Source: Rebecca billardiae RCC1528 (Eukaryota; Protista; Haptophyta). Taken from it: a stretch of DNA of 64,000 bases. Below are positions 1 to 64,000 of the stretch, piece after piece. The stretch is taken from the NCBI GenBank assembly GCA_965240325.2, contig OZ251244.1:806001-870000 (forward strand). Reading direction: 5' to 3'. The notes beneath the pieces were generated by a model that saw only the letters and a program-made list of their open reading frames with translations, was not told the DNA's origin and searched no databases. Both the position numbers and the translations under genes were made by a program. The first letter of the stretch is position 1. Each line of letters starts with the position of its first letter.

Positions 1-420
1 CAGCGAGAGCGAGCGCACGGCGCCGTGTGCGCTCGCCGCGCGCGCGAGCAGCTGCGCAGAGCCGGCGCTGAGGCGGGAGCACGCGTCGAGACGGAGGGCG
101 AGCTCGAGCGGCGGTGCGCCCGGGTGAGCGGTTCCAGGATGCCGGCGCAGGAGCCGCACGAGCTGCGCGCTCGTCGCGTCGTCGAGCGTGGTGCAGCCGG
201 AGAGGTCGAGCAGCGCCGTCCGCGCGTCGACGCAGAATGGCGACGTCGCGTCGACCGCGCGCGCCCACGCGCGGCAGACCCGGCGGCATCGGCCTGCGCG
301 GGCGGCGGGCATGAACCTCGACGAGAGGATGTGCGCGAGCACGTCGTCGTTCAGCGCGGGCTGGATGGTGGCAGGCTCCTCCTCCTCCACCTCGCCACGA
401 CCACTACCATCGTTCGCCAT
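1..420 (-). CDS. F-box (probably F-box/LRR) protein, 5' part; runs off the window start
   Basis: Manual minus-strand translation from ATG at 420: MANDGSGRGEVEEEEPATIQPALNDDVLAHILSSRFMPAARAGRCRRVCRAWARAV, an F-box pattern (L..D.L.HI......RVCR.W), followed by LRR-like LDLSGCTTL and LRLDACSRLS. Not in the ORF track because it is truncated. Confidence 0.75.
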   Translation of the reverse strand, partial: MANDGSGRGEVEEEEPATIQPALNDDVLAHILSSRFMPAARAGRCRRVCRAWARAVDATSPFCVDARTALLDLSGCTTLDDATSAQLVRLLRRHPGTAHPGAPPLELALRLDACSRLSAGSAQLLARAASAHGAVRSLSL

Positions 421-568
421 CGCTGTCCGCTCCCGGACCAAAAGGTCAAGCCGTCAAGCCTGGGAAGCAGCGGTCCGGCTCGTCCCCGCTCGGCGCTCGC
501 AAGGCCCGGCGTGCTAAGAGGCTGCTCTGCTCGCTGCTTGAAGGCCGTAGCGGGCGCGCGCCGCGGCC

Positions 569-3500
569 ATGGCAGCCGAGGAGAACGACTCGGAGCTGCT
601 GCCCATCGCCATCCTGATCGATGAGCTCAAGAACGAGGACATCCAGCTGCGCCTCAACTCGATCCGCCGGCTATCCACCATCGCGACCGCGCTCGGCGCC
701 GAGCGCACGCGGTGTGAGCTCGTGCCATTCCTGAACGGTGCGCGCCGCGCAGGGGCGGGCGCGCGTGCGCGGCAGGGGGGACGGGCCGGCGTCGGGCGCG
801 CACGCGCGCCCTCGTCTCCCCGCGCGCCGCGCCAGCCGCCGCCGCTCGGCCGTCCCGAGCCTCAGCCGCGCTGCTGCGCACGCCGGCCGGGCGCGCACCG
901 CGCACCGCGCAGAGTCCATTGATGACGAGGACGAGGTGCTGCTGGCGATGGCGGAGGAGCTGGGCAAGTTCGTGCCGTTCGTTGGCGGCGCGGTGTACGC
1001 CTCCTGCCTCATCCCGCCGCTCGAGACGCTGTGCACCGTCGAGGAGACCTCGGTGCGCGAGCGCGCGGTCGAGTCACTCTCCCAAGTGGCGAGCGCACTC
1101 TCGACCGAGCACCTGCTCGCACACTTCGTGCCGCTGGTGAAGCGGCTGGCGACGGCGGACTGGTTCACCTCGCGCATATCCGCCTGCTCGCTCTTCACCG
1201 TCGCATACCCGCGGCTCCACGCCGGCGCGCGCCCCGAGCTGCGCGCGACGTTTAAAGGCCTTTGCCGCGATGACACGCCGATGGTCCGGCGCGCCGCCTC
1301 GTCCGCGCTCGGCAGCTTCGCCGGCGTGCTGGAGACGGACGTGCTCAAATCGGAGCTGATGCCGCTGTTCGTCTCGCTCTCCTCCGACGAGCAGGACTCC
1401 GTGCGCGCGCGCGCGCCGATCGACCTGCGCCGGGCGCGCCGCGCGCGCTCCGGGCGCGCAGGGCGCCGGTCGGCCGCGCGGTCGGCCAGCCGACTGGCAC
1501 CGGGACGGTCGGGCGGCGTGCGTTGGTGGCGCGCGCGGCTCGCGCGCGGGCCGCACGCGCGGCAGCACGCGCGCGCGCTCACGCGCGGCAGCACGCGCCG
1601 CCGCGCAGGTCCGGCTCCTGGCTGTCGAGAACTGCGTCGCGCTGGGCAAGCTGCTGGCGCCCGAGGACGCGCTGGCCGCCGTGCTGCCGGCGACGCGCTC
1701 GGCCGCGGCGGACAAGTCGTGGCGGGTGCGGTACGTCGTGGCGGAGCAGTTCGTCGAGCTGTGCGAGGCGCTCGGGCCCGCTGTGCTGCAGGTGCTGCGC
1801 CGCGCAGAGCCGCCCTCCGCCCCGCTCGCCGCGCGCTGCGGCGCCTCGCCGCGCGCCGCGCGGCCGCCGCCTGCGCAAGCCGCCGCCGCCCACGCGCTCT
1901 GTCGGTGCCACACCGCCGGCCTGGTTGCTGGGCGGCCCACTCGCCGCCCCCGTGCTCACACCATCCGCTCCGCGCGCGCCCGGCCGCGCGCGGCGCGCAG
2001 GCTGAGCTGGTGCCTGCGTTCGTCAAGCTGCTGCGCGACCACGAGCCGGAGGTGCGCACAGCCGCCGCGTTGAAGGCGACGGGCGTGGCGGAGCGGATGG
2101 GGGCGGCCGCGGGCGGCGGCGGCGTGGACGGCGGGCGCGGCTCGCAGCAGGTGCAGGAGCTGATCATGCCATGCGTGACGGAGCTGTGTGCGGACGGCTC
2201 GCAGCACGTGCGCGCGGCCGTCGCCTCTGTGATCATGGGCCTCGCGCCTGTGCTGGGCAAGTCGGCCACCATCGAGCAGCTGCTGCCGCTGGTGCTGCAG
2301 CTGCTGCGGGACGAGTACCCCGAGGTGCGGCTCAACGTGATCTCGCGGCTGCACGCGGTGAACGCCGTGATCGGCGTTGAGCTGCTGGCTCAGTCACTGT
2401 TGCCGGCAGTGATTCAGTTGGCGGAGGACAGGCAGTGGAGGGTGCGGCTCGCCATTATCGAGTACGTCCCTCTGCTCGCTCGGCAGGTGTGTGCGCGCGC
2501 GGTGGCGCGCACGCCCCTCTGCGAGCCGCGCGCGCCGCTCGCGCACGGGGCCACGCTCTCGCTGTGCTCCGCGCGCGCGCGCGCTGCGCGGGTGCCAGTG
2601 TCGCGCGCCCACTCACGCCGCCTCGCACGGCCGCGCCCGCCCGCCCGCCCGCGCCACCCCCGGCAGTTGGGTGTCGAGCTCTTCGATGCGGAGCTCTCGA
2701 AGCTCTGCACGTCGTGGCTCACAGACTGCGTGCACACCATCCGCGAGGTGCGCGCCCGCGGCGCAGGGGGCATGGCGAGAGCGCGCGCCCGTGCGTGGCC
2801 CGTGCGCGGCCACCGCAGCCGTCACGCGGCGGAGCGCGGGTGCCGAGCCGCGAGCGCCTCGCCAGCCAGGCGTTGGCCCTGGCTCCGCGGCCGGACGCAC
2901 CCGTGCCTGCGCGGTCGGCGCGGCGGCGCGAAACGGCCCGTCGCGTGCGCCGGCGCGTGCACGCCGCCGCCGCGCTCACTCTCGCCGCGCCGACACGCCC
3001 GCGCGCACCCGCCCGCGCGCCGCGCGCGCCGGCGCCCCCTTCTCCCTCTCTCCCCTCAGGTCGCGATTCTGAACCTGCGCAAATTGATTGACGTGTTCGG
3101 GGCGGAGTGGGCGCAGCGCGCGCTGCTGCCGTCAGTGCTCGAGGGCCGCGCACAAGCCAACTACCTCAAGCGCATGACGGCGCTGCTCACCGCCAAGCTG
3201 CTCGCGGACGCCCTGCCTGTCGATGTGCTCTGCTCAACACTGTGCGCGCGCGCGCGCCTGCCGCGGCCGCGGCTCGGCACGAGCGCGCGCGCACTGCGCC
3301 AGGGCTCGGCCCGCGGCGTGCGCGGCTGACGCCGACGCCGCCTGCCGCCGGCGCCGCGCACGAACCGCTCTCCCCGCTGCCCCTCTCCCCGCCTCGCAGG
3401 CTGCCCCTCGCCTTGGAGCTGGCCAGCGACACCGTACCCAACATCCGCTTCAACGCGGCGAACGCGCTCGCAGTGATGGCCCCCCTGCTCAGTGCGGCCG

Positions 3501-3616
3501 GGCAGGGCGCGCTCGTGCAGTCGCGGCTGAAGCCGGTGCTGCAGACGCTGGTGGGCGACGCGGACGTGGACGTGCAGTTCTACGCCGCACGCGCGCTCGA
3601 GCAGATCGCCGAGTGA
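569..3616 (+). CDS. PPP2R1A: Protein phosphatase 2A scaffold subunit A (PR65, HEAT repeats); 7 exons approx. 569-737, 913-1400, 1609-1791, 2001-2486, 2667-2747, 3060-3241, 3400-3616
   Basis: Hallmark segments [112 protein letters not shown]; GT..AG introns restore the frame. Confidence 0.97.
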
Positions 3617-4153
3617 GCGGCGCCGCCGGTGGGCCCGCCCGTGGCTGGCGCCCTCTCTCCAGGCCATCAGCCGTGGGATAGGATGGGCGATGGCGGCACG
3701 CGCGGGCGCGCAGCAGTGTGCACGCACTCGCTCTGTCTGGGCTCTGGCTAGTTCAGACCCGCCGCTCCTTTTGGGAGGCCGCTCCGTGGGCCCGCGGAGC
3801 AATTTCTTGTTCGTGGGTACCACGAAACGGCTGGGTCTGAACCAGCCAGGTCTGGGCTCTGAGGGCTGCCGCGCGCGGCTGCGTGCACGCGGGCGGCGTC
3901 GCGTCGAAGCGTCACGGCTGGCTGGTCGGCCAGTGACTGCGGGCAGATTGTCGTCGGCTGGACGGATGGCTTGCGACCGCACTGCGGGTTGCGAGCACTG
4001 CGCGGGCAAGCAGTCAAGCACGGACGCGACATGGCACGACCACGAGGTGCCTGCGGCCGCAAGCCGCGTCGGGGCCGGATTTTGTGCGGCGTAGCGGGAG
4101 CCTAGGAGGCGAGCTCGCGCGACTCCGAGTACCGAACGAATACCGCCATGCAC

Positions 4154-6094
4154 TAGCCTGGTCCATCCCGATTTTCGCCAGTGAAAAAGCCTTTTCGGAT
4201 TTTGGGCGCCTGATTTCTCCCGATTTTTCTCGTCGCTCGTCGCGCTCGTCAAAAATCGCCACCGGCCGTCCGACGGCTCGCCGCGACGAAGGTCGGGAAG
4301 GGGCTCGAGAGCCTCGACTGGACGACTGCGCCGCCTGATGTCAGGTGTAGTGCTGGACACATCGTTCGGGTGCCCCGGTGGTGTGCGTGCACACCTTGAG
4401 CGACATGTCTGCGTTGCTTCCGCCGCCCGCGGTCCGTCGCCAGGTCGACTTCTCGCATGACGGCGCGCGTCGAACGCTCACCTGCTGGGTTGCGCGGCGC
4501 CTTCGAGACGGGCCACCTCGGGTAATATGCGGGCGACGCGACGGCTCGTGTGGGCCACCGCCTACCCCTAGCATGTACTCGATGCCACCACCAGCGTTGG
4601 GCGCGCTGCGCATCGCCAACGCTTCATCCGGCCAGTCCCGTCACGTTTGCGCATGGGTCGTCCTGAGCGGCGGCTGTCGATTTGTGCTCCTCGTGGAGCT
4701 GAATGACGGGCTGGTGGCGAGCAGGATGGCTCGCCTTGCGGGGCTGGGTGTGTACAGTCGCAGTGTAGTGGCTGCGGGCTGACTCCCATCGCCTGGGTGC
4801 TGCTTTACCGTCATGGCCTTTGCTGCGAGCACAAGGTCGAGGATCGTACCGCGGTCTGCGAGGCAGAGTCGACGGAGTCGTCGCTTGAAGATGGTTGAGA
4901 GCGCTCATACGTCTTCCTTGGTGTCGTGCGGCTACTCCAGCACGCAAGGCTCGCGCTCTGGCACGTGTTTGGTGTCCATGGGTGGCACATTGTGCCATTC
5001 GGGTGGCTCGGAAGCACGTGCTCGGGTGTCTTTCCCGTTTACGCGCGGTGGGCCAAGTCACCACGCACGGCCAGAGCATGTCATGGCACGCAGAGGGTGC
5101 CCATGAACGATCCCCACCCCGGTGGTGGCCGTAGGCGCACTCGAAGCGGTCGCATCGTCACCCGCGGATCACATCAGTCCGCCGTTGAGGCTGTCGGGCG
5201 AGCAAAGACGTGCGATCTGACCCTTGGACGGGCAGCTAGAATCGCGATTATGCCTCATCTAAGGACGCACATGTCGTTGTTGTAGGCAGTACTGATGCCC
5301 CAAGTGAAAGGGCGGGCGTGGCACGCGACTTGACAGCTTGAATGACTCGATGCACGCCGCCATGGACACGCGATCCGGATCCATTGCGAACCTGCCGTGT
5401 GGCTCACGGCGGCGCGCGTTGTGCCGCAGATTGGCCAGTTGCCACGCAGGAGATGGTCTCCAGACCAGGTCCAGCACCTGACCGACTGCCGCACGCCTGG
5501 CCGGGTGGGAGTCCGGCCCTCTTCTTGTCTGCAGGAGTGCGCGGAAGGCCAGGCGGAGCCTCGTCCGACCACTGCACCCCGAGCGCCGCACTAATCGTGC
5601 AGCCTGGGACAGCTACCCACCTATGGCGAATATGTAACGACATAGTGGCATTTTAATTATACAGGTCCAGAACTCATACTTATGTGGGTACATTTTCCAT
5701 AATATGCGGGTATAAATGGGTATTATAGTCGATCTTGCAGTAGTTGAGTACGGCCACTTGCGCACAGACCACAGCCCATCCTAATGGCCTGTACCAGGGT
5801 TCATGCTCGCCTCGACGTACGCCAATAAGTAAGTTCGTGATGCGTTTGGGCTCATTTCGGCTAAGTACTTACCCACATTCGGACTGACGATTCTCTATGT
5901 GTCCGTAGTTGTCCGCGGCGCGCGCGCGCACGCTCACGACGGGCCACGGATGCGATTTTTAGGCCGAAACTTTTGCTGCGCCCGGGCTGGGCCCATTTGT
6001 TACGCTGTTTCCGGGTGTGAGCGCGTGCCTAGGGGCCCGCGTTCATTTGGCGATAAAATCCCCGAAAGTGCTCCAGTGCGTTTGGACCAGGCTA
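4154..6094. mobile_element. Non-autonomous TIR DNA transposon (element A), 12-bp TIR, 7-bp TSD
   Basis: TAGCCTGGTCCA (4154-4165) and its exact reverse complement TGGACCAGGCTA (6083-6094), flanked by direct repeat CATGCAC (4147-4153 and 6095-6101). Lower GC than genes; no convincing ORF. Confidence 0.8.
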
Positions 6095-6505
6095 CATGCA
6101 CTATGCAGTCCGCGGCCTCCCGCCGGTGGCCTGGCGGGTGTGGTGTGGCCGCGCCTCGCCCGATCGGCCAACTGATCCGCCGATGATCTAGACTCTGCCG
6201 CACGCGTGCGAGTACGTACAGTACTACGTATCAACGTATCATCAATCATGGTCATGGAATATATGGATACTGGTAGTGACGGCCAGTGAGTCAGTGATGA
6301 TACAGTGATGTCAGTGTGTCCAGTGTCTCCCCTTCAATGAGTTCAAGCCTCGACCAACTGAATCTCGCCTGCCTGAGCTGTGTGCGTCTCTTATTCTTAG
6401 TAAACTGTCGTCGTCGTCCACAGCGCGGCGCGGGCTTTCGCGCTCACAACTCGCGCCGCAGGACCAGTGCAGCGGCGTGGAGATAGCCGCACGCTCGTCT
6501 GCTCG

Positions 6506-8323
6506 ATGGGTTCAAGCGCTGCTTCGGCGCTGCTCACCGAGGCGAACGCTCGCGCGTCGAAGCTTGCTCACGCCGAGCTCGACGTCGAGGCGCTGGAGAC
6601 GCTCCTCACCGCGCTGCGCGCTCAGCCCCCGGACAACGAGGCGAGGATCGCGGCGCTCGTCCCGTTCTGCGTTCATAGCGCCGATGTAGACGTGGACGAC
6701 GAGGAGATCATCCAATCGCAGGCTCTGCCTGCGCTAGTGCAGCTCCTCGCGCCTGACCGCACCGCCGAGGTGCAGCTGGCTGCCATGACGGCCATCCTCG
6801 CTCTGTACCTGGGGGGACATTTTGAGGATGAAGTGTTCGCTACGCTCGTCATCGAGTTCGACCTCATCCAGTCGCTGGCATTGCTGCTGGGCTCGGCCGA
6901 GGAGTGCGTGCACGCCCGGGCAGCACGTCTGCTCGGTATTGCCGCATCCTGCTCTCAGGGCCAGGATGACGAGGTCGCTGCGGCGGGCGTCACCATGGCA
7001 CCGCTCATCCCGCTGCTGCGCTCTGCAGACGAGATGGCGCAATGCGATGCAGCACACGCCATCGGCTACTTCGCCGAATCGACCGCGCTGCGGGACGGCC
7101 GCGCTCTGGCCGAAGCCATCCCACTGCTCGTGTCGCTGCTGGGGTCTGCCAACACGCGCGTGCAGCAGGGGGCAGCACATGCCATATGCGAGCTCGCTAT
7201 GAAGCATACGACGTACTACACGGCACTGCTGGATGGGGGCTTCTGCGAGCGCGTGGTGCAGCTGCTGCTGGCCATTCAGCACGGCCCCGAGGAGAAGGGC
7301 TCTGCGAAGGGCTCTGCTCCTTCTCCAGCTCGCGTGGGGCGCTCTGACCACAATACGCTGTTCAGCCCAGTGATGTACCACGCTGGTTCAGTGCTTGAGA
7401 TCATCGTCCGTAGGGATGCGCATCGAGCAGCCATTGCGAACACGCCTGGCCTTGTCGGCGCGCTGCTGCGCATTACGCACGGCCCCGAGGAGGAGAACGC
7501 GGCAAGCTTTGGACATGACTGGGCGCGGGATTTGCTCGAGACCCTGCTGGTCGATGCCACCAAGGACGTGCGCCTCAAGGCGCTCGCATCAGCAGGCGAG
7601 TCGCACGCACAGCTCGCCCACAGCGAGGGTGAGCTGCGCGGTGCGCATGCGCGGCTGCGAGCGAAGCTGTGCTCTCTGGCCGATGCGGTGGGCGAGCCCA
7701 CGCGGCAGCACGACGTGGTGCTGCAGTGCGCGGACGGCACCGAGCTGGGTGCGAGCCGACTGCTGCTCGCGCGGCACTCCGAGTACTACGAGGCGCAGCT
7801 GCGCGGCGGGCTGGCGGAGGGCGGGCAGCGCGAGGTCCGGGCCGACCCGACCTTCTCCTCGGCGGCGCACGAGGCGCTGCTGCGGCAGTTACACTCGGCG
7901 GGGGAGGCGCCGCTGCCGGCTGAGCCTTCGGTGGTGCTCGAGCTGCTGCGTCTGACGAACAAGCTGCAGCCGCCGACGCCGCCAGCGGCAGCAACTGCGG
8001 GCTCGGAGGATGCGCCTGCCGCGCACGCCGAGGCCAACGTGCTGGCGGGCGTGGCGCGCCAGTGCGAGGACGTGCTGCTGGCTGCTCTGGACGTGGACAA
8101 CTGCCTCGACATGCTGCGGCACGCCAAGGCGGCAGGCGGATGCGCTCGCCTGGTTGAGGGCGTGCGCGCGCTGGCGAGGGAGGAAGTCAAGGCGATCGTG
8201 AAGCAGGAGCGCTGGGCCGCTTTCAAGCGCGACGACCCGGCAGAGGCATTCGAGCTGATGGAAATGCTGGCCGTCGATTTTGCGGACCGTGAGCGAGCGT
8301 CCAAGCGGCAGTGCGTGATGTGA
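6506..8323 (+). CDS. Armadillo-repeat + BTB/POZ protein (ARIA/ABAP1-like architecture), intronless
   Basis: ARM-like repeats (ALPALVQLL, AIPLLVSLLGSAN..VQQGAAHAI) and a C-terminal BTB (HDVVLQCADGTELGASRLLLARHSEYYEAQLRGGLAE) with a BACK-like LDVDNCLDML. First ATG at 6506 within ORF 6467-8323. Confidence 0.85.
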   Translation: MGSSAASALLTEANARASKLAHAELDVEALETLLTALRAQPPDNEARIAALVPFCVHSADVDVDDEEIIQSQALPALVQLLAPDRTAEVQLAAMTAILALYLGGHFEDEVFATLVIEFDLIQSLALLLGSAEECVHARAARLLGIAASCSQGQDDEVAAAGVTMAPLIPLLRSADEMAQCDAAHAIGYFAESTALRDGRALAEAIPLLVSLLGSANTRVQQGAAHAICELAMKHTTYYTALLDGGFCERVVQLLLAIQHGPEEKGSAKGSAPSPARVGRSDHNTLFSPVMYHAGSVLEIIVRRDAHRAAIANTPGLVGALLRITHGPEEENAASFGHDWARDLLETLLVDATKDVRLKALASAGESHAQLAHSEGELRGAHARLRAKLCSLADAVGEPTRQHDVVLQCADGTELGASRLLLARHSEYYEAQLRGGLAEGGQREVRADPTFSSAAHEALLRQLHSAGEAPLPAEPSVVLELLRLTNKLQPPTPPAAATAGSEDAPAAHAEANVLAGVARQCEDVLLAALDVDNCLDMLRHAKAAGGCARLVEGVRALAREEVKAIVKQERWAAFKRDDPAEAFELMEMLAVDFADRERASKRQCVM

Positions 8324-9118
8324 AGTGATGACGATGCTAGTCTAGTTAGTCTTCGGAGTGACGATATATACGATACCGTTACGAGTACAGCGTACTCGCG
8401 CAGGCTCAGCTGGCCTCAGCACGGTCAGACAGCCCGAGCGCAGACGGCAGAGCCACTTTAATACATCATGCAGTAACAACCGCCTGCTTTGATATCATTG
8501 ATATTGACAAATATTATTATTGAATTCGCATCGGATGACGATGATGCTGGTCATCCTTTGGCTTTGCCGATATCAACTTATGGCACTTGGCACTACTTAT
8601 AGTTATAGTACTTAATATTTCCAGTGGCCTCATCTGCCTGACGATATCGATCATTTGATGAAGAACAGTGTCAGTGATACAGTTTACGTACTAAGAATAA
8701 GAGACGCACACAGCTCAGGCAGGCGAGATTGACGCCTGCCAAGGCCGCCAACTGTCACCGCCCATGAAGCCGTCGCTGATGGTACGGGTACGGCGCCGTC
8801 GGAAGAATTCGTTCAGCCGCCTCCGCCTGCGAGGCCTGGAGGAGGGCTGCGGCCGCCTCGTGGCGCGCCAGCGCCCGTCGTCCTCGCCCCACCGTCGTCC
8901 ACCAAACGTCGTCGTCCGAACTCTCCGACTGGGCGCCGATGCGACATCGCGCCGACAGGATGTAGCAGTATGGAATGTGGTGCCCCACACTCCTCAGTAG
9001 ACCAGCAACGCCCGGGAGGGCCAACAATCGGCGCTCAGTCGAAGCCGTGCCGGACGACGCTGCCACTGGGTGACGCAATGACGCGCGAAAAGTCGAAAAC
9101 ACGACGATCAGCGATTTG

Positions 9119-10480
9119 ATGATGGCGTCGTCGTCGGCGGCGCGCCGGCTGCACCGCCTGTTCTGCTTCGCGTGCACGTGCGTGTTCACCGTGGCGGGCA
9201 CGCTGGATCTTCGGATCGCACGCTCCGTCCTCGTGCGCTCCGCCGCTGGGCTCGGCGCCACGGCGGCGGGCGTCCGCCTCGGCGTGCCTCTGCTGGTCGG
9301 ACGTCCGCGCTTGCCGCCACCGCGCTCGGGCGCTCCGTTCGCGCACGTTGGTGTGCGGGAGGTGCGCCTCCCACCGACCGGCTGCCGCGCGCGCGTGCTG
9401 TACCCGTGTGCGGCTCCGCCCGCGGGCGCCGTCGAGGCGCCCTACCTCACCGATGGCGCGGATGGCGCCCGCGCCATCGCAGCTCTGTACGGCCTGCGCC
9501 GGCTGCGCGCCGGCTTTGCTCTGAACCAGCTCGCGCGAGCGGGCTCGGGCTGCTTCGCGGACGCGCCGGTGCACGAGAGCGCGTCGTGCCTGCCCGTCCT
9601 CGCGTACTCGCACGGCTTCGGGGGCACGATGGACATCAGCATCGGCCTGCTCCGCCTGGTCGCATGCGAGGGCTGTGTGGTGGTGGCAGTGGAACACACG
9701 GACGGCACGGCTTGCCGCACGCTCGCAGCGGACGGCTCGGAGGTGCCGTTCGCGCCGCGCGTGCTCTCGCGCCCCGCGCAGCTCAAGCGTCGTGCGGACG
9801 AGCTCCTCGCCGCGCTCGCCCCCGACGCGCTCCCCGCTGACATCGCCGCCACAGTCGACGCAGGTGCATCGTTCCTCGGTGGTCATTCGTACGGGGGCGC
9901 GGCCGCGCTGACGGCCGCGACTGCCGGCGGCCGCGCGGCGGCGCGGCTTCGCGGGCTGATCCTGCATGACCCTGCGGTGAGCAACGCGACCGCTGCCCTG
10001 CCCGCCGGCGCGCTGCCGGTGCTCAGCTTCACCAGCGACGAGTTCGACCGCTCCGGCGTGCGTGCGGGCACCACACTGCACGCGGTCGGCGCGCGGCACG
10101 GCAACTTTGTCGACTCGCCCCTCTGGGCGCGGCTGTGGGTGATGCGGGCGATCTCGGGCGTGATCGGCGTTGCTGGCCCCGTGCCGCCCGTGCCGCTGCA
10201 CCGCGCGCTCGCGCGCTCGGCGCACCGCTTCATGCGCGCCCCGCAGGCGGGGTGGCGTGGTCTGGGGCTGAACGTGCTAGCAGACGCCTCCGCGCAGCAG
10301 CCTCCCCCAGCAGCTGCCGCAGGCCCGCAGCTGGCGCAGACAACCCGCCAAGCCAGTCTCAACCCGGCGGTCCTGCCCGTGGCGGGTGCCGTCGATGGTC
10401 CCGCCAGCATGGGGGATGACGACGAGGACGCCGTCGTCTCGCGCGTTACGTTCGAGCTGCGTACCGCCAGCAGCAGCTGA
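9119..10480 (+). CDS. Alpha/beta hydrolase, PAF-acetylhydrolase-like, intronless
   Basis: VGVREV..RVLYP, LPVLAYSHGFGG, VVVAVEHTDGTA, nucleophile GHSYGG, LHDP and GARHGNFVD motifs. Confidence 0.88.
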   Translation: MMASSSAARRLHRLFCFACTCVFTVAGTLDLRIARSVLVRSAAGLGATAAGVRLGVPLLVGRPRLPPPRSGAPFAHVGVREVRLPPTGCRARVLYPCAAPPAGAVEAPYLTDGADGARAIAALYGLRRLRAGFALNQLARAGSGCFADAPVHESASCLPVLAYSHGFGGTMDISIGLLRLVACEGCVVVAVEHTDGTACRTLAADGSEVPFAPRVLSRPAQLKRRADELLAALAPDALPADIAATVDAGASFLGGHSYGGAAALTAATAGGRAAARLRGLILHDPAVSNATAALPAGALPVLSFTSDEFDRSGVRAGTTLHAVGARHGNFVDSPLWARLWVMRAISGVIGVAGPVPPVPLHRALARSAHRFMRAPQAGWRGLGLNVLADASAQQPPPAAAAGPQLAQTTRQASLNPAVLPVAGAVDGPASMGDDDEDAVVSRVTFELRTASSS

Positions 10481-10944
10481 GCTGATACTTCTAAGCTGTC
10501 TGATCGCTGACTGTCACTGAGACTGAGTCACTACTGAGTCGGCGTAACTCCGCGTAATAAGCAGCACTAATAAGCGCTGCGATATCATGATGATGATGCC
10601 TCGGGCTCGGCTGATCGTCACTGATGGCGACATCCGGCGGCCAATGGCAATGAACGGCACGTGTTCGGCAGCAGCCGAGTACGGACCGCGTGACGACAAT
10701 AATATACCGTAGGACGTCGTACGTAGGCGGACGTCGTAGTACGTATCAGTCGTGCCCGGCGATCCGCGCGGTGGCGCCGCTGCAGGATCACTAGACACTA
10801 CGCGGCCTGCTGGTCCGTAGCCTGTCAGAACTGCGTCTGCTGACGACTGCGTCAGCTCGCGGGTCAATATAGCACTTAGCAGTGACGATGCCGAGGCGCG
10901 TAGCGGATGGCGCCGATGACGACGGGCGACGAGCGATCCCGCAC

Positions 10945-12989
10945 TCAGTCCGAGTCGGCCAGGATGATGCTCGAGCGGCTCAGGCTGGCCGAGACCCGCC
11001 TAGTGTTCCGCCTGTGGTGCACGCCGCGGCTGCTGCCGCCGTAGAGCGTCGAGGAGCGCATCGCCGCGCGTGCCGCGGCGCGGATCGTGGCGTCATCGTC
11101 GGAGTCGTCTGAGAGCTCGGACGAGAGGGCGCTGACGTCGGCGTCCGAGGCGCCCGACATGTCGGGGCTCGACTTGTTCCGCCGGCGCCGCCGACTGTGC
11201 CGCCGGTGCGCGACGTACTCCGCCGCAGCCGGCGCGAGCGCGATGATTGCGCTCGCGGCGCCGCCTGCCGCCTTGCCGACGGCGGCGCGCGCGTGCTTCG
11301 ATCCGACGACGAGCTCGCGCGCGGCGAGCGGCATGGTGGTGAAGACTTTGTGCCGGCGGAAGAGGGCGACGAGCGTGATCGCGCGCAGCGCGTCGCACGC
11401 CAGCTGCGGCGCGTCGCTGCCGTCGATGCACACCAGCGCCACCGTGAGCAGTGCGAGCAGCCTGAAGCGCAGCAGCCGCTCGGCAATCGCGGCGCGCGCC
11501 TCGCGCCCCAGCCGCCCGAGAGCGCGCGCCCAGCTGCCCTCGCGCGAGGCCTTCGGGAAGCCGCGGCAGCGCAGCCAGGTGTCTAGGCTGCGTAGCACGC
11601 TCGTGCCGTCCATGATCACCCACGCGACGAGGAGCGCGTGCGCGGTCGACGCGACGAGGTGCGCCTCCGAGCCCGGGTCGCCGAGCGCTGCCGGGTAGGC
11701 AGCCGCGAGCGAGATGGAGATGTGCCGGCACGCGATGATGACGAAGACGAGCTTTCTCAGCTGCGGGCGGAGGGGGCGGGCGCGCGGGCGCAGAGCGCGC
11801 GGGCGTCAGCGCGTGGGCGCACGCGCCGCGGCCGTCGCGCGCGCGCGCGGGTCGGCGCGCCGGGCTGCTGCTCCGGCGCGCGGCCGGGCGCGCGGCGCAG
11901 CGCGGCGCGCACCTTGTACACGGCGGCTGAGGTGCGCAGCAGCAGCTGCACGGCCGCCGAGGCCTCGATCGCGCGGTAGACGACGTCGAAGGGGCAGAGC
12001 TGCACGGCGAGCAGCGCGGTCACGAACGAGAGCAAGTGCCGCGGCCCCTTCAGAATCACCGGAGCCTCGAGAAGCAGGACTGAGCCAACCGTCGCCGCGC
12101 CGAACTTTGCGAGCAGGTTCCCAGCGAGCACGCGCGCGGCGGTGCGGAGCGGCGTGACCGAGGCGGCGGACGCGGCGTGGAAGAGCGGCGCGACGATCCT
12201 CCCCGACGACAGGCGCTGCGCCGGCCGCGAGCGCCGCCAGCGCGGCGGCGGCGAGCGCGGGTCGATCGGCTTCTGCGCGCGGTAATCCGCGCAGCTCGCG
12301 AGCGAAGCTAGGAACGAGACGAACTTGGAGTTGGACGGGCCGAGGCCGCCCTGGGACAGGTCGGCGAGCACGAGGGCGAAGCCGCACGAGAGCAGCACGA
12401 CGAGCACGAGCCGCGCGAGCCATCGCTCGATCCGCCCCGCCGCGCAGTGCGGCGGCGCTTCCATCATCGCTCTCAGCTCAGGCTCGGCCTCTGTCGACGG
12501 CGCCGAGTCGTGCGCGGGCGGCTCTGCCGCGTCAGCTGCGGAAAGGGGCACGTCCGCGGGCTTCGCGGGCGGCTGGGCCGCGTCGTCCTCACCGACGGCC
12601 GCGGCTGCCTCGTGCGCCGGAGGCTGTGCCGCCCCAGCGGCGTCGACGGGCAGCACGGCCGCGTCGAGCGCAGGGTGCCGCGCCTCGTCCGCGGCGGCGG
12701 CTGGGTCGGTCGCCTCGTGCACGGGCGACGGTGCCCCACCGTCAGCATCGACTGCACGAGGCGACTCGCGCGCGGGCGGCTGCGCCGCCGCGGGAGCGGC
12801 GATGTGTGTGGCCGGATCACATGAGCTCGCGCCGACCGGCGCAATGGCCGAGAGCGCACCCGGTGGCGGCGCGTCGCGGGCGTCCGCATCGGAGCCGTGA
12901 TGGACCGAGCGCCTGCGCACTGTGGTGACGTGCGTCTCAACGGCAGTCGCAATCGCGACGGCGTCTGCCGCAGGTGCCGCGTCTCCCAT
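10945..12989 (-). CDS. TRIC/TMEM38-like membrane protein with a long Ala/Pro-rich N-terminus; intron approx. 11761-11912
   Basis: Segment FGAATVGSVLLLEAPVILKGPRHLLSFVTALLAVQLCPFDVVY...AVYK|LRKL resembles TRIC channels (FG..L..LLL.EP...W..IFFCP.D......V.R..K); several hydrophobic helices. Confidence 0.6.
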
Positions 12990-13590
12990 CGCCGCCGGCG
13001 AAATGGGCAACGCGCATCAACTGGAGGCGGCCGGGTGCGGGCACGAACCTTCAGCAGGTACTGGGCGACGGAACACGTCACGCGCGCACGGGCGTCAATT
13101 ATTCTTGACGTGAGCTTCACACGATGGCGACGCTGATTGGAACTTGGAAGGCCTTGCGCGGGAGATCGCAGATCTCAGATGGCAACGCATCTCCGGGAGC
13201 GCTCGCTTTCCAGGAAATCTCCAAGAAGTTTGCCGCTCATTTTTTTGGACGCGCGTCGTTTGAGTCGTTTCGGCTCTTTTCTGGGCATCATCCGGACTCC
13301 CTTGGGGTCCGGATCGGGATGACAGTTGACGCCGCGACCGGCGGCGGCTGCATCGAACTTCGGCACTTCGCTCACTCTGCTCTGACTGAACCGGCACAGC
13401 ACAGGGTTTGGGGAATCAGGGTGGGCCACTGGCGAGCGGGCGGCCAATAGCAACGACGACAGCGGCCGCACGTCATTCGACCAGCAGCGGCTTGAGCCGT
13501 GACGGCGTGGTATCCGGCAGCCGCCCTTCGCGCTCCGCGGCGGCTGTCCGCCGCGCCGCGGTCCGTGACGGGCGCCGGCGCCTGCCCGCC

Positions 13591-16500
13591 ATGTCACGCA
13601 CGCTCAGCAGCACCCTCGAACCGCTCGGCGCGATGGTCTCCGCCGCGATGGGCGCTGCCGCACCTGCGGGCGCAGCGCCGCCCAAGGTGGACATCAGCAG
13701 CACGCGGGACGGCACCGCCGAGCCCGAGGCGGCGCCCCCGCTCGGCGCGGGATACTTCTCGGGCGAGTTCATGCTCAAGGGCCACTCGTCCTGGGCCGAC
13801 AGCCGCAACATCAAGCGGCGCCACTTCATCATCGAGGGTGATCAGCTCAAGCTGTGCGCGCGGCGCGCCACGCGCGCAGCGCCACCGCCTCCGCCTCCGC
13901 TCGCCCCGGCGCGCGCCGCGCGGCCGCCGCGGATCGATGACGCGCGCCGGCCCGCGCGCCGTTCGCGTACACTCGCGCGCGCCTGCCCCCGACCGGCCGC
14001 AGCTTCGGCCGCCGCGGCCGCACCTTCAAGGGCTCGATCACGCTCGACACAGTGACCGCTCTCAGGCCGACGACGGATCCGACCGCGCCGCCGGCGGCGA
14101 TCGAGCTGGTCACGGAGCCCGAGCGCTCGCCGGCGGTGGCGGAGCGGCAGCAGGGGGCGGCGGGCACGGCATCGCGCCCGGCGGGCGCCGCCGCCGCGCG
14201 CGCCTCCGCCGCGTACGCCTGCACGTTCGTCATCTCGGCGGACGGCTCGGAGTCGGATCAGTTCCTAGCGCAGCTGCGCGCGGCCGTGCCCGAGTCTGCG
14301 ACGTCGGAGCTCGCGCTCAAGGCGCGGCTCGGGCGGTGGGCGACGACCGGCTGGCAGCCCTCCGACTACACGCTGGGCAAGACGCTCGGCGTCGGCACAT
14401 TTGGCAAGGTCAAGCTCGCCACCGACCCGTCTGGCCGGCAGGTCGCGGTGAAGCTCATCTCTCGATCCAAATTGCTTGGCACCAACCAGCTCGGCCGGCT
14501 GACAAAGGAGATCTCGATCCTCAAGTGCCTGCGCCACCCGCACGGTGCGCGCGCGGCGCCGTGCGCGCGAGGCGGCGAACCTCCACCCGCGGGGTCGCCG
14601 CGCGCCCCGGCCCCGCGCGCCGCACGCGCGCACCGGGGCGGAGTGGCGCGCGCACGCGCGCGCCGCCGGCCATGATCCGCGCCACGGCTGGTGTACTCAC
14701 ATCCTACCCACCTCCCGCGCGCGCGCGCGCGCAGTGATCTACTTGCACGACGTGTTCCACACGCCGCGCGAGATCATGATGGTGATGGAGTACGTGGGCG
14801 GCGGGGACCTCCTCGCGCTGCTCAACTCGCGCTACCGGCTGCGCACGCCCGACGTGCAGAGCATCTTCTGGCAGGTGCGTGCGCGCGTGCCGCTGCGGCC
14901 GCGCGCGCCGGCCGCGCGCCGGCGCGCGCGCGGCGCGCCGGCGCGCTGCCTCGGCCGAGTGAGCGCCCCTCGAGCGCGCCGCCGCTCACGCGCGCGCCCA
15001 CGCGCCGCCTCGCGCGCGCCACGCAGATCGTCGCCGCCGTCGCGTTCTGCCACTCGCTGGGCGTCGCGCACCGCGACCTCAAGCCTGAGAACATTCTCAT
15101 CGAGGCGACGCCGCGGCGCGCCGGGCAGCCGGCGGCGCAGCCGCCGAGCGGCGGCGCGGGCGGCGGCGACGGCGCGGCGGCGGGCGGGCTGGACGCGGCG
15201 CGGAGGAGCGCACAGGACCCGTCCGCCACGAGCGCGCCGCGCGCCGCCGCCGCCACCGCCACCGGCCGCGCGCCCGCGGCCGCGCCCTCGGCCGCGCCGC
15301 CCGCGCCGCGGTCGGCGCCGCCGACGCCGGGCATCGAGTTCGACTTCACGGCGAAAGTGGCGGACTTCGGGCTGAGCACGCTCGTCTCGGCGGGCGAGTT
15401 TCTGCAGACGCAGTGCGGCTCGCCGCACTACGTCGCGCCTGAGGTCTTGAACTTCGACGGCACCTCCGCGTACGACGGGTGCGAGGCGGACGCGTGGTCG
15501 CTCGGAGTGATTCTGTATGTGCTGCTCTGCCACAAGGTGCGTGTGCGTGCGTGCGCGTGCGCGCTGGGCCGGAGCGCGTGTGCGTGCGTGCGCGTGCGCG
15601 CTGGGCCGGAGCGCGTGTGCGTGCGTGCGCGTGCGCGCTGGGCCGGGGCGCGTGTGCGTGCGTGCGCGTGCGCGCTGGACCGGTGCGCGTGCGTGCGCGT
15701 GCTGGGAGCCGGGCGGCGCCGACTCGGCGGAGGGCGCTTTGCGCGCGGCGGCGCACGCGCCGTCCGGCACTCACGCCAGCCTCGGCGCAGCGCCTTGCCC
15801 CGCGCGCGCCCGCGACGCCGCGCTCGCGTGTGTGCCTCGCCCCCCGCGCGCGCGCTCACACCCGCCGCTCACTCGCGCGTCGTGTCGCGCCGCCGCTCGC
15901 CGCAGCTGCCGTTCGAGGCCGAGAACACGGCGCTCCTCTATCAGAAGATCCGAGGGGGCATCCGCTCGCTGCCGCCGCGCGTGCCCGCGGACGCGGCGGC
16001 GCTCGTTCAGCAGATTCTGGTCGTCGAGCCGTCTGCGCGGCTCACCGCCGCGCAGATGGTGGACCATCCGTGGCTCAACCCGCCCGGAGCCGGCGAGTCC
16101 GATTCGCAAAGCGACGACGACGGCGACGTCGGCGGGGCGGGCGGCGTGCGCGCGGGCACGCGCTCCGCAAAGGGCGTGCCGCGCGGCCTCGCCGCCCGCT
16201 CCGTGGGGAGCATGCTGCCCGAGCTCGCCTCGTTCGGCGGTGGCGGCTCGGACTCGTTTGCCGCCGCCGCCGCACTCGGCAGCGCGACGGGCTCGCCGCG
16301 CCAGAGCCTGGGCGGCGGGCCGCTCGGCGCGCCGGACCCGCTCGGCCTCGCGCTGCTCACGACGATGGGCACGTCGCCGCCGTCGAGCTCAGCGTCTCCG
16401 CCGTCCGTGCGGCGCGCGCGCTGGCAAGGGTCGTCGGGCGCGGCGCCGAGCGGCGCGCAGCAGCCGCCAGACATCACGCGCGCGCGGTCAAATACCCTCT

Positions 16501-16736
16501 CCATGCGGCTGAGTGTCGCCGTGGGCGGCGGCGGCGGCGGCCCGGGCCTCGGCGCGATGCTCGATGGCGACAGCAGCGGCGGCCGCTCGCGGGCGAATCG
16601 GGCTGGCGCCTCGCAGCCGCGTCGCAGGCTCGTGCTCTCGCGCACGGTCGATGCCCTAGTCGACGTGGACCCTGCCTTGATCGCGCGCGTGGCGGCGAGC
16701 GCGCGGCTCACGCACGGCTCGCGCCGGCGGACATGA
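13591..16736 (+). CDS. PH-domain + CAMK/SNF1-like Ser/Thr kinase, multi-exon
   Basis: PH-like start ([38 protein letters not shown]), then [83 protein letters not shown] across about 6 exons. Confidence 0.9.
15537..15705. repeat. Intronic minisatellite, ~36-bp unit x ~4
   Basis: Unit approx. GTGTGCGTGCGTGCGCGTGCGCGCTGGGCCGGAGCGC repeated within a kinase intron. Confidence 0.85.
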
Positions 16737-17500
16737 CGGCTGGCGGCCGGACGGCTCAGCCCGCGCCTGGGGCTCGGGGGTCAGTGTCGTCGGGCTGCAG
16801 CCCTCGCATCACGCGACAATCGCGCCGCCTGCGCACCGGGAGCATCCTGGTCAGTCGTCCGACTAACCGTATTTGGCACTCGGTGGCGCGGAGGGGCCGG
16901 AGGGCCGCATGACCCCTCACCCCACAATCATGGTGGTGCCACAGCCTTCCACGGCCGCCGCCAACCATGGCCATGCCTCGCCCCGAACAGATCAGGACGC
17001 CGGCGGCGTGGTGAACTTGGGTTAAGTACACTGCATGCAGTCTACGTCACAGTCGACGCGGTGAGTGGTGCCGACGTGAGCGCCAAGCGGTGCCTCCGCT
17101 CTGGCGGGTCTCAGTCACGGCGGGCGAAAGCCGGGTTTCGTGTCGTGGATTCCCCATACTTGAATGAAGTGCGTTACACGCTCAGTTTCAGGCCGTGAGA
17201 GTACTCGCACCTATAACGAGCATAAGACGAGAATCGGCGATCCATAATCGTTAAGCGAACCTCATGAAATCTCATGCGGCTCATCATTTGAACAAATCGT
17301 ATCGCTTGTCAGGGGCCAGCTCACCGAGATCAGCATCTCCCTCTCGATCGGTGGTGAGCAGCTGCTGGCCAAGAAACCGACGACGGCTGATCAACAGATG
17401 CGCCCTCATCGAGAGAAAGGGGGTGGTTGTTAGGAGTGCGCCCACCTGCTGCACAGCTCTCGCAGCCGACGACCGAGTCCGGCGGCAGGCGGCATCAACC

Positions 17501-18331
17501 ATGGGCTGTGGCGCGAGCAAGGCGAAGACTGAGCCCGAGCCGGCGCCCCCCAAGCCGGGCGCCGCGCCGCATGCCGACGCAGGCGCGGAGGGCGCAAAGG
17601 CGAACGGGGCGGCGGCCGCCACAACCGCCGCGAGCAAGCCGAGCGAGCCGGCGCCGACAGCAGCAGCGGAGGCGAAGCCGGAGCCGCAGCCGGAGCCGCA
17701 GCCGGAGGAGAAGCCAGCGGCGGAGAAGCCGGCAGAAGAGAAGCCGGCCGACGCGGGAGACGCGGAGGCCCCGGGTTCTGGTGTCGCTCGGCCGCGCATG
17801 AACACCGAGGATGCGGTCGCCGCGGAGGAGGAGGACGACATGGCCGAGCTCAGCGGCAGCTACGGCAGGCGCGACAGGCACATGTCGGGCGGCGCCCAGA
17901 TGAAGCGCAACCGCATGCCCACGGGCCCGGGTGAGTTGGGGCTGGGGGCAGCGTACGACATCAAGTACGATGCCGACAAGAAGAAGGGCTCGGTCTCGTC
18001 AATGAGCGGCCTGGCGGAGGATGGGCAGGATGACGCGGGGGCGGCGCCCAAGGCTACCATCGAGGAGGATGAGGAGGAGGAGGAGGACGCGGCGGCCGAA
18101 AAGCCGCCCGCCGAGGCGGACGCCGCCGAGCCCGCCGCGACCGCCGCTGCGAGCGGCGGCAGGGACGGCGCGGGCGCGGGTGACGATGCATCCGCGGGCC
18201 CGCCGCTTGCTGACACGGCGCCGCCGGCCGCGCCCGCACCGATTACCAGCAGCAGCGTGGCGCCTGCGGCCGTCGTGGACGCGGTCGCGCCCGCAGGAGG
18301 GGCCGCGGACGACGCGCCCGCCTCCGACTAG
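17501..18331 (+). CDS. Hypothetical acidic Ala/Pro/Glu-rich protein with N-terminal dual acylation motif
   Basis: ATG at 17501 gives MGCGASK (N-myristoyl Gly2, palmitoyl Cys3 consensus); coding-like codon usage to the stop at 18331. Confidence 0.75.
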   Translation: MGCGASKAKTEPEPAPPKPGAAPHADAGAEGAKANGAAAATTAASKPSEPAPTAAAEAKPEPQPEPQPEEKPAAEKPAEEKPADAGDAEAPGSGVARPRMNTEDAVAAEEEDDMAELSGSYGRRDRHMSGGAQMKRNRMPTGPGELGLGAAYDIKYDADKKKGSVSSMSGLAEDGQDDAGAAPKATIEEDEEEEEDAAAEKPPAEADAAEPAATAAASGGRDGAGAGDDASAGPPLADTAPPAAPAPITSSSVAPAAVVDAVAPAGGAADDAPASD

Positions 18332-19015
18332 GTGCCGGCGCTACCTGCCAATTACGGCCCGTCGGCCCTTGTCCTCTTCGACAGCCTGCGCGCGGCCTTC
18401 CGCGTCCGCGTGCCGGAGCCGACCCGGCGGCCGGCAGGCGGCAACCCCGCTGCCGCGTCGACTGTTTCAAATCGGCTAGTCGGAGCCTCAGCAGTTGTGA
18501 ACACGGTTGCCACTGTCATTGTCAGAGGTGCCATGGCGCGCGCAGCTATGCCGCTGCCATCCAGGCCCGAGGCCCGAGGGATGGTGCCAGCCGTTACTAC
18601 CGCCGGGCTAGTACTGTAGAGTGTAGGCTCAGTGACTCAGTAGCGGTACTCAGCACTCAGCAGCAGGCTGAGTTCAGAGTGAGGAAGCACTGCTGTCCGA
18701 AACTGACTCCGCACGAAAAAAAGCAAGCCGCACAAGCGACCAAAAAAAGACGACGCACAAGAAAAGAAAAGGGCGACCACCGCACCACGCGCGCCGAACG
18801 CGGGAGTCGGGAGAAGCGAATCTCCTGCTGACAAACCAGCGGCACGCCGGCACCCGCCAATCAAGAGGCGGAAAAGGAGGGGGGGGTGGAAGGGGCCGGG
18901 CCGCGCCTCCCTCCACTTGACGGCTCCAAGTCAAGGTCGCGTTTGGATGCCGGGCGGTCCCATTCCCAACCAACTGCGATCCGAACCCCGGCGACGACGT
19001 CTCGGGAGCTTTGAG

Positions 19016-20905
19016 ATGCGGAGTCGTTGGTGGTTGGGCGCGTGCCTCGTGGCGGTGCTGCTCGCCGCCCCGGGCGTGACGGCACACGCGTCGCGCACGC
19101 AGGTGAGCCTGTCCTTCATCAACTCGCCGCTCGTGCCGCGCGATGTGCTCCTGCCCATCTTCTCGGATGCCGCGCGGCGGCGAGCGGCGACGACCATGGC
19201 AGCCCCCGGCATTGACGCGGCCGAGGTTGTCGGGTTCGTGGTGACGTTGCCCCTGCGGCTGCTGGCGCGCGTCGGATGCGCGGTTGGTGCCGTCGTGCCC
19301 GATCGGCTTCCGCACTGGTGGTCGGTGCGTGGCCGCGCCCTTTGCGCGCGTCGCGCCGCTCGCGCTCGCGCCCCCGCGCGCCTTGCACTGCACCAGAGGG
19401 GCTTCACGAGCGCACCCTGCACTTCGCACGTACACGCGGGTGTGTGCACCCACACTCACCCACCCATCCCCACCCGCGCACCGTGCGCTCCAACCCGCGC
19501 GCGGCGCAGGTGCCCGAGGCGGGTGCGCACGGCCTGGGCGCGCTCGCGATCATGGCTTCGAACATTTTCTACCTCAAGTACGCCATCCGGCTCATCCGGC
19601 GCAAGCGCCCGCTCCTCGGCGCGTGCCTCCTCGTCGCCATGGGGGCGTCGCTGGCGTATCACGGCGCGCAGATCTTCATGGGCGCCGCCGCGTGCCTCAC
19701 GCACAAGGCGTGCTACGTCGACACATCGATCGCGCTCACCTCTGGCCTTGTATATCTGCGCAAGTGCGGCCTGCCGTGCCCGCGGCTCTCCCTCGCCGCG
19801 GCCGGGCTCTTCGCCCTCGGCCCGTCATGCGGCCCTCTCTACGACCTCTCACACTCAGCATGGTGCGCGCGCGCGCGCGCCTGCGGCGCGTGCGCGGGGC
19901 TGCGGCGCGCGGCGCGCGGCGCGCGGCGCGCTGCGTGCGGCGTGCGGCGTGCGGCGTGGGCCGGCGCGCGCGGGGGTCTGGGCGAGGCTGCCCCTGTGCG
20001 TACCGATGCGCGCGCGCACTCTCTCGTGGCTGGGGCATGGTGGTCGCGTCCCCGCGCGCGCCGAGGCTCCGCAGTGCCCGCGACGCTCTGCAGCGACAGC
20101 ACGCCCGGCGCTCACCGCCGCCCCGCGCGCCCGCGCGCCCCGCAGGCATTTCATGAGCGCGTACACCGCGTTTAAGATGGCGACGGGCGAGCGGAGCCCT
20201 ACCACTACAGGCGCAGACGCCGAGGCGCCGGCTGCCAAGCCGCCCCTCGCGCTGCCCACCCCGCTGCCCTTCCTCCCGAGCGCTGAGCGCGCGGCGGTGC
20301 CCTTGCCCTTCGTGGGCGCGGACGTGTCGCGCGCGGCGAACAGCGCCAAGCCCGCTCCCAGCCTGCGCTGGCGGATGGCTCACCGCCACATGCGCGTGCG
20401 GCTGGCGCGCGCCAAGCGGGCCGCGCGCACGGCGCGCGCGCCGGTCCGCGCGTCCGCCGCGCACGTGGCACACCGGCGGCAGTCGAGCGGCGCCGCGGAG
20501 GGCGCCAGCGCGAGCTGGTGGGCGCGCGCGCTGTCGCACTGCGCAGGCGCTGTCTCGGAGCTCGCGTCGGCGGTGGTCGGCAGCACCCGCCGCGCCGCGG
20601 CCGCGCTCGGCGCCGCGGCGGCCGCGGGCTTCGCCCTCGGCCAGCTCGGCGGCCAGGGCGGCCGCTCGCTGCCCGCCTCGTCTCGCGAGCAGCACGCCGC
20701 CACGAGCCCCTTCGGCTCGCTCTGGTCGACCCTCGCTCGGGGCGTGGTCGACGCGCTGGAGTCGCTCGGCTCGCACGCGCGCACAGTCAGCCGCGGGCTG
20801 CTGGATGCTACCGCGGGCACCCACACGCGACTCGTGCACCTGCTGATGCTGTGGACGTCGCGGCACGCCGGCGGCGGTGGCGTGGCGCGCAAGGGCGCGT
20901 GCTGA
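19016..20905 (+). CDS. CREST-superfamily (TMEM8/PGAP6/ceramidase-like) membrane protein; introns approx. 19326-19510 and 19864-20146
   Basis: Signal peptide, then SNIFY, S.xxH (GASLAYH), a conserved Asp (YVD) and HxxWH (SHSAW|HF) split by an intron, the CREST metal-binding triad. Confidence 0.7.
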   Translation: MRSRWWLGACLVAVLLAAPGVTAHASRTQVSLSFINSPLVPRDVLLPIFSDAARRRAATTMAAPGIDAAEVVGFVVTLPLRLLARVGCAVGAVVPDRLPHWWSVRGRALCARRAARARAPARLALHQRGFTSAPCTSHVHAGVCTHTHPPIPTRAPCAPTRARRRCPRRVRTAWARSRSWLRTFSTSSTPSGSSGASARSSARASSSPWGRRWRITARRSSWAPPRASRTRRATSTHRSRSPLALYICASAACRARGSPSPRPGSSPSARHAALSTTSHTQHGARARAPAARARGCGARRAARGALRAACGVRRGPARAGVWARLPLCVPMRARTLSWLGHGGRVPARAEAPQCPRRSAATARPALTAAPRARAPRRHFMSAYTAFKMATGERSPTTTGADAEAPAAKPPLALPTPLPFLPSAERAAVPLPFVGADVSRAANSAKPAPSLRWRMAHRHMRVRLARAKRAARTARAPVRASAAHVAHRRQSSGAAEGASASWWARALSHCAGAVSELASAVVGSTRRAAAALGAAAAAGFALGQLGGQGGRSLPASSREQHAATSPFGSLWSTLARGVVDALESLGSHARTVSRGLLDATAGTHTRLVHLLMLWTSRHAGGGGVARKGAC

Positions 20906-21710
20906 GCGCGCAGCAGCCGCCGCGCTCGCCGGACGGAAGCGCGGAGCTCCGGTGGTCCGGACGGAGAGCAGCTAGTGCTCTAGCGGCAGTCTTACTGATT
21001 ACGGCTCTGCCTGCGGCCCTTAGTACTCTTCAGCCGCACCCGTTCTGCCGGGCCCGTGGCAGCCACGGGCCAAGGGCCTCCCGCGCCGCTTGCTCGCCCG
21101 ACTCTGGAGTCGCCAGGGTCGCGGCCACCGTCTCTGCGGGGCCGGTGGCCATGCTCGCGGCTCAGGCCGCGGCCTGAGCTGCTGCCTGCTGCTGACGGTG
21201 GCCCCGCCACGGCACTCGCACGCGGTCCGACGGACTTGCGCGTCACCCGCCCGCTGCTGAGCACTCGGGCCACCGGACCCGGTCCCGGACGAGGCGGACG
21301 CGTCGACGCCGAGGGCACCGAACGAAGCTTGCTGCCGTCCCACGGCCGACTCGCGAGTGGTGAGCGGCCTGACTCGCCGCGTGGACCTCCGACCTGCGTC
21401 CGGCAGGTGGCAGTACGACTACGAACGGTACGACGCGGCGACCGCCGGCACTCCGCGGCGGACCCGGCGGGAGGCCGCCCGCGCGGCCGCGTGCGGCCGC
21501 GGCAGCGCCGTGCCTTGCCCCGCCCGGCGTGACATTCCGATCAACACTGATGCACGGGCTGGGCGCGCGGCCGGCCGCGGCGTCACACTTACAGCAGAGT
21601 AGCAGACACTGATTGAGTGAGACAGCGGCAGGGAGTCGTCTGGACCGCCGTTTAATACTGTAGGCTGCTATAGACTGAGACAGTACCCCCATACTTGGCT
21701 TCCAGAGGTA

Positions 21711-22319
21711 TGGAGCGCTCGTTGGAACTTGGGCGCCGGTAGTTTGGCGCCCGCGCGGCGAGGGCGACGACGGGCGTACACGGGGCCCGCGGCGACGGGA
21801 AGCGCGCGGGCGCGGTCGAGAACGGCACGATCCGGACGCCTCTCGCCAGCCGCGGACGCGCACCGCGCCTCCTCCTCGCACGCTGCTAACTTGATCCGGG
21901 TTGAACGGTGGTTTTGCTGCCGACCAGCTCAAGTTCCACGGCTGGTCAAGGTTCGGCTTGCGACCTCGCCGCTGGTGCTTGCAAGAAGGTACACGAGTTG
22001 GTCGAACTCCCACGCACCCGCTCTGCGCTCGTCGACGCCCTCTGAAGGTGACTCGGGGTGCATGCCGGGCAGTGGAATGCAGTGGTTCGGCGTTGCCTCT
22101 CAGTCGTCCAGCGCGTAGGCCATGTAGCGCGGGTGTGGTGCGCGCATGGCCCGGTAATTCGGTCGCGGCATGTCTGTCTGGGCTGCCCAAGGCCTGCCGC
22201 ACCGCAAAGCGAGCGCTCAGGAGCGTGTGCCGACCGTGCCAGCCCCGCCGAGATGGGGCACTTCGCTGGGAAATGCGGTGTCAAGTTCCACCCCCGCTCA
22301 AGTTCCAACGAGCGCTCCA
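21711..22319. mobile_element. MITE with ~25-bp TIRs flanked by TA
   Basis: TA|TGGAGCGCTCGTTGGAACTTGGGCG ... CGCTCAAGTTCCAACGAGCGCTCCA|TA (1 mismatch); internal CAAGTTCCA copies near 21930 and 22282. Confidence 0.75.
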
Positions 22320-22346
22320 TACTTATGTGGGCCCCTTTCGTCCACG

Positions 22347-24449
22347 ATGGCCGTCGTCGCGACGATGACGATGCTTCGCTGCTTGGTCGGCATGGTCGGC
22401 TGGGAGTGCGGCGCGATCGCGCCCGTGCGGAGGCGTCTGCGCGTGGCCGCGCCGGGCCGCCTGCTTGCGCGCAGCGTGGCCGCGGGCTCGCCGTCGCGGG
22501 CCGGTGACGCGCGCGCGAGCAGCGCGCGCCAAATCAACCACCTGCTCGTGCGCGCGGATGGCACGGAGCGCATCCTCAGCCTGTGCGCCGAGCACGCGCA
22601 CGAGCTGAGCATGGTGAACGAGGCGACCGCAATCTCGCGCATCGGCCGCACGCGCACGCCGCCAAGCCGCGAGCTGTGCGCCGACCCTCGCTTCCGCGCG
22701 CTGCTCGCGAGCGTCGAGCTGCGCATCGCCGGCGCGGCGGCGGACGGCGACGTGTACGGCCCTCGAGAGCTGGCGAACATGGCGCACGGCCTCGCGAAGC
22801 GGCGGCCCGGCGAGAGTGGGTCGGAGCGCACGCTGCGCACGATCGTGCGCGCGGCCGAGCCGCGCGTCGGCGACTGCAACGCGCAGGAGCTCGCCAACAT
22901 CGCGTGGGCGTGCGCCACCGCTGGCGTCGACGCGCCCGAGCTGTTCGCGAGCATCGCGCAAGCGGCCGAGGCGCGCATCGGCGAGTTCAAGGCGCAGGAG
23001 CTGGCCAACACGGCGTGGGCGTACGCAACGGCGGGCGTCGACGCGCCCGAGCTGTTCGCGAGCATCGCGCAAGCGGCCGAGGCGCGCATCGGCGAGTTCA
23101 AGGCGCAGGAGCTGTCCAACATGGCGTGGGCGTACGCAACGGCCGGCGCCGCCGCGCCACGGCTGTATGGCGCGATCGCGCGGGCAGCGATGGCGCAGCT
23201 CGCGCAGTTGAACACGCAGGCGATCACCAACCTGGCTTGGGCGTACGCCAGGGCAGGGGTCGACGCCACGCCGCTCTACGCGGCCCTCGCGCACCGGGCG
23301 GAGGGCTGCATCGACGAGTTTGATTCCAAGGGAATCGCCAACGTCGCGTGGGCGTTTGCGACCGCGGGCGCGCGCGCCCCCTCGCTCTACGCCGCGCTCG
23401 CGCGCGCGGCGGAGGCGCGGCTGGCGCACTTCACGAGCCAGGCGATGGCGAACGTGGCGTGGGCGTACGCCACCGCGGGCGTCTTCGCCCCGCGCCTGTA
23501 CGACGCGATCGCGCGCCACGCCGAGGCCCGGATGCGCGAGTTCAACGCGCACGAGCTCAAGAACACCGCGTGGGCGTTTGCGACCGCGCGGATGGACGCG
23601 CCGCGGCTCTTCGACGCACTCGCTCGGGAGAGCGAGGCGCGCATCGGCGAGTTCACGGCGCACGACCTGGCCACCACGGCCTGGGCGTACGCCACCGCCG
23701 GCGTCGACGCGCCGCGCCTCTTTGACGCGATCGCGCGCGCGAGCGAGGCGCGCCTCCCGACCCTCGGCGGGTGGCACCTCGCAAATTTGGCGTGGGCCAT
23801 CGCGCTGGCCGGGCAGCATCACGCGCACCTGGAGCTGCTGCTCGCGCTGAGCGAGCGGCACGTGCGCACGGTGCTCGCGCCGCACGCGGCGCTCGCGGCC
23901 GCGCGCGAGCGGCACGCCTCCGAGCGGCACGCGATCGCGCTCGCGCTGCTCACCGCGCGCAGCGACGCGCGTCTGCCATCGGACGCGCCCGCGCGCGCGC
24001 GCCTCGACTCGTTGCTGGCGGCGTGCCTGGCCGGCGACGCGCTTGGCGGCGGCGGCGGTGCGGGCGGGCCGGCGCGCACGCTGCCGTCGCACGCGCAGCG
24101 CGCGCTCTCCGCCGCGCTGCGCGCGCGCGGCTGGGCGCACGAGGAGGAGGTGCGCATCGGCGAGGGCGGGCTGCTCGTCGTGGACATGGCGTGCGCCGCG
24201 TCCAAGGTGGTTGTGGAGTACGACGGGCCGTCCCACTTTGTGACCGACCCGGCGACGGGCGCGGTGCGGCTAGACGGCAGCAGCAGCTGGAAGGCGCGAG
24301 TGCTCGAGTCGCTCGGCTGGCGCGTGCTGCGCGTGCCGTACACGCGGTACAACGTCCTCGCCGCTGGTCCGGACGCCCACGAGCAGAGGGAGAGGCTGGT
24401 GGACGAGATCGCAGCCCAGCTACTGGTGGCATCCGCGCGGGCGGACTGA
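22347..24449 (+). CDS. Helical-repeat (37-aa HPR/OPR-like) RNA-binding protein with C-terminal RAP domain, intronless
   Basis: About 9 repeats of the form FKAQELANTAWAYATAGVDAPELFASIAQAAEARIGE (37 aa) and a RAP domain (VVDMACAASKVVVEYDGPSHF...KARVLESLGWRVLRVPY). Confidence 0.92.
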   Translation: MAVVATMTMLRCLVGMVGWECGAIAPVRRRLRVAAPGRLLARSVAAGSPSRAGDARASSARQINHLLVRADGTERILSLCAEHAHELSMVNEATAISRIGRTRTPPSRELCADPRFRALLASVELRIAGAAADGDVYGPRELANMAHGLAKRRPGESGSERTLRTIVRAAEPRVGDCNAQELANIAWACATAGVDAPELFASIAQAAEARIGEFKAQELANTAWAYATAGVDAPELFASIAQAAEARIGEFKAQELSNMAWAYATAGAAAPRLYGAIARAAMAQLAQLNTQAITNLAWAYARAGVDATPLYAALAHRAEGCIDEFDSKGIANVAWAFATAGARAPSLYAALARAAEARLAHFTSQAMANVAWAYATAGVFAPRLYDAIARHAEARMREFNAHELKNTAWAFATARMDAPRLFDALARESEARIGEFTAHDLATTAWAYATAGVDAPRLFDAIARASEARLPTLGGWHLANLAWAIALAGQHHAHLELLLALSERHVRTVLAPHAALAAARERHASERHAIALALLTARSDARLPSDAPARARLDSLLAACLAGDALGGGGGAGGPARTLPSHAQRALSAALRARGWAHEEEVRIGEGGLLVVDMACAASKVVVEYDGPSHFVTDPATGAVRLDGSSSWKARVLESLGWRVLRVPYTRYNVLAAGPDAHEQRERLVDEIAAQLLVASARAD

Positions 24450-25427
24450 CCGGATGTCTTCGGATGGCGGCTGCTGGTCGATTTACTGCGCTGCTATGAC
24501 GACCGGTTCCGCGGCTGCGGGGCTTTCTGCGGTGTATCGTCAAGGGAGATCGAGCAGCATGAGCAGTGCTGCGCGCGCTGCCACCGGACAGCCACCCGCC
24601 AGAGTCCGCGGTCGGGCCGGGCGGCCCGCCGGCCGTGCCGGTCGCCCGGGGCGCCGCCGACGCTGATGGGGGCAGATGGGTGGCTGCCCGCCGCCGGAGT
24701 CACGCGGGCAGCAGCACTAGCAGGCGCAGCGCGGAGGCACTCCCCGATGCACTCAGCTCTGGCCAGTGCCGGTCGGCAGCCTGTCCAGTGATAGTCGGCG
24801 AGTCATAGTCGGAACTGGCGCAGGCCGTAGTAGTTAGTACTCATACTGTTAAGCTGAGTGCCTAACAGCCTAAGGCTGCTACTAGTACTACACTGATGAT
24901 GTAACACGCGCGCGGACACGGTGTGTAAGCGGCCGGTATATATAGGCGGTCGTATACGCCGCTAGTCGTCGTTATATCAAGTTCGTTGACTAATGAAACG
25001 ACAAACGTTCAAGTAAGTCACGGGCGGCCGCGGGCGCCGCGGCCCGCCCGGCCACTCAGAGCCCGTCGGCGCGCGGTCCGGGCCGGCGTCGGGTCCGGTA
25101 CGGACCGAGTCAGGACTGACTCGGACAGCACCGTCTAAGTGACAGTTAGTGTGAGTCTACAGTAGTGTCGCCAGCGGCGCCGCGCCGTCGGCGCTGACGG
25201 CTCGGAGTCGGGTACTACTACTATACGCCTCGCCCTCGAGGGCGTCAAGGTGGACCTCACCCAAGCGGCTGTCGCCCCCTGAATCGGCCTCTCCCATCTC
25301 CGCCCCGTGCGGAGGTCGCGGCCCGGCGGCGCGCGCGTCCCGGCGGTACACGACCGCTCCTGTCTGACTGACCGGGCCGCGCCAACGGCCCGCGCTCGGG
25401 GCGGCCCGCGGGGCGGCAGCCGCCCGC

Positions 25428-25545
25428 TTATTAATTTCTGCAATAATATAATATATATATTATATTAAATGCGCGCGAAACAAATCCGTCCGAATAAATA
25501 TTATATTATTATTATTATATTATAAATGAATAAATAATAGTAGTG
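25428..25545. repeat. AT-rich low-complexity tract
   Basis: TA/TTA-rich sequence (AATAATATAATATATATATTATATT; TATTATTATTATTAT) in an otherwise very GC-rich background. Confidence 0.8.
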
Positions 25546-25736
25546 TCGTTTTATTTCTTCTACTGCGACGATTTCACGGTACGGGCGACCACTCGGACCT
25601 GGCGCAGTCAGGAACAAGCTATGACTCAGTAGGAGAGAGCCGCCGAAGCGGCCAGTCTTTATGTCTGATGTCACATGCTGATGAAGATTGAAGGGTGCCG
25701 GGCTCGGACCCGAGGCGGCCTCAGCCACTTTTTAAC

Positions 25737-26464
25737 TTAGAGCTCGTCCGCAGACTTCTTCGCCGGGACCTTGTCACCTGTGCATGGCGGGCAGTGCCGA
25801 ACAGCGAGTTGCAACGCAGTCGGTAAGCTTGCCGCCACGGCGCGCGTGTGTGCTGCAGGGGGCCGCACTATGGGGCGCGTGTGGGACGGCGCATGGCGCA
25901 CCCTTGATCTTCTTGATCTCCATCGTGAAGACGAGAACATCGCCGCCGCCGATCTTGGGCGGGCGACCACGGTCCCCATAGCCGAGGTCCGATGGAATGA
26001 ACATCTCCCACTTGTCACCCTCGACCATCAGCTGCATCGCCTCGGTCCAGCCTGCCGCCGTGGCATGGGCGTCGCACAGGCGCAGGCGGCGTCGCAACAG
26101 GGGTGAGGCGGAGGGGCTGTGCAGGGGGATGCGGACGCGCGGAGCGCGCACCCTTGATGACCTGGTTCGGCGCAAATGTAGCCGGCGTGCCACGATCGTA
26201 CGAGCTGTCGAACTTCGGGCCGTCCGGGTAGTTCTGTGCGGTACGACCCTCGTACATGCACTCGCACGGCGAGCCCACCGTGGGGTGCGAATCGCCGTCG
26301 CCCTTGCGCAGCACTCGGTATTGCAGGCCCGAGGACAACGTGATCACGCCCTCTTTGGCGGCGTTCTCCTCGAGGAATTTGATTCCAAACTCGTTTGATG
26401 CACGCGCCTCGCTTGCGAGGCCGACGAGCACGAACGCAATGACGGCGGCGGTAGTGCGCGCCAT
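25737..26464 (-). CDS. FKBP-type peptidyl-prolyl isomerase, secretory/ER (copy 1), 3 exons
   Basis: Signal peptide, FLEENAAKEGVITLSSGLQYRVL, KFDSSYDRG, APNQVIKG|WTEAMQLMVEGDKWEMFIPSDLGYG; ends KKSADEL*. Confidence 0.95.
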
Positions 26465-26506
26465 GTTCCTTTAGCCGCGATGGCGCGCGCGCGGTCGCGA
26501 ACGAAA

Positions 26507-28046
26507 TTCATGCTCGGAAGTCCCACAGCGGGACTTCTCCGGGCCTGCGGTACTCGCCAGTGAAAACCTCCCGCGCCCCTCGAGATCATACGGAGTTGGC
26601 GGCGAGATCGCGCTCTTGCGGCGGGCGGCGGGCGGGCGGGAGCGCGCGCCGGCGCTCGCTCGCGCGCTCGCTGCCCGCAGCGCGCGCGTCAGGTCGTCGC
26701 GAGCGCTTGCGCACCGGCGCTAGGGCGCGTGCCACCTGCGCACGCCGCTGGTTCGCGCCTGCGCGCTGCTCCGCCGCTGCGGCGCTTGCGAGCGCTCGCG
26801 GTGTCCTGCGCTGGTTCCGGGCCGCGTCGAAAGCCTGGTTGTGCGGCCAGCCAAGTGTGGCGTTTGCGGCTTGGCGCGCGAGCGCGCGACGCAGCGGATG
26901 GCGCGTGTGAGCCGTCCAGCCAGCGTCACTCGCCTCGTGCGCCGCGTGCCGACCGCGAGACCCAGATTCGACGCCGAGCGCTGCTCGGTCACGGTGAGAC
27001 GGGTCGGCGCTCCGCATCGCAGAGCCGCGCGTGGTCGCGCAGAAGAGGCCGCGCGTGGCCGGCGCGGCCGCTGTGTGCCGTGGTCTAGACTTCAATCGCG
27101 TCCTCAGTTGCTTGCCTCGCCCAAGCGGTCACGCCGCACTCACGAGTGGGCGACTTGACCTGACTCTGCGTGCCGGGCCGTATCTCGTGCCGCCAGCAGT
27201 GGGCTCGAACAAATCCATCCTACTCCATTGGTAGACGGCTTCAAGAACTCGATGGTTATGGTCTGGTAGCGCGCTGATGACACGTGCACGATCTCCGTGA
27301 GCGCAGCTCTTCCACGCAAGGGCTTATGTGGCTACGATCGGTGACGGCGTGACCTCGAGACACCTTCCGGAATCCACCTCACGTGTCACGCGCTGTGTAC
27401 GGGCAGAAGATGAGTGACCGCTTGGGCGAGGCAAGCGTTCTCACCTACTGCGGACGCAATTGACGTCTAGACCACGGCACACAGCGGCCGCGCCGGCCAC
27501 GCGCGGCCTCTTCTGCGCGACCACGCGCGGCTCTGCGATGCGGAGCGCCGACCCGTCTCACCGTGACCGAGCAGCGCTCGGCGTCGAATCTGGGTCTCGC
27601 GGTCGGCACGCGGCGCACGAGGCGAGTGACGCTGGCTGGACGGCTCACACGCGCCATCCGCTGCGTCGCGCGCTCGCGCGCCAAGCCGCAAACGCCACAC
27701 TTGGCTGGCCGCACAACCAGGCTTTCGACGCGGCCCGGAACCAGCGCAGGACACGGCGAGCGCTCGCAAGCGCCGCAGCGGCGGAGCAGAGCGCGCAGGC
27801 GCGAACCAGCGGCGTGCGCAGGTGGCACGCGCCCTAGCGCCGGTGCGCAAGCGCTCGCGACGACCTGACGCGCGCGCTGCGGGCAGCGAGCGCGCGAGCG
27901 AGCGCCGGCGCGCGCTCCCGCCCGCCGCCCGCCGCAAGAGCGCGATCTCGCCGCCAACTCCGTATGATCTCGAGGGGCGCGGGAGGTTTTCACTGGCGAG
28001 TACCGCAGGCCCGGAGAAGTCCCGCTGTGGGACTTCCGAGCATGAA
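26507..28046. mobile_element. Foldback element: ~630-bp near-perfect inverted arms (26507-27132 and 27414-28046) around a ~280-bp spacer
   Basis: Arms are reverse complements (TTCATGCTCGGAAGTCCCACAGCGGG... / ...CCCGCTGTGGGACTTCCGAGCATGAA); the ORF track shows the same peptides on opposite strands (26560+ vs 27445-). Confidence 0.9.
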
Positions 28047-28098
28047 AATGTTGATGATGGACGAAACCGAGCCGCGTATTTGTAAGCCCCTTGTTTCA

Positions 28099-29018
28099 GG
28101 CCTGTTTTATTTCTACCTGATTCCATTTACTATGTCACGGCGACAAACCCGTGCCCGCCAGTGGGAATCGGTGTCACGCCCCGCTCGGGGACGCAAAGGC
28201 TCCGGCGGGAAGCCGAGACGCACGACTCCGAGGGTCACGCTGCACTCAGCGAGGAGTGCTGAGTGCAGCGATCTAGCTCCGGTGTCGCCGCTCGCAGCCG
28301 TTGAGGAGGAGTTGCGTCCCCGAGCAAGGCACCATGGGTCATCCCAGAACTCTCCGCGCGCTCGCGCCTGCGCCGCGAGCGCTTGATGCAGGCTTGTTCT
28401 CATCAATTTGGCCAAGACCGCAGCCTGCCAGATGCGCGAAGACGCGTGCATACGCCTTTCGGCGTGTCATGGGTGCGTGTGGCACGCATCGTGTCGTAGT
28501 CTACGCCGAGGAGGCGTGACAATCCGGCCAGCCGACCTGCCGCGATCACGTTCAAATGCAGGCGGCAGGCTGCATGCGAGCACACGCAACGGAAGCATCT
28601 CAAGCTCGACAAGGTAGTGGCGGCGGAGCGTGTAGAGATGGTTTCGATGGCAGACTAGCTTTCTATCAACCGGTCTTGGTCGTCACATGGCACGGGCTAA
28701 ACGCAGCCAGCACAAAGTGCTTGCAGCTTGCAGCGGGCCCGCCGCTGCCGCCTTCACGCCGCGGCTCGCCGTCGCGCACGTGCGCCGCAAGTTACCCCTG
28801 TGTCAAGGCGAACGGCACCTCGGCAAGTGGAAGCAGCATGTCTTGGCAACGTCTTTCGCCACAGCTCAGCGTCTGAGTACGAGGATGTGCCAACGACGTG
28901 CCGCGGGGCCGCCACTACTCTGCACCACCGCCGGCACCCGCACCAGTGGGCTGAAGCCGCCATTTTACCGCGTTTTGGCTGATGTCGCCGTTGGGCTCTC
29001 GTAGAATTGAAACAGGCC
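28099..29018. mobile_element. Non-autonomous TIR element with 4-bp TTCA flanking duplication
   Basis: TTCA|GGCCTGTTTTATTTCTAC ... GTAGAATTGAAACAGGCC|TTCA (18-bp TIR, 2 mismatches). Confidence 0.7.
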
Positions 29019-29166
29019 TTCAACATTACATTACGTCTTGTGCCCTTATTCCGGCTTCCGGCCGCCTTCCGCGGACGACTGTGACTCGGGATCATATGAC
29101 TATCACTATGCGTGCCGATGGCCGGCGCCGTGGCGCAGTGCGACACCGACACGGATCACGCGACAA

Positions 29167-30188
29167 TCACAGCTCGTCCTTCTTGCCATCGGTGATCATC
29201 TTCTGCAGCAGCTTGGCGCGCAGCAGCATCCACGACGCCTTGTCCGCCTTGATCTTGGACGTGCCCGAGATCCGCTGCAGCCGCTCGAGCTCCTGGGCGC
29301 GCTCCTCGTCCGTCTTTGCGCGCATCTTCTCCACATACTCACGCTCCTAAACGCGCGCGCGCGCGTGGAGGGAGGGGAGGGGGGGGGGGAGCCGAGCGCA
29401 TGCGAGTCAGCCTCGGCACTCCGCCTCGCACGCTCAAGCCGCCGTGCGCTCGGCGTGCGCACCCGGTCTGTACAGCCGTCGAGCGAGGCGACGTCGCAGC
29501 GGCTGGCAGGCTTGGTACCCCCTGCGCACGTGCGTCAGCCGCGCGCGGCGCGTCAGCCGACAGCCCGCCGTTCCGCACGCACGGCCACGCCGCAGGCGCA
29601 GGCCACGGCGGCCACGCACGCGCGGGCGCACCCTTGATGCTCATAATCTCCATCGTAAAGATGAGGGCATCGCCGCCGCCGATATTGGGCGGACTGCCCC
29701 TGTCGCCGTAGCCGAGGTCCGATGGAATGAACATCTCCCACTTGTCACCCTCGACCATCAGCTGCATCGCCTCGGTCCAGCCTGCCGCCGTGACGAGGGC
29801 GTCGCACAGGCGCAGGCGGCGTCGCAACAGGGGTGAGGCGGAGGGGCTGTGCAGGGGGAGGCGGACGCGCGGAGCGCGCACCCTTGATGACCTGGTTCGG
29901 CGCGAATGTTGTTGGATCGCCACGATCGTACGAGCTGTCGAACTTCGGGCCGTCCGGGTAGTTCTGTGCGGTACGGCCCTCGTAGTGGCACTCGCACGGT
30001 GAGTTCGCCAGGGGGTGAGCGTCGCCGTGGCCGCGGCGCAGCACGCGGTACTGCAGGCCCGACGGCAGCGTGATCACGCCCTCTTTGGCGGCGTTCTCCT
30101 CGAGGAACTTGGTTCCAAACTCGTTGGTGGCCAGCACCCCGCCGATGGCGGCGAGGAAGAGCGACCAGCGCGCAGCGGCGGTCCCCAT
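29167..30188 (-). CDS. FKBP-type PPIase, ER (copy 2), 4 exons, with C-terminal helical extension
   Basis: Same FKBP motifs as copy 1; extra exons encode CDVASLDGCTDR|EREYVEKMRAK...WMLLRAKLLQKMITDGKKDEL*. Confidence 0.93.
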
Positions 30189-30697
30189 GCTGATTGCTGG
30201 TCTCGATCGGCGGCCGATGGCGGGCCTTCGCTCACAGCGCTTGCCACGTCAGCGCTGCGCCAACAGGCTGAGCTGTGCCGAGCAGGGCGCCAAAAAAGGC
30301 GCGCAGCATTGACGCACGACCATCCGTGGCCCGTTGCTGACTTGCTGCTGCATGTACGCAGCGGCCCTACTGACTGCTCGCGGCATCGCGCGCACAATCG
30401 ACCAATGCCACGCCGGTGCCAGTAGCGGCATGACGCATGCCAGTTGAGTTGCTCTGCCCAGCCAGGGCTGCGGGCCCCCGGCGCCGTCCCCGGGGCACGG
30501 GTGCTCTCACTCATGTCTCAATCTCATCACGGACTCCGCGCGGGCCGTGCCGCGCGGGTCTTCGACATCAATATATTCGGCCGCAACTGCAAGCGCCGGT
30601 GCACCACGCGGTCCGCCCGTGCGTCTTGCACGCGGAGGCACATGGAGTGCGGGCATCAGCGCCAACGGCGCAGGTCGCGCGCGCGATCGACGCCGGA

Positions 30698-31942
30698 TCA
30701 CAGCTCCTCCTTCAGCTTCGCGCTCGCCGCCGCCGCCATCTTCCGTAGCAGTATCGTGCGCCTCAGCATCCAAGCCGCCTTCTCCGCCTTCATCTCAGGC
30801 GTGTCGACGAGCGTTCGCTGCAGCCGCTCTAGCTCGTCGTTGCGCTCCGCCTCCGTCTTTGCGCGCATCTCCTCGAGGTAGCCGCGCTCCTGCGGGCGGA
30901 ATGCGGGCGTGGTGGCGCCGATCGAGCGCGGGAGCAGGCAGGCGGGTGGGTCAGTCAGTGAGTCAGTCAGTCAGTCAGCGGGTGTGCACCGTCCAGCAGC
31001 GGTGGGGCATGCGTGCCTGGCGTGGGCCCTGGGCACAGCCCCATGCATGGCCGGTCGCCATGCCTGCCGAGAGAGGGGCTCCACGCGCGGGACTGCAGTC
31101 GCGCATTGTGGGTGGGTGGGCGGGTGAGTGCTCGTCGCTCACCTGCTCTGTGCACCCGTCCAGCGAGCCGACGTCGCACTCCGAAATGAGCGTCTTGTTG
31201 GGCCCTGCACACGCGCGTTAGGCGCCAGCAGGGCGCGTGAGCGCTCGATGGGCACGCCACGCGCTCGCCGCATCCGGGCTGCAGCACGGCCGCGCGTGCG
31301 CGGAGGGGCAGCTGGCGGGTCCGTCCGTCAGCCGGGCACTCACCCTTGATCTGAACAATCTCGAGTGTGATCACGACGGCGTCTCCCGGCTGGATCTTGG
31401 GCGGGGCGCCGCCCGCGCCGTAGCCGAGCTCGGCTGGGATGAAGAACTCCCATTTGTCGCCCTCGACCATCATCATCATGGCATCCTTCCAGCCTGGCCT
31501 CGGCAGGCCGAGAGCCAGGCCACAGGGTGAGGCAGGCATGGACGTGAGGCCAAGCGGCGGCGCGTGCCAGGCGGCGCCGCGCGCGGCAGGGCGCTGGGGG
31601 GCGGCTGTGAGAGCACGCACCTGGGATGGCATCTTTGGGTGCAAAGCTATCCGTTGCACCGCGATCATACGAGCTCTCAAACTTCGGCCCGTCCGGGTAG
31701 TTCTGCGCAGTGCGGCCCTCGTAGTGGCAAGCGCACGACGTCTCGAACTTTGGATGCGCGTCGCCGAGGCCGCGGCGTAGGATGCGGTACTGCAGCCCGG
31801 AGGGCAGCGTGATCACGCCCTCCTTGTCAGCATTCTGACTCAGGAACTTCTTCCCGTACGCGTTAGTCGCCGCTAGCGCCCCGCCAAGGGCGGCGAGGCA
31901 GAGCCACCAGCGTGCAGCTGCGACCGTGAACAGCGCCATCAT
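30698..31942 (-). CDS. FKBP-type PPIase, ER (copy 3), 4 exons, divergent
   Basis: GLQYRILRRG, KFESSYDRG, APKDAIPG|WKDAMMMMVEGDKWEFFIPAELGYG, CDVGSLDGCTEQ; ends AKLKEEL*. Confidence 0.93.
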
Positions 31943-32367
31943 GCGGTATCGTATCGACACGTCAAGCGCTTGACGTCCCGTCTGGCCGGGCAGCTTCCGG
32001 CCGCCCGGGCGGTTGTCCCGGGCCGCATTTCATATATTATTGCTGCTGCGCATTATTTTTTCATCGTCATCGCATCGCATCATCAGACTAGGGACACAGT
32101 CGCGGTAGTGTGCCAGTGAGCAGTGCAGACCGCCGTCATCAGCATCAGTACGGCCAGCCGCGCGTGTGGATGATGCTGATTGCTGACGGGCACGGCCCGG
32201 CAGCCAGGCCGTGCCACTGCCACACTGTGGCGCGGGCAGGCGTCGGACTCGACGGCGCCGGCACGCGTGCCACGTCGCGGCCGCGGATGGCGGCGCACGT
32301 AGCCGATGTCGTGGGAGTACCTCCCCAGCCGTCTCGTCAGGGCGCTGACTCGAAGCGATCCTGCGTC

Positions 32368-34351
32368 TTAGACCGATGCCGACTTGCCGACTGAGCTCGA
32401 CGCGCCGGCCGTGGACCCAGCGTCGCCGTCGCCCGTGGCGATGTTGTCGAGACCCGCTTCCCACGGCGCGCTAAAGGACTCGAGCGGGTGCTTCTGCCGC
32501 CAGCAGACCTGCGGCACGGGGAGGTTGCGCGCGCGCGCGAGCCGCGCCGGCAACCGGCCCAGTCAGCGCTCGGCCGCCGCGCTGTGCCGCGCGCGCAGCG
32601 CGGGGCGGCACCGCCGCAGGGCAGGTGCGCGGCGCGTGGGCAGCGGGCACATTCGGCGAGCGCGCGCGCGCCGCGCGCTCACCAGCTCGGCGACCTCGAC
32701 GTTGCGATCATCGAGGTGCGGCGGCAGGAACATCGCCAGCCCCCAGTCGAACGCGATCACGGGCAGCAGCAGCGCGGACATGAGCAGGATCACGATGATC
32801 ACCACGCGCAGCGGCCCGTTGTTGGCGTAAAAGTAACCGGACTCGCCGAGGTAGGTCCGGAAGGTGGGTCCGGCGAAGAACTCGGCGACGCGGAAGATGT
32901 TGCGCCAGATGATCGCCTGCAGCACGCGCAGGAAGTGCACCTCCACGTGGAAGCGCTGCGAGATCTGGCCGAAGCTCGACGAGCAGCGGCCGATCGAGAC
33001 GGCGCCGCCCTCGGACGCCTTGATGACGTCGCGGCTGAAAAGCTTGGCGACCGCCCACATGAAGATGAGCACCGCGCAGGTGAGTGCGGTGTATAGGATG
33101 TCCATCGTGACGAAGCGCGCGCCGAAGAACATCGCCACCGCCTCCAGCCCCGACAGCGTCATCACGAACCCCCACGTGATCGGCTTGAACTCGATCAGCT
33201 CCTCGAGCAGCTCGGCGAAGCAGAAAGACAGGTACTCTGCGAAATGGAACCGCTCGTTGATGCGCACGTCCGCGCCCTTCTTCGGGCGGCGCTTGCCGTC
33301 GGCGCCCTCGACGCCGCCGTCCGCCGCGGCGACCGACTCGCGCCGCCGCGCCGAGCCGGTCTGCTCCTCCTCCCCCACCGTGCTCGCCGTCGAGCCGCGG
33401 CGCGACGCCGACGCCGCCTGCACCTTACCGTAGAGCTTGCTCAGCTCGAGCTGCTGCTTGCGCGCGAGCTCGCGCGCGCGCTTCTCCTCGACGTGGCGCA
33501 GCCCGCCGCCCTGCGCCCACTGGACGAAGTAGAGCTTCACCTTGAAGAAGTCCTTCACGTCCGAGAGCGGGAACAGCATCCGCCGGATCCCCGCGCGGTT
33601 CTCGTCCACGGGGAAGCGCGAGTACGCGTGCATCTCCTCCTCCCACCAGTGCCACCGCTCGCACATGTGCTTCGCGTATGTGATGCCCTGCGCGCGCGGG
33701 AGGGGCGGCGCGCCGCGCGTCGGCGGCGGCGCGCGGGCCGGCTTCCCCAGCGCGCGCCCGCGCGCGCGGACACGGCGCCGCTCGCGCGCGCGCCCGCGCG
33801 CGCGCGCGCGCGCGCCGCTGTGCGCGTGCCATGCCCATGATGAGAAAGTACAGCAGCATCGCGACAAACATCTGCATGTGCACGTCCTCGACGACGTGGA
33901 GCAGGTCGCTGCCCTTCGGCGGGTAGTTGAATGGATCGCGCCCGTACTGCGCCTGCGTGTCGACCTCGGCCGGCTTCTCGGCGAGCACGCGACGGCACGC
34001 GTCCGAGGCGGCCGCGAGCATGCGAAGCTTATAGCTCGAGCTGTCGCCGCACGCAGCCTCGGAGGGCAGGATCGCGACGATCGCGTCGAAGCCGCCCGAG
34101 CGCGAGGTGAGCCAGACGCAGAACGCGAGGAAGCCGAGCACCATCAGCTCGGACGAGCCGCGCGTGAACAGCGTCACGTAGAAGCCGGCGACGTCCGCCT
34201 GCTGCTTGTGCACGTGGTCGTGCTTCATCACCCACGCCTGCAGCGCGTTCTTGAGCGTGTCGAAGAACTCGGCGATCGCGGCGAGAATGACGACGCAGAT
34301 GCTCTCGAAGAAGCGGAACTCCTCCTCGCTGCTCCACCACGCGCCCGCCAT
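32368..34351 (-). CDS. MLO: MLO-family multipass membrane protein, 3 exons
   Basis: SELMVLGFLAF (MLO ELM.LGF.S), VHMQMFVAMLLYF, ERWHWWEEE (W..WE) and FHFAEYL..CFAELLEELIEFKPITW (FDF.KY....W) motifs. First intron 33688-33829 has a GC donor. Confidence 0.8.
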
Positions 34352-34622
34352 GACCCCAAGACCGCTCGCCGGGGCTCCCCCTCGCGGCGCAGTGCACCCG
34401 CTGCTCGCGGTTGGCGGGCTCCGCTCTGGCACTGGCGACACATCAGCATCACGAGCCAACATTGCTATGGCCCAAAGCCGAGATCCCCATATCTAATCGC
34501 TCGATTTTTGATGATGGCGGCGGCGATGAACACTATGGGGGTAAGCGAAAAAGGCCTACTGCAACAATTGTCAATTTCCGTAGTCAGTCTCAGAGCCTGA
34601 GGCGCCCGGCGTCGTGGCATCG

Positions 34623-36785
34623 TCATAGCTGCGGCATCGTCGTCCGTGGTGCAGCAGATGTGTTCATCGCCCTGATGCCCCCAGCCTTGGCAGCACCGCC
34701 GTTTGGCCCGCGCTGCGGCGCCTCAAGCCCAAGGGCCACAGGGCCGCCGGGCGGGTCGACCCACTCGGCCACGGCGCGCAGCCGGCGCGCGAGCTCCACG
34801 CGCACCGACATTGCGCACAGCCCGCAGCGTGCGAAGCTGCCGGCAGGCTCCGCGTCCACCCGGCTCGACAGCTCGGCGGCGTGCTCAGCCTCGGCCCCAA
34901 CCGCTTTTGCCGACGCCGTTGCCCTGGCAGCAGCCTCGTGCGGCTGCGCCGCGGCCGCGGCGCGCGGAGGCGTCGGCCCGCCCGTGCGCGCGTGACCATT
35001 CACCGTGTCAAAGCTCCTGTGGCGCTCGAACATCCAGCCGGTGGAGGCGGAGCCCTCCCTCGAGACCGAGCCCGCCGGGAGCCGGCGCACAGGCGAGGAC
35101 TGCGGCCGCAGCCGCGGCGACTGCGGCTCGGCCCCGCGCGCGCCCTGCTCCGCCTCCGCACCCGCGACGGTCGGAGGATCGGGCCCCGCGCCAGACGAGT
35201 GCGCGCGCAGCTCCGCGACAGCGACGCCGTCGGGAGGGCGCGCGCGCTGAGCGCTCGCGCCATCCGTCGCCGCCGCCCTGCCCTCAGCAGCCGCCGGCGC
35301 GTCCGAGCTCGACAGTTCCCCCGCCGCAGCCACTCCCGCCGTGCTCCCGCCCCACTCCGCAGCAGCCCCAGCGCACGAGGACGTCACCGGCGCGCCGGCC
35401 GCGCATCGCGCGCACCGCGCGTCACCGCCTGTGCTGGAGCCGCTCGCAGCGCCCGCGCCGGACCACGCACCGCCGTCCGTCGTCGACATCGTCGGCGCGC
35501 AGGATGCAGCGTGCGCGTCGCCGTCGGTGGTCGACGTCGTTGGCGCGCGAGCGCCAGGCCACCCATCGCCGTCCGTCGTCGACGTTGTCGGCGCGGCACA
35601 GCCATGCCGCGTGTTGCCGTCGGCGGCTAACCAGCTGGACGCGGCCGCGCGCGACTCGCCCGCCGTGTCTCGCTTGGCCGGCGACGCGGGCGACGGCTCG
35701 GGCGGAGGCGGCTGGTCGACAGGCTGCGCGCTGGCCGCCGCCGCCGCCGCGAACGCGCTGTCCTCCTTCGGCTTCTCCGCCGCCGTCGCGCTCGCGCTCG
35801 ATGCCGCCGTCCACATCTGCGCCGCTGTGCTCTCGGCCTCGCCGATCGGCCACGTGCCGGCACCGCCCGCGGCCGGCTTGGCCGACTGGACGGTGGCTGG
35901 GGACAGGATGCTGACGCTCGCGCCGGGCGTCCGTCCGCGGGACTCGGTCTTCGCACCCGCCGACTGCGCCGGCGAATCGAGGAACGCCGCCAGAGCTCTG
36001 CTGCCGCGCCCGGAGCCCTGCCTGCTCGGCGCGTTGGATGGACGAATCGACGCGCCCCTGGTCACGGCGGTGGCAGCGCTCGGGGGCATGGTGCCCGCGA
36101 CGCCGGGGAGGGCCGGGAAGGCGAGCGTCTTGGCGCGGACCATTCGCCGGGGCGGGAGGAGCGAGCGCGGCACGCCCGCCATCCTGCCGCTGTCATCCTC
36201 GCTGCTCGACTCCTCTTCCCCCGACGAGCTGTCGCCGCCCGAGTCGTCGCCCAGCGGCACCATCGGGAACATGCCGCTCGGCAGCGTGCCGATGGTGAAC
36301 GCGCGGTCGGGGACGATGACGTGGCGCCCACCGTCCCTCTGGAGCACGTTGTCCCGCTCGACGCGCGTGAACGCCTGCCGCGCGGCGCCGTTCGCCACGG
36401 GTGCGTGCCCGTTGGGCTCGTGCGCTTTTCTCACCCGCTCCTCTGCGTGCGTCGCGTTGCTCGGCTGCCAGCGATCTTTCTCGAGCAGCAGCGAGGAGGC
36501 GATCACCGTCGAGTTCGCCCTCGAGAGCGATCGCGGATGCACCGACGCCGACGTCAGCACGAGCGGGGAGGTGGCGAGGTTGTTGGTGTAACAGCCAGAC
36601 GGGCAGCTCGGCGAATGCGATTGGATGCCCGCCTCGGTCTCCACGTTGAAGAGCGACGCGTTCGCCCGGACTTTCCCCGCCTGTATCGCGGCACGGCCGG
36701 GCGTGACCAGGCTGTCATCGTCGGCGTGCGCCCGCGCGGACGAGTCGCCCTGCGCCGTGGCCGACTCGGCCGCGGCGGTCGTCAT
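34623..36785 (-). CDS. Hypothetical low-complexity Ala/Ser-rich protein, intronless
   Basis: ~720-codon ORF with coding-like codon use; three copies of APT(T/M)STTDG; no recognisable domain. Confidence 0.55.
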   Translation of the reverse strand: MTTAAAESATAQGDSSARAHADDDSLVTPGRAAIQAGKVRANASLFNVETEAGIQSHSPSCPSGCYTNNLATSPLVLTSASVHPRSLSRANSTVIASSLLLEKDRWQPSNATHAEERVRKAHEPNGHAPVANGAARQAFTRVERDNVLQRDGGRHVIVPDRAFTIGTLPSGMFPMVPLGDDSGGDSSSGEEESSSEDDSGRMAGVPRSLLPPRRMVRAKTLAFPALPGVAGTMPPSAATAVTRGASIRPSNAPSRQGSGRGSRALAAFLDSPAQSAGAKTESRGRTPGASVSILSPATVQSAKPAAGGAGTWPIGEAESTAAQMWTAASSASATAAEKPKEDSAFAAAAAASAQPVDQPPPPEPSPASPAKRDTAGESRAAASSWLAADGNTRHGCAAPTTSTTDGDGWPGARAPTTSTTDGDAHAASCAPTMSTTDGGAWSGAGAASGSSTGGDARCARCAAGAPVTSSCAGAAAEWGGSTAGVAAAGELSSSDAPAAAEGRAAATDGASAQRARPPDGVAVAELRAHSSGAGPDPPTVAGAEAEQGARGAEPQSPRLRPQSSPVRRLPAGSVSREGSASTGWMFERHRSFDTVNGHARTGGPTPPRAAAAAQPHEAAARATASAKAVGAEAEHAAELSSRVDAEPAGSFARCGLCAMSVRVELARRLRAVAEWVDPPGGPVALGLEAPQRGPNGGAAKAGGIRAMNTSAAPRTTMPQL

Positions 36786-36956
36786 GTGGCGCACACAAGG
36801 TGCGCGCAGGAGTGCGCGACCAAAGAACTACATCTCAGGCGCCAAAAATTTCGCCGCCATCGTATGACGATTCATTCGGCTCGTGACTCGTCCGATCGGA
36901 TGCCAAGCAGATAACTGAGACCTGAGTGAACGCGGTCGCAGCCTCGCCAGCGCAGG

Positions 36957-37826
36957 CTAGTGCCGGCACTGCTCGGGGAGCGAGTACCCGAGGCATTCGT
37001 ACTCTTGCCGGCGCAGCACGCAGAACCGCCGCACGCTCGCGTCGTCCACGCGCGCGCTCGGCCCACGCCCGACAGATTTCGGCAGATTCGATTTGATGTT
37101 CCTGTACACGCGCTTGGCGCTCGAGACGTTGGTGATCAGCCACTCCGCCTGCTCGGGCGAGATCCCGCGCATCTGCGAGACGATGTACGGCCAGTCCACC
37201 GCCATGTTCTCAAGCCGGCCGATGAAGCTGTACGGGAACGGCGCGCCGCCGCGCAGGCGCGTGCCCAGCCGGAAGAGGTTGCCCTGCAGGTGCTCGTCGC
37301 GCTGACGACCCTTGCCGCTCTCGTGCGAGAGCAAGTGCCGCACCTCGCCCGCGAAATTCGGCGTTCTCATGTTCGCGGAGCGATAGTACTTCTGATCGAG
37401 GCCGCTCAGGTACTTCTCGAGCGGCTCTCGAACGATGGTGAAACGGAACAAGCCGCGCACATCCTCCCATCGCAGCGCACACGTGCGCACCCGACTTCGG
37501 TGCAGCCGTGCCTCCTCCGGGACAAACGCCGGCCAATCGGACCATGTGGTGCGCAGCACCCTTCCAACCGCGTTCCGTATGCTCGACGAGCCCGCCTTGC
37601 AGTTCGCCACGAACACAAAGCCGTGCTGTACCGAGAGCAGCGCGTCCGTGCACAGGCCCGCCGGCAGGTCCTCCGCCCCCCGCGCACGGTCCTCCGCCCG
37701 CGGCGCAAACGTGTGGTTCGTCGCGCGAGAGCACGCAGTGAAGCGTGCGAGCACGTCGGTGGTTGGCCTCGAATGTAGCGGTGGGGAGGGCGGTGCATGG
37801 GCGACCAGCGCACCAAGCAGCAGCAT
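36957..37826 (-). CDS. Carbohydrate sulfotransferase (Sulfotransfer_2 family)
   Basis: 5'-PSB motif FVANCKAGSSSIR, 3'-PB motif FTIVREPLEKYLSG and YSFIGRLEN; N-terminal hydrophobic signal. Confidence 0.88.
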   Translation of the reverse strand: MLLLGALVAHAPPSPPLHSRPTTDVLARFTACSRATNHTFAPRAEDRARGAEDLPAGLCTDALLSVQHGFVFVANCKAGSSSIRNAVGRVLRTTWSDWPAFVPEEARLHRSRVRTCALRWEDVRGLFRFTIVREPLEKYLSGLDQKYYRSANMRTPNFAGEVRHLLSHESGKGRQRDEHLQGNLFRLGTRLRGGAPFPYSFIGRLENMAVDWPYIVSQMRGISPEQAEWLITNVSSAKRVYRNIKSNLPKSVGRGPSARVDDASVRRFCVLRRQEYECLGYSLPEQCRH

Positions 37827-37973
37827 TCCGGAGGGGCGAGTTCACGGCGCCGCCATCGCTTTCGTCTTGGCTGTGGAATCAGACTTGGCCAGTGATGGCC
37901 ACTGATTGGGAGATTGACGCACAGCAATCACGATCTCGTACACGAGATTGTGCTGCGCTATCCTTTTGGGCTT

Positions 37974-40900
37974 ATGGCGTCCGGCAATCTGGTGACTCGG
38001 GCAGCGCTCCTGCTGCTCGCTCTCGCGCCTGCCTCGCCCGAGCCGCTGCTGGACCTGGCGTCGTTTGAGGCGTGCCTCGCCGACGTGGTCGGCTGCACCT
38101 CCCTCAACACGCGCGGCTCTGGCGTGACGGGCACGATACCGACCGAGCTCGCGCTGCTGAGCGAGCTTCGTGAGCTTGATCTGAGCTTCGAGGGGTACAC
38201 GGGCGTGCTTCCGACGGAGGTTGGGGCCCTCGCTCACCTGCACACCTTCTACGCGAACAACAATGCGCTCGAGGGCTCAATCCCCACCGAGTTCGGCAGG
38301 CTCACCGCCATGGGCGACGCCGTGCTCCGGGAGAACAGCCTCAGCGGGCCCATCCCGTCGCAGCTCGGCGCGTGGTCGGCGCTGAGCGTCATGTGAGCAG
38401 CACGCGCGGATCGCCGGGGGCTGGCGCGACGCCTTGCTGCGCCCTCGCACCCGCCGCCCGCACCCGCGCTCACTCTGCCCTCGCGCCTTGCGCCGCGCGC
38501 CGCTGCTGCGCACGCGCGATCGATCGACCGGCAGCTCTTTGTACTCAAACGCTCTGAGCGGCACGCTGCCCACCGAGATGGGCGGCTGGACGTCTCTGAG
38601 TGACATGCGCATGCGCAACCTGGATACGGGCGGGACGATGCCCTCGGAGCTCGGGCGGCTCACCGCCGCCGCGGTCTTTGTGCTCGCGTCGTGCGGGCTG
38701 ACCGGTACGGTGCCGACGTCGCTCGGCGCGCTCACCGCCGTCGAGCTGCTGTGGGCGCAGAGCAACTCGCTCGTGGGCGCGGTGCCGACCGAGCTCGGCT
38801 TGCTGCGCGCGGTGAGCAAGCTCGAGCTCCACTCGAACTCGCTCACCGCAGGGCTGCCCACCGAGCTCGGCCGGCTGAGCAGCCTCGCGGAGCTTTACTT
38901 TCATTCGAACGGTCTCAGCGCGGGGCCTGGACTGCCGACGGAGCTGGGCGGTCTGCCCAGCCTCGCCAACGTGTGGCTGTACAGCGCGGGGCTCGGAGGC
39001 ACGCTGCCGACCGAGCTCGGCCTGCTGCGGGCCTCGCTCACCTGGCTGGGCGTCGACCAGAACTCGCTCGGCGGCACCATCCCGTCTGAGCTGTGCGCGC
39101 TCGCGCCCGACGCGGGCGGCGCACTGCGCAGCCTGTGGCTGCACGGCAACGCGCTGAGCGGCAGCCTGCCCGAGTGTGGGCTCTTCGACGGCGGCGTGAT
39201 GGACACGTGCTCCGTGCACTCCAACGCGCTCTGCGGCGCCACGCCGAGCTGCTCCACCGGCTCGATCGCGCAGTGCCCGCCCTCGCCGCCCGTGCCGCCC
39301 GCGCCGCCCGCGCCGCCCTCGCCGCCCTCGCCCGGTGTGCTCGTGAGCTCGCTGCTGCCGGAGGGCTCGTCGTTCGAGTTCGACCCGGGCGGCGGCGAGC
39401 CGCTGATCATCAGCGGCAACTTCTTCGGCGAGGGCGTGTGCGAGCCGCCGTGCGCCGAGCTCAGCGTGACCATCGGCGACGCCGCGTGCCGCGAGCCGGG
39501 GCGCATCTCGGACCAGTTTGTCTTCTGCCTGCTGCCGCCCGCGCCGGAGGGGCATCAGGGGGACGAGCTGGCGGTGAGCGTGCGGCGCGAGTCGGACGGG
39601 CTGGGCGGCAGTGCGCCGGTCGGCGTGCGGTACCGCGCGCCGTGCGCCGCGGGCGAGTACCTCCTCGGCGACGCGTGCGCGCTGTGCGAGCGCGACTCAT
39701 ATCGCGAGGCCGGCGCGGCGGACGAGGCGTCGTGCGCCCAGTGCGGCGACACGGTCGGCCTTGACGCGCGGATGGTGACGAACCGCACGGGCGCGACGTC
39801 CGCCGCGGCGTGTGTGTGCCCGCGCGGGCAGTACGAGCGCACGCTCGCCGGCGGCGCGCGCGCGTGCTTCTCGTGCAACGCCTCCGCGCGCTGCGACGAG
39901 GACGGCGAAACGGTCCAGTCGCTCACGCTCGCGCCCGGCTGGTGGCGCGCGCGCTCGGCCTCCGCGGACGTCCGCCGCTGCCCGCGCGGCGAGGTGGCGT
40001 GCGTCGGCGGGCGCGGGGGCGGGCGCGCGCTGTGCGCGGCGCACCGCACGGGCGCGTTCTGCGACGCGTGCGAGCCCGACCACTTCCTCGCGAGCGGCGG
40101 CGTGTGCGAGCCGTGCCCGCCGCCGTCGGCGGCGCGGAGACGGCTGTCAACTTGGCTGCCTCTGGCGGTTGTGTGCGCCCTCGCCATTGGCTACCACGCC
40201 CGCCTCGACGTGGCGCTGGGCGGCGCGCTCGGCCGCGTGGCAGAGCTGCTCGAGCAGCGCGCAGCCGCGCGCCAGGCGGCGGCGCGCGCGCTCAAGCCGC
40301 ACGGCGCGGAGCCGGCAGCGGGCACGGCTGAGCGCGGCGGCGCGGGCGAGGCGCTCGCCCGCGCGGCGGGCTCGGCGCTGGGCGCCGCGTGGCGCGCGCT
40401 CACGCCTGACATGCTCATGTCGCTCAAGGTGGCGGCGCGCTCGACGCTCGCGTTCGTGCAGCTCGTGCTGCTGATCGAGCGCGTGTACGGCGTCACGCTC
40501 CCCGCCAACTTCGCCGCGGTGCTCGACCATTTCCGTTGGCTCTCACTCTCGACTCTTCACGTGCACGGCTGGGCGTGCGACGCGGCGGTGCGTGGGTATC
40601 ATGACTCCATGCTCGCGCTCGCGCTCGCGCCGCTGTGCGTGCTCGCGATCGCGCTGTGCGCGTGGGCGGCGCACTGGGGCGTGCGCGCGAGCGCAGCAGC
40701 GCTCGGCGCGCGCGGCGTGCGGCTGCCCCCCGCGCTGCGGCACCGCCTCAGCTCGGCGGCGCTGGCGGCGGAGCGCGGCGCCGGCGGCGGAGACACTGGC
40801 GGCGCCGATGGCGACGGCGGCGCCGGTGGCGACGGCGGCGGCGCCGTCGCGCCCCTCCCACGCTCGGACGAGCGGCTGCGGCTCTCGCAGGCGGTGCTCC

Positions 40901-43900
40901 GTCCGTTTCTGCTGTGCGCATACTTTGTGCTCCCGACCGCCTCGGCAAGCCTCTTCGCCTTCTTCAACGCCGAGAGCGTGGACGCGGAGGCGGAGCCGCC
41001 GCTCCGCTACCTGCGCGCGGACTACTCGGTCCGGGCCGACTCGGCGGCGCACGAGGGGTACCGGCCAGCGGCGTCGGTGCTGCTCGCGTTGTACGCGCTC
41101 GTGCTGCCCGCCGCGCTCGGCGCCGCGCTGCGCGCCTCGTGGGCGGACGCGCGCCACCCGCTGCACCTGCTGGCCGTCGGCTACCGGCGCGCGGTCGTGT
41201 GGTGGGAGGCGCTCGAGGCGTACAGGCAGGTGCTGCTGGCAGGCGGGGTCGCCATCGTGCGCCCGTCGAGCTTCGGCGGCGCGGCGGGCGGCGGCGGCGG
41301 CGGCGCGCCGTCTCGAGACGACGAGAGCTACGCTGCGTTCCTTCGGCTGCTGCTGGCGTGCTTCGTCCAGGTCACGTACGTCGTGTGCGTCTCGTGGAGC
41401 CGGCCGCTCGAGTCCACGTCCAACACGGCGATCTTTCTATTCGCGCACGTGGCGATGGTGTTCGTTCTGATCGGGGCGCTGTGCCTGCACCTGACCACGT
41501 TCGACGAAGTGCTCGGCCCGCGGCTCGGGCGGTACCGCGAGACGATTGGTCTGTTTCTCACGCTCGCGCTCAGCTCGGTGCTCGGCGCGGTCGCCGTCGT
41601 CGTGCCCGCCGAAGTCCGGCGCGAGCGCAGCCTGCCAGTCCTGCGCGACGCGCGCACGCTCGAGCGCGTCGCGCCCGCGCCGCTGCCCGCGCGCACGGCG
41701 CCCGACGGCGCGGAGGAGCGTGCGTACCACCTGTTTGTCAGCCACGTGCGCGCCGCGCCGCGCGAGCGGCCGTCGTGCGCTCCGCCGCCCTCGCCGCCGC
41801 GCGCGCTGCCTGCCGCTGCCTGTCTGCCGCGCCCCGCGCCGCGGCGCGCGCCGCCGGCGGGCCCCGCGCGCGCGCCCCCGGCGGGCCCCGTGCGCGCGCG
41901 CCCCCGGCGGGCCGCCGCCAGAACGGTCGTGTCGCCATGAGCGCGCGTCCCCGCTCGCGCGCGCGCGCGCAGGTGTGGCGCACGGGGCAGGACCAGGCCA
42001 AGGCACTCAAGAAGGAGCTGGAGGGTCTGCTCCCGGGCCTCGCCGCGTTCCTCGACGTGGACAACCTCACCAACCTGCACGAGCTCGAGGCGGTGGTCGA
42101 GCGGAGCCGCGTCATCGTCTTCTTCCTGTCAGCGGGCTTCTTTCAGTCGCGCAACGCGCTGCGCGAGGTGAAGGCGGCGATGGCGGCGGGCAGCCACGTC
42201 GCGGTGGTGTACGAAACGAGCGAGCTGCACGGCGGCGGCTCGCTCGCCGAGCTCCGCGCGGAGGCGGAGGCGTGCGACGACGCCGCCATCCGCAGCGCGG
42301 TGCCTCTCCTGTTCGGGGAGGGCGGACCCCCGGGCGCGCGCGCCGCGGGCGCGCTCGCGCGCTCGGCGGGCGCGCCGATCGCGTGGCATCGCGAGCGCGC
42401 CTATCTGAACGCCTCGCTGCTCGCGCTCGCCGAGCGGCTGCGCCTGGGCGGCGCGCTCGACCCGCCGCTTCCGGACGACGTCTCCTCCACCGGGCTCGCG
42501 GGCGCGGCGGCGCCGCACGGCACGGCCGCGGCCGGCGCGCGCGCGCACGCGCCGCGCACGCTGCAGCTGGGGCCGCGCGACCGCGCGGCCGAGAGGCTGG
42601 TGCCGCAGATGCGCGCGGTCGTGGACGCGCTGCTCAGAGAGCAGCACCTGCTTGAGCTGCGAGCCGTGCGCCGGGCGCCCGCGCGCACGCTCGCGCGCTG
42701 CTGGCGCCGTCGAGCGGAGGTGACGCCGCGCGACGAGCGGCGCTCGGCGGAGGGCGCGGCGGCGGCGGCGGCGGCGGCTCAGAACAGCCGTGCGCCGAGC
42801 AGCGGCGCGGGTGGTGGCTCCGCCGCGCCGCCCGCCGAGCGCGCCTCCGACGCCGCGCCCGCGCGCGACTCTGCGCACGTCGTGCAGCTCAGCTCCGCGC
42901 TGGCGATGGCCGTGACGCCCCCGCTCGGCGTCCGCGACGGCGACGCGCTCCCCGAGCCGTCCATGTGGCAGATTGCCGGGGCGGCCGTGCGGATGCTGGC
43001 GCGCACGCAGCGGGCGGCGGCCGCGCGCGCCAACGGGCCGACCGGTGCGGCCGGCGGCTCCGGCAGCGGCGGCGCCGCGCTCGGCGCGCGCGCGCCCTCG
43101 CACCCGCCGCTGCTGCTGCTGCTGCAGGCGGACACATTCGGCTGCGGCGCACTGCTCGACTCGGCCTCGCAGCTGGGCGAGCTGCTCGACACCTTGGACG
43201 TGGCCGGCGCCGCCGGCGGCTTGGCCGTGCTCGAGCGCGTGCGCGCCGAGCGGGGCGCCGGCGCGGCGGAGGCCTGGGCGGAGAGGGACGCGCACGCGGA
43301 CGGCGCGCACGGCGCAGAGCGCCGTCGCCGCCTCGTCGCCGCCATGAGCGAGAGCTCAGTCCGGGTGTACGTGTGCCCCGAGCAGCCCACGGTGCGCGCG
43401 CGGCGCCTCCGGCCCCTCCGCGCTCGCGCGCCGCCGGGCGACGCGACGCGCGCGGCTGGCGCGTCGCGCGTGCCGCCGCCTGCTGAGGGCGCGCCCCAAT
43501 CGCCACCCCGCCGCGCCCCCTCGCCCCTCCGCGTACGCCGCACGCGTGCGCACCGCGCCACACCGCCACCGTCGCGCCCGCGCCGCCGCCACCGCCGCGC
43601 CCGCGCCGCCGCCGCCGCCGCGCCCGCGCCGCCGCCGCCGCCGCGCCCGCGCCGCCGCCGCCGCCGCGCCCGCGCCGCCGCCGCCGCCGCGCAGCCGCAC
43701 ACGCTCGCGGCGGGGCAGCCTCTGCCTCTCGCCTCCCTCGCGCGGCTGCTCGAGGTGGACCTGCGCTCGCTCGAGCGCAGGGACCCGCGCGCCGCCGCGC
43801 GCACGCCGCCCGCGCCCGGCACCCGCTACCTGGTCACGTGGCCGCGCACGGTCGGGCTCACTGAGAAGCTGCTGGCGGCCGTCAAGGGCGGCGGCGCGGC

Positions 43901-44847
43901 CGCCAACGCCGGCCGCGTCGTGAGCGCGCTGCTCGGCCCGGCGGCGAGTGGCCCGTCTGCGCACGAGGAGTTCCGCTACATTCACCAGTCGGGTGCGCGC
44001 GCCCCCGCGCGCCGGCCGCGAGTGATCACGCTCCACCGGGCGCGCGCCGTCCACACCGCGCGCGTGCGTGAGCGCACGCCTCCTGACGACTCCGCTGCTC
44101 TCGCGCGCGCGCCACCGCGCGGGCGTGGCGCGCCGCGGCTTGGTGCCCTGCCGCTGCGCTCCGGCGCGCGCAGCGCCGCCCGAGCTGCGGCGCGGTGCGG
44201 TGGGGCAGGCGATCTTCGGCCCGCTGGCTGTCCCGCTGCGCGACGGGGTGCACGAGTCCGTCAGCCTGCTCGAGCTCGGCCAAGCATGCCGCCGCGCCAT
44301 CGAGGCGCAGCGCTCGCGAGACGATGAGAGCAGCCGACACGGCGGCGCGCGCGCCGCGGTGCCTCGGCTGGTGGCGCGTGTGGCACAGGGCATCCTCGGA
44401 CCGCCGCCGCGCCGCGCCGAGCGCTCGGGCGGTGCGCGTCGGCTGGCGCCATCCTCCGCTGAGCCTGACGCCCGGGCACGCAGTGCTCACGCCGCTCCGC
44501 GCGCGGCCGGGGCGCCAGACCTCGGCTCCAAGCCGGCCGCGCCGCCCGCGCCGCCCGGGCCCGCTGCGATGGGCGACGGCGGCGCAGGCCGCGCGCGCGT
44601 GTCAGCTCGCCCCCCTGCATCGCCGCCTGTGCCACCGGCCACGCTCGGCGACGCTCCCCCGGCTGACACGCGTGGGGCTCAACCGCCAGGTGCTTCGCAC
44701 AGCACCCCCTGGCAGTGCGGCGCGAGCTCAGCAGCTGACGCCAGCAGTAGTGCTGATGTGCATCGGCAGCCGCCAGTCGTGGTAGCGGCCACGTCGTCGC
44801 CGGTGGCGCGCGGATTTCGCGGGCCGGGCCAACGACCGCTGAGGTGA
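37974..44847 (+). CDS. LRR-IPT-Cys-rich-multipass TM-TIR receptor; exons approx. 37974-38392, 38535-41745, 41973-43391, 43695-43992, 44174-44847
   Basis: Signal peptide; ~12 plant-type LRRs (L.G.IPTELG.L); IPT/TIG-like segment; Cys-rich repeats; ~7-9 hydrophobic helices with YLRADYS and GY....WWE motifs; TIR (YHLFVSH|VWRTGQDQ...FLDVDNL...FFLSAGFFQSRNALREV). Confidence 0.85.
43560..43694. repeat. Intronic (GCC)n / GCGCCC composite repeat
   Basis: Repeated CGCCGCCGCCGCGCC units inside a predicted intron. Confidence 0.8.
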
Positions 44848-44857
44848 TCGCAGTGAA

Positions 44858-44881
44858 AGAGAGAGAGAGAGAGAGAGAGAG
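44858..44881. repeat. (AG)n microsatellite
   Basis: About 12 dinucleotide units directly after the receptor stop codon. Confidence 0.9.
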
Positions 44882-45053
44882 CTAGACGAGAGAGCGCGTA
44901 GAGAGTCATACGCGGCGGCGGATCGATCGTCATCAGACTCAGTCAGAGCGGCGCGCGCGGCGCCCGCCGCAGCGAATCAGCTCCGATCCGCCCGCCGCCG
45001 CGCGCGGCGCCGATCTGATCCCGCCTGGATCGGAGCGCGTTCGTTCGTCAGCA

Positions 45054-45054
<1 letters not shown>

Positions 45055-45110
<56 letters not shown>
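45055..45110. repeat. (TA)28 microsatellite
   Basis: Perfect TA run about 90 bp from the transposon left TIR. Confidence 0.95.
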
Positions 45111-45114
<4 letters not shown>

Positions 45115-45755
45115 TCACCTGCGCGCTGCGCTTCACGACGACTACTACAAGCTGCTTGACGACGATATCGTCGTCGTCAGCAATGATAAGATGATGATCC
45201 ACAGCAACGATTTCTTTTTTAAAGCGGCCGTTAAGGAAACTCCAACAAATTGATTTTCGGCCGTTAACGGCTCAACCCGGGCGTCCGGCCACAATCCCGA
45301 GAGCCTCCTCGCGCCGCTCGGACCAACCGACGGTCGTCCAGAGCTCCGACGCGAAGTTGAAAGTCCCGGTGCGCGCGTGCGCCGTGCGTGCGCGTGTGGC
45401 GGCGTCCACGTCGCCGCTGCGCCACCGGTGCTCTAATCGCGGGTGTTCCCCAACCTATCCCCCACCTGCCCCGCACCCGCTCCGCGTCCCGACCCGCCAC
45501 GCCGATCTACTTTGCTAGGTCTGTTCGTAACACGGTGCGAATCTGCGCCCGCCTGCACGCCGCCGCGCGCGGGGATGCAGGAAGTGTATGGAGGGGCGCG
45601 GAGTTTGTATTCAGGCGGCGGGTTACTCGTGATCCACGCACATGCTCAGCGGGAACGCTTACTTTTGCATGGGTGACCGGGAATTTGCATCAGACTAACT
45701 TGCTGCGGCTGCGCCCGGCGGCGGCCGCGCGGGACCGCGCTCGCCGCGCGCAGCA

Positions 45756-46613
45756 ATGACGACGGCTGTGCTTACCGTGGGCAAGGGCAAGCGTTCCTGC
45801 GCGAAGCCGAAGAAGGTCAAGCTGCAGCGGAAGGGCGGCTACGGCATCGGGCGCAAGGTCTCTGCCGCATCTGTGCGGCGGCGCATGGCCGCGGCGGCCG
45901 CGGAGAAGGCGGCTGAGCACGAGACGCTCATGCTGCGCGCGCGCGAGGCGGCGAGCGAGGTGGACCACTCGATCATGCCGAACGAGAACTACCTGGCGGA
46001 GGTCAAGCGCAAGGTCAACAACTTCGTCGCCATCAAGGGCAGCCGGAAGAAGGGCAACCTGCTGCGCAAGGCCAAGCTGGCGCTGTTCCCGCGTGACGCC
46101 CTCTACTCGCCGATGTTCACCTCGCTCGACGACCAGGGCGTCGTGCACGAGACGCGAGAGAAGGACCGCACGCGGCGCACCGTGAGCTCGTACCAGCCCG
46201 AGCGCATCTCGACGTGGCTCAACCTGGGCATGCGCCGCGTCCCGAAGCCGCTGCGGGCGAACGCGCTCGGCGGCGCGCGCACGGACCGGCACCTCTCGGC
46301 GATCAACACGGTGCACTCGCTCTCGATCGAGCACACCGAGATGCATCGGCTCGATCCGGACGGCGCGTACCAGCAGTTCGCGCACGTGCGCGTGGGCGTG
46401 ATCTCGCTCAACGCGCAGGGCGGCCTGCACGCGCCACAGGACGCGCAGGGCGGCGTGAGCGTCGACGCCGAGCGCTACGCGCTGATGCAGCCATGGCGCT
46501 TCAAGAAGGAGAAGGGGCGCGCTGACGTGAGCGGCGAGCTGCTCAAGGTGTGCGCGCAGGGCGTCTCGATGCGCCGCGGCGGAGGCGGGGCTGGCGGCGC
46601 ACGCCGTCTGTGA
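45756..46613 (+). CDS. Transposon ORF1, Lys/Arg-rich; probably exon 1 of the transposase
   Basis: 285-codon ORF with strong coding bias. Host-type donor AAG|GTGTGCGCGC at 46548 can splice in frame to CCGCGCGCAG (46750) or TTCTCAG (46897). Confidence 0.7.
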   Translation: MTTAVLTVGKGKRSCAKPKKVKLQRKGGYGIGRKVSAASVRRRMAAAAAEKAAEHETLMLRAREAASEVDHSIMPNENYLAEVKRKVNNFVAIKGSRKKGNLLRKAKLALFPRDALYSPMFTSLDDQGVVHETREKDRTRRTVSSYQPERISTWLNLGMRRVPKPLRANALGGARTDRHLSAINTVHSLSIEHTEMHRLDPDGAYQQFAHVRVGVISLNAQGGLHAPQDAQGGVSVDAERYALMQPWRFKKEKGRADVSGELLKVCAQGVSMRRGGGGAGGARRL

Positions 46614-49600
46614 CGAAGGGCCCGTCGGAGCTCACGGGCGCGCCGCCGGCAGCGCCTGCCGCGGCGCCCGCCGCGGCGGCACCGGCGGCGCCGCCCGAGT
46701 CCGACGTCTCACGGCGCAAGCGCGCGGACTGGAAAGCGCGCCGCGCGCAGCGCGAGCAGCTGACCGCCACTCGCCGAGCAGCGAGCAGCGCCCGATGGCG
46801 TCGCGCGCCAGCTGGTGACGGCGCGGTCGCGCCGCATCCCCCCCTCGATCTCTCTGCCCTCGATCCCACGCATGCCCATCTGCATTCTCATTCTCAGCCT
46901 CTCTCGCATGTTCCAGTCCTCGGTCTCACGCCCGGCCTCTGCGCCGACGCGCCATCCGATCCATCGTCCGCCGCCGTGATGCCCTACGCGGTCGCGGACA
47001 CCCAGCCGCTGCCTCCGTTGGGGCCGCCGCCGCTGCCGTCGCTTCCGCCACCGCCGCAGCTGCCGTCGGCGCCTCCGCACCTGCCTCCGCCGCTCGTGCA
47101 GCCGCCGCAGCCGCGGCCGCGGCCGCGGCCGCGGCCGCAGCCGCAGCCGCTGTCCTCGCCGCATGATGCCGCCCGTCCACCGACCGCGCGCGCGCTCGCT
47201 CTCCTTCGAGCTGATGGCGGCGAGGCGGCGGCATCAGCCGCCGCCGCCGCCGCCGATTTGTCTCCCGCCGTCGTCGCTGCCCGCTTCTCGTCTCTTCCCG
47301 CTCACGCCGACCACCTCGTCTTCTCGCCCGCCACTACCAACGCCTCCTCCGCCTTGAGCTTTCCTGCTGCCGCTGCGCCGTCGCCCGCGGTCACGCGCAG
47401 CGCCTCCCGCCAGCCCGCGCCGCCACTCCTCCTCGCTGGCGCGGCGGCGCAGCCGTTCGTCGGTGGGTCGGCGGAAGAGCTGCTGCCGCCGAGGTCACCT
47501 GCCGTCGCCTCGCCCGCCTTCATGTCGCCGCCGCCTGCCGTGCTGCTCTCGGCCGCGCCCACCCGCCAGCGGCCTCTCACGCGCTCGGCTGGCAGCGTGG
47601 CGCCGACGCCCGAGGCAGAGGCGGACGAGCAGACAGCACGGGGTCGAAGGCGCATGGCCGAGCTGCAGCACGTGGCCGAGCTCGAGCAGCAGTTGCGGCG
47701 CTCGCACAGCACGCGCAGCGTCCCTTCCGAGCTCGAGCTCACCTCGCTGCGCACACGTGTGACCGAGCTCGAGCACTTCAACGGCGAGCTCGAGCGCGAG
47801 CGCGACGACGCGGTGCGGCAGCGCGAGGACATCGTCAACTCGGCCGCCGTCGATCTCGAGCCGGTTCTCGACGTGGTGATCGCCGCCGTCAAGCTCGAGT
47901 GCGAGAACATCGAGCGCGAGGCCCTCGACCGGATCGCCGCCGCGCGCGCCGCCGCTGCTGCCGCGGAGAGGCGCGCTGTGCTCGCCGGGTACCGCGCCGG
48001 GCACAGCGCGGATGCGCGCACCCGCCACGACGCCGAGGCGGAGCAGGCGCAGGCGAAGCTTCGGCGCGATCTCGAAGAGGCGAACGCGCGGGCCGCAGCT
48101 GCGCAGCGCGCCGCCGACGCGCAGCGCGATCGGGCCCTCGAGTTGGAGCGCCGCCTCACCGCGACCGAGCACATCGCCGCTGACGCGCTGAGCGGCGTCG
48201 AGCACGAGCTCGCGGCTGCGCTGCACGCGCAGCAGCTGCTCGAGCAGCAGTGCGCGCACGCCCAGTCGCTCTGCGACGAGCAGCAGTCGCAGCTTGTCGA
48301 GCTCAAGCGCGACAAGGACGCCGCGCGCAAGCGCGCCGACCGAGCCGCCGGCAAGTTCGAGCACCTCGCCGAGCTGAACGGGCTGGACGGCGCTCATCGG
48401 CAGCGCGCTCAGCGCCCATCTCTCTCGGTCTCGAGCAACGCGTGCCGCAAGCGCAGGCGGGGGGAGGCGGACCATATCGAGCACATCCTGCGTGGCACGC
48501 CCGACGACGTGATGGACCTCGTGCTGCACGAGATGCTCGAGGGCGCAGACGACGGCTCGCGCAAGCCGTGGGCGAGGCACGCCTACCTCCAGCAGCGCCG
48601 CGGCGCAGTGGGCGTTGTGCGCGAGATTCAATCTCATCAGACGCACCACGACGTCGCCGGCTACCTCGTCTCGAAGAACGTCACGGACGCGCAGTTCGAC
48701 ACGTGGCGCGAGTGGGTGGGGAAGGAGATCCACCCGGTGACGGGCGAGCACTCGGCTCGCACCGTCTTCCGCGGCGGCTTCGGCCGCGAGCCGATCCGCC
48801 ACCCGATCCCGCCGCCGGCGGCTGGCTCTCGAGAGGTCGCGCAGCGCGATCGCGAGCACGCGGGCGCGGGCGTGCTCATGATCGGCAGCGAGTCGGCGGC
48901 GCGGCCGTGGGCGCAGGCCGTGCACGCCGTGCTGGATCGCTCGGAGCGCAACGGCAAGTCCGCGCGCCCGCGCGGGCATCCGCACGTCCTCCTCCTCTCG
49001 GCGGACGCGGGCAACACGGCTCACTCGCGCACGGCCACGATCGCCATCGTGCGCAACGGCTGGGGCGTCAACTACGGCGCGCTCGCGTCGTCAGAGGCGA
49101 TCGCCATCTCGGAGCGGCCGGACTCGGACATGTCCGAGTTATGGAGTGCGCACGCCGACGCGATCAATGACGTGATCCGGAGCGGCCTGCTTCCGCCGCG
49201 ACCGACGCCGCCTGCTGCCGCCACCGCACGTGTGGCCGGCGCGGCCGGCGGCGCGGCCGCGGCCGTCACAGCCGGCGCGGCCGGCGGCGCGGGCCGCGGC
49301 GAGGCCCGCGGCGCGGCCGGCGGCGCGGCCGGCGGCACGGCCGGCGGCACGGCCGGCGGCACGGGCGGCGCGGGCGGCGCGGGCGGCAGCGGCAGCGGCG
49401 TGGCTGGCGGCACCGCCGGCGCTGGCGTCCGCGCGGCCGGCGGCGCGGCCGGCGGCGCGGCTGGTAACGCGGGCGCGGGCGCTGGCGGCGGCGCGGGCGG
49501 CGCGGGCGGCGCGGGCGGCAGCGGCAGCGGCAGCGGCGTGGCTGGCGGCACCGCCGGCGCTGGCGTCCGCGCGGCCGGTGGCGCGGCCGGCGGCGCGGCG

Positions 49601-51295
49601 AGCAGCGCGGCTGGCAACCCGAGCGCGGGCACGGCCGGCGGCGCGGCCGCCGCGGCCGCCGCGGCCGCCGCGGCCGCCGCGGCCGGCGGCGCGGCCGGCG
49701 CGGCCGGCGCGGCCGGCGCGGCCGGCGCTGCCGGCGCGGCGGGCGGCGCGGCCGGCGGCGGTTTTGGCGGCGGCGGCGAGGCGGCCGACTACGCGGAGGA
49801 GCAGAAGGCCATCATCACGTACACCGGCGATTATGTCAACCTTGCCAGCCTCGCCGGCCAGGGCTCGCACAACGTCTCGCCGCTCCGCTTCAACGTGTGG
49901 GCGGTCAAGGAGGCGGGCGCGGACGGCGGCTCGCCTCAGTGGCGGCTGCGCACGTACAAGCGCGCGCGCGCGCTGTGCCACGCGGACCCGGGCGTGACGT
50001 GCCCTGCGTGCAAGGTCACGCCTGCCGACCAGGGCGAGTGCGACGCCGAGATGACCAAGCGCCGCCGCCTTCTCGCCGACGACTCGAAGGACGCCGAGCG
50101 CATCGTCGACCAGAAGCTGCACGAGAACCAGTGGCTGCTACCGCAGCTGGAGCTCGAGCACGTCAACTACTTCCCCGGCATCATGCACTTCAAGCACGAC
50201 ACTTTCAAGCCGGTGCTGTCGGCGCTGTGGAGGGAGGTGGACGAGCTGTACGGCCGCGACGCGCCGCTCACCAAGTACGACCTGATCGTCCTGTTCAAGA
50301 ACGCGGGCGTGCCTGTGCGAGTGCCCAAGCGGCGCACGCGCACCAACGAGATCGGCGTGCCCGACCTCCGCGGCGACGGCATCTCGCTGCTGCGCACGCA
50401 CGCGGTCTTCTGGGCGTTGGTGCAGGTCGTGTGGAAGATCGACGCGGATCTCGACGGCGCGAGCAGCGCGGGCGCGGCGGACAGCGGCGACGAGGACGCG
50501 CGCATCTCGGACATGCAGGACGAGGAGGAGCGCGAGATGATGGACGAGATCGGCTTTGACGACGAGGCGCAGTTGAAGGCCGAGATCGCGGACATGCCGC
50601 GCATGGCACTCTTCTGCCGCCTGCTCATGCTCACGTGGCAGCTGCACGACCTCGTCTCCTCGCGCGGCTACACGGACGATGACGATGGCCGCGCGAAGCG
50701 TGCGGACGAGGTTGAGGCAGCCGCGACGGCGTGGGTCGAGGCGCTCGACCTGTTCGTCCTCAAGCCGGTCACCTCGCAGTACAAGACGATCGCGCGGTTC
50801 GTCTTGCCTCTGCTGATCAGGCGGTGGGGCCACCTCGTGCAGCTCGCGGACGAGCAGGTGCAGGAGCACTTCGTGCAGGTGACCAAGCGGGCGATGCCGC
50901 TCGTGAACGCGCGCAAGTCGCTCGACTCGTTCGTCCGCGAGTATGCCGAGGGGAAGAAGTCGACGGTGCAGCCGCACATCTCGACGGCCGCGCAGCTCCT
51001 GCGCCGCGTGTCGCTTGCGACGTGGGCGGAGGAGGAGTTCGGCGACAAGGTGCGGCGGCTCTGGCTGAAGAAGGAGGGCAAGCGGCAGCGCGAATGGCAG
51101 CGCAAGGCGAAGGCCGGCGCGCACGACCTGGTCGACGAGTACATCGCGGCGCGCAAGCTCGTGCGCGAGGAGGCTGGGCTTCCGGAGGAGGACTTGTCGG
51201 CACTCAAGAGCAAATTGAGGGCGGCGGCGCGCTCGGCCTCGGCGACGGTGAGCGACGGCGCGGATGTCGCGCGCGACGGCAGCGGGGCTGGGTAG
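46550..51295 (+). CDS. RAG1/Transib/Chapaev-like DDE transposase
   Basis: Ordered motifs matching the RAG1/Transib core: AGYLVSKNVTDAQFDTWR, LLLSADAG (D, nt 49004), TYTGDYVNL (D, nt 49829), PGIMHFK, LRGDGISLL, VTSQYKTIARFVLPLLIRRWGHLVQLADEQVQEHF (E, nt ~50864), NARKS; preceded by Pro-rich and coiled-coil regions. Confidence 0.8.
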   Translation: MRAGRLDAPRRRRGWRRTPSVTKGPSELTGAPPAAPAAAPAAAAPAAPPESDVSRRKRADWKARRAQREQLTATRRAASSARWRRAPAGDGAVAPHPPLDLSALDPTHAHLHSHSQPLSHVPVLGLTPGLCADAPSDPSSAAVMPYAVADTQPLPPLGPPPLPSLPPPPQLPSAPPHLPPPLVQPPQPRPRPRPRPQPQPLSSPHDAARPPTARALALLRADGGEAAASAAAAAADLSPAVVAARFSSLPAHADHLVFSPATTNASSALSFPAAAAPSPAVTRSASRQPAPPLLLAGAAAQPFVGGSAEELLPPRSPAVASPAFMSPPPAVLLSAAPTRQRPLTRSAGSVAPTPEAEADEQTARGRRRMAELQHVAELEQQLRRSHSTRSVPSELELTSLRTRVTELEHFNGELERERDDAVRQREDIVNSAAVDLEPVLDVVIAAVKLECENIEREALDRIAAARAAAAAAERRAVLAGYRAGHSADARTRHDAEAEQAQAKLRRDLEEANARAAAAQRAADAQRDRALELERRLTATEHIAADALSGVEHELAAALHAQQLLEQQCAHAQSLCDEQQSQLVELKRDKDAARKRADRAAGKFEHLAELNGLDGAHRQRAQRPSLSVSSNACRKRRRGEADHIEHILRGTPDDVMDLVLHEMLEGADDGSRKPWARHAYLQQRRGAVGVVREIQSHQTHHDVAGYLVSKNVTDAQFDTWREWVGKEIHPVTGEHSARTVFRGGFGREPIRHPIPPPAAGSREVAQRDREHAGAGVLMIGSESAARPWAQAVHAVLDRSERNGKSARPRGHPHVLLLSADAGNTAHSRTATIAIVRNGWGVNYGALASSEAIAISERPDSDMSELWSAHADAINDVIRSGLLPPRPTPPAAATARVAGAAGGAAAAVTAGAAGGAGRGEARGAAGGAAGGTAGGTAGGTGGAGGAGGSGSGVAGGTAGAGVRAAGGAAGGAAGNAGAGAGGGAGGAGGAGGSGSGSGVAGGTAGAGVRAAGGAAGGAASSAAGNPSAGTAGGAAAAAAAAAAAAAAGGAAGAAGAAGAAGAAGAAGGAAGGGFGGGGEAADYAEEQKAIITYTGDYVNLASLAGQGSHNVSPLRFNVWAVKEAGADGGSPQWRLRTYKRARALCHADPGVTCPACKVTPADQGECDAEMTKRRRLLADDSKDAERIVDQKLHENQWLLPQLELEHVNYFPGIMHFKHDTFKPVLSALWREVDELYGRDAPLTKYDLIVLFKNAGVPVRVPKRRTRTNEIGVPDLRGDGISLLRTHAVFWALVQVVWKIDADLDGASSAGAADSGDEDARISDMQDEEEREMMDEIGFDDEAQLKAEIADMPRMALFCRLLMLTWQLHDLVSSRGYTDDDDGRAKRADEVEAAATAWVEALDLFVLKPVTSQYKTIARFVLPLLIRRWGHLVQLADEQVQEHFVQVTKRAMPLVNARKSLDSFVREYAEGKKSTVQPHISTAAQLLRRVSLATWAEEEFGDKVRRLWLKKEGKRQREWQRKAKAGAHDLVDEYIAARKLVREEAGLPEEDLSALKSKLRAAARSASATVSDGADVARDGSGAG

Positions 51296-51716
51296 CGGGA
51301 ATCAGGCAGCTGACGGTTAGGGCATGCAGGGGGGACTAGTCGCGCGCGCGCGCCGCCCGCTGGGCGCGCGCGCGCAGCGCATAGTAATTTTCCGTAAAAT
51401 AATCCGGCCGATGGACACGCTAACGGCCGCTTTAAAAAAGAAGTCGTTGCTGTGTCGCGAGTAATAACGCTCGTCCAGTCGTCGTGACCGCCGCACTGAC
51501 CGCGGCGCCGGACTTATTACAGCAGTGGGTCCGAACCGAAGCCGGAGCCTCATCGTCATCAGAATATAAATATAATGGCATCGCGTCAATAATGCGCAGA
51601 ATGCTGCTTCGCCGCGGACGACACTGACTCACTGACACTGAGGCAGCCTGAGGCTGCCAGGCCGAACTGAGCCCGAATCAGGCCGATCACGCGTATAATA
51701 TAACGGTTAATAAGTC

Positions 51717-54119
51717 TAGGGGGTCCATCTGATTAAATCGAGTTTTGATTTCTTTTCTTTTCCTTTTCAGAACTTGTTCGGCGTGTTTTCGCGATCGGCA
51801 GATTCCAAATCCGCGCTCGGCTCGGCCCGGCGCGGGAGCGGAGCTCTGAACGGGGTCGGCAAGGCTGATGGCCCTCGTCGACGGCCGTCCGCTCGCCATT
51901 GGGCGCGCCCACATCGGCGCAGGCGCCTCGCCGAGCGACTCGGTGGACACGGACACGTAGCCACGGTTCGTGTGGACCGGGCTCTCGCTGGGAGTCGCTG
52001 GCCAAACGACGCTCGTGCTTCATCATTTGAATCTGCGTGCTCGACGTGTGCTGCTCGCGACCAAGGAGCGCGTCCTAGGAGCACGTGCAGGAGAGCAATA
52101 CGGAGACGAACATGCGCAATATGGTGGGATGGGCATCGACAACGACTGGACACTGTCTCCTTCCCCACCCGTCGCTGCCATCTCGCCCTCGGACGTGCCC
52201 GCGACGCCTCTGCCGCAAGGGCCAGCTGCCGCCGACCAACTTGCGGACCGCTGTGCCGGGCATGACGAGGTCCAGGGCGCGGCAGATGATGATGCACGCG
52301 TGCCCATGGGTGTGTGCGACCCGCCCGAGGTCCCTGCCGGCACCGCCGAGGGGCTCGCCTCCTCCGCGGACGGCCTCGACTGTGAGCAACCGTGCAGGCC
52401 CGAGCTACGGCCTGACGTCAACGTCAGCGCGCAGCAGCTCGAGGAGACGGCGGTGGCGGCGCGCGCCATCCACGTGCTACAGCCCTCGACCAGCTGGCGC
52501 GTGGCCGGCACTCGCCCGCGGTACGCATCGGTGCTCGACTTCATGCTCCTCGACCTCCTCCGCACGCTCGTGGTCTCGTGGAGCTCATGATTGAGAACTC
52601 GAAGAAGCACAAGCCGTTGGTCAGAGTGTTCACCCCTGCGTGCGCCCAGACCGCGCGCGACGGTCGGACGAAGAAGCCCAAGGCGCTCACGCTCGTCTGC
52701 GTGGATGCGCTCGGCATCTCGTTGCGCCACGACTCGCCGCGGCTCGAGGTGATCGGCATCTGGCTGATGACCGTGCACAGGTGGTGGAAGGGCAAGCACG
52801 AGGACATGGAGCGCATCCTGAGCCGGAAGCAGGGCGCGTCGGCGGCGGAGAGGAAGGCGGAGCTGGATGTCGACGACACGTCGCTGGGCGCCGGCGACGA
52901 CAGCTGCCCCTTCCGCGACCTCTACTCGCCCCCCGACGCCAGCGCGCCGCGCGCGTCCGCAGCAGGCCGCGTGCAGGTGCAGCTGCACGAGCAGCGCGTG
53001 ACTCCTGCTGAGCACGCGATCATCTTGGAGCAGCAGGTGCGCCTGACGGAGCAGCAGGTGGAGCTGAACTCGTCGCGCAAGGCGATCGCGCGCGCCGTCG
53101 CCGACGCTGCGCGCGCCAGCTTGCGCGCCAACGCAACCGAGCGGGGGCACAGATCGAGCTGCGGCCGAGCGGGCTGCCATGGCTGCCGACTGCGCCGAGT
53201 TCGAGCGCGAGAGGAGAGCGGCGGAGCTCGAGGGCGAGCGCGCGGCGAAGCGCGCGCAGTCCGCCGCAGTACTGGTGGACCGGTGACGCCCTCGCGTGGG
53301 CTAGGGTACGACGAACGGCGACGACGCCGGTGACACAGAGCACGGGCACGGAAGTCGCCGAACGGACCGCGGCAAGCTCGGCGGCGGCGACTGCTAGTCT
53401 GCGCACGCAAGCCTCGATGGCGGAGGACTCTCTCACGACTATGGGGATGGTGGCATGCTCAGAGGTGGGCTTGGTAGTGTGCTTCGGCACGCAGCCCGCC
53501 GCCCGCATCAGGTCCGTCCGGGCCTGCTGCGGCACGGTTCGAGTGGCATGAGCCCGCCGTCTCCGCGCGGCGGCGCGGCCTATTCGGATGACCCAGCACG
53601 AATAGTGAACAAGGTACCCTCATATTGACAGTAGCACCCTGAATATATATTTAAAACACATCCGCATTATATAATAAGCGGGTATATATGCGCATATATA
53701 TACGGGTACGTGTCTCTATAATTAAATGGGTAACCTGCGCTCGATCTTGGAGTAGTTAGTTTCCTCGCCCTCTACGCGCACTCATCGTGCCTTCTAAAAA
53801 GCAGCAATTCCGCCGTAATTTTATTTGGGTGGGTTGCAACGGTTATGAATAAGTAAGTTCGGCGATATACCGTCATTTAGCCGCCATAACAAGTCGTTGA
53901 CGTTTGGCTGAATCTGTATGTGACACAGTGGCGCAGCTGGCGCGCGCGCACGACCGCGCGACGGCACGCGGAGTCGGTTTTGCGTGCGCGCTTCTGACGG
54001 CTGGGCTGGGTTCCGGGACATATTTGTGGGTGCCTTCGCAAGCGCCTCGCTCGTCAGACACCTAAATCGCATGGTTGTCGAAAATCACACATCAGTGGGC
54101 TGCTGTCATGGACCCCCTA
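51717..54119. mobile_element. Non-autonomous/degenerate TIR element (element B), related to element A
   Basis: TAGGGGGTCCAT (51717-51728) and ATGGACCCCCTA (54108-54119) are exact reverse complements; the right-hand ~450 bp shares motifs with 5650-6094; no clean TSD. Confidence 0.7.
51970..53333 (+). pseudogene. Frameshifted ORF remnants inside element B
   Basis: Two overlapping ORFs (51970-52590 and 52578-53333) with coding-like codon use and a coiled-coil-like C-terminal part; no catalytic motif recognised. Confidence 0.4.
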
Positions 54120-54192
54120 CGTAACGGTACCGTGATGATTCTGCGAATCGGGGGCGGAAGAATGCGCCATGCTCATGCTGCCGCTGACCGAT

Positions 54193-56047
54193 CTACTCGC
54201 CCTTCTCGCCGTCCTTCGCCTCCGGCCGCGCCTTCATCGCAAGGATCCAGCGCGCGATCATCTCGTACACCGAGTAGACGATCGACGCAAGCGGCGCGAG
54301 GTAGAGGATGCGCGGGAGCACGCCACGGAAGAGTGCCGGCACGCCCTCGTCCGCGGCGACGCGCCCGAGGGCGTGGAGCGTGCCGCGGTACTGCACGGCG
54401 TCGGACGCGGACTGCGTCATCAGGCGCGTCTTCGCCACGTCCTGTGCGCGCCGCGCGCGCGAGGCGCGCCGGGCATCAGCGCGCGCGTGCTCCCTCCCGC
54501 CGCGCGCGCCCGCGCCTCGCAGCGCTCGCGCTCAGCCGCCCGCCATCGCGCACACCGCGCGCGCGCGCGCACCATTGGCGTGAGGATGATCGCGGCGATC
54601 GCGCCGCCGACGCCGCCGAGCACGAGGTCCGCCGTGGCTGTGTTGGGCGCGCGCGTGAGCACCTTGAGCAGCTGCCAGAACGTGTAGCCTGCCCGGCCCG
54701 GGGCGGAGCCGGCCCGGCGGGGCCGCGCGAGGGGCCGCAGGACCGGCGCGGGGTGCGGTGAGCACCCTGCCGTGTCGCGCGCGCGCGCGTACAGCTTGCT
54801 GCGGGGCCGCGCACGCCGAGGCCCATCCCACGCCCCGAGCTCACCGCGCGCGCGCGCGTGCACGCGCCGGGCCTGCCTCGTCTCTGGCGCCGCCACGGGG
54901 CCGCACGGTGACTTGCGCCCGGCGCAGGGCGGCCCTGCCGCGGCGCGGACACGCCCGCCATCGGCCCCCGCGCCACGCCCGGCCCGCGCATCGCTCGCCC
55001 TCGATCGCCGCGCGCTCGGCCCGCGCGCGCCGCGCGCCGCGCGCCACGCTCAACCGCCCAAACCCTAACCCTAACCCTAACCCTAACCCGAAGACCCTCG
55101 CCGCGCGCCGCGCTCACCGAGGGAGTTCCAAGGAACGTCGCGCAGAACGGTCGCGCCAAAGCCGCGGTAGAGGCGGCCGATGCCCTGGCGGCAGACGGCG
55201 CGCGTCGATTCGATGCAGTTCGGGTACAGCCCCGCCTGCACCGGCTGCTTGAGCACCTCCTGCGGCACCCGGATCACCGACGCGGCGAGCGCGCCCGCTG
55301 CGCTCGACAGAAGGTTCCGAGTCGCCTTCTGATGCACGCGCTCCGCGAGCGCCTCGCGCGCGTACTCGAGCGTGGCGAACTGCGGGGCGGGCGGGGAGGC
55401 GGGCGCAGGGCGGGCTCAGGCGCGATGGGGCCGGCCGGGCGAGCGGCGCGCGATGCCGCGCGCGGCGGCTCGAGCCGCGCCTCCGTCGGCCGCCCGGCCG
55501 GCGCGCCGCGTGCCCGCGCGGCGTCGCGGCACACCTGCACCGCGCCTGCCGGCATGGCGAGGGCGACCTGCGGCACGATGCCCTTGACGAAGATGTCGAG
55601 CACGCCGAGGTTGGACGCCGTGCTCGCGCGCTTGCGCGCCTGCGCGCGCGTGCGCAGCGTGTCGAACGGGTGCAGCACGATCGACGCGGCGAGCCGCGCG
55701 GTCGAGCCGGCAAACATCCGCTCGTTGAAAGACAGCTGCTCGGCGGCCGAGGAGGGCTTGGCGTCGGAGGCGGGCGGGCTGGGCGTGCGCTTCGGGGGCG
55801 GCGACGGCGTCGGCGCAGGCTTCGGCTCGGGCACGGGCTCAGGTTCGGGCTCGGGGGGCGTGGGCTCGGCCGCCTCGGGCGTCGGCTCCGGCGCGGCGTC
55901 GGCCGGCGCATGCGCGCCCGCCTCCTCCTCCATCTCGACGATCTCGATCGCGTCGTCGACCGTGGGCTCGGGGGTCGAGGCGTGCGCGACGCACGCCAGC
56001 ACCGCGAGCGCGCCCAGCAGCGCGAGCACGCGCACGCGACGAGCCAT
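54193..56047 (-). CDS. Mitochondrial-carrier-family protein (SAM-carrier-like) with N-terminal signal peptide, multi-exon
   Basis: Three carrier signatures (HPFDTLRTRAQ, VPQEVLKQPVQ, TPM|DVAKTRLM), LYRGFGATVLRDVPW and LFRGVLPRILY; N-terminus MARRVRVLALLGALAVLACVAHAS followed by an acidic Pro-rich linker. Confidence 0.88.
55057..55092. repeat. Interstitial telomere-like repeat (CCCTAA)4
   Basis: Four perfect CCCTAA units (55063-55086) flanked by degenerate CCCAAA and CCCGAA, inside an intron. Confidence 0.85.
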
Positions 56048-56288
56048 CCTCGACCTGACGAGCTCGCCGACGGGTGGCGCTGGCTGCTGCACCGAGCTGG
56101 AGCTTCGTCGGCCGAAGTTCGGCCTGCTGCCAGGCAGGAGCTGCAGGCCTGCCACGCGTTCGCTCCGGACTGCGCCAGCGCCTCACGGAGCCGGATGAGC
56201 TGAATGAAACGACGTACAACAGTAACGAACTTCGCGCGTCACTTTTCTAATAGATCTCGTCTTGTGGCACCAAGTCGTGGGGCCAAAA

Positions 56289-57638
56289 ATGTCGATGGCA
56301 ATGGCGCCCAGACGAGCGATGGAGAGCAGCGTGTCGTCGACGACCGCGTCGTCGGCGCAGCAGCAGCTGGCCAAATCGTTCACGAGCAGCGCGCGTGGGA
56401 GCTCCGGCGCGGCGCGCTCAAAGCCCTCCATCGAGGAGGAGTCCAGGCGGCGCGCGTCGCTCATCCGCGGCTGGACGGAGGAGATCGATCTGCGCATGGG
56501 CAAGAAGCACCCGACCGGCGAGCTGACCGAGCGGTGCGCGCCGCGCGCGCGGCTCGCTCGCGCGCGCCTGCCCCTCGCGCCCTGCCCCCGTGACCCCGGC
56601 GCGCGCGCGTGCGCACCCCACCGCACCGCCGCGCCGCGCGGGCGCATCAGGCAGCAGCTGTACCTCGCGCGGCTCCGTGCGGGCGAGGGCACGTACAAGC
56701 ACCTCGACCTGCGCTTCGCGACGTCGGTGGGCATCGTCGCGCGCAAGCGGCGCAGCCCGCAGGAGCCGGGCACGATGGCCGCCCGCCCGTCCTCCGCGCC
56801 CGCGCTCGACGGCGTCATCCGCTACCCGAACACGTTTGGAGGCGCGCAGGAGCGCTTCGAGACGGCCGACAAGTTTGCGGCGGTGGGGATCCCGCTGGAG
56901 CCGGTGATGGCGGAGCGGGTGACGCGCAGGCACGCGCCGGTGGCGACGATGTACCCGGAGCACGCGCACCAGCGCATCCCCGACCGAGGCCCCGTCGGCT
57001 CCTCCGCGGACACGCTCCGCCCCGCGGCCGTCTCGGCCGCAGTGCAGCTCAAGCCGAAGACGTCGACGTTTGGGCGCGCGGAGAGGTTCCAAATCTCGTT
57101 CGTGCACACCGGCGAGCTGGTGCCGACGGACCTGGTCGAGCACACGCACCCGTCGTTCCGCGGGCCGTCCTTCACCATCCCCAAGGTGCGCCGCGCGCCG
57201 GCTCGCGCGCGCGGGCCCCGCCTGGACCGCCGGCGGCCTGGCCTCGCAGCGGCCTGGCCTCGCAGCGGCCTGCCCTCGCAGCGGCCTGGCCTCGCAGCGG
57301 CCTGCCCGCGGCGGCGCGGGGGCCTGCGTGACCGTGCGTGCGCGCGCCGACGCGAACGCCCGCAGGCGGGCATGCGCCAGAGCAACGCGGAGGACATCAC
57401 ACGCGGCGACCTCATCCACGCGACGCCCGACGCCGCCACCTACAACCCGCGCCCGCTGCACGAGTCGACGAAGCGGTACCGCTTCCCGGTCAAGTATGAG
57501 CCGCCCAAGCCGTCGGCGCATGCGGGCCCGGGGCCGGTCACGGCGACGTGGGAGGGCACGCTGCCCAAGTCGACAGCGCCTGCGGCGACCATGCTGGGGA
57601 GGTGGACGACGAAGCCCGTCGGCCACGGGCCGGGCTGA
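56289..57638 (+). CDS. ODF3/SHIPPO-like (PG-rich repeat) putative ciliary protein, about 3 exons
   Basis: Repeats NTFGGAQERF, STFGRAERF, GPSFTIPK, TPDAATYNP, GPGP and APAATMLGR resemble SHIPPO/ODF3 repeats; introns near 56534-56650 and 57186-57366. Confidence 0.5.
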   Translation: MSMAMAPRRAMESSVSSTTASSAQQQLAKSFTSSARGSSGAARSKPSIEEESRRRASLIRGWTEEIDLRMGKKHPTGELTERCAPRARLARARLPLAPCPRDPGARACAPHRTAAPRGRIRQQLYLARLRAGEGTYKHLDLRFATSVGIVARKRRSPQEPGTMAARPSSAPALDGVIRYPNTFGGAQERFETADKFAAVGIPLEPVMAERVTRRHAPVATMYPEHAHQRIPDRGPVGSSADTLRPAAVSAAVQLKPKTSTFGRAERFQISFVHTGELVPTDLVEHTHPSFRGPSFTIPKVRRAPARARGPRLDRRRPGLAAAWPRSGLPSQRPGLAAACPRRRGGLRDRACARRRERPQAGMRQSNAEDITRGDLIHATPDAATYNPRPLHESTKRYRFPVKYEPPKPSAHAGPGPVTATWEGTLPKSTAPAATMLGRWTTKPVGHGPG

Positions 57639-57846
57639 CCGGAGCGCGGCGTAACGAGCGCGACCGTAACCGTTGATTTCAATCGGAAGCGCTGACGACG
57701 CAGCTCACCGTCGCTCGTCGCCGCGTCATGTGGCATGTGGACATCTAAGTGAGTGACCCGTCCACTCTCCAGTTCAAGCAGCCGCTCGCAAGTGCCAAGA
57801 CGATGGCGAAGTGCGCGCTTGCTGTCCGCTCAGTCTCACCACCGTA

Positions 57847-58479
57847 CAGGGGGGGCCAGATGAAGTTTCCCACTTCGGAAGGGAAGCCATGGCGGGCGTG
57901 AATGCCCGTCCCAACGCGATCTAAGGCCCCAGCGCCACGGCCCGGTCACTGGGGCGTGGCGTAGGCAGGTCGGCGTCGCCGTACGAGCGCGTGTGCGTGA
58001 GTGACAGCTTCCCTTCCGACTTTTCGACCACTCTCACGTCCACGTCCACGACCCCGTACGACCGGCGCGCCGGTGAGGTTGCGCATGAGAAGGATGGGCA
58101 GGTAGCGGCCAGGATCACCGTTCTGACGGTCATACTGCCCTCTGGAGCATGCATTGCGACGGTGCATGCCTGGCAATGGTCCATCTGACCCTACAAGCCG
58201 TGGATCGGACGAGCAAGGTTGGCTGCGCGGTAGTCGTGCGACCGCCGTCCGACACGGCTGCCGTGCGAATACGTTTAGCGTGTGCGCGCCTGTCAACGGC
58301 AGGGTGATCAACGACCGGCATGGCTAGCAAGCTGATCAGGACTAGTAACAACCTTGTCTGGGACCACGCCACGCCATTTGGCGACCTCGCCACCGCTCAA
58401 TGCCCGTCCAGAGGCACGGACGTGCCGCACTACCTGGCCAGCCACCGCCAAAGTGGGGCCCACCATCTGGACCCCCCTG
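57847..58479. mobile_element. Tc1/mariner-like MITE
   Basis: TA|CAGGGGGGGCCAGATG ... CATCTGGACCCCCCTG|TA (16 bp, 1 mismatch, extending imperfectly through CCCACTT/AAGTGGG). Confidence 0.8.
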
Positions 58480-58618
58480 TACCGGTAGGCCGGCGCCGCC
58501 GGCGGCGGGCGAGATCTTCAATCTCGTTCAGTGCCGATCGAGAGAAGTCGCAGCAGCAGCTGAAAATCGTCCTCGGACGCTCGGCGGGCGCGGGAGAATC
58601 GCCAGCTCGTCGGCGCCG

Positions 58619-61600
58619 ATGGCGACGAGCAGCGAGCCGGCCGCGCCGCGGCGGCCGAAGGTGCCGCTCGACCAGTACGAGAAGCTCCTCGCGGGCGGCG
58701 GCGCCGGCGCGCTCGCCAAGACGGTCACCGCGCCGCTCGACCGCATCAAGCTGCTCTACCAAGTCGACCCGCGCCGCGTCTTCACGTTTGGCGACGCTGC
58801 GCGGCGCGTGAGCCGGATCGCGAGCGAGACGGGCTTCCTGAGCCTGTGGCGCGGGAACGGGCTGGCGATGATCCACGTGATCCCGTACGGCGCGCTGGTC
58901 TACATGACCTTCGACAACTACCACGAGCTCCTCGTCGACAACGCGGGCGTGTCCGCGCTGCCCGCGCGCTTCATCGCGGGCGCGGGCGCGGGCGCGAGCG
59001 CGACTGTCGTGGCGTACCCGCTCGACCTGCTGCGCGCGCGCGTGATGGCGCACTCGGGCCCGACGGACAAGTACCCGCTGGGCATGCTCTCCGCGCTGCT
59101 CGACATCTCGCGCCGCGAGGGCATCCACACGCTGTGGCGCGGTCTCAGCCCCACCATGATCGGCATTGTCCCGTACGCCGGTGCGGCGCGGCGCGCGGCG
59201 CCCGGCCGGCCGCGCGTGCCCGCGGCGCGCGCGGCGGGGTCGGTCGGCTGCCGTTTGGGACGGGCCGTCGTGCTGCCCGGCGGCCCGCGGCGCGAGTGCC
59301 GCGCTGCGTGCGGACCGAGCCACCGTGCCGGCGGCGATTTGCGCGGCGCGCGCGCGCAGCCGCGCGCGCGCGGGCGGCTGCGCTGCGGCGGCCTGCCTGC
59401 CACTGCCCCGCCGGCCCGCATGCGCCGTCGCCCGCTCCGCGCGCGGGCCGCGCGTGCGTGCCCGCCCAACCGCCCGGCCGGCGCTCCGCCCCGCCCCCGG
59501 CCCGCAGGCATCTCCTTCTCCATCTTCGAGACTTCGAAGGTTGCTCTCAAAGACTTGCTGGGCCTGACCTCGGACTCAGAGCTGCCGACTGTGCTGCGGC
59601 TCTCGTCGGGCGCGGTGGCGGGCGTGGTGGCGCAGTCGGTGACGTACCCGCTGCACGTGGTCAGGCGGCGGATGCAGGTGCGTGCCGAGCGCGCGCGCGC
59701 GCGCGCGCGTGCGCTCGGACGGGCGCGCGGCACGCTCCACGTGCTTGCGAGGGCGCGCGCGCGCACGCTCGCGCGCATTCGGCCGGTCTGAGGCACGGCC
59801 GCACACGTTGCGCGCGCGTGTGCGCTGCTCCGGGGGCGCGCACGCCGTGCGCCGTCACGTGGCGCGGCGGTGCGGCGCGCAGGTGATCGAGTCCCCCGTC
59901 ACCTCGTCGCCGATGGCCGCGGCCCCGGGCGAGGTGGCGGGCGGCCACCCGACCGCTGCGGAGGCCGCGGCGAGCGGCGCGCGCGCGCTCTCAGCGCGCC
60001 ACTACCAGTCGCTGCCGCGCGCGCTGTTTCATATCGCGCGCACCGAGGGCATCCGGAACGGGCTGTTCAAGGGGCTGATGCTCACGTGGATGAAGGCGCC
60101 GCTCACCACGGCGATCGGCTTCACGGTGAACGACAAGCTCAAGGAGCTCCTCCGCTCTCGCCGCCCACAGCTTGAGGCCACGTCAGAGGCGCTCGCCTCG
60201 CTCGGCGCTACGCACCCGACCGCGGCCGGCGCCGCTCCGGCGGAGGGGCGGCCGCAGCCGCCCGCCTCGATCTACCACGAGAGGCGAGCGCAGCTCTCGT
60301 CCGTCGAGCTGCTCGCCGCCGGCTCCCTCGCCGGCGCGTGCGCGAAGACGGTCATCGCGCCGGCGGACCGCATCAAGATCATCTTCCAGACCGACCCGGC
60401 GCGCCCCTTCTCGTTCGGACAGGCGGTGAGGCGCGGCGCCGCGCGTGCGGGGCGCGGGGCGGCACTGCGGGGCGCGGCGCGGCACTGCGGGGCGCGGCGA
60501 GGCACTGCGGGGCGCGGCGTGGCACCGCGGGGCGCGGCGCCGGGCGTGCGGCGCGCGGCCACTCGCTGCATGCGGCGGCGCGCGGTGCCGCGGGCTGCGC
60601 CGAGCGCACGGGGGTCGGTGGGCGTGCCGGCGCGGCGGATTTGTTTTTTCCGCAATTGTTTCCCCCATTGTTCTCGGGCCAGGGCGTGCGATGGGCGCGC
60701 ACGTGCGACGGGCGCGCTGCCTGCGCGGAGCAGGAGCCGCGCACCGTCGTCGCGCCGCGCCGCGCCGCGCGCCTCACCGCACCACCCCTCCGCCGCACCC
60801 TGCGTCGGCGTGGACTGGCCGTCGGCGCGTGTGCGCGTGCGCGTGCGCAGATGCGGGCAGGGCAGGAGATCGTCAACACGAGCGGCGTGCTGGCGCTGTG
60901 GCGCGGCAACGGCGCGACGATGGTGCGCATCATGCCGCACGCCGGGATCGTGGTGCGCGCACGCGCGAACGCACACACACGCGCGCGCGCGCGCACGCGC
61001 ACGCACGCGGCGCGTCAGGGTGGGCGGCATGGCGATGGCGGCGCGCGCCTCGCGGCCGCGCGCCTTGGCGGAGGCGGCGGCCGACAGCCGCCTCCGCCGC
61101 GCCCGCCCGCACGGGCCCCCGCGCCCCGCCGCGCGCCGCGCCGCGCGCAGTACATGTGCTTCGACAAGTACAACACCAGCCTGAGCGCGGTGCTTCCGGA
61201 GACGTCCGCGCCACACCAACGCTTTCTCGCGGGCGCGGCGGCGGGCGCGACCGCGACAGCGCTCACTTATCCGCTGGACCTAATGCGCGCGCGCATGGCC
61301 ATTGACATGTCCCGGTGCGGGCGGCGCGCGCGGCGCGCGGGGAGTGGGCGGCGCGCGCCGCCGGGCGCACGGGTGCGGGCGTCCGTCGGCGCCCCTCCCT
61401 CCCTCCCTCGCTCTCTCTCTCTCTCTCGCGCGCGCGACCGCCAGGGCCAAACGCTGCGCTGCGCTGCTCGTGCGCCGGCGCGCGCGGCTCCCGCCCGCCC
61501 GGCCGCGCGCGCCGCGCCCCGGCCGCGCCGCGCTCGCGCGCCGCGTCGCTCAGTGTCGGCCGCCGCCTGCGCGCGCCACGCCGCCCCCTCCGCGCGCCGC

Positions 61601-62424
61601 GCGTGCGCAGGGACGGCTCGCGCTACGCCTCCATGCTGCACGCCGGCCGCTCAGTCGTGCAGCACGAGGGCTGGCGCGCGCTCTACGCCGGCATCACTCC
61701 CACGCTGATCGGCGTGATGCCGTATGCCGGGCTGTCCTTCATGTGCTTCGAGACGCTCAAGGTGCGGCCGGGCGGGGCGCGGGGCGGGGCGGGCGTGCGA
61801 GGCGTGGGGCGCCGTGGCCGCGGCGCGCGTGGTGTGCGCCCCGTGTGCCGCGGCGCGCGTGTGCGCGTGTGCGCGTGTGCGCGTGTGCGCGTGTGCGCGT
61901 GTGCGCGTGTGCGCGTGTGCGCGTGTGCGCGTGTGCGCGTGTGCGCGTGTGCGCGTGTGCGCGTGTGCGCGTGTGCGCGTGCGCGCGTGCGCAGCGGAGC
62001 TCCGGTGCTCAGGTCGCTCAGCCGCCTCCGCCTCCGCCACCCCGTCCCGTCTCCTGCGCGCGCGGCGCCGGCGCAGGCGACGATCCGGCAGCGGTGGGAG
62101 ATCAAGTCTGACCGGGACATGCCGACGTCGGTGCGGCTGGCGGCGGGCGGGCTGGCGGGCCTCCTCGCGCAGTCAGCCACGTACCCACTCGACATTGTGC
62201 GACGGAGGATGCAGGTGGCGCGCAGCGGCGGCGACGCGGGGCGCGAGGCGTGGACCGCGCTCATGCGCCGCATCCTCGTCGAGGAGGGGCTGATCCGTGG
62301 GCTGTACAAGGGGCTCTCGATGAACTGGCTCAAGTCGCCGATCGCGATCGCCGTCTCCTTCACCGTCAACGACTCGCTCAAGTACAAGCTGCTTGCGTCG
62401 CACGAGGAGGCGGCCGGGCGCTAG
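58619..62424 (+). CDS. Tandem double mitochondrial carrier (two SLC25A42/A16 CoA-carrier-like modules in one ORF), multi-exon
   Basis: Six carrier repeats: APLDRIK, YPLDLLRAR, YPLHVVRRRMQ, APADRIK, YPLDLMRAR, YPLDIVRRRMQ. The end of module 1 and start of module 2 lie in one uninterrupted exon (59883-60425). Confidence 0.9.
61859..61978. repeat. (GTGTGCGC)15 intronic tandem repeat
   Basis: Perfect 8-mer array of alternating purine/pyrimidine. Confidence 0.92.
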
Positions 62425-62633
62425 GCCTAGGCTGCGCACCGCCGCTGGGCGGGCCGCGCCGCGCCAGCCGAGGCCACGCGACGTGCTGGTCACGGGACCC
62501 TGCCGAGGCGCCTCTCGTCACCACTGGCACGCAGCCTGCAGCGCGGCAACGTCGTCTCGGCGGTGATCGGATGACGGCGGCTGTCGGTCAGTCGCGGACC
62601 GGACTGAGGAGTCGGAGCCAGTCAGGGTGATGA

Positions 62634-64000
<1,367 letters not shown>

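Follow-up and report, generated by a model that had tools for sequence, protein, structure and literature searches.

RAG1 is the V(D)J recombination enzyme and is derived from Transib-type transposases, while most of what is known on the earlier history of its fold comes from sequence motifs that CACTA-type elements have in common with it. Here we ask what kind of element lies at a locus of the haptophyte alga Rebecca billardiae RCC1528 (Haptophyta), which a preliminary description had read as a recent RAG1/Transib-like transposon outside animals, and how close to RAG1 it really stands. The DNA examined (the window) is a stretch of 64,000 nt (64 kb; GCA_965240325.2, contig OZ251244.1, forward strand, 806,001-870,000), and all coordinates below are positions within this window, not contig positions. 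The host alga is very GC-rich, and the DNA here is 74% GC.

The element, its termini, and its relatives

The element spans 45200-51454 (∼6.3 kb) and looks intact. It ends in the 34-bp terminal inverted repeats (TIRs) described previously: the left TIR is at 45200-45233 (forward strand, with the inner end ..GCGGCCGTTA) and the right TIR at 51421-51454 (reverse strand); both start with CACAGCA, and 33 of their 34 positions are identical, the single mismatch being T/C at position 12. This TIR pattern is found at these two sites only within the 64 kb, with 0 expected (100 shuffles). A TC dinucleotide flanks the element on both sides (45198-45199 and 51455-51456), again as reported before, and is a candidate 2-bp target site duplication (TSD): it is the sole sequence common to the left flank (...GATGATC, before CACAG) and the right flank (TCGCGAG, behind CTGTG), although a 2-bp flank match alone arises by chance in 1 of 16 cases. 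A second copy of CGGCCGTTAA (45258-45267, forward strand) lies 33 bp past the copy internal to the TIR (45225-45234), and may be a transposase-binding motif (motif family D4).

Other copies share these ends. Two contigs from a sequencing run (the X1 contigs) part from the window sequence exactly behind 51454, and a related element, L007 (72% protein identity), conserves the TIR and ends at CTGTG, so the right end is backed by two X1 copies and L007; L005 and L007 are independent insertions that, with the X1 contigs, confirm the termini. Multiple copies with common termini and differing flanks (the two X1 contigs, L002, and L005) and deletion derivatives of the element were found, and one sequencing run contains the element (∼0.39 of sampled words). 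Searching a metagenome collection with the TIR gave one 25-nt chance match (L006, an unrelated contig with 48% GC), and the same search of viral contigs found nothing.

An exhaustive phmmer search produced 31 homologues, with E values down to 3e-92, from Pavlovales sp. CCMP2436, MMETSP (marine protist) transcripts, and JGI/ENA marine metagenomes; word-indexed searches with part of ORF2 and with alignment A2 returned nothing, and low-complexity words probably swamped A2. The family is very probably an undescribed one from haptophyte-like marine algae. In L002, a complete relative, the two ORFs are laid out as here, and the 33-bp TIRs, which begin with CACTGC and end in ..CGTTA, are perfect; the flanks of L002 share A only, with no duplication of at least 2 bp, and this metagenome contig could be chimeric. 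Three related elements (L002, L005, and L007) share a CAC[A/T]G terminus, L002 and L005 starting with CACTGCT and L007 with CACAGCA, and the constant part of the termini across relatives is CAC.G only. No convincing TIRs were found at the Pavlovales loci L003 and L004; a CACCGCG pair there (23/30) overlaps a gene start, and was judged unreliable.

Coding regions

The uninterrupted ∼4.7-kb frame of the preliminary description is ORF2 (46550-51295, forward strand; 1581 codons), a mechanical stop-to-stop frame with a GTG start, whose first ATG is at codon 144. It shares 64 nt, read in the -1 frame, with ORF1 (45756-46613, forward strand; 285 aa, ATG start, basic N-terminus), which had been overlooked. 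There is a real coding signal (third-position GC of 0.86-0.98), reaching 0.92-0.98 in the ORF1 frame, and is clear in ORF2 from ∼47300 to 51200. Stops are rare at such GC content, and the window has many long overlapping ORFs on both strands, as would be expected if the open frame were a chance product of 74% GC DNA and the inverted repeat fortuitous; we give this explanation practically no weight, since it is refuted by the strong third-position periodicity, the 31 homologues, the confident fold of the model (see below), and the TIR conserved in L007, and no shuffled sequence fits the TIR pattern. The element is a real, young-looking TIR transposon, as first proposed.

ORF1 is a module conserved in the family: the homologue P0045 is 50% identical to it, and it aligns with ORF1 of L002 and with the N-termini of the Pavlovales models P0025 and P0029. 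Pfam, the ESM Atlas, and a fold search gave no match for ORF1 (its AF2 model has a pLDDT of 62, a best PDB Z of 5.2, and Atlas TM-scores of at most 0.36). It is certainly not a RAG2-like propeller, and the element has no RAG2-like ORF, in agreement with the earlier account. Immediately past the ORF1 stop, the element and L001 have a short basic motif in common. ORF1 may code for an accessory protein, or else be the exon for the N-terminus of the transposase.

ORF2 begins with a Pro/Ala-rich low-complexity stretch without codon periodicity (aa 1-368, 46550-47653), which may or may not be coding, followed from Met369 by a coiled-coil-like region rich in Ala, Arg, Glu, and Leu (aa 369-620, 47654-48409); a counterpart of the latter precedes the core in P0035, P0025, P0029, and P0024, and P0035 begins at this point. 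The pre-RNase H region and the first half of an RNase H fold (aa 751-887, 48800-49210; pLDDT 70-95) align with RAG1 from residue 483-490 onward and contain D819 (in SADAG, 49004-49006; conserved in 16/16), which is predicted to be catalytic. A 197-aa Ala/Gly tract (aa 880-1076, 49187-49777), built of 9/12-nt tandem repeats and modelled at pLDDT <30, interrupts the RNase H fold at a loop, at a position where P0006 has 57 aa and other members have a Cys-rich segment. The second half of the fold, a ZnC2/ZnH2-like insertion, and the C-terminal domain follow (aa 1077-1504, 49778-51061; pLDDT mostly 75-95), aligned up to RAG1 residue 1007. They carry the predicted catalytic residues D1094 (49829-49831; 17/19) and E1435 (50852-50854; 25/26) and the predicted zinc ligands C1151/C1154 (50000-50011; 20/23 and 20/22) and H1213/H1216 (50186-50197; 20/24 and 19/25); R1282 is conserved in 26/26 sequences of the family alignment. 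The ordered series of RAG1-like motifs in the preliminary description thus holds for SADAG, TGDYVNL, GIMHFKH, LRGDGISLLR, and ADEQVQEH, which occur in this order with key residues conserved in the family, but not for the NBD-like RPSLSVSS..RKRRR and AGYLVSKN.., which lie in a region neither conserved nor confidently modelled and are unsupported.

Some of these features would also suit a relic that is complete in structure but no longer active, and that could at most be moved in trans: the RNase H fold contains the repeat-expansion tract, the two ORFs are in different frames, deletion derivatives are present, and in one diverged X1 copy the substitutions are spread 11/11/11 over the codon positions, as expected for decay. 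On the other hand, the TIRs differ at only 1 of 34 positions, both ORFs are open, and every conserved catalytic and zinc residue is kept; the frame offset is ancestral and not a lesion, because the 50%-identical relative has the same offset at its ORF1 stop. We therefore regard a relic as rather unlikely, and read the element as probably a structurally intact cut-and-paste DNA transposon that was recently mobile.

Predicted structure of the transposase

Sequence searches did not connect the family to known transposases. Pfam models (including PF26100/26101/26104/12940) matched none of 42 family members at E≤10; Transposase_21, DUF1280, DUF4218, and Transpos_assoc likewise matched no member, and Pfam returned nothing for the whole of ORF2 or its parts. 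PHMMER against PDB sequences gave antibody-linker low-complexity matches only, with no RAG1 or Transib among them, and of the family profiles compared with the PDB, A1 retrieved nothing relevant and A5 no match at all, RAG1 and Transib again being absent. Since sequence ties the family to none of those described, its placement rests on predicted structure, namely a template-free AF2 model from an input of 41 newly found homologues (pTM 0.61, mean pLDDT 62.8, with a confident core).

The best structural matches were RAG1, BbRAGL, and HzTransib, the proteins that the preliminary description had named for a structural comparison. In the VIA comparison, residues 121-874 of the model were superposed on RAG1 486-1007 (Z 16.8, rmsd 4.0 Å, 422 residues), and BbRAGL and HzTransib followed with Z of 15.3 and 14.5; the best other fold reached about 8.2-8.3. 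Among the 50 PDB matches listed by Foldseek, almost all, including the top 20, were RAG1, HzTransib, or BbRAGL, and a Foldseek-independent structure search returned the same top six, then P element (8.2), ISCth4 (7.3), and Hermes (7.0). The hAT, P, IS256-like, and Tn5 superfamilies are ruled out by these values (Z 6.7-8.2, versus 16.8 for RAG1). In the model, D819 is in strand 182-192, D1094 comes right behind strand 456-463, and E1435 lies where helix 806-821 starts. ESM feature searches of both halves gave clusters of RAG1 domains, ordered as expected (0.88-0.90), and DUF1280 as well. The predicted architecture of the transposase core is thus that of RAG1/Transib (pre-RNase H, RNase H, ZnC2, ZnH2, and C-terminal domain).

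Proposed mechanism

The ORF2 product would be a transposase whose low-complexity/coiled-coil N-terminus is followed by a pre-RNase H region, by an RNase H fold that a ZnC2/ZnH2-type insertion divides, and by a C-terminal domain, and in which D819, D1094, and E1435 would catalyse the reaction and C1151/C1154 and H1213/H1216 would bind zinc, as the model suggests. It would bind the 34-bp TIRs, with the CAC end and the inner CGGCCGTTA motif as its probable contacts, and nick at the CAC terminus. RAG and Transib cleave via a hairpin on flanking DNA, and by analogy the element would probably be released in the same way and integrate with a short stagger of about 2 bp.

Placement and comparison with known systems

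The CMCT clade of DDE transposons comprises EnSpm/CACTA, Mirage, Chapaev, Transib, Plavaka, ESTA, as well as Lanisha, has members in plants, fungi, and animals, and is marked by 5′-CA..TG-3′ termini and TSDs of 2-5 bp (Kojima, 2025; PMC12730594). The family described here very probably falls in this clade, judging from the predicted fold, from D819, D1094, C1151, C1154, and E1435, which are conserved across the family, and from the CACAG...CTGTG ends; the TC on both sides is weak on its own, and the H(2)H spacing of the His pair departs from the H(3-4)H published for CMCT. The wider clade is the defensible placement: the same fold is found in predicted CACTA-type and DUF1280 clusters, so that the element can be placed in CMCT but cannot be called Transib. 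The earlier claim of a RAG1-related transposase therefore stands for the predicted fold and not for a specific RAG1/Transib affiliation.

Is the likeness to RAG1 simply the fold common to the clade, in a member of CMC proper (Mirage-, Chapaev-, or EnSpm-like)? In the ESM Atlas fold search, our model fitted a cluster that contains DUF1280 (TM 0.67, by row) and clusters of Transposase_21 (0.39-0.50) about as well as it fitted the RAG1 clusters, all being predicted models, and the 2-bp flank match is within the CMC range of TSDs (2-4 bp). CACTA elements have a two-module coding layout, which ORF1 and ORF2 recall. Like CACTA/EnSpm, moreover, the element has CAC termini and a repeated motif near its end. 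However, its terminus is CACAG (or CACTG in relatives) and not CACTA, its TSD is not 3 bp, and none of the CMC Pfam models matches a family member, leaving a likeness at the fold level only, where TM-scores do not part CMC from RAG1. CMC proper is thus a possible but doubtful home for the family.

Genuine, if highly divergent, membership of the Transib superfamily, from which RAG1 arose, appears still less probable. In its favor, RAG1, BbRAGL, and HzTransib match the whole core from pre-RNase H to C-terminal domain (383-425 aligned residues), the ESM feature searches agree, the residue order D...D...CxxC...HxxH...E is that of RAG1/Transib, and the CAC ends begin with a heptamer, CACAGCA, that resembles CACAATG/CACAGTG (5/7 of CACAGTG). 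To our knowledge, structures have been solved for no CMCT members other than RAG1, RAGL, and Transib, which leaves a PDB search unable to favor another CMCT lineage, and a RAG1-type core fold, being shared with CMC, is not diagnostic of the Transib superfamily. Identity to these proteins is only ∼10-12%, no grouping by sequence similarity was found even at E 10 (Pfam RAG1) or with PDB profiles, and there is no RAG2-like partner. Nor is there a 5-bp TSD; TSD length varies within one Transib lineage (5 bp, 3 bp, and TA; 10.64898/2026.08.26.747230), and this absence thus weakens membership without excluding it. The conserved ORF1 and the long coiled coil are foreign to Transib, and the large loop insertion and the H(2)H spacing of the conserved His pair (in MHxxH) also differ from RAG1/Transib.

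We tentatively propose, with a confidence just short of even, that the family is a separate deep CMCT lineage, of superfamily rank like Transib, ESTA, and Lanisha, confined to haptophyte-like algae, whose own features would be a conserved accessory ORF1, a coiled coil for oligomerisation, and a frame offset of ancestral origin. If so, it could help to root the split between RAG1/Transib and CMC, and could show ancestral features of RAG1 such as zinc-site geometry or hairpin chemistry. The enzyme of the element, compact and possibly active, could also serve to probe whether cleavage through hairpins goes back to the origin of the whole clade. The element itself extends a known transposon group by a branch in algae and is not a new kind of element, its RAG1-like predicted core, CAC ends, and apparent 2-bp duplication widening the CMCT host range. 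The earlier "outside animals" is less striking than it sounds, given that the clade already occurs in plants and fungi; the surprise is moderate, since the clade is widely known and ESTA of fungi, RAG1-like only by HHpred, was already described with 2-bp duplications (PMC12730594). Compared with the described CMCT lineages, the family differs in lacking matches to their Pfam models, in a candidate TSD of TC and not TA, and in its haptophyte-like host, and it alone has ORF1 and the coiled coil.

Terminal repeats, related copies and insertion surroundings

The element spans 45200-51454 of the window (GC content 62-80% in 2-kb bins) and is bounded by two 34-bp terminal inverted repeats (TIRs), at 45200-45233 on the forward strand and 51421-51454 on the reverse strand; both start with CACAGCA, and they differ at a single position (33/34 identical). 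We found no further match to the TIR pattern elsewhere in the 64-kb window, and none in shuffled sequences (0/100). The sequences abutting the element, GATGATC on the left and TCGCGAG on the right, have only TC in common. The preliminary description had reported these features (34-bp TIRs with one mismatch, the CACAGCA start, the long open frame and the TC/TC flanks) accurately. At the left end, CGGCCGTTAA is present twice.

A complete relative of 5957 bp was identified in a metagenome contig (L002). Its TIRs are perfect over 33 bp, start with CACTGC and end with GACGTTA; two TIR features are constant across the family, CAC.GC at the tip and, some 30 bp further in, CGTTA. The flanks of L002 (a metagenome contig of a repeat, which may be chimeric) lack any duplication of at least 2 bp, and a target site duplication (TSD) of about 2 bp for the family is weakly supported. 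L002 encodes an ORF1 homologue of 296 aa, and its ORF2 is broken by one clean GT..AG intron (about 165 nt, 4790-4955; QAFD, then gtaagc..cgcag, then EFE), which the window copy does not have, so intron presence is variable within the family.

Copies not ending at these TIRs had been named in the preliminary description as evidence that would count against it; instead, several independent sequences stop at the same terminus. L005, from a second sample, has the same right end as L002 followed by a different flank. L007 (NCBI GCA_046766215.1; 72% protein identity) carries a terminal TIR that is identical to the window TIR at 30 of 34 positions, and its similarity to the window ends exactly at CTGTG. 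In X1, the one public sequencing run with the element, some contig pieces are identical to the window, one copy is about 8% diverged, another carries a deletion that brings 49935 next to 50817, and a further two contigs leave the window sequence exactly behind 51454. The ends shared by L005, L007 and the X1 contigs indicate that the termini are real and the family is multi-copy. L007 also contains (1086-2081) an internally deleted derivative, in which the coiled-coil part runs straight into the C-terminal 200 residues of the transposase; the right TIR is kept. A 25-nt exact TIR match in L006 (966-990), an unrelated metagenome contig with 48% GC, was rejected as a chance match; it shows that 25-mers can match by chance in the metagenome collection.

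Family members are located in AT-rich, microsatellite-like DNA (window 45030-45199; L002 122-160 and 400-443; L007 2243-2290, its right flank), and the genomes around these surroundings are very GC-rich. The left flank ends with AATGATAAGATGATGATC in the window and with AATGATAATATCATCATCA in L002, and both have a (TA)n run 100-300 bp upstream of the element. The AT-rich surroundings may reflect a target preference.

Coding regions

The stop-free frame between the TIRs (ORF2, 46550-51295, forward strand, 1581 codons) was delimited mechanically from stop to stop; it starts with GTG, and its first Met is codon 144. We identified an additional gene, ORF1 (45756-46613, forward strand), absent from the preliminary description, which starts with ATG and encodes 285 aa in a frame different from that of ORF2. 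Third-codon-position GC is 0.92-0.98 in the ORF1 frame (45800-46550) and 0.86-0.98 in the ORF2 frame (about 47300-51200); between 46550 and 47300 GC is uniformly high and this signal is uninformative.

ORF2 starts with a Pro/Ala-rich region (aa 1-368) and a coiled-coil-like region rich in Ala, Arg, Glu and Leu (aa 369-620); a coiled coil upstream of the core was found again in four long family members. Two conserved blocks follow (aa 622-880 and 1077-1581), separated by a 197-aa Ala/Gly tract (aa 880-1076, window 49187-49777) derived from 9/12-nt tandem repeats. Only the window copy has this tract; the homologous protein P0006 has 57 residues there. Other members have a Cys-rich segment (CC..C.C..C..C.C) at this site, which in the RNase H fold follows the first helix and precedes the fourth strand.

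Conservation of ORF1 extends to the homologous protein P0045 (50% identity), to the ORF1 of L002 and to the N-terminal 260-300 residues of the two Pavlovales gene models (see below). Searches of ORF1 against Pfam, the ESM Atlas and structures gave no identifying match, and its structure model (pLDDT 62) reached a best Z of 5.2 and TM of at most 0.36; a RAG2-like identity was rejected. The window and L001 (a 50%-identical relative) share the C-terminal residues of ORF1 (GGARRL, then TGA) and also a basic motif in the -1 frame past this stop (overlap of the ORF1 stop and the -1-frame ORF2 at 46550-46613 in the window; compared stretch 1620-1814 in L001). At the stop, L001 has an overlapping ATG (TTATGACA) and the window has GTG. 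In L002, about 430 nt, including an AT-rich, stop-filled stretch, lie between the two modules, and in the Pavlovales gene models the modules are linked via predicted introns. The ORF1/ORF2 boundary is ancestral and is solved differently from locus to locus; the link could be made by frameshift, reinitiation or splicing.

Homologues and conserved residues

Neither ORF1 nor any part of ORF2 matched Pfam, and a search of PDB sequences with ORF2 returned low-complexity noise only. When 1.84 billion representatives were searched exhaustively by phmmer with aa 1077-1581, 31 proteins were recovered (E-values 3e-92 to 3e-4), none containing a Pfam domain. They come from Pavlovales sp. CCMP2436 (two gene models, KAJ1620815.1 and KAJ1628803.1), one cluster of MMETSP transcripts, JGI and ENA metagenome contigs, and one more NCBI assembly; the MMETSP transcripts among them show that at least one marine protist transcribes the family.

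Conserved motifs were read from one family alignment (A2) and residues were counted in another (A3). The acidic residues are D819 in S.DAG (conserved in 16/16), D1094 in TGD..NL (17/19), and E1435 and E1439 in NEQ.QE (25/26 and 24/27). The putative zinc-site residues, encoded at 49979-50197, are H1144 (19/21), C1151 and C1154 in CP.C (CPAC in the window; 20/23 and 20/22), and H1213 and H1216 in MH..H (MHFKH in the window; 20/24 and 19/25). R1282 is conserved in 26/26.

Predicted fold of the ORF2 core

AlphaFold2, run without templates on aa 631-1581 with 41 homologues, gave a model with a pTM of 0.61; its pLDDT was mostly 70-95 at aa 770-887 and 1080-1560, and its quality was poor over the Ala/Gly tract and aa 631-766. 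In a Foldseek search of the PDB, the top 20 and nearly all of the best 50 matches were RAG1, HzTransib or BbRAGL (best E 0.011, probability 1.0; TM by target at most 0.51). VIA-align gave Z 16.8 for RAG1 (rmsd 4.0 Å over 422 residues, model 121-874 on RAG1 486-1007), 15.3 for BbRAGL and 14.5 for HzTransib (383/480 residues), and at best 8.3 for any other structure. When VIA-align was run on 48,161 representatives, independently of Foldseek, the top six were unchanged, followed by P element (8.2), ISCth4 (7.3), Hermes (7.0), Tn5 (6.7) and retroviral integrase cores (about 6.2), the last covering model residues 173/182 to 872, a span reaching from the strand with D819 to the helix with E1435. 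Strand 182-192 of the model contains D819, D1094 comes right after strand 456-463, and E1435 starts helix 806-821. Structure prediction and search, one of the checks proposed in the preliminary description, put no unrelated DDE family on top.

Activity of the window copy

Several features speak for an active copy: the near-identical TIRs (33/34), the open ORF1 and ORF2, the retention of all conserved residues predicted to be catalytic or zinc-binding, and the existence of window-identical contigs beside diverged and deleted copies. Against it we count the repeat-expansion tract that replaces the Cys-rich segment within the RNase H fold, the differing frames of ORF1 and ORF2, and neutral evolution in one diverged copy.

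Placement among known transposons

To our knowledge, no members of the wider CMCT clade (CACTA/EnSpm-Mirage-Chapaev-Transib) of DDE transposons other than RAG1, RAGL and Transib have solved structures. In a fold search of the ESM Atlas, the model matched several groups with overlapping TM-scores (by row): RAG1 clusters (0.43-0.72), a Mucoromycota cluster with DUF1280 in 16% of members (0.67), Transposase_21 (CACTA) clusters (0.39-0.50) and eukaryotic clusters without annotation (0.46-0.59). ESM feature searches with both halves returned RAG1 domains in the correct order and DUF1280 (0.88-0.91), which we treat as leads only.

The CMCT clade has been defined to include EnSpm/CACTA, Mirage, Chapaev, Transib, Plavaka, ESTA, Lanisha and RAG1 (Kojima 2025, PMC12730594); ESTA elements, described from fungi, make TA duplications and are RAG1-like by HHpred only (PMC12730594). 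TSDs are 5 bp in canonical Transib and 2-4 bp in CMC elements (EnSpm/CACTA, Mirage and Chapaev), and one Transib lineage varies between 5 bp, 3 bp and TA (2026 preprint, 10.64898/2026.08.26.747230). Our family fits the definition of the clade apart from the H(2)H spacing of its His pair, and was negative in the sequence-based tests for every named lineage; we therefore place it in CMCT and leave its position inside the clade unassigned. Of the RAG1/Transib-like transposon originally proposed, the RAG1-like predicted fold and motifs stand, but membership in Transib does not (all sequence tests fail), nor do two of the N-terminal motif matches. The element represents an algal lineage that is new within an already known clade.
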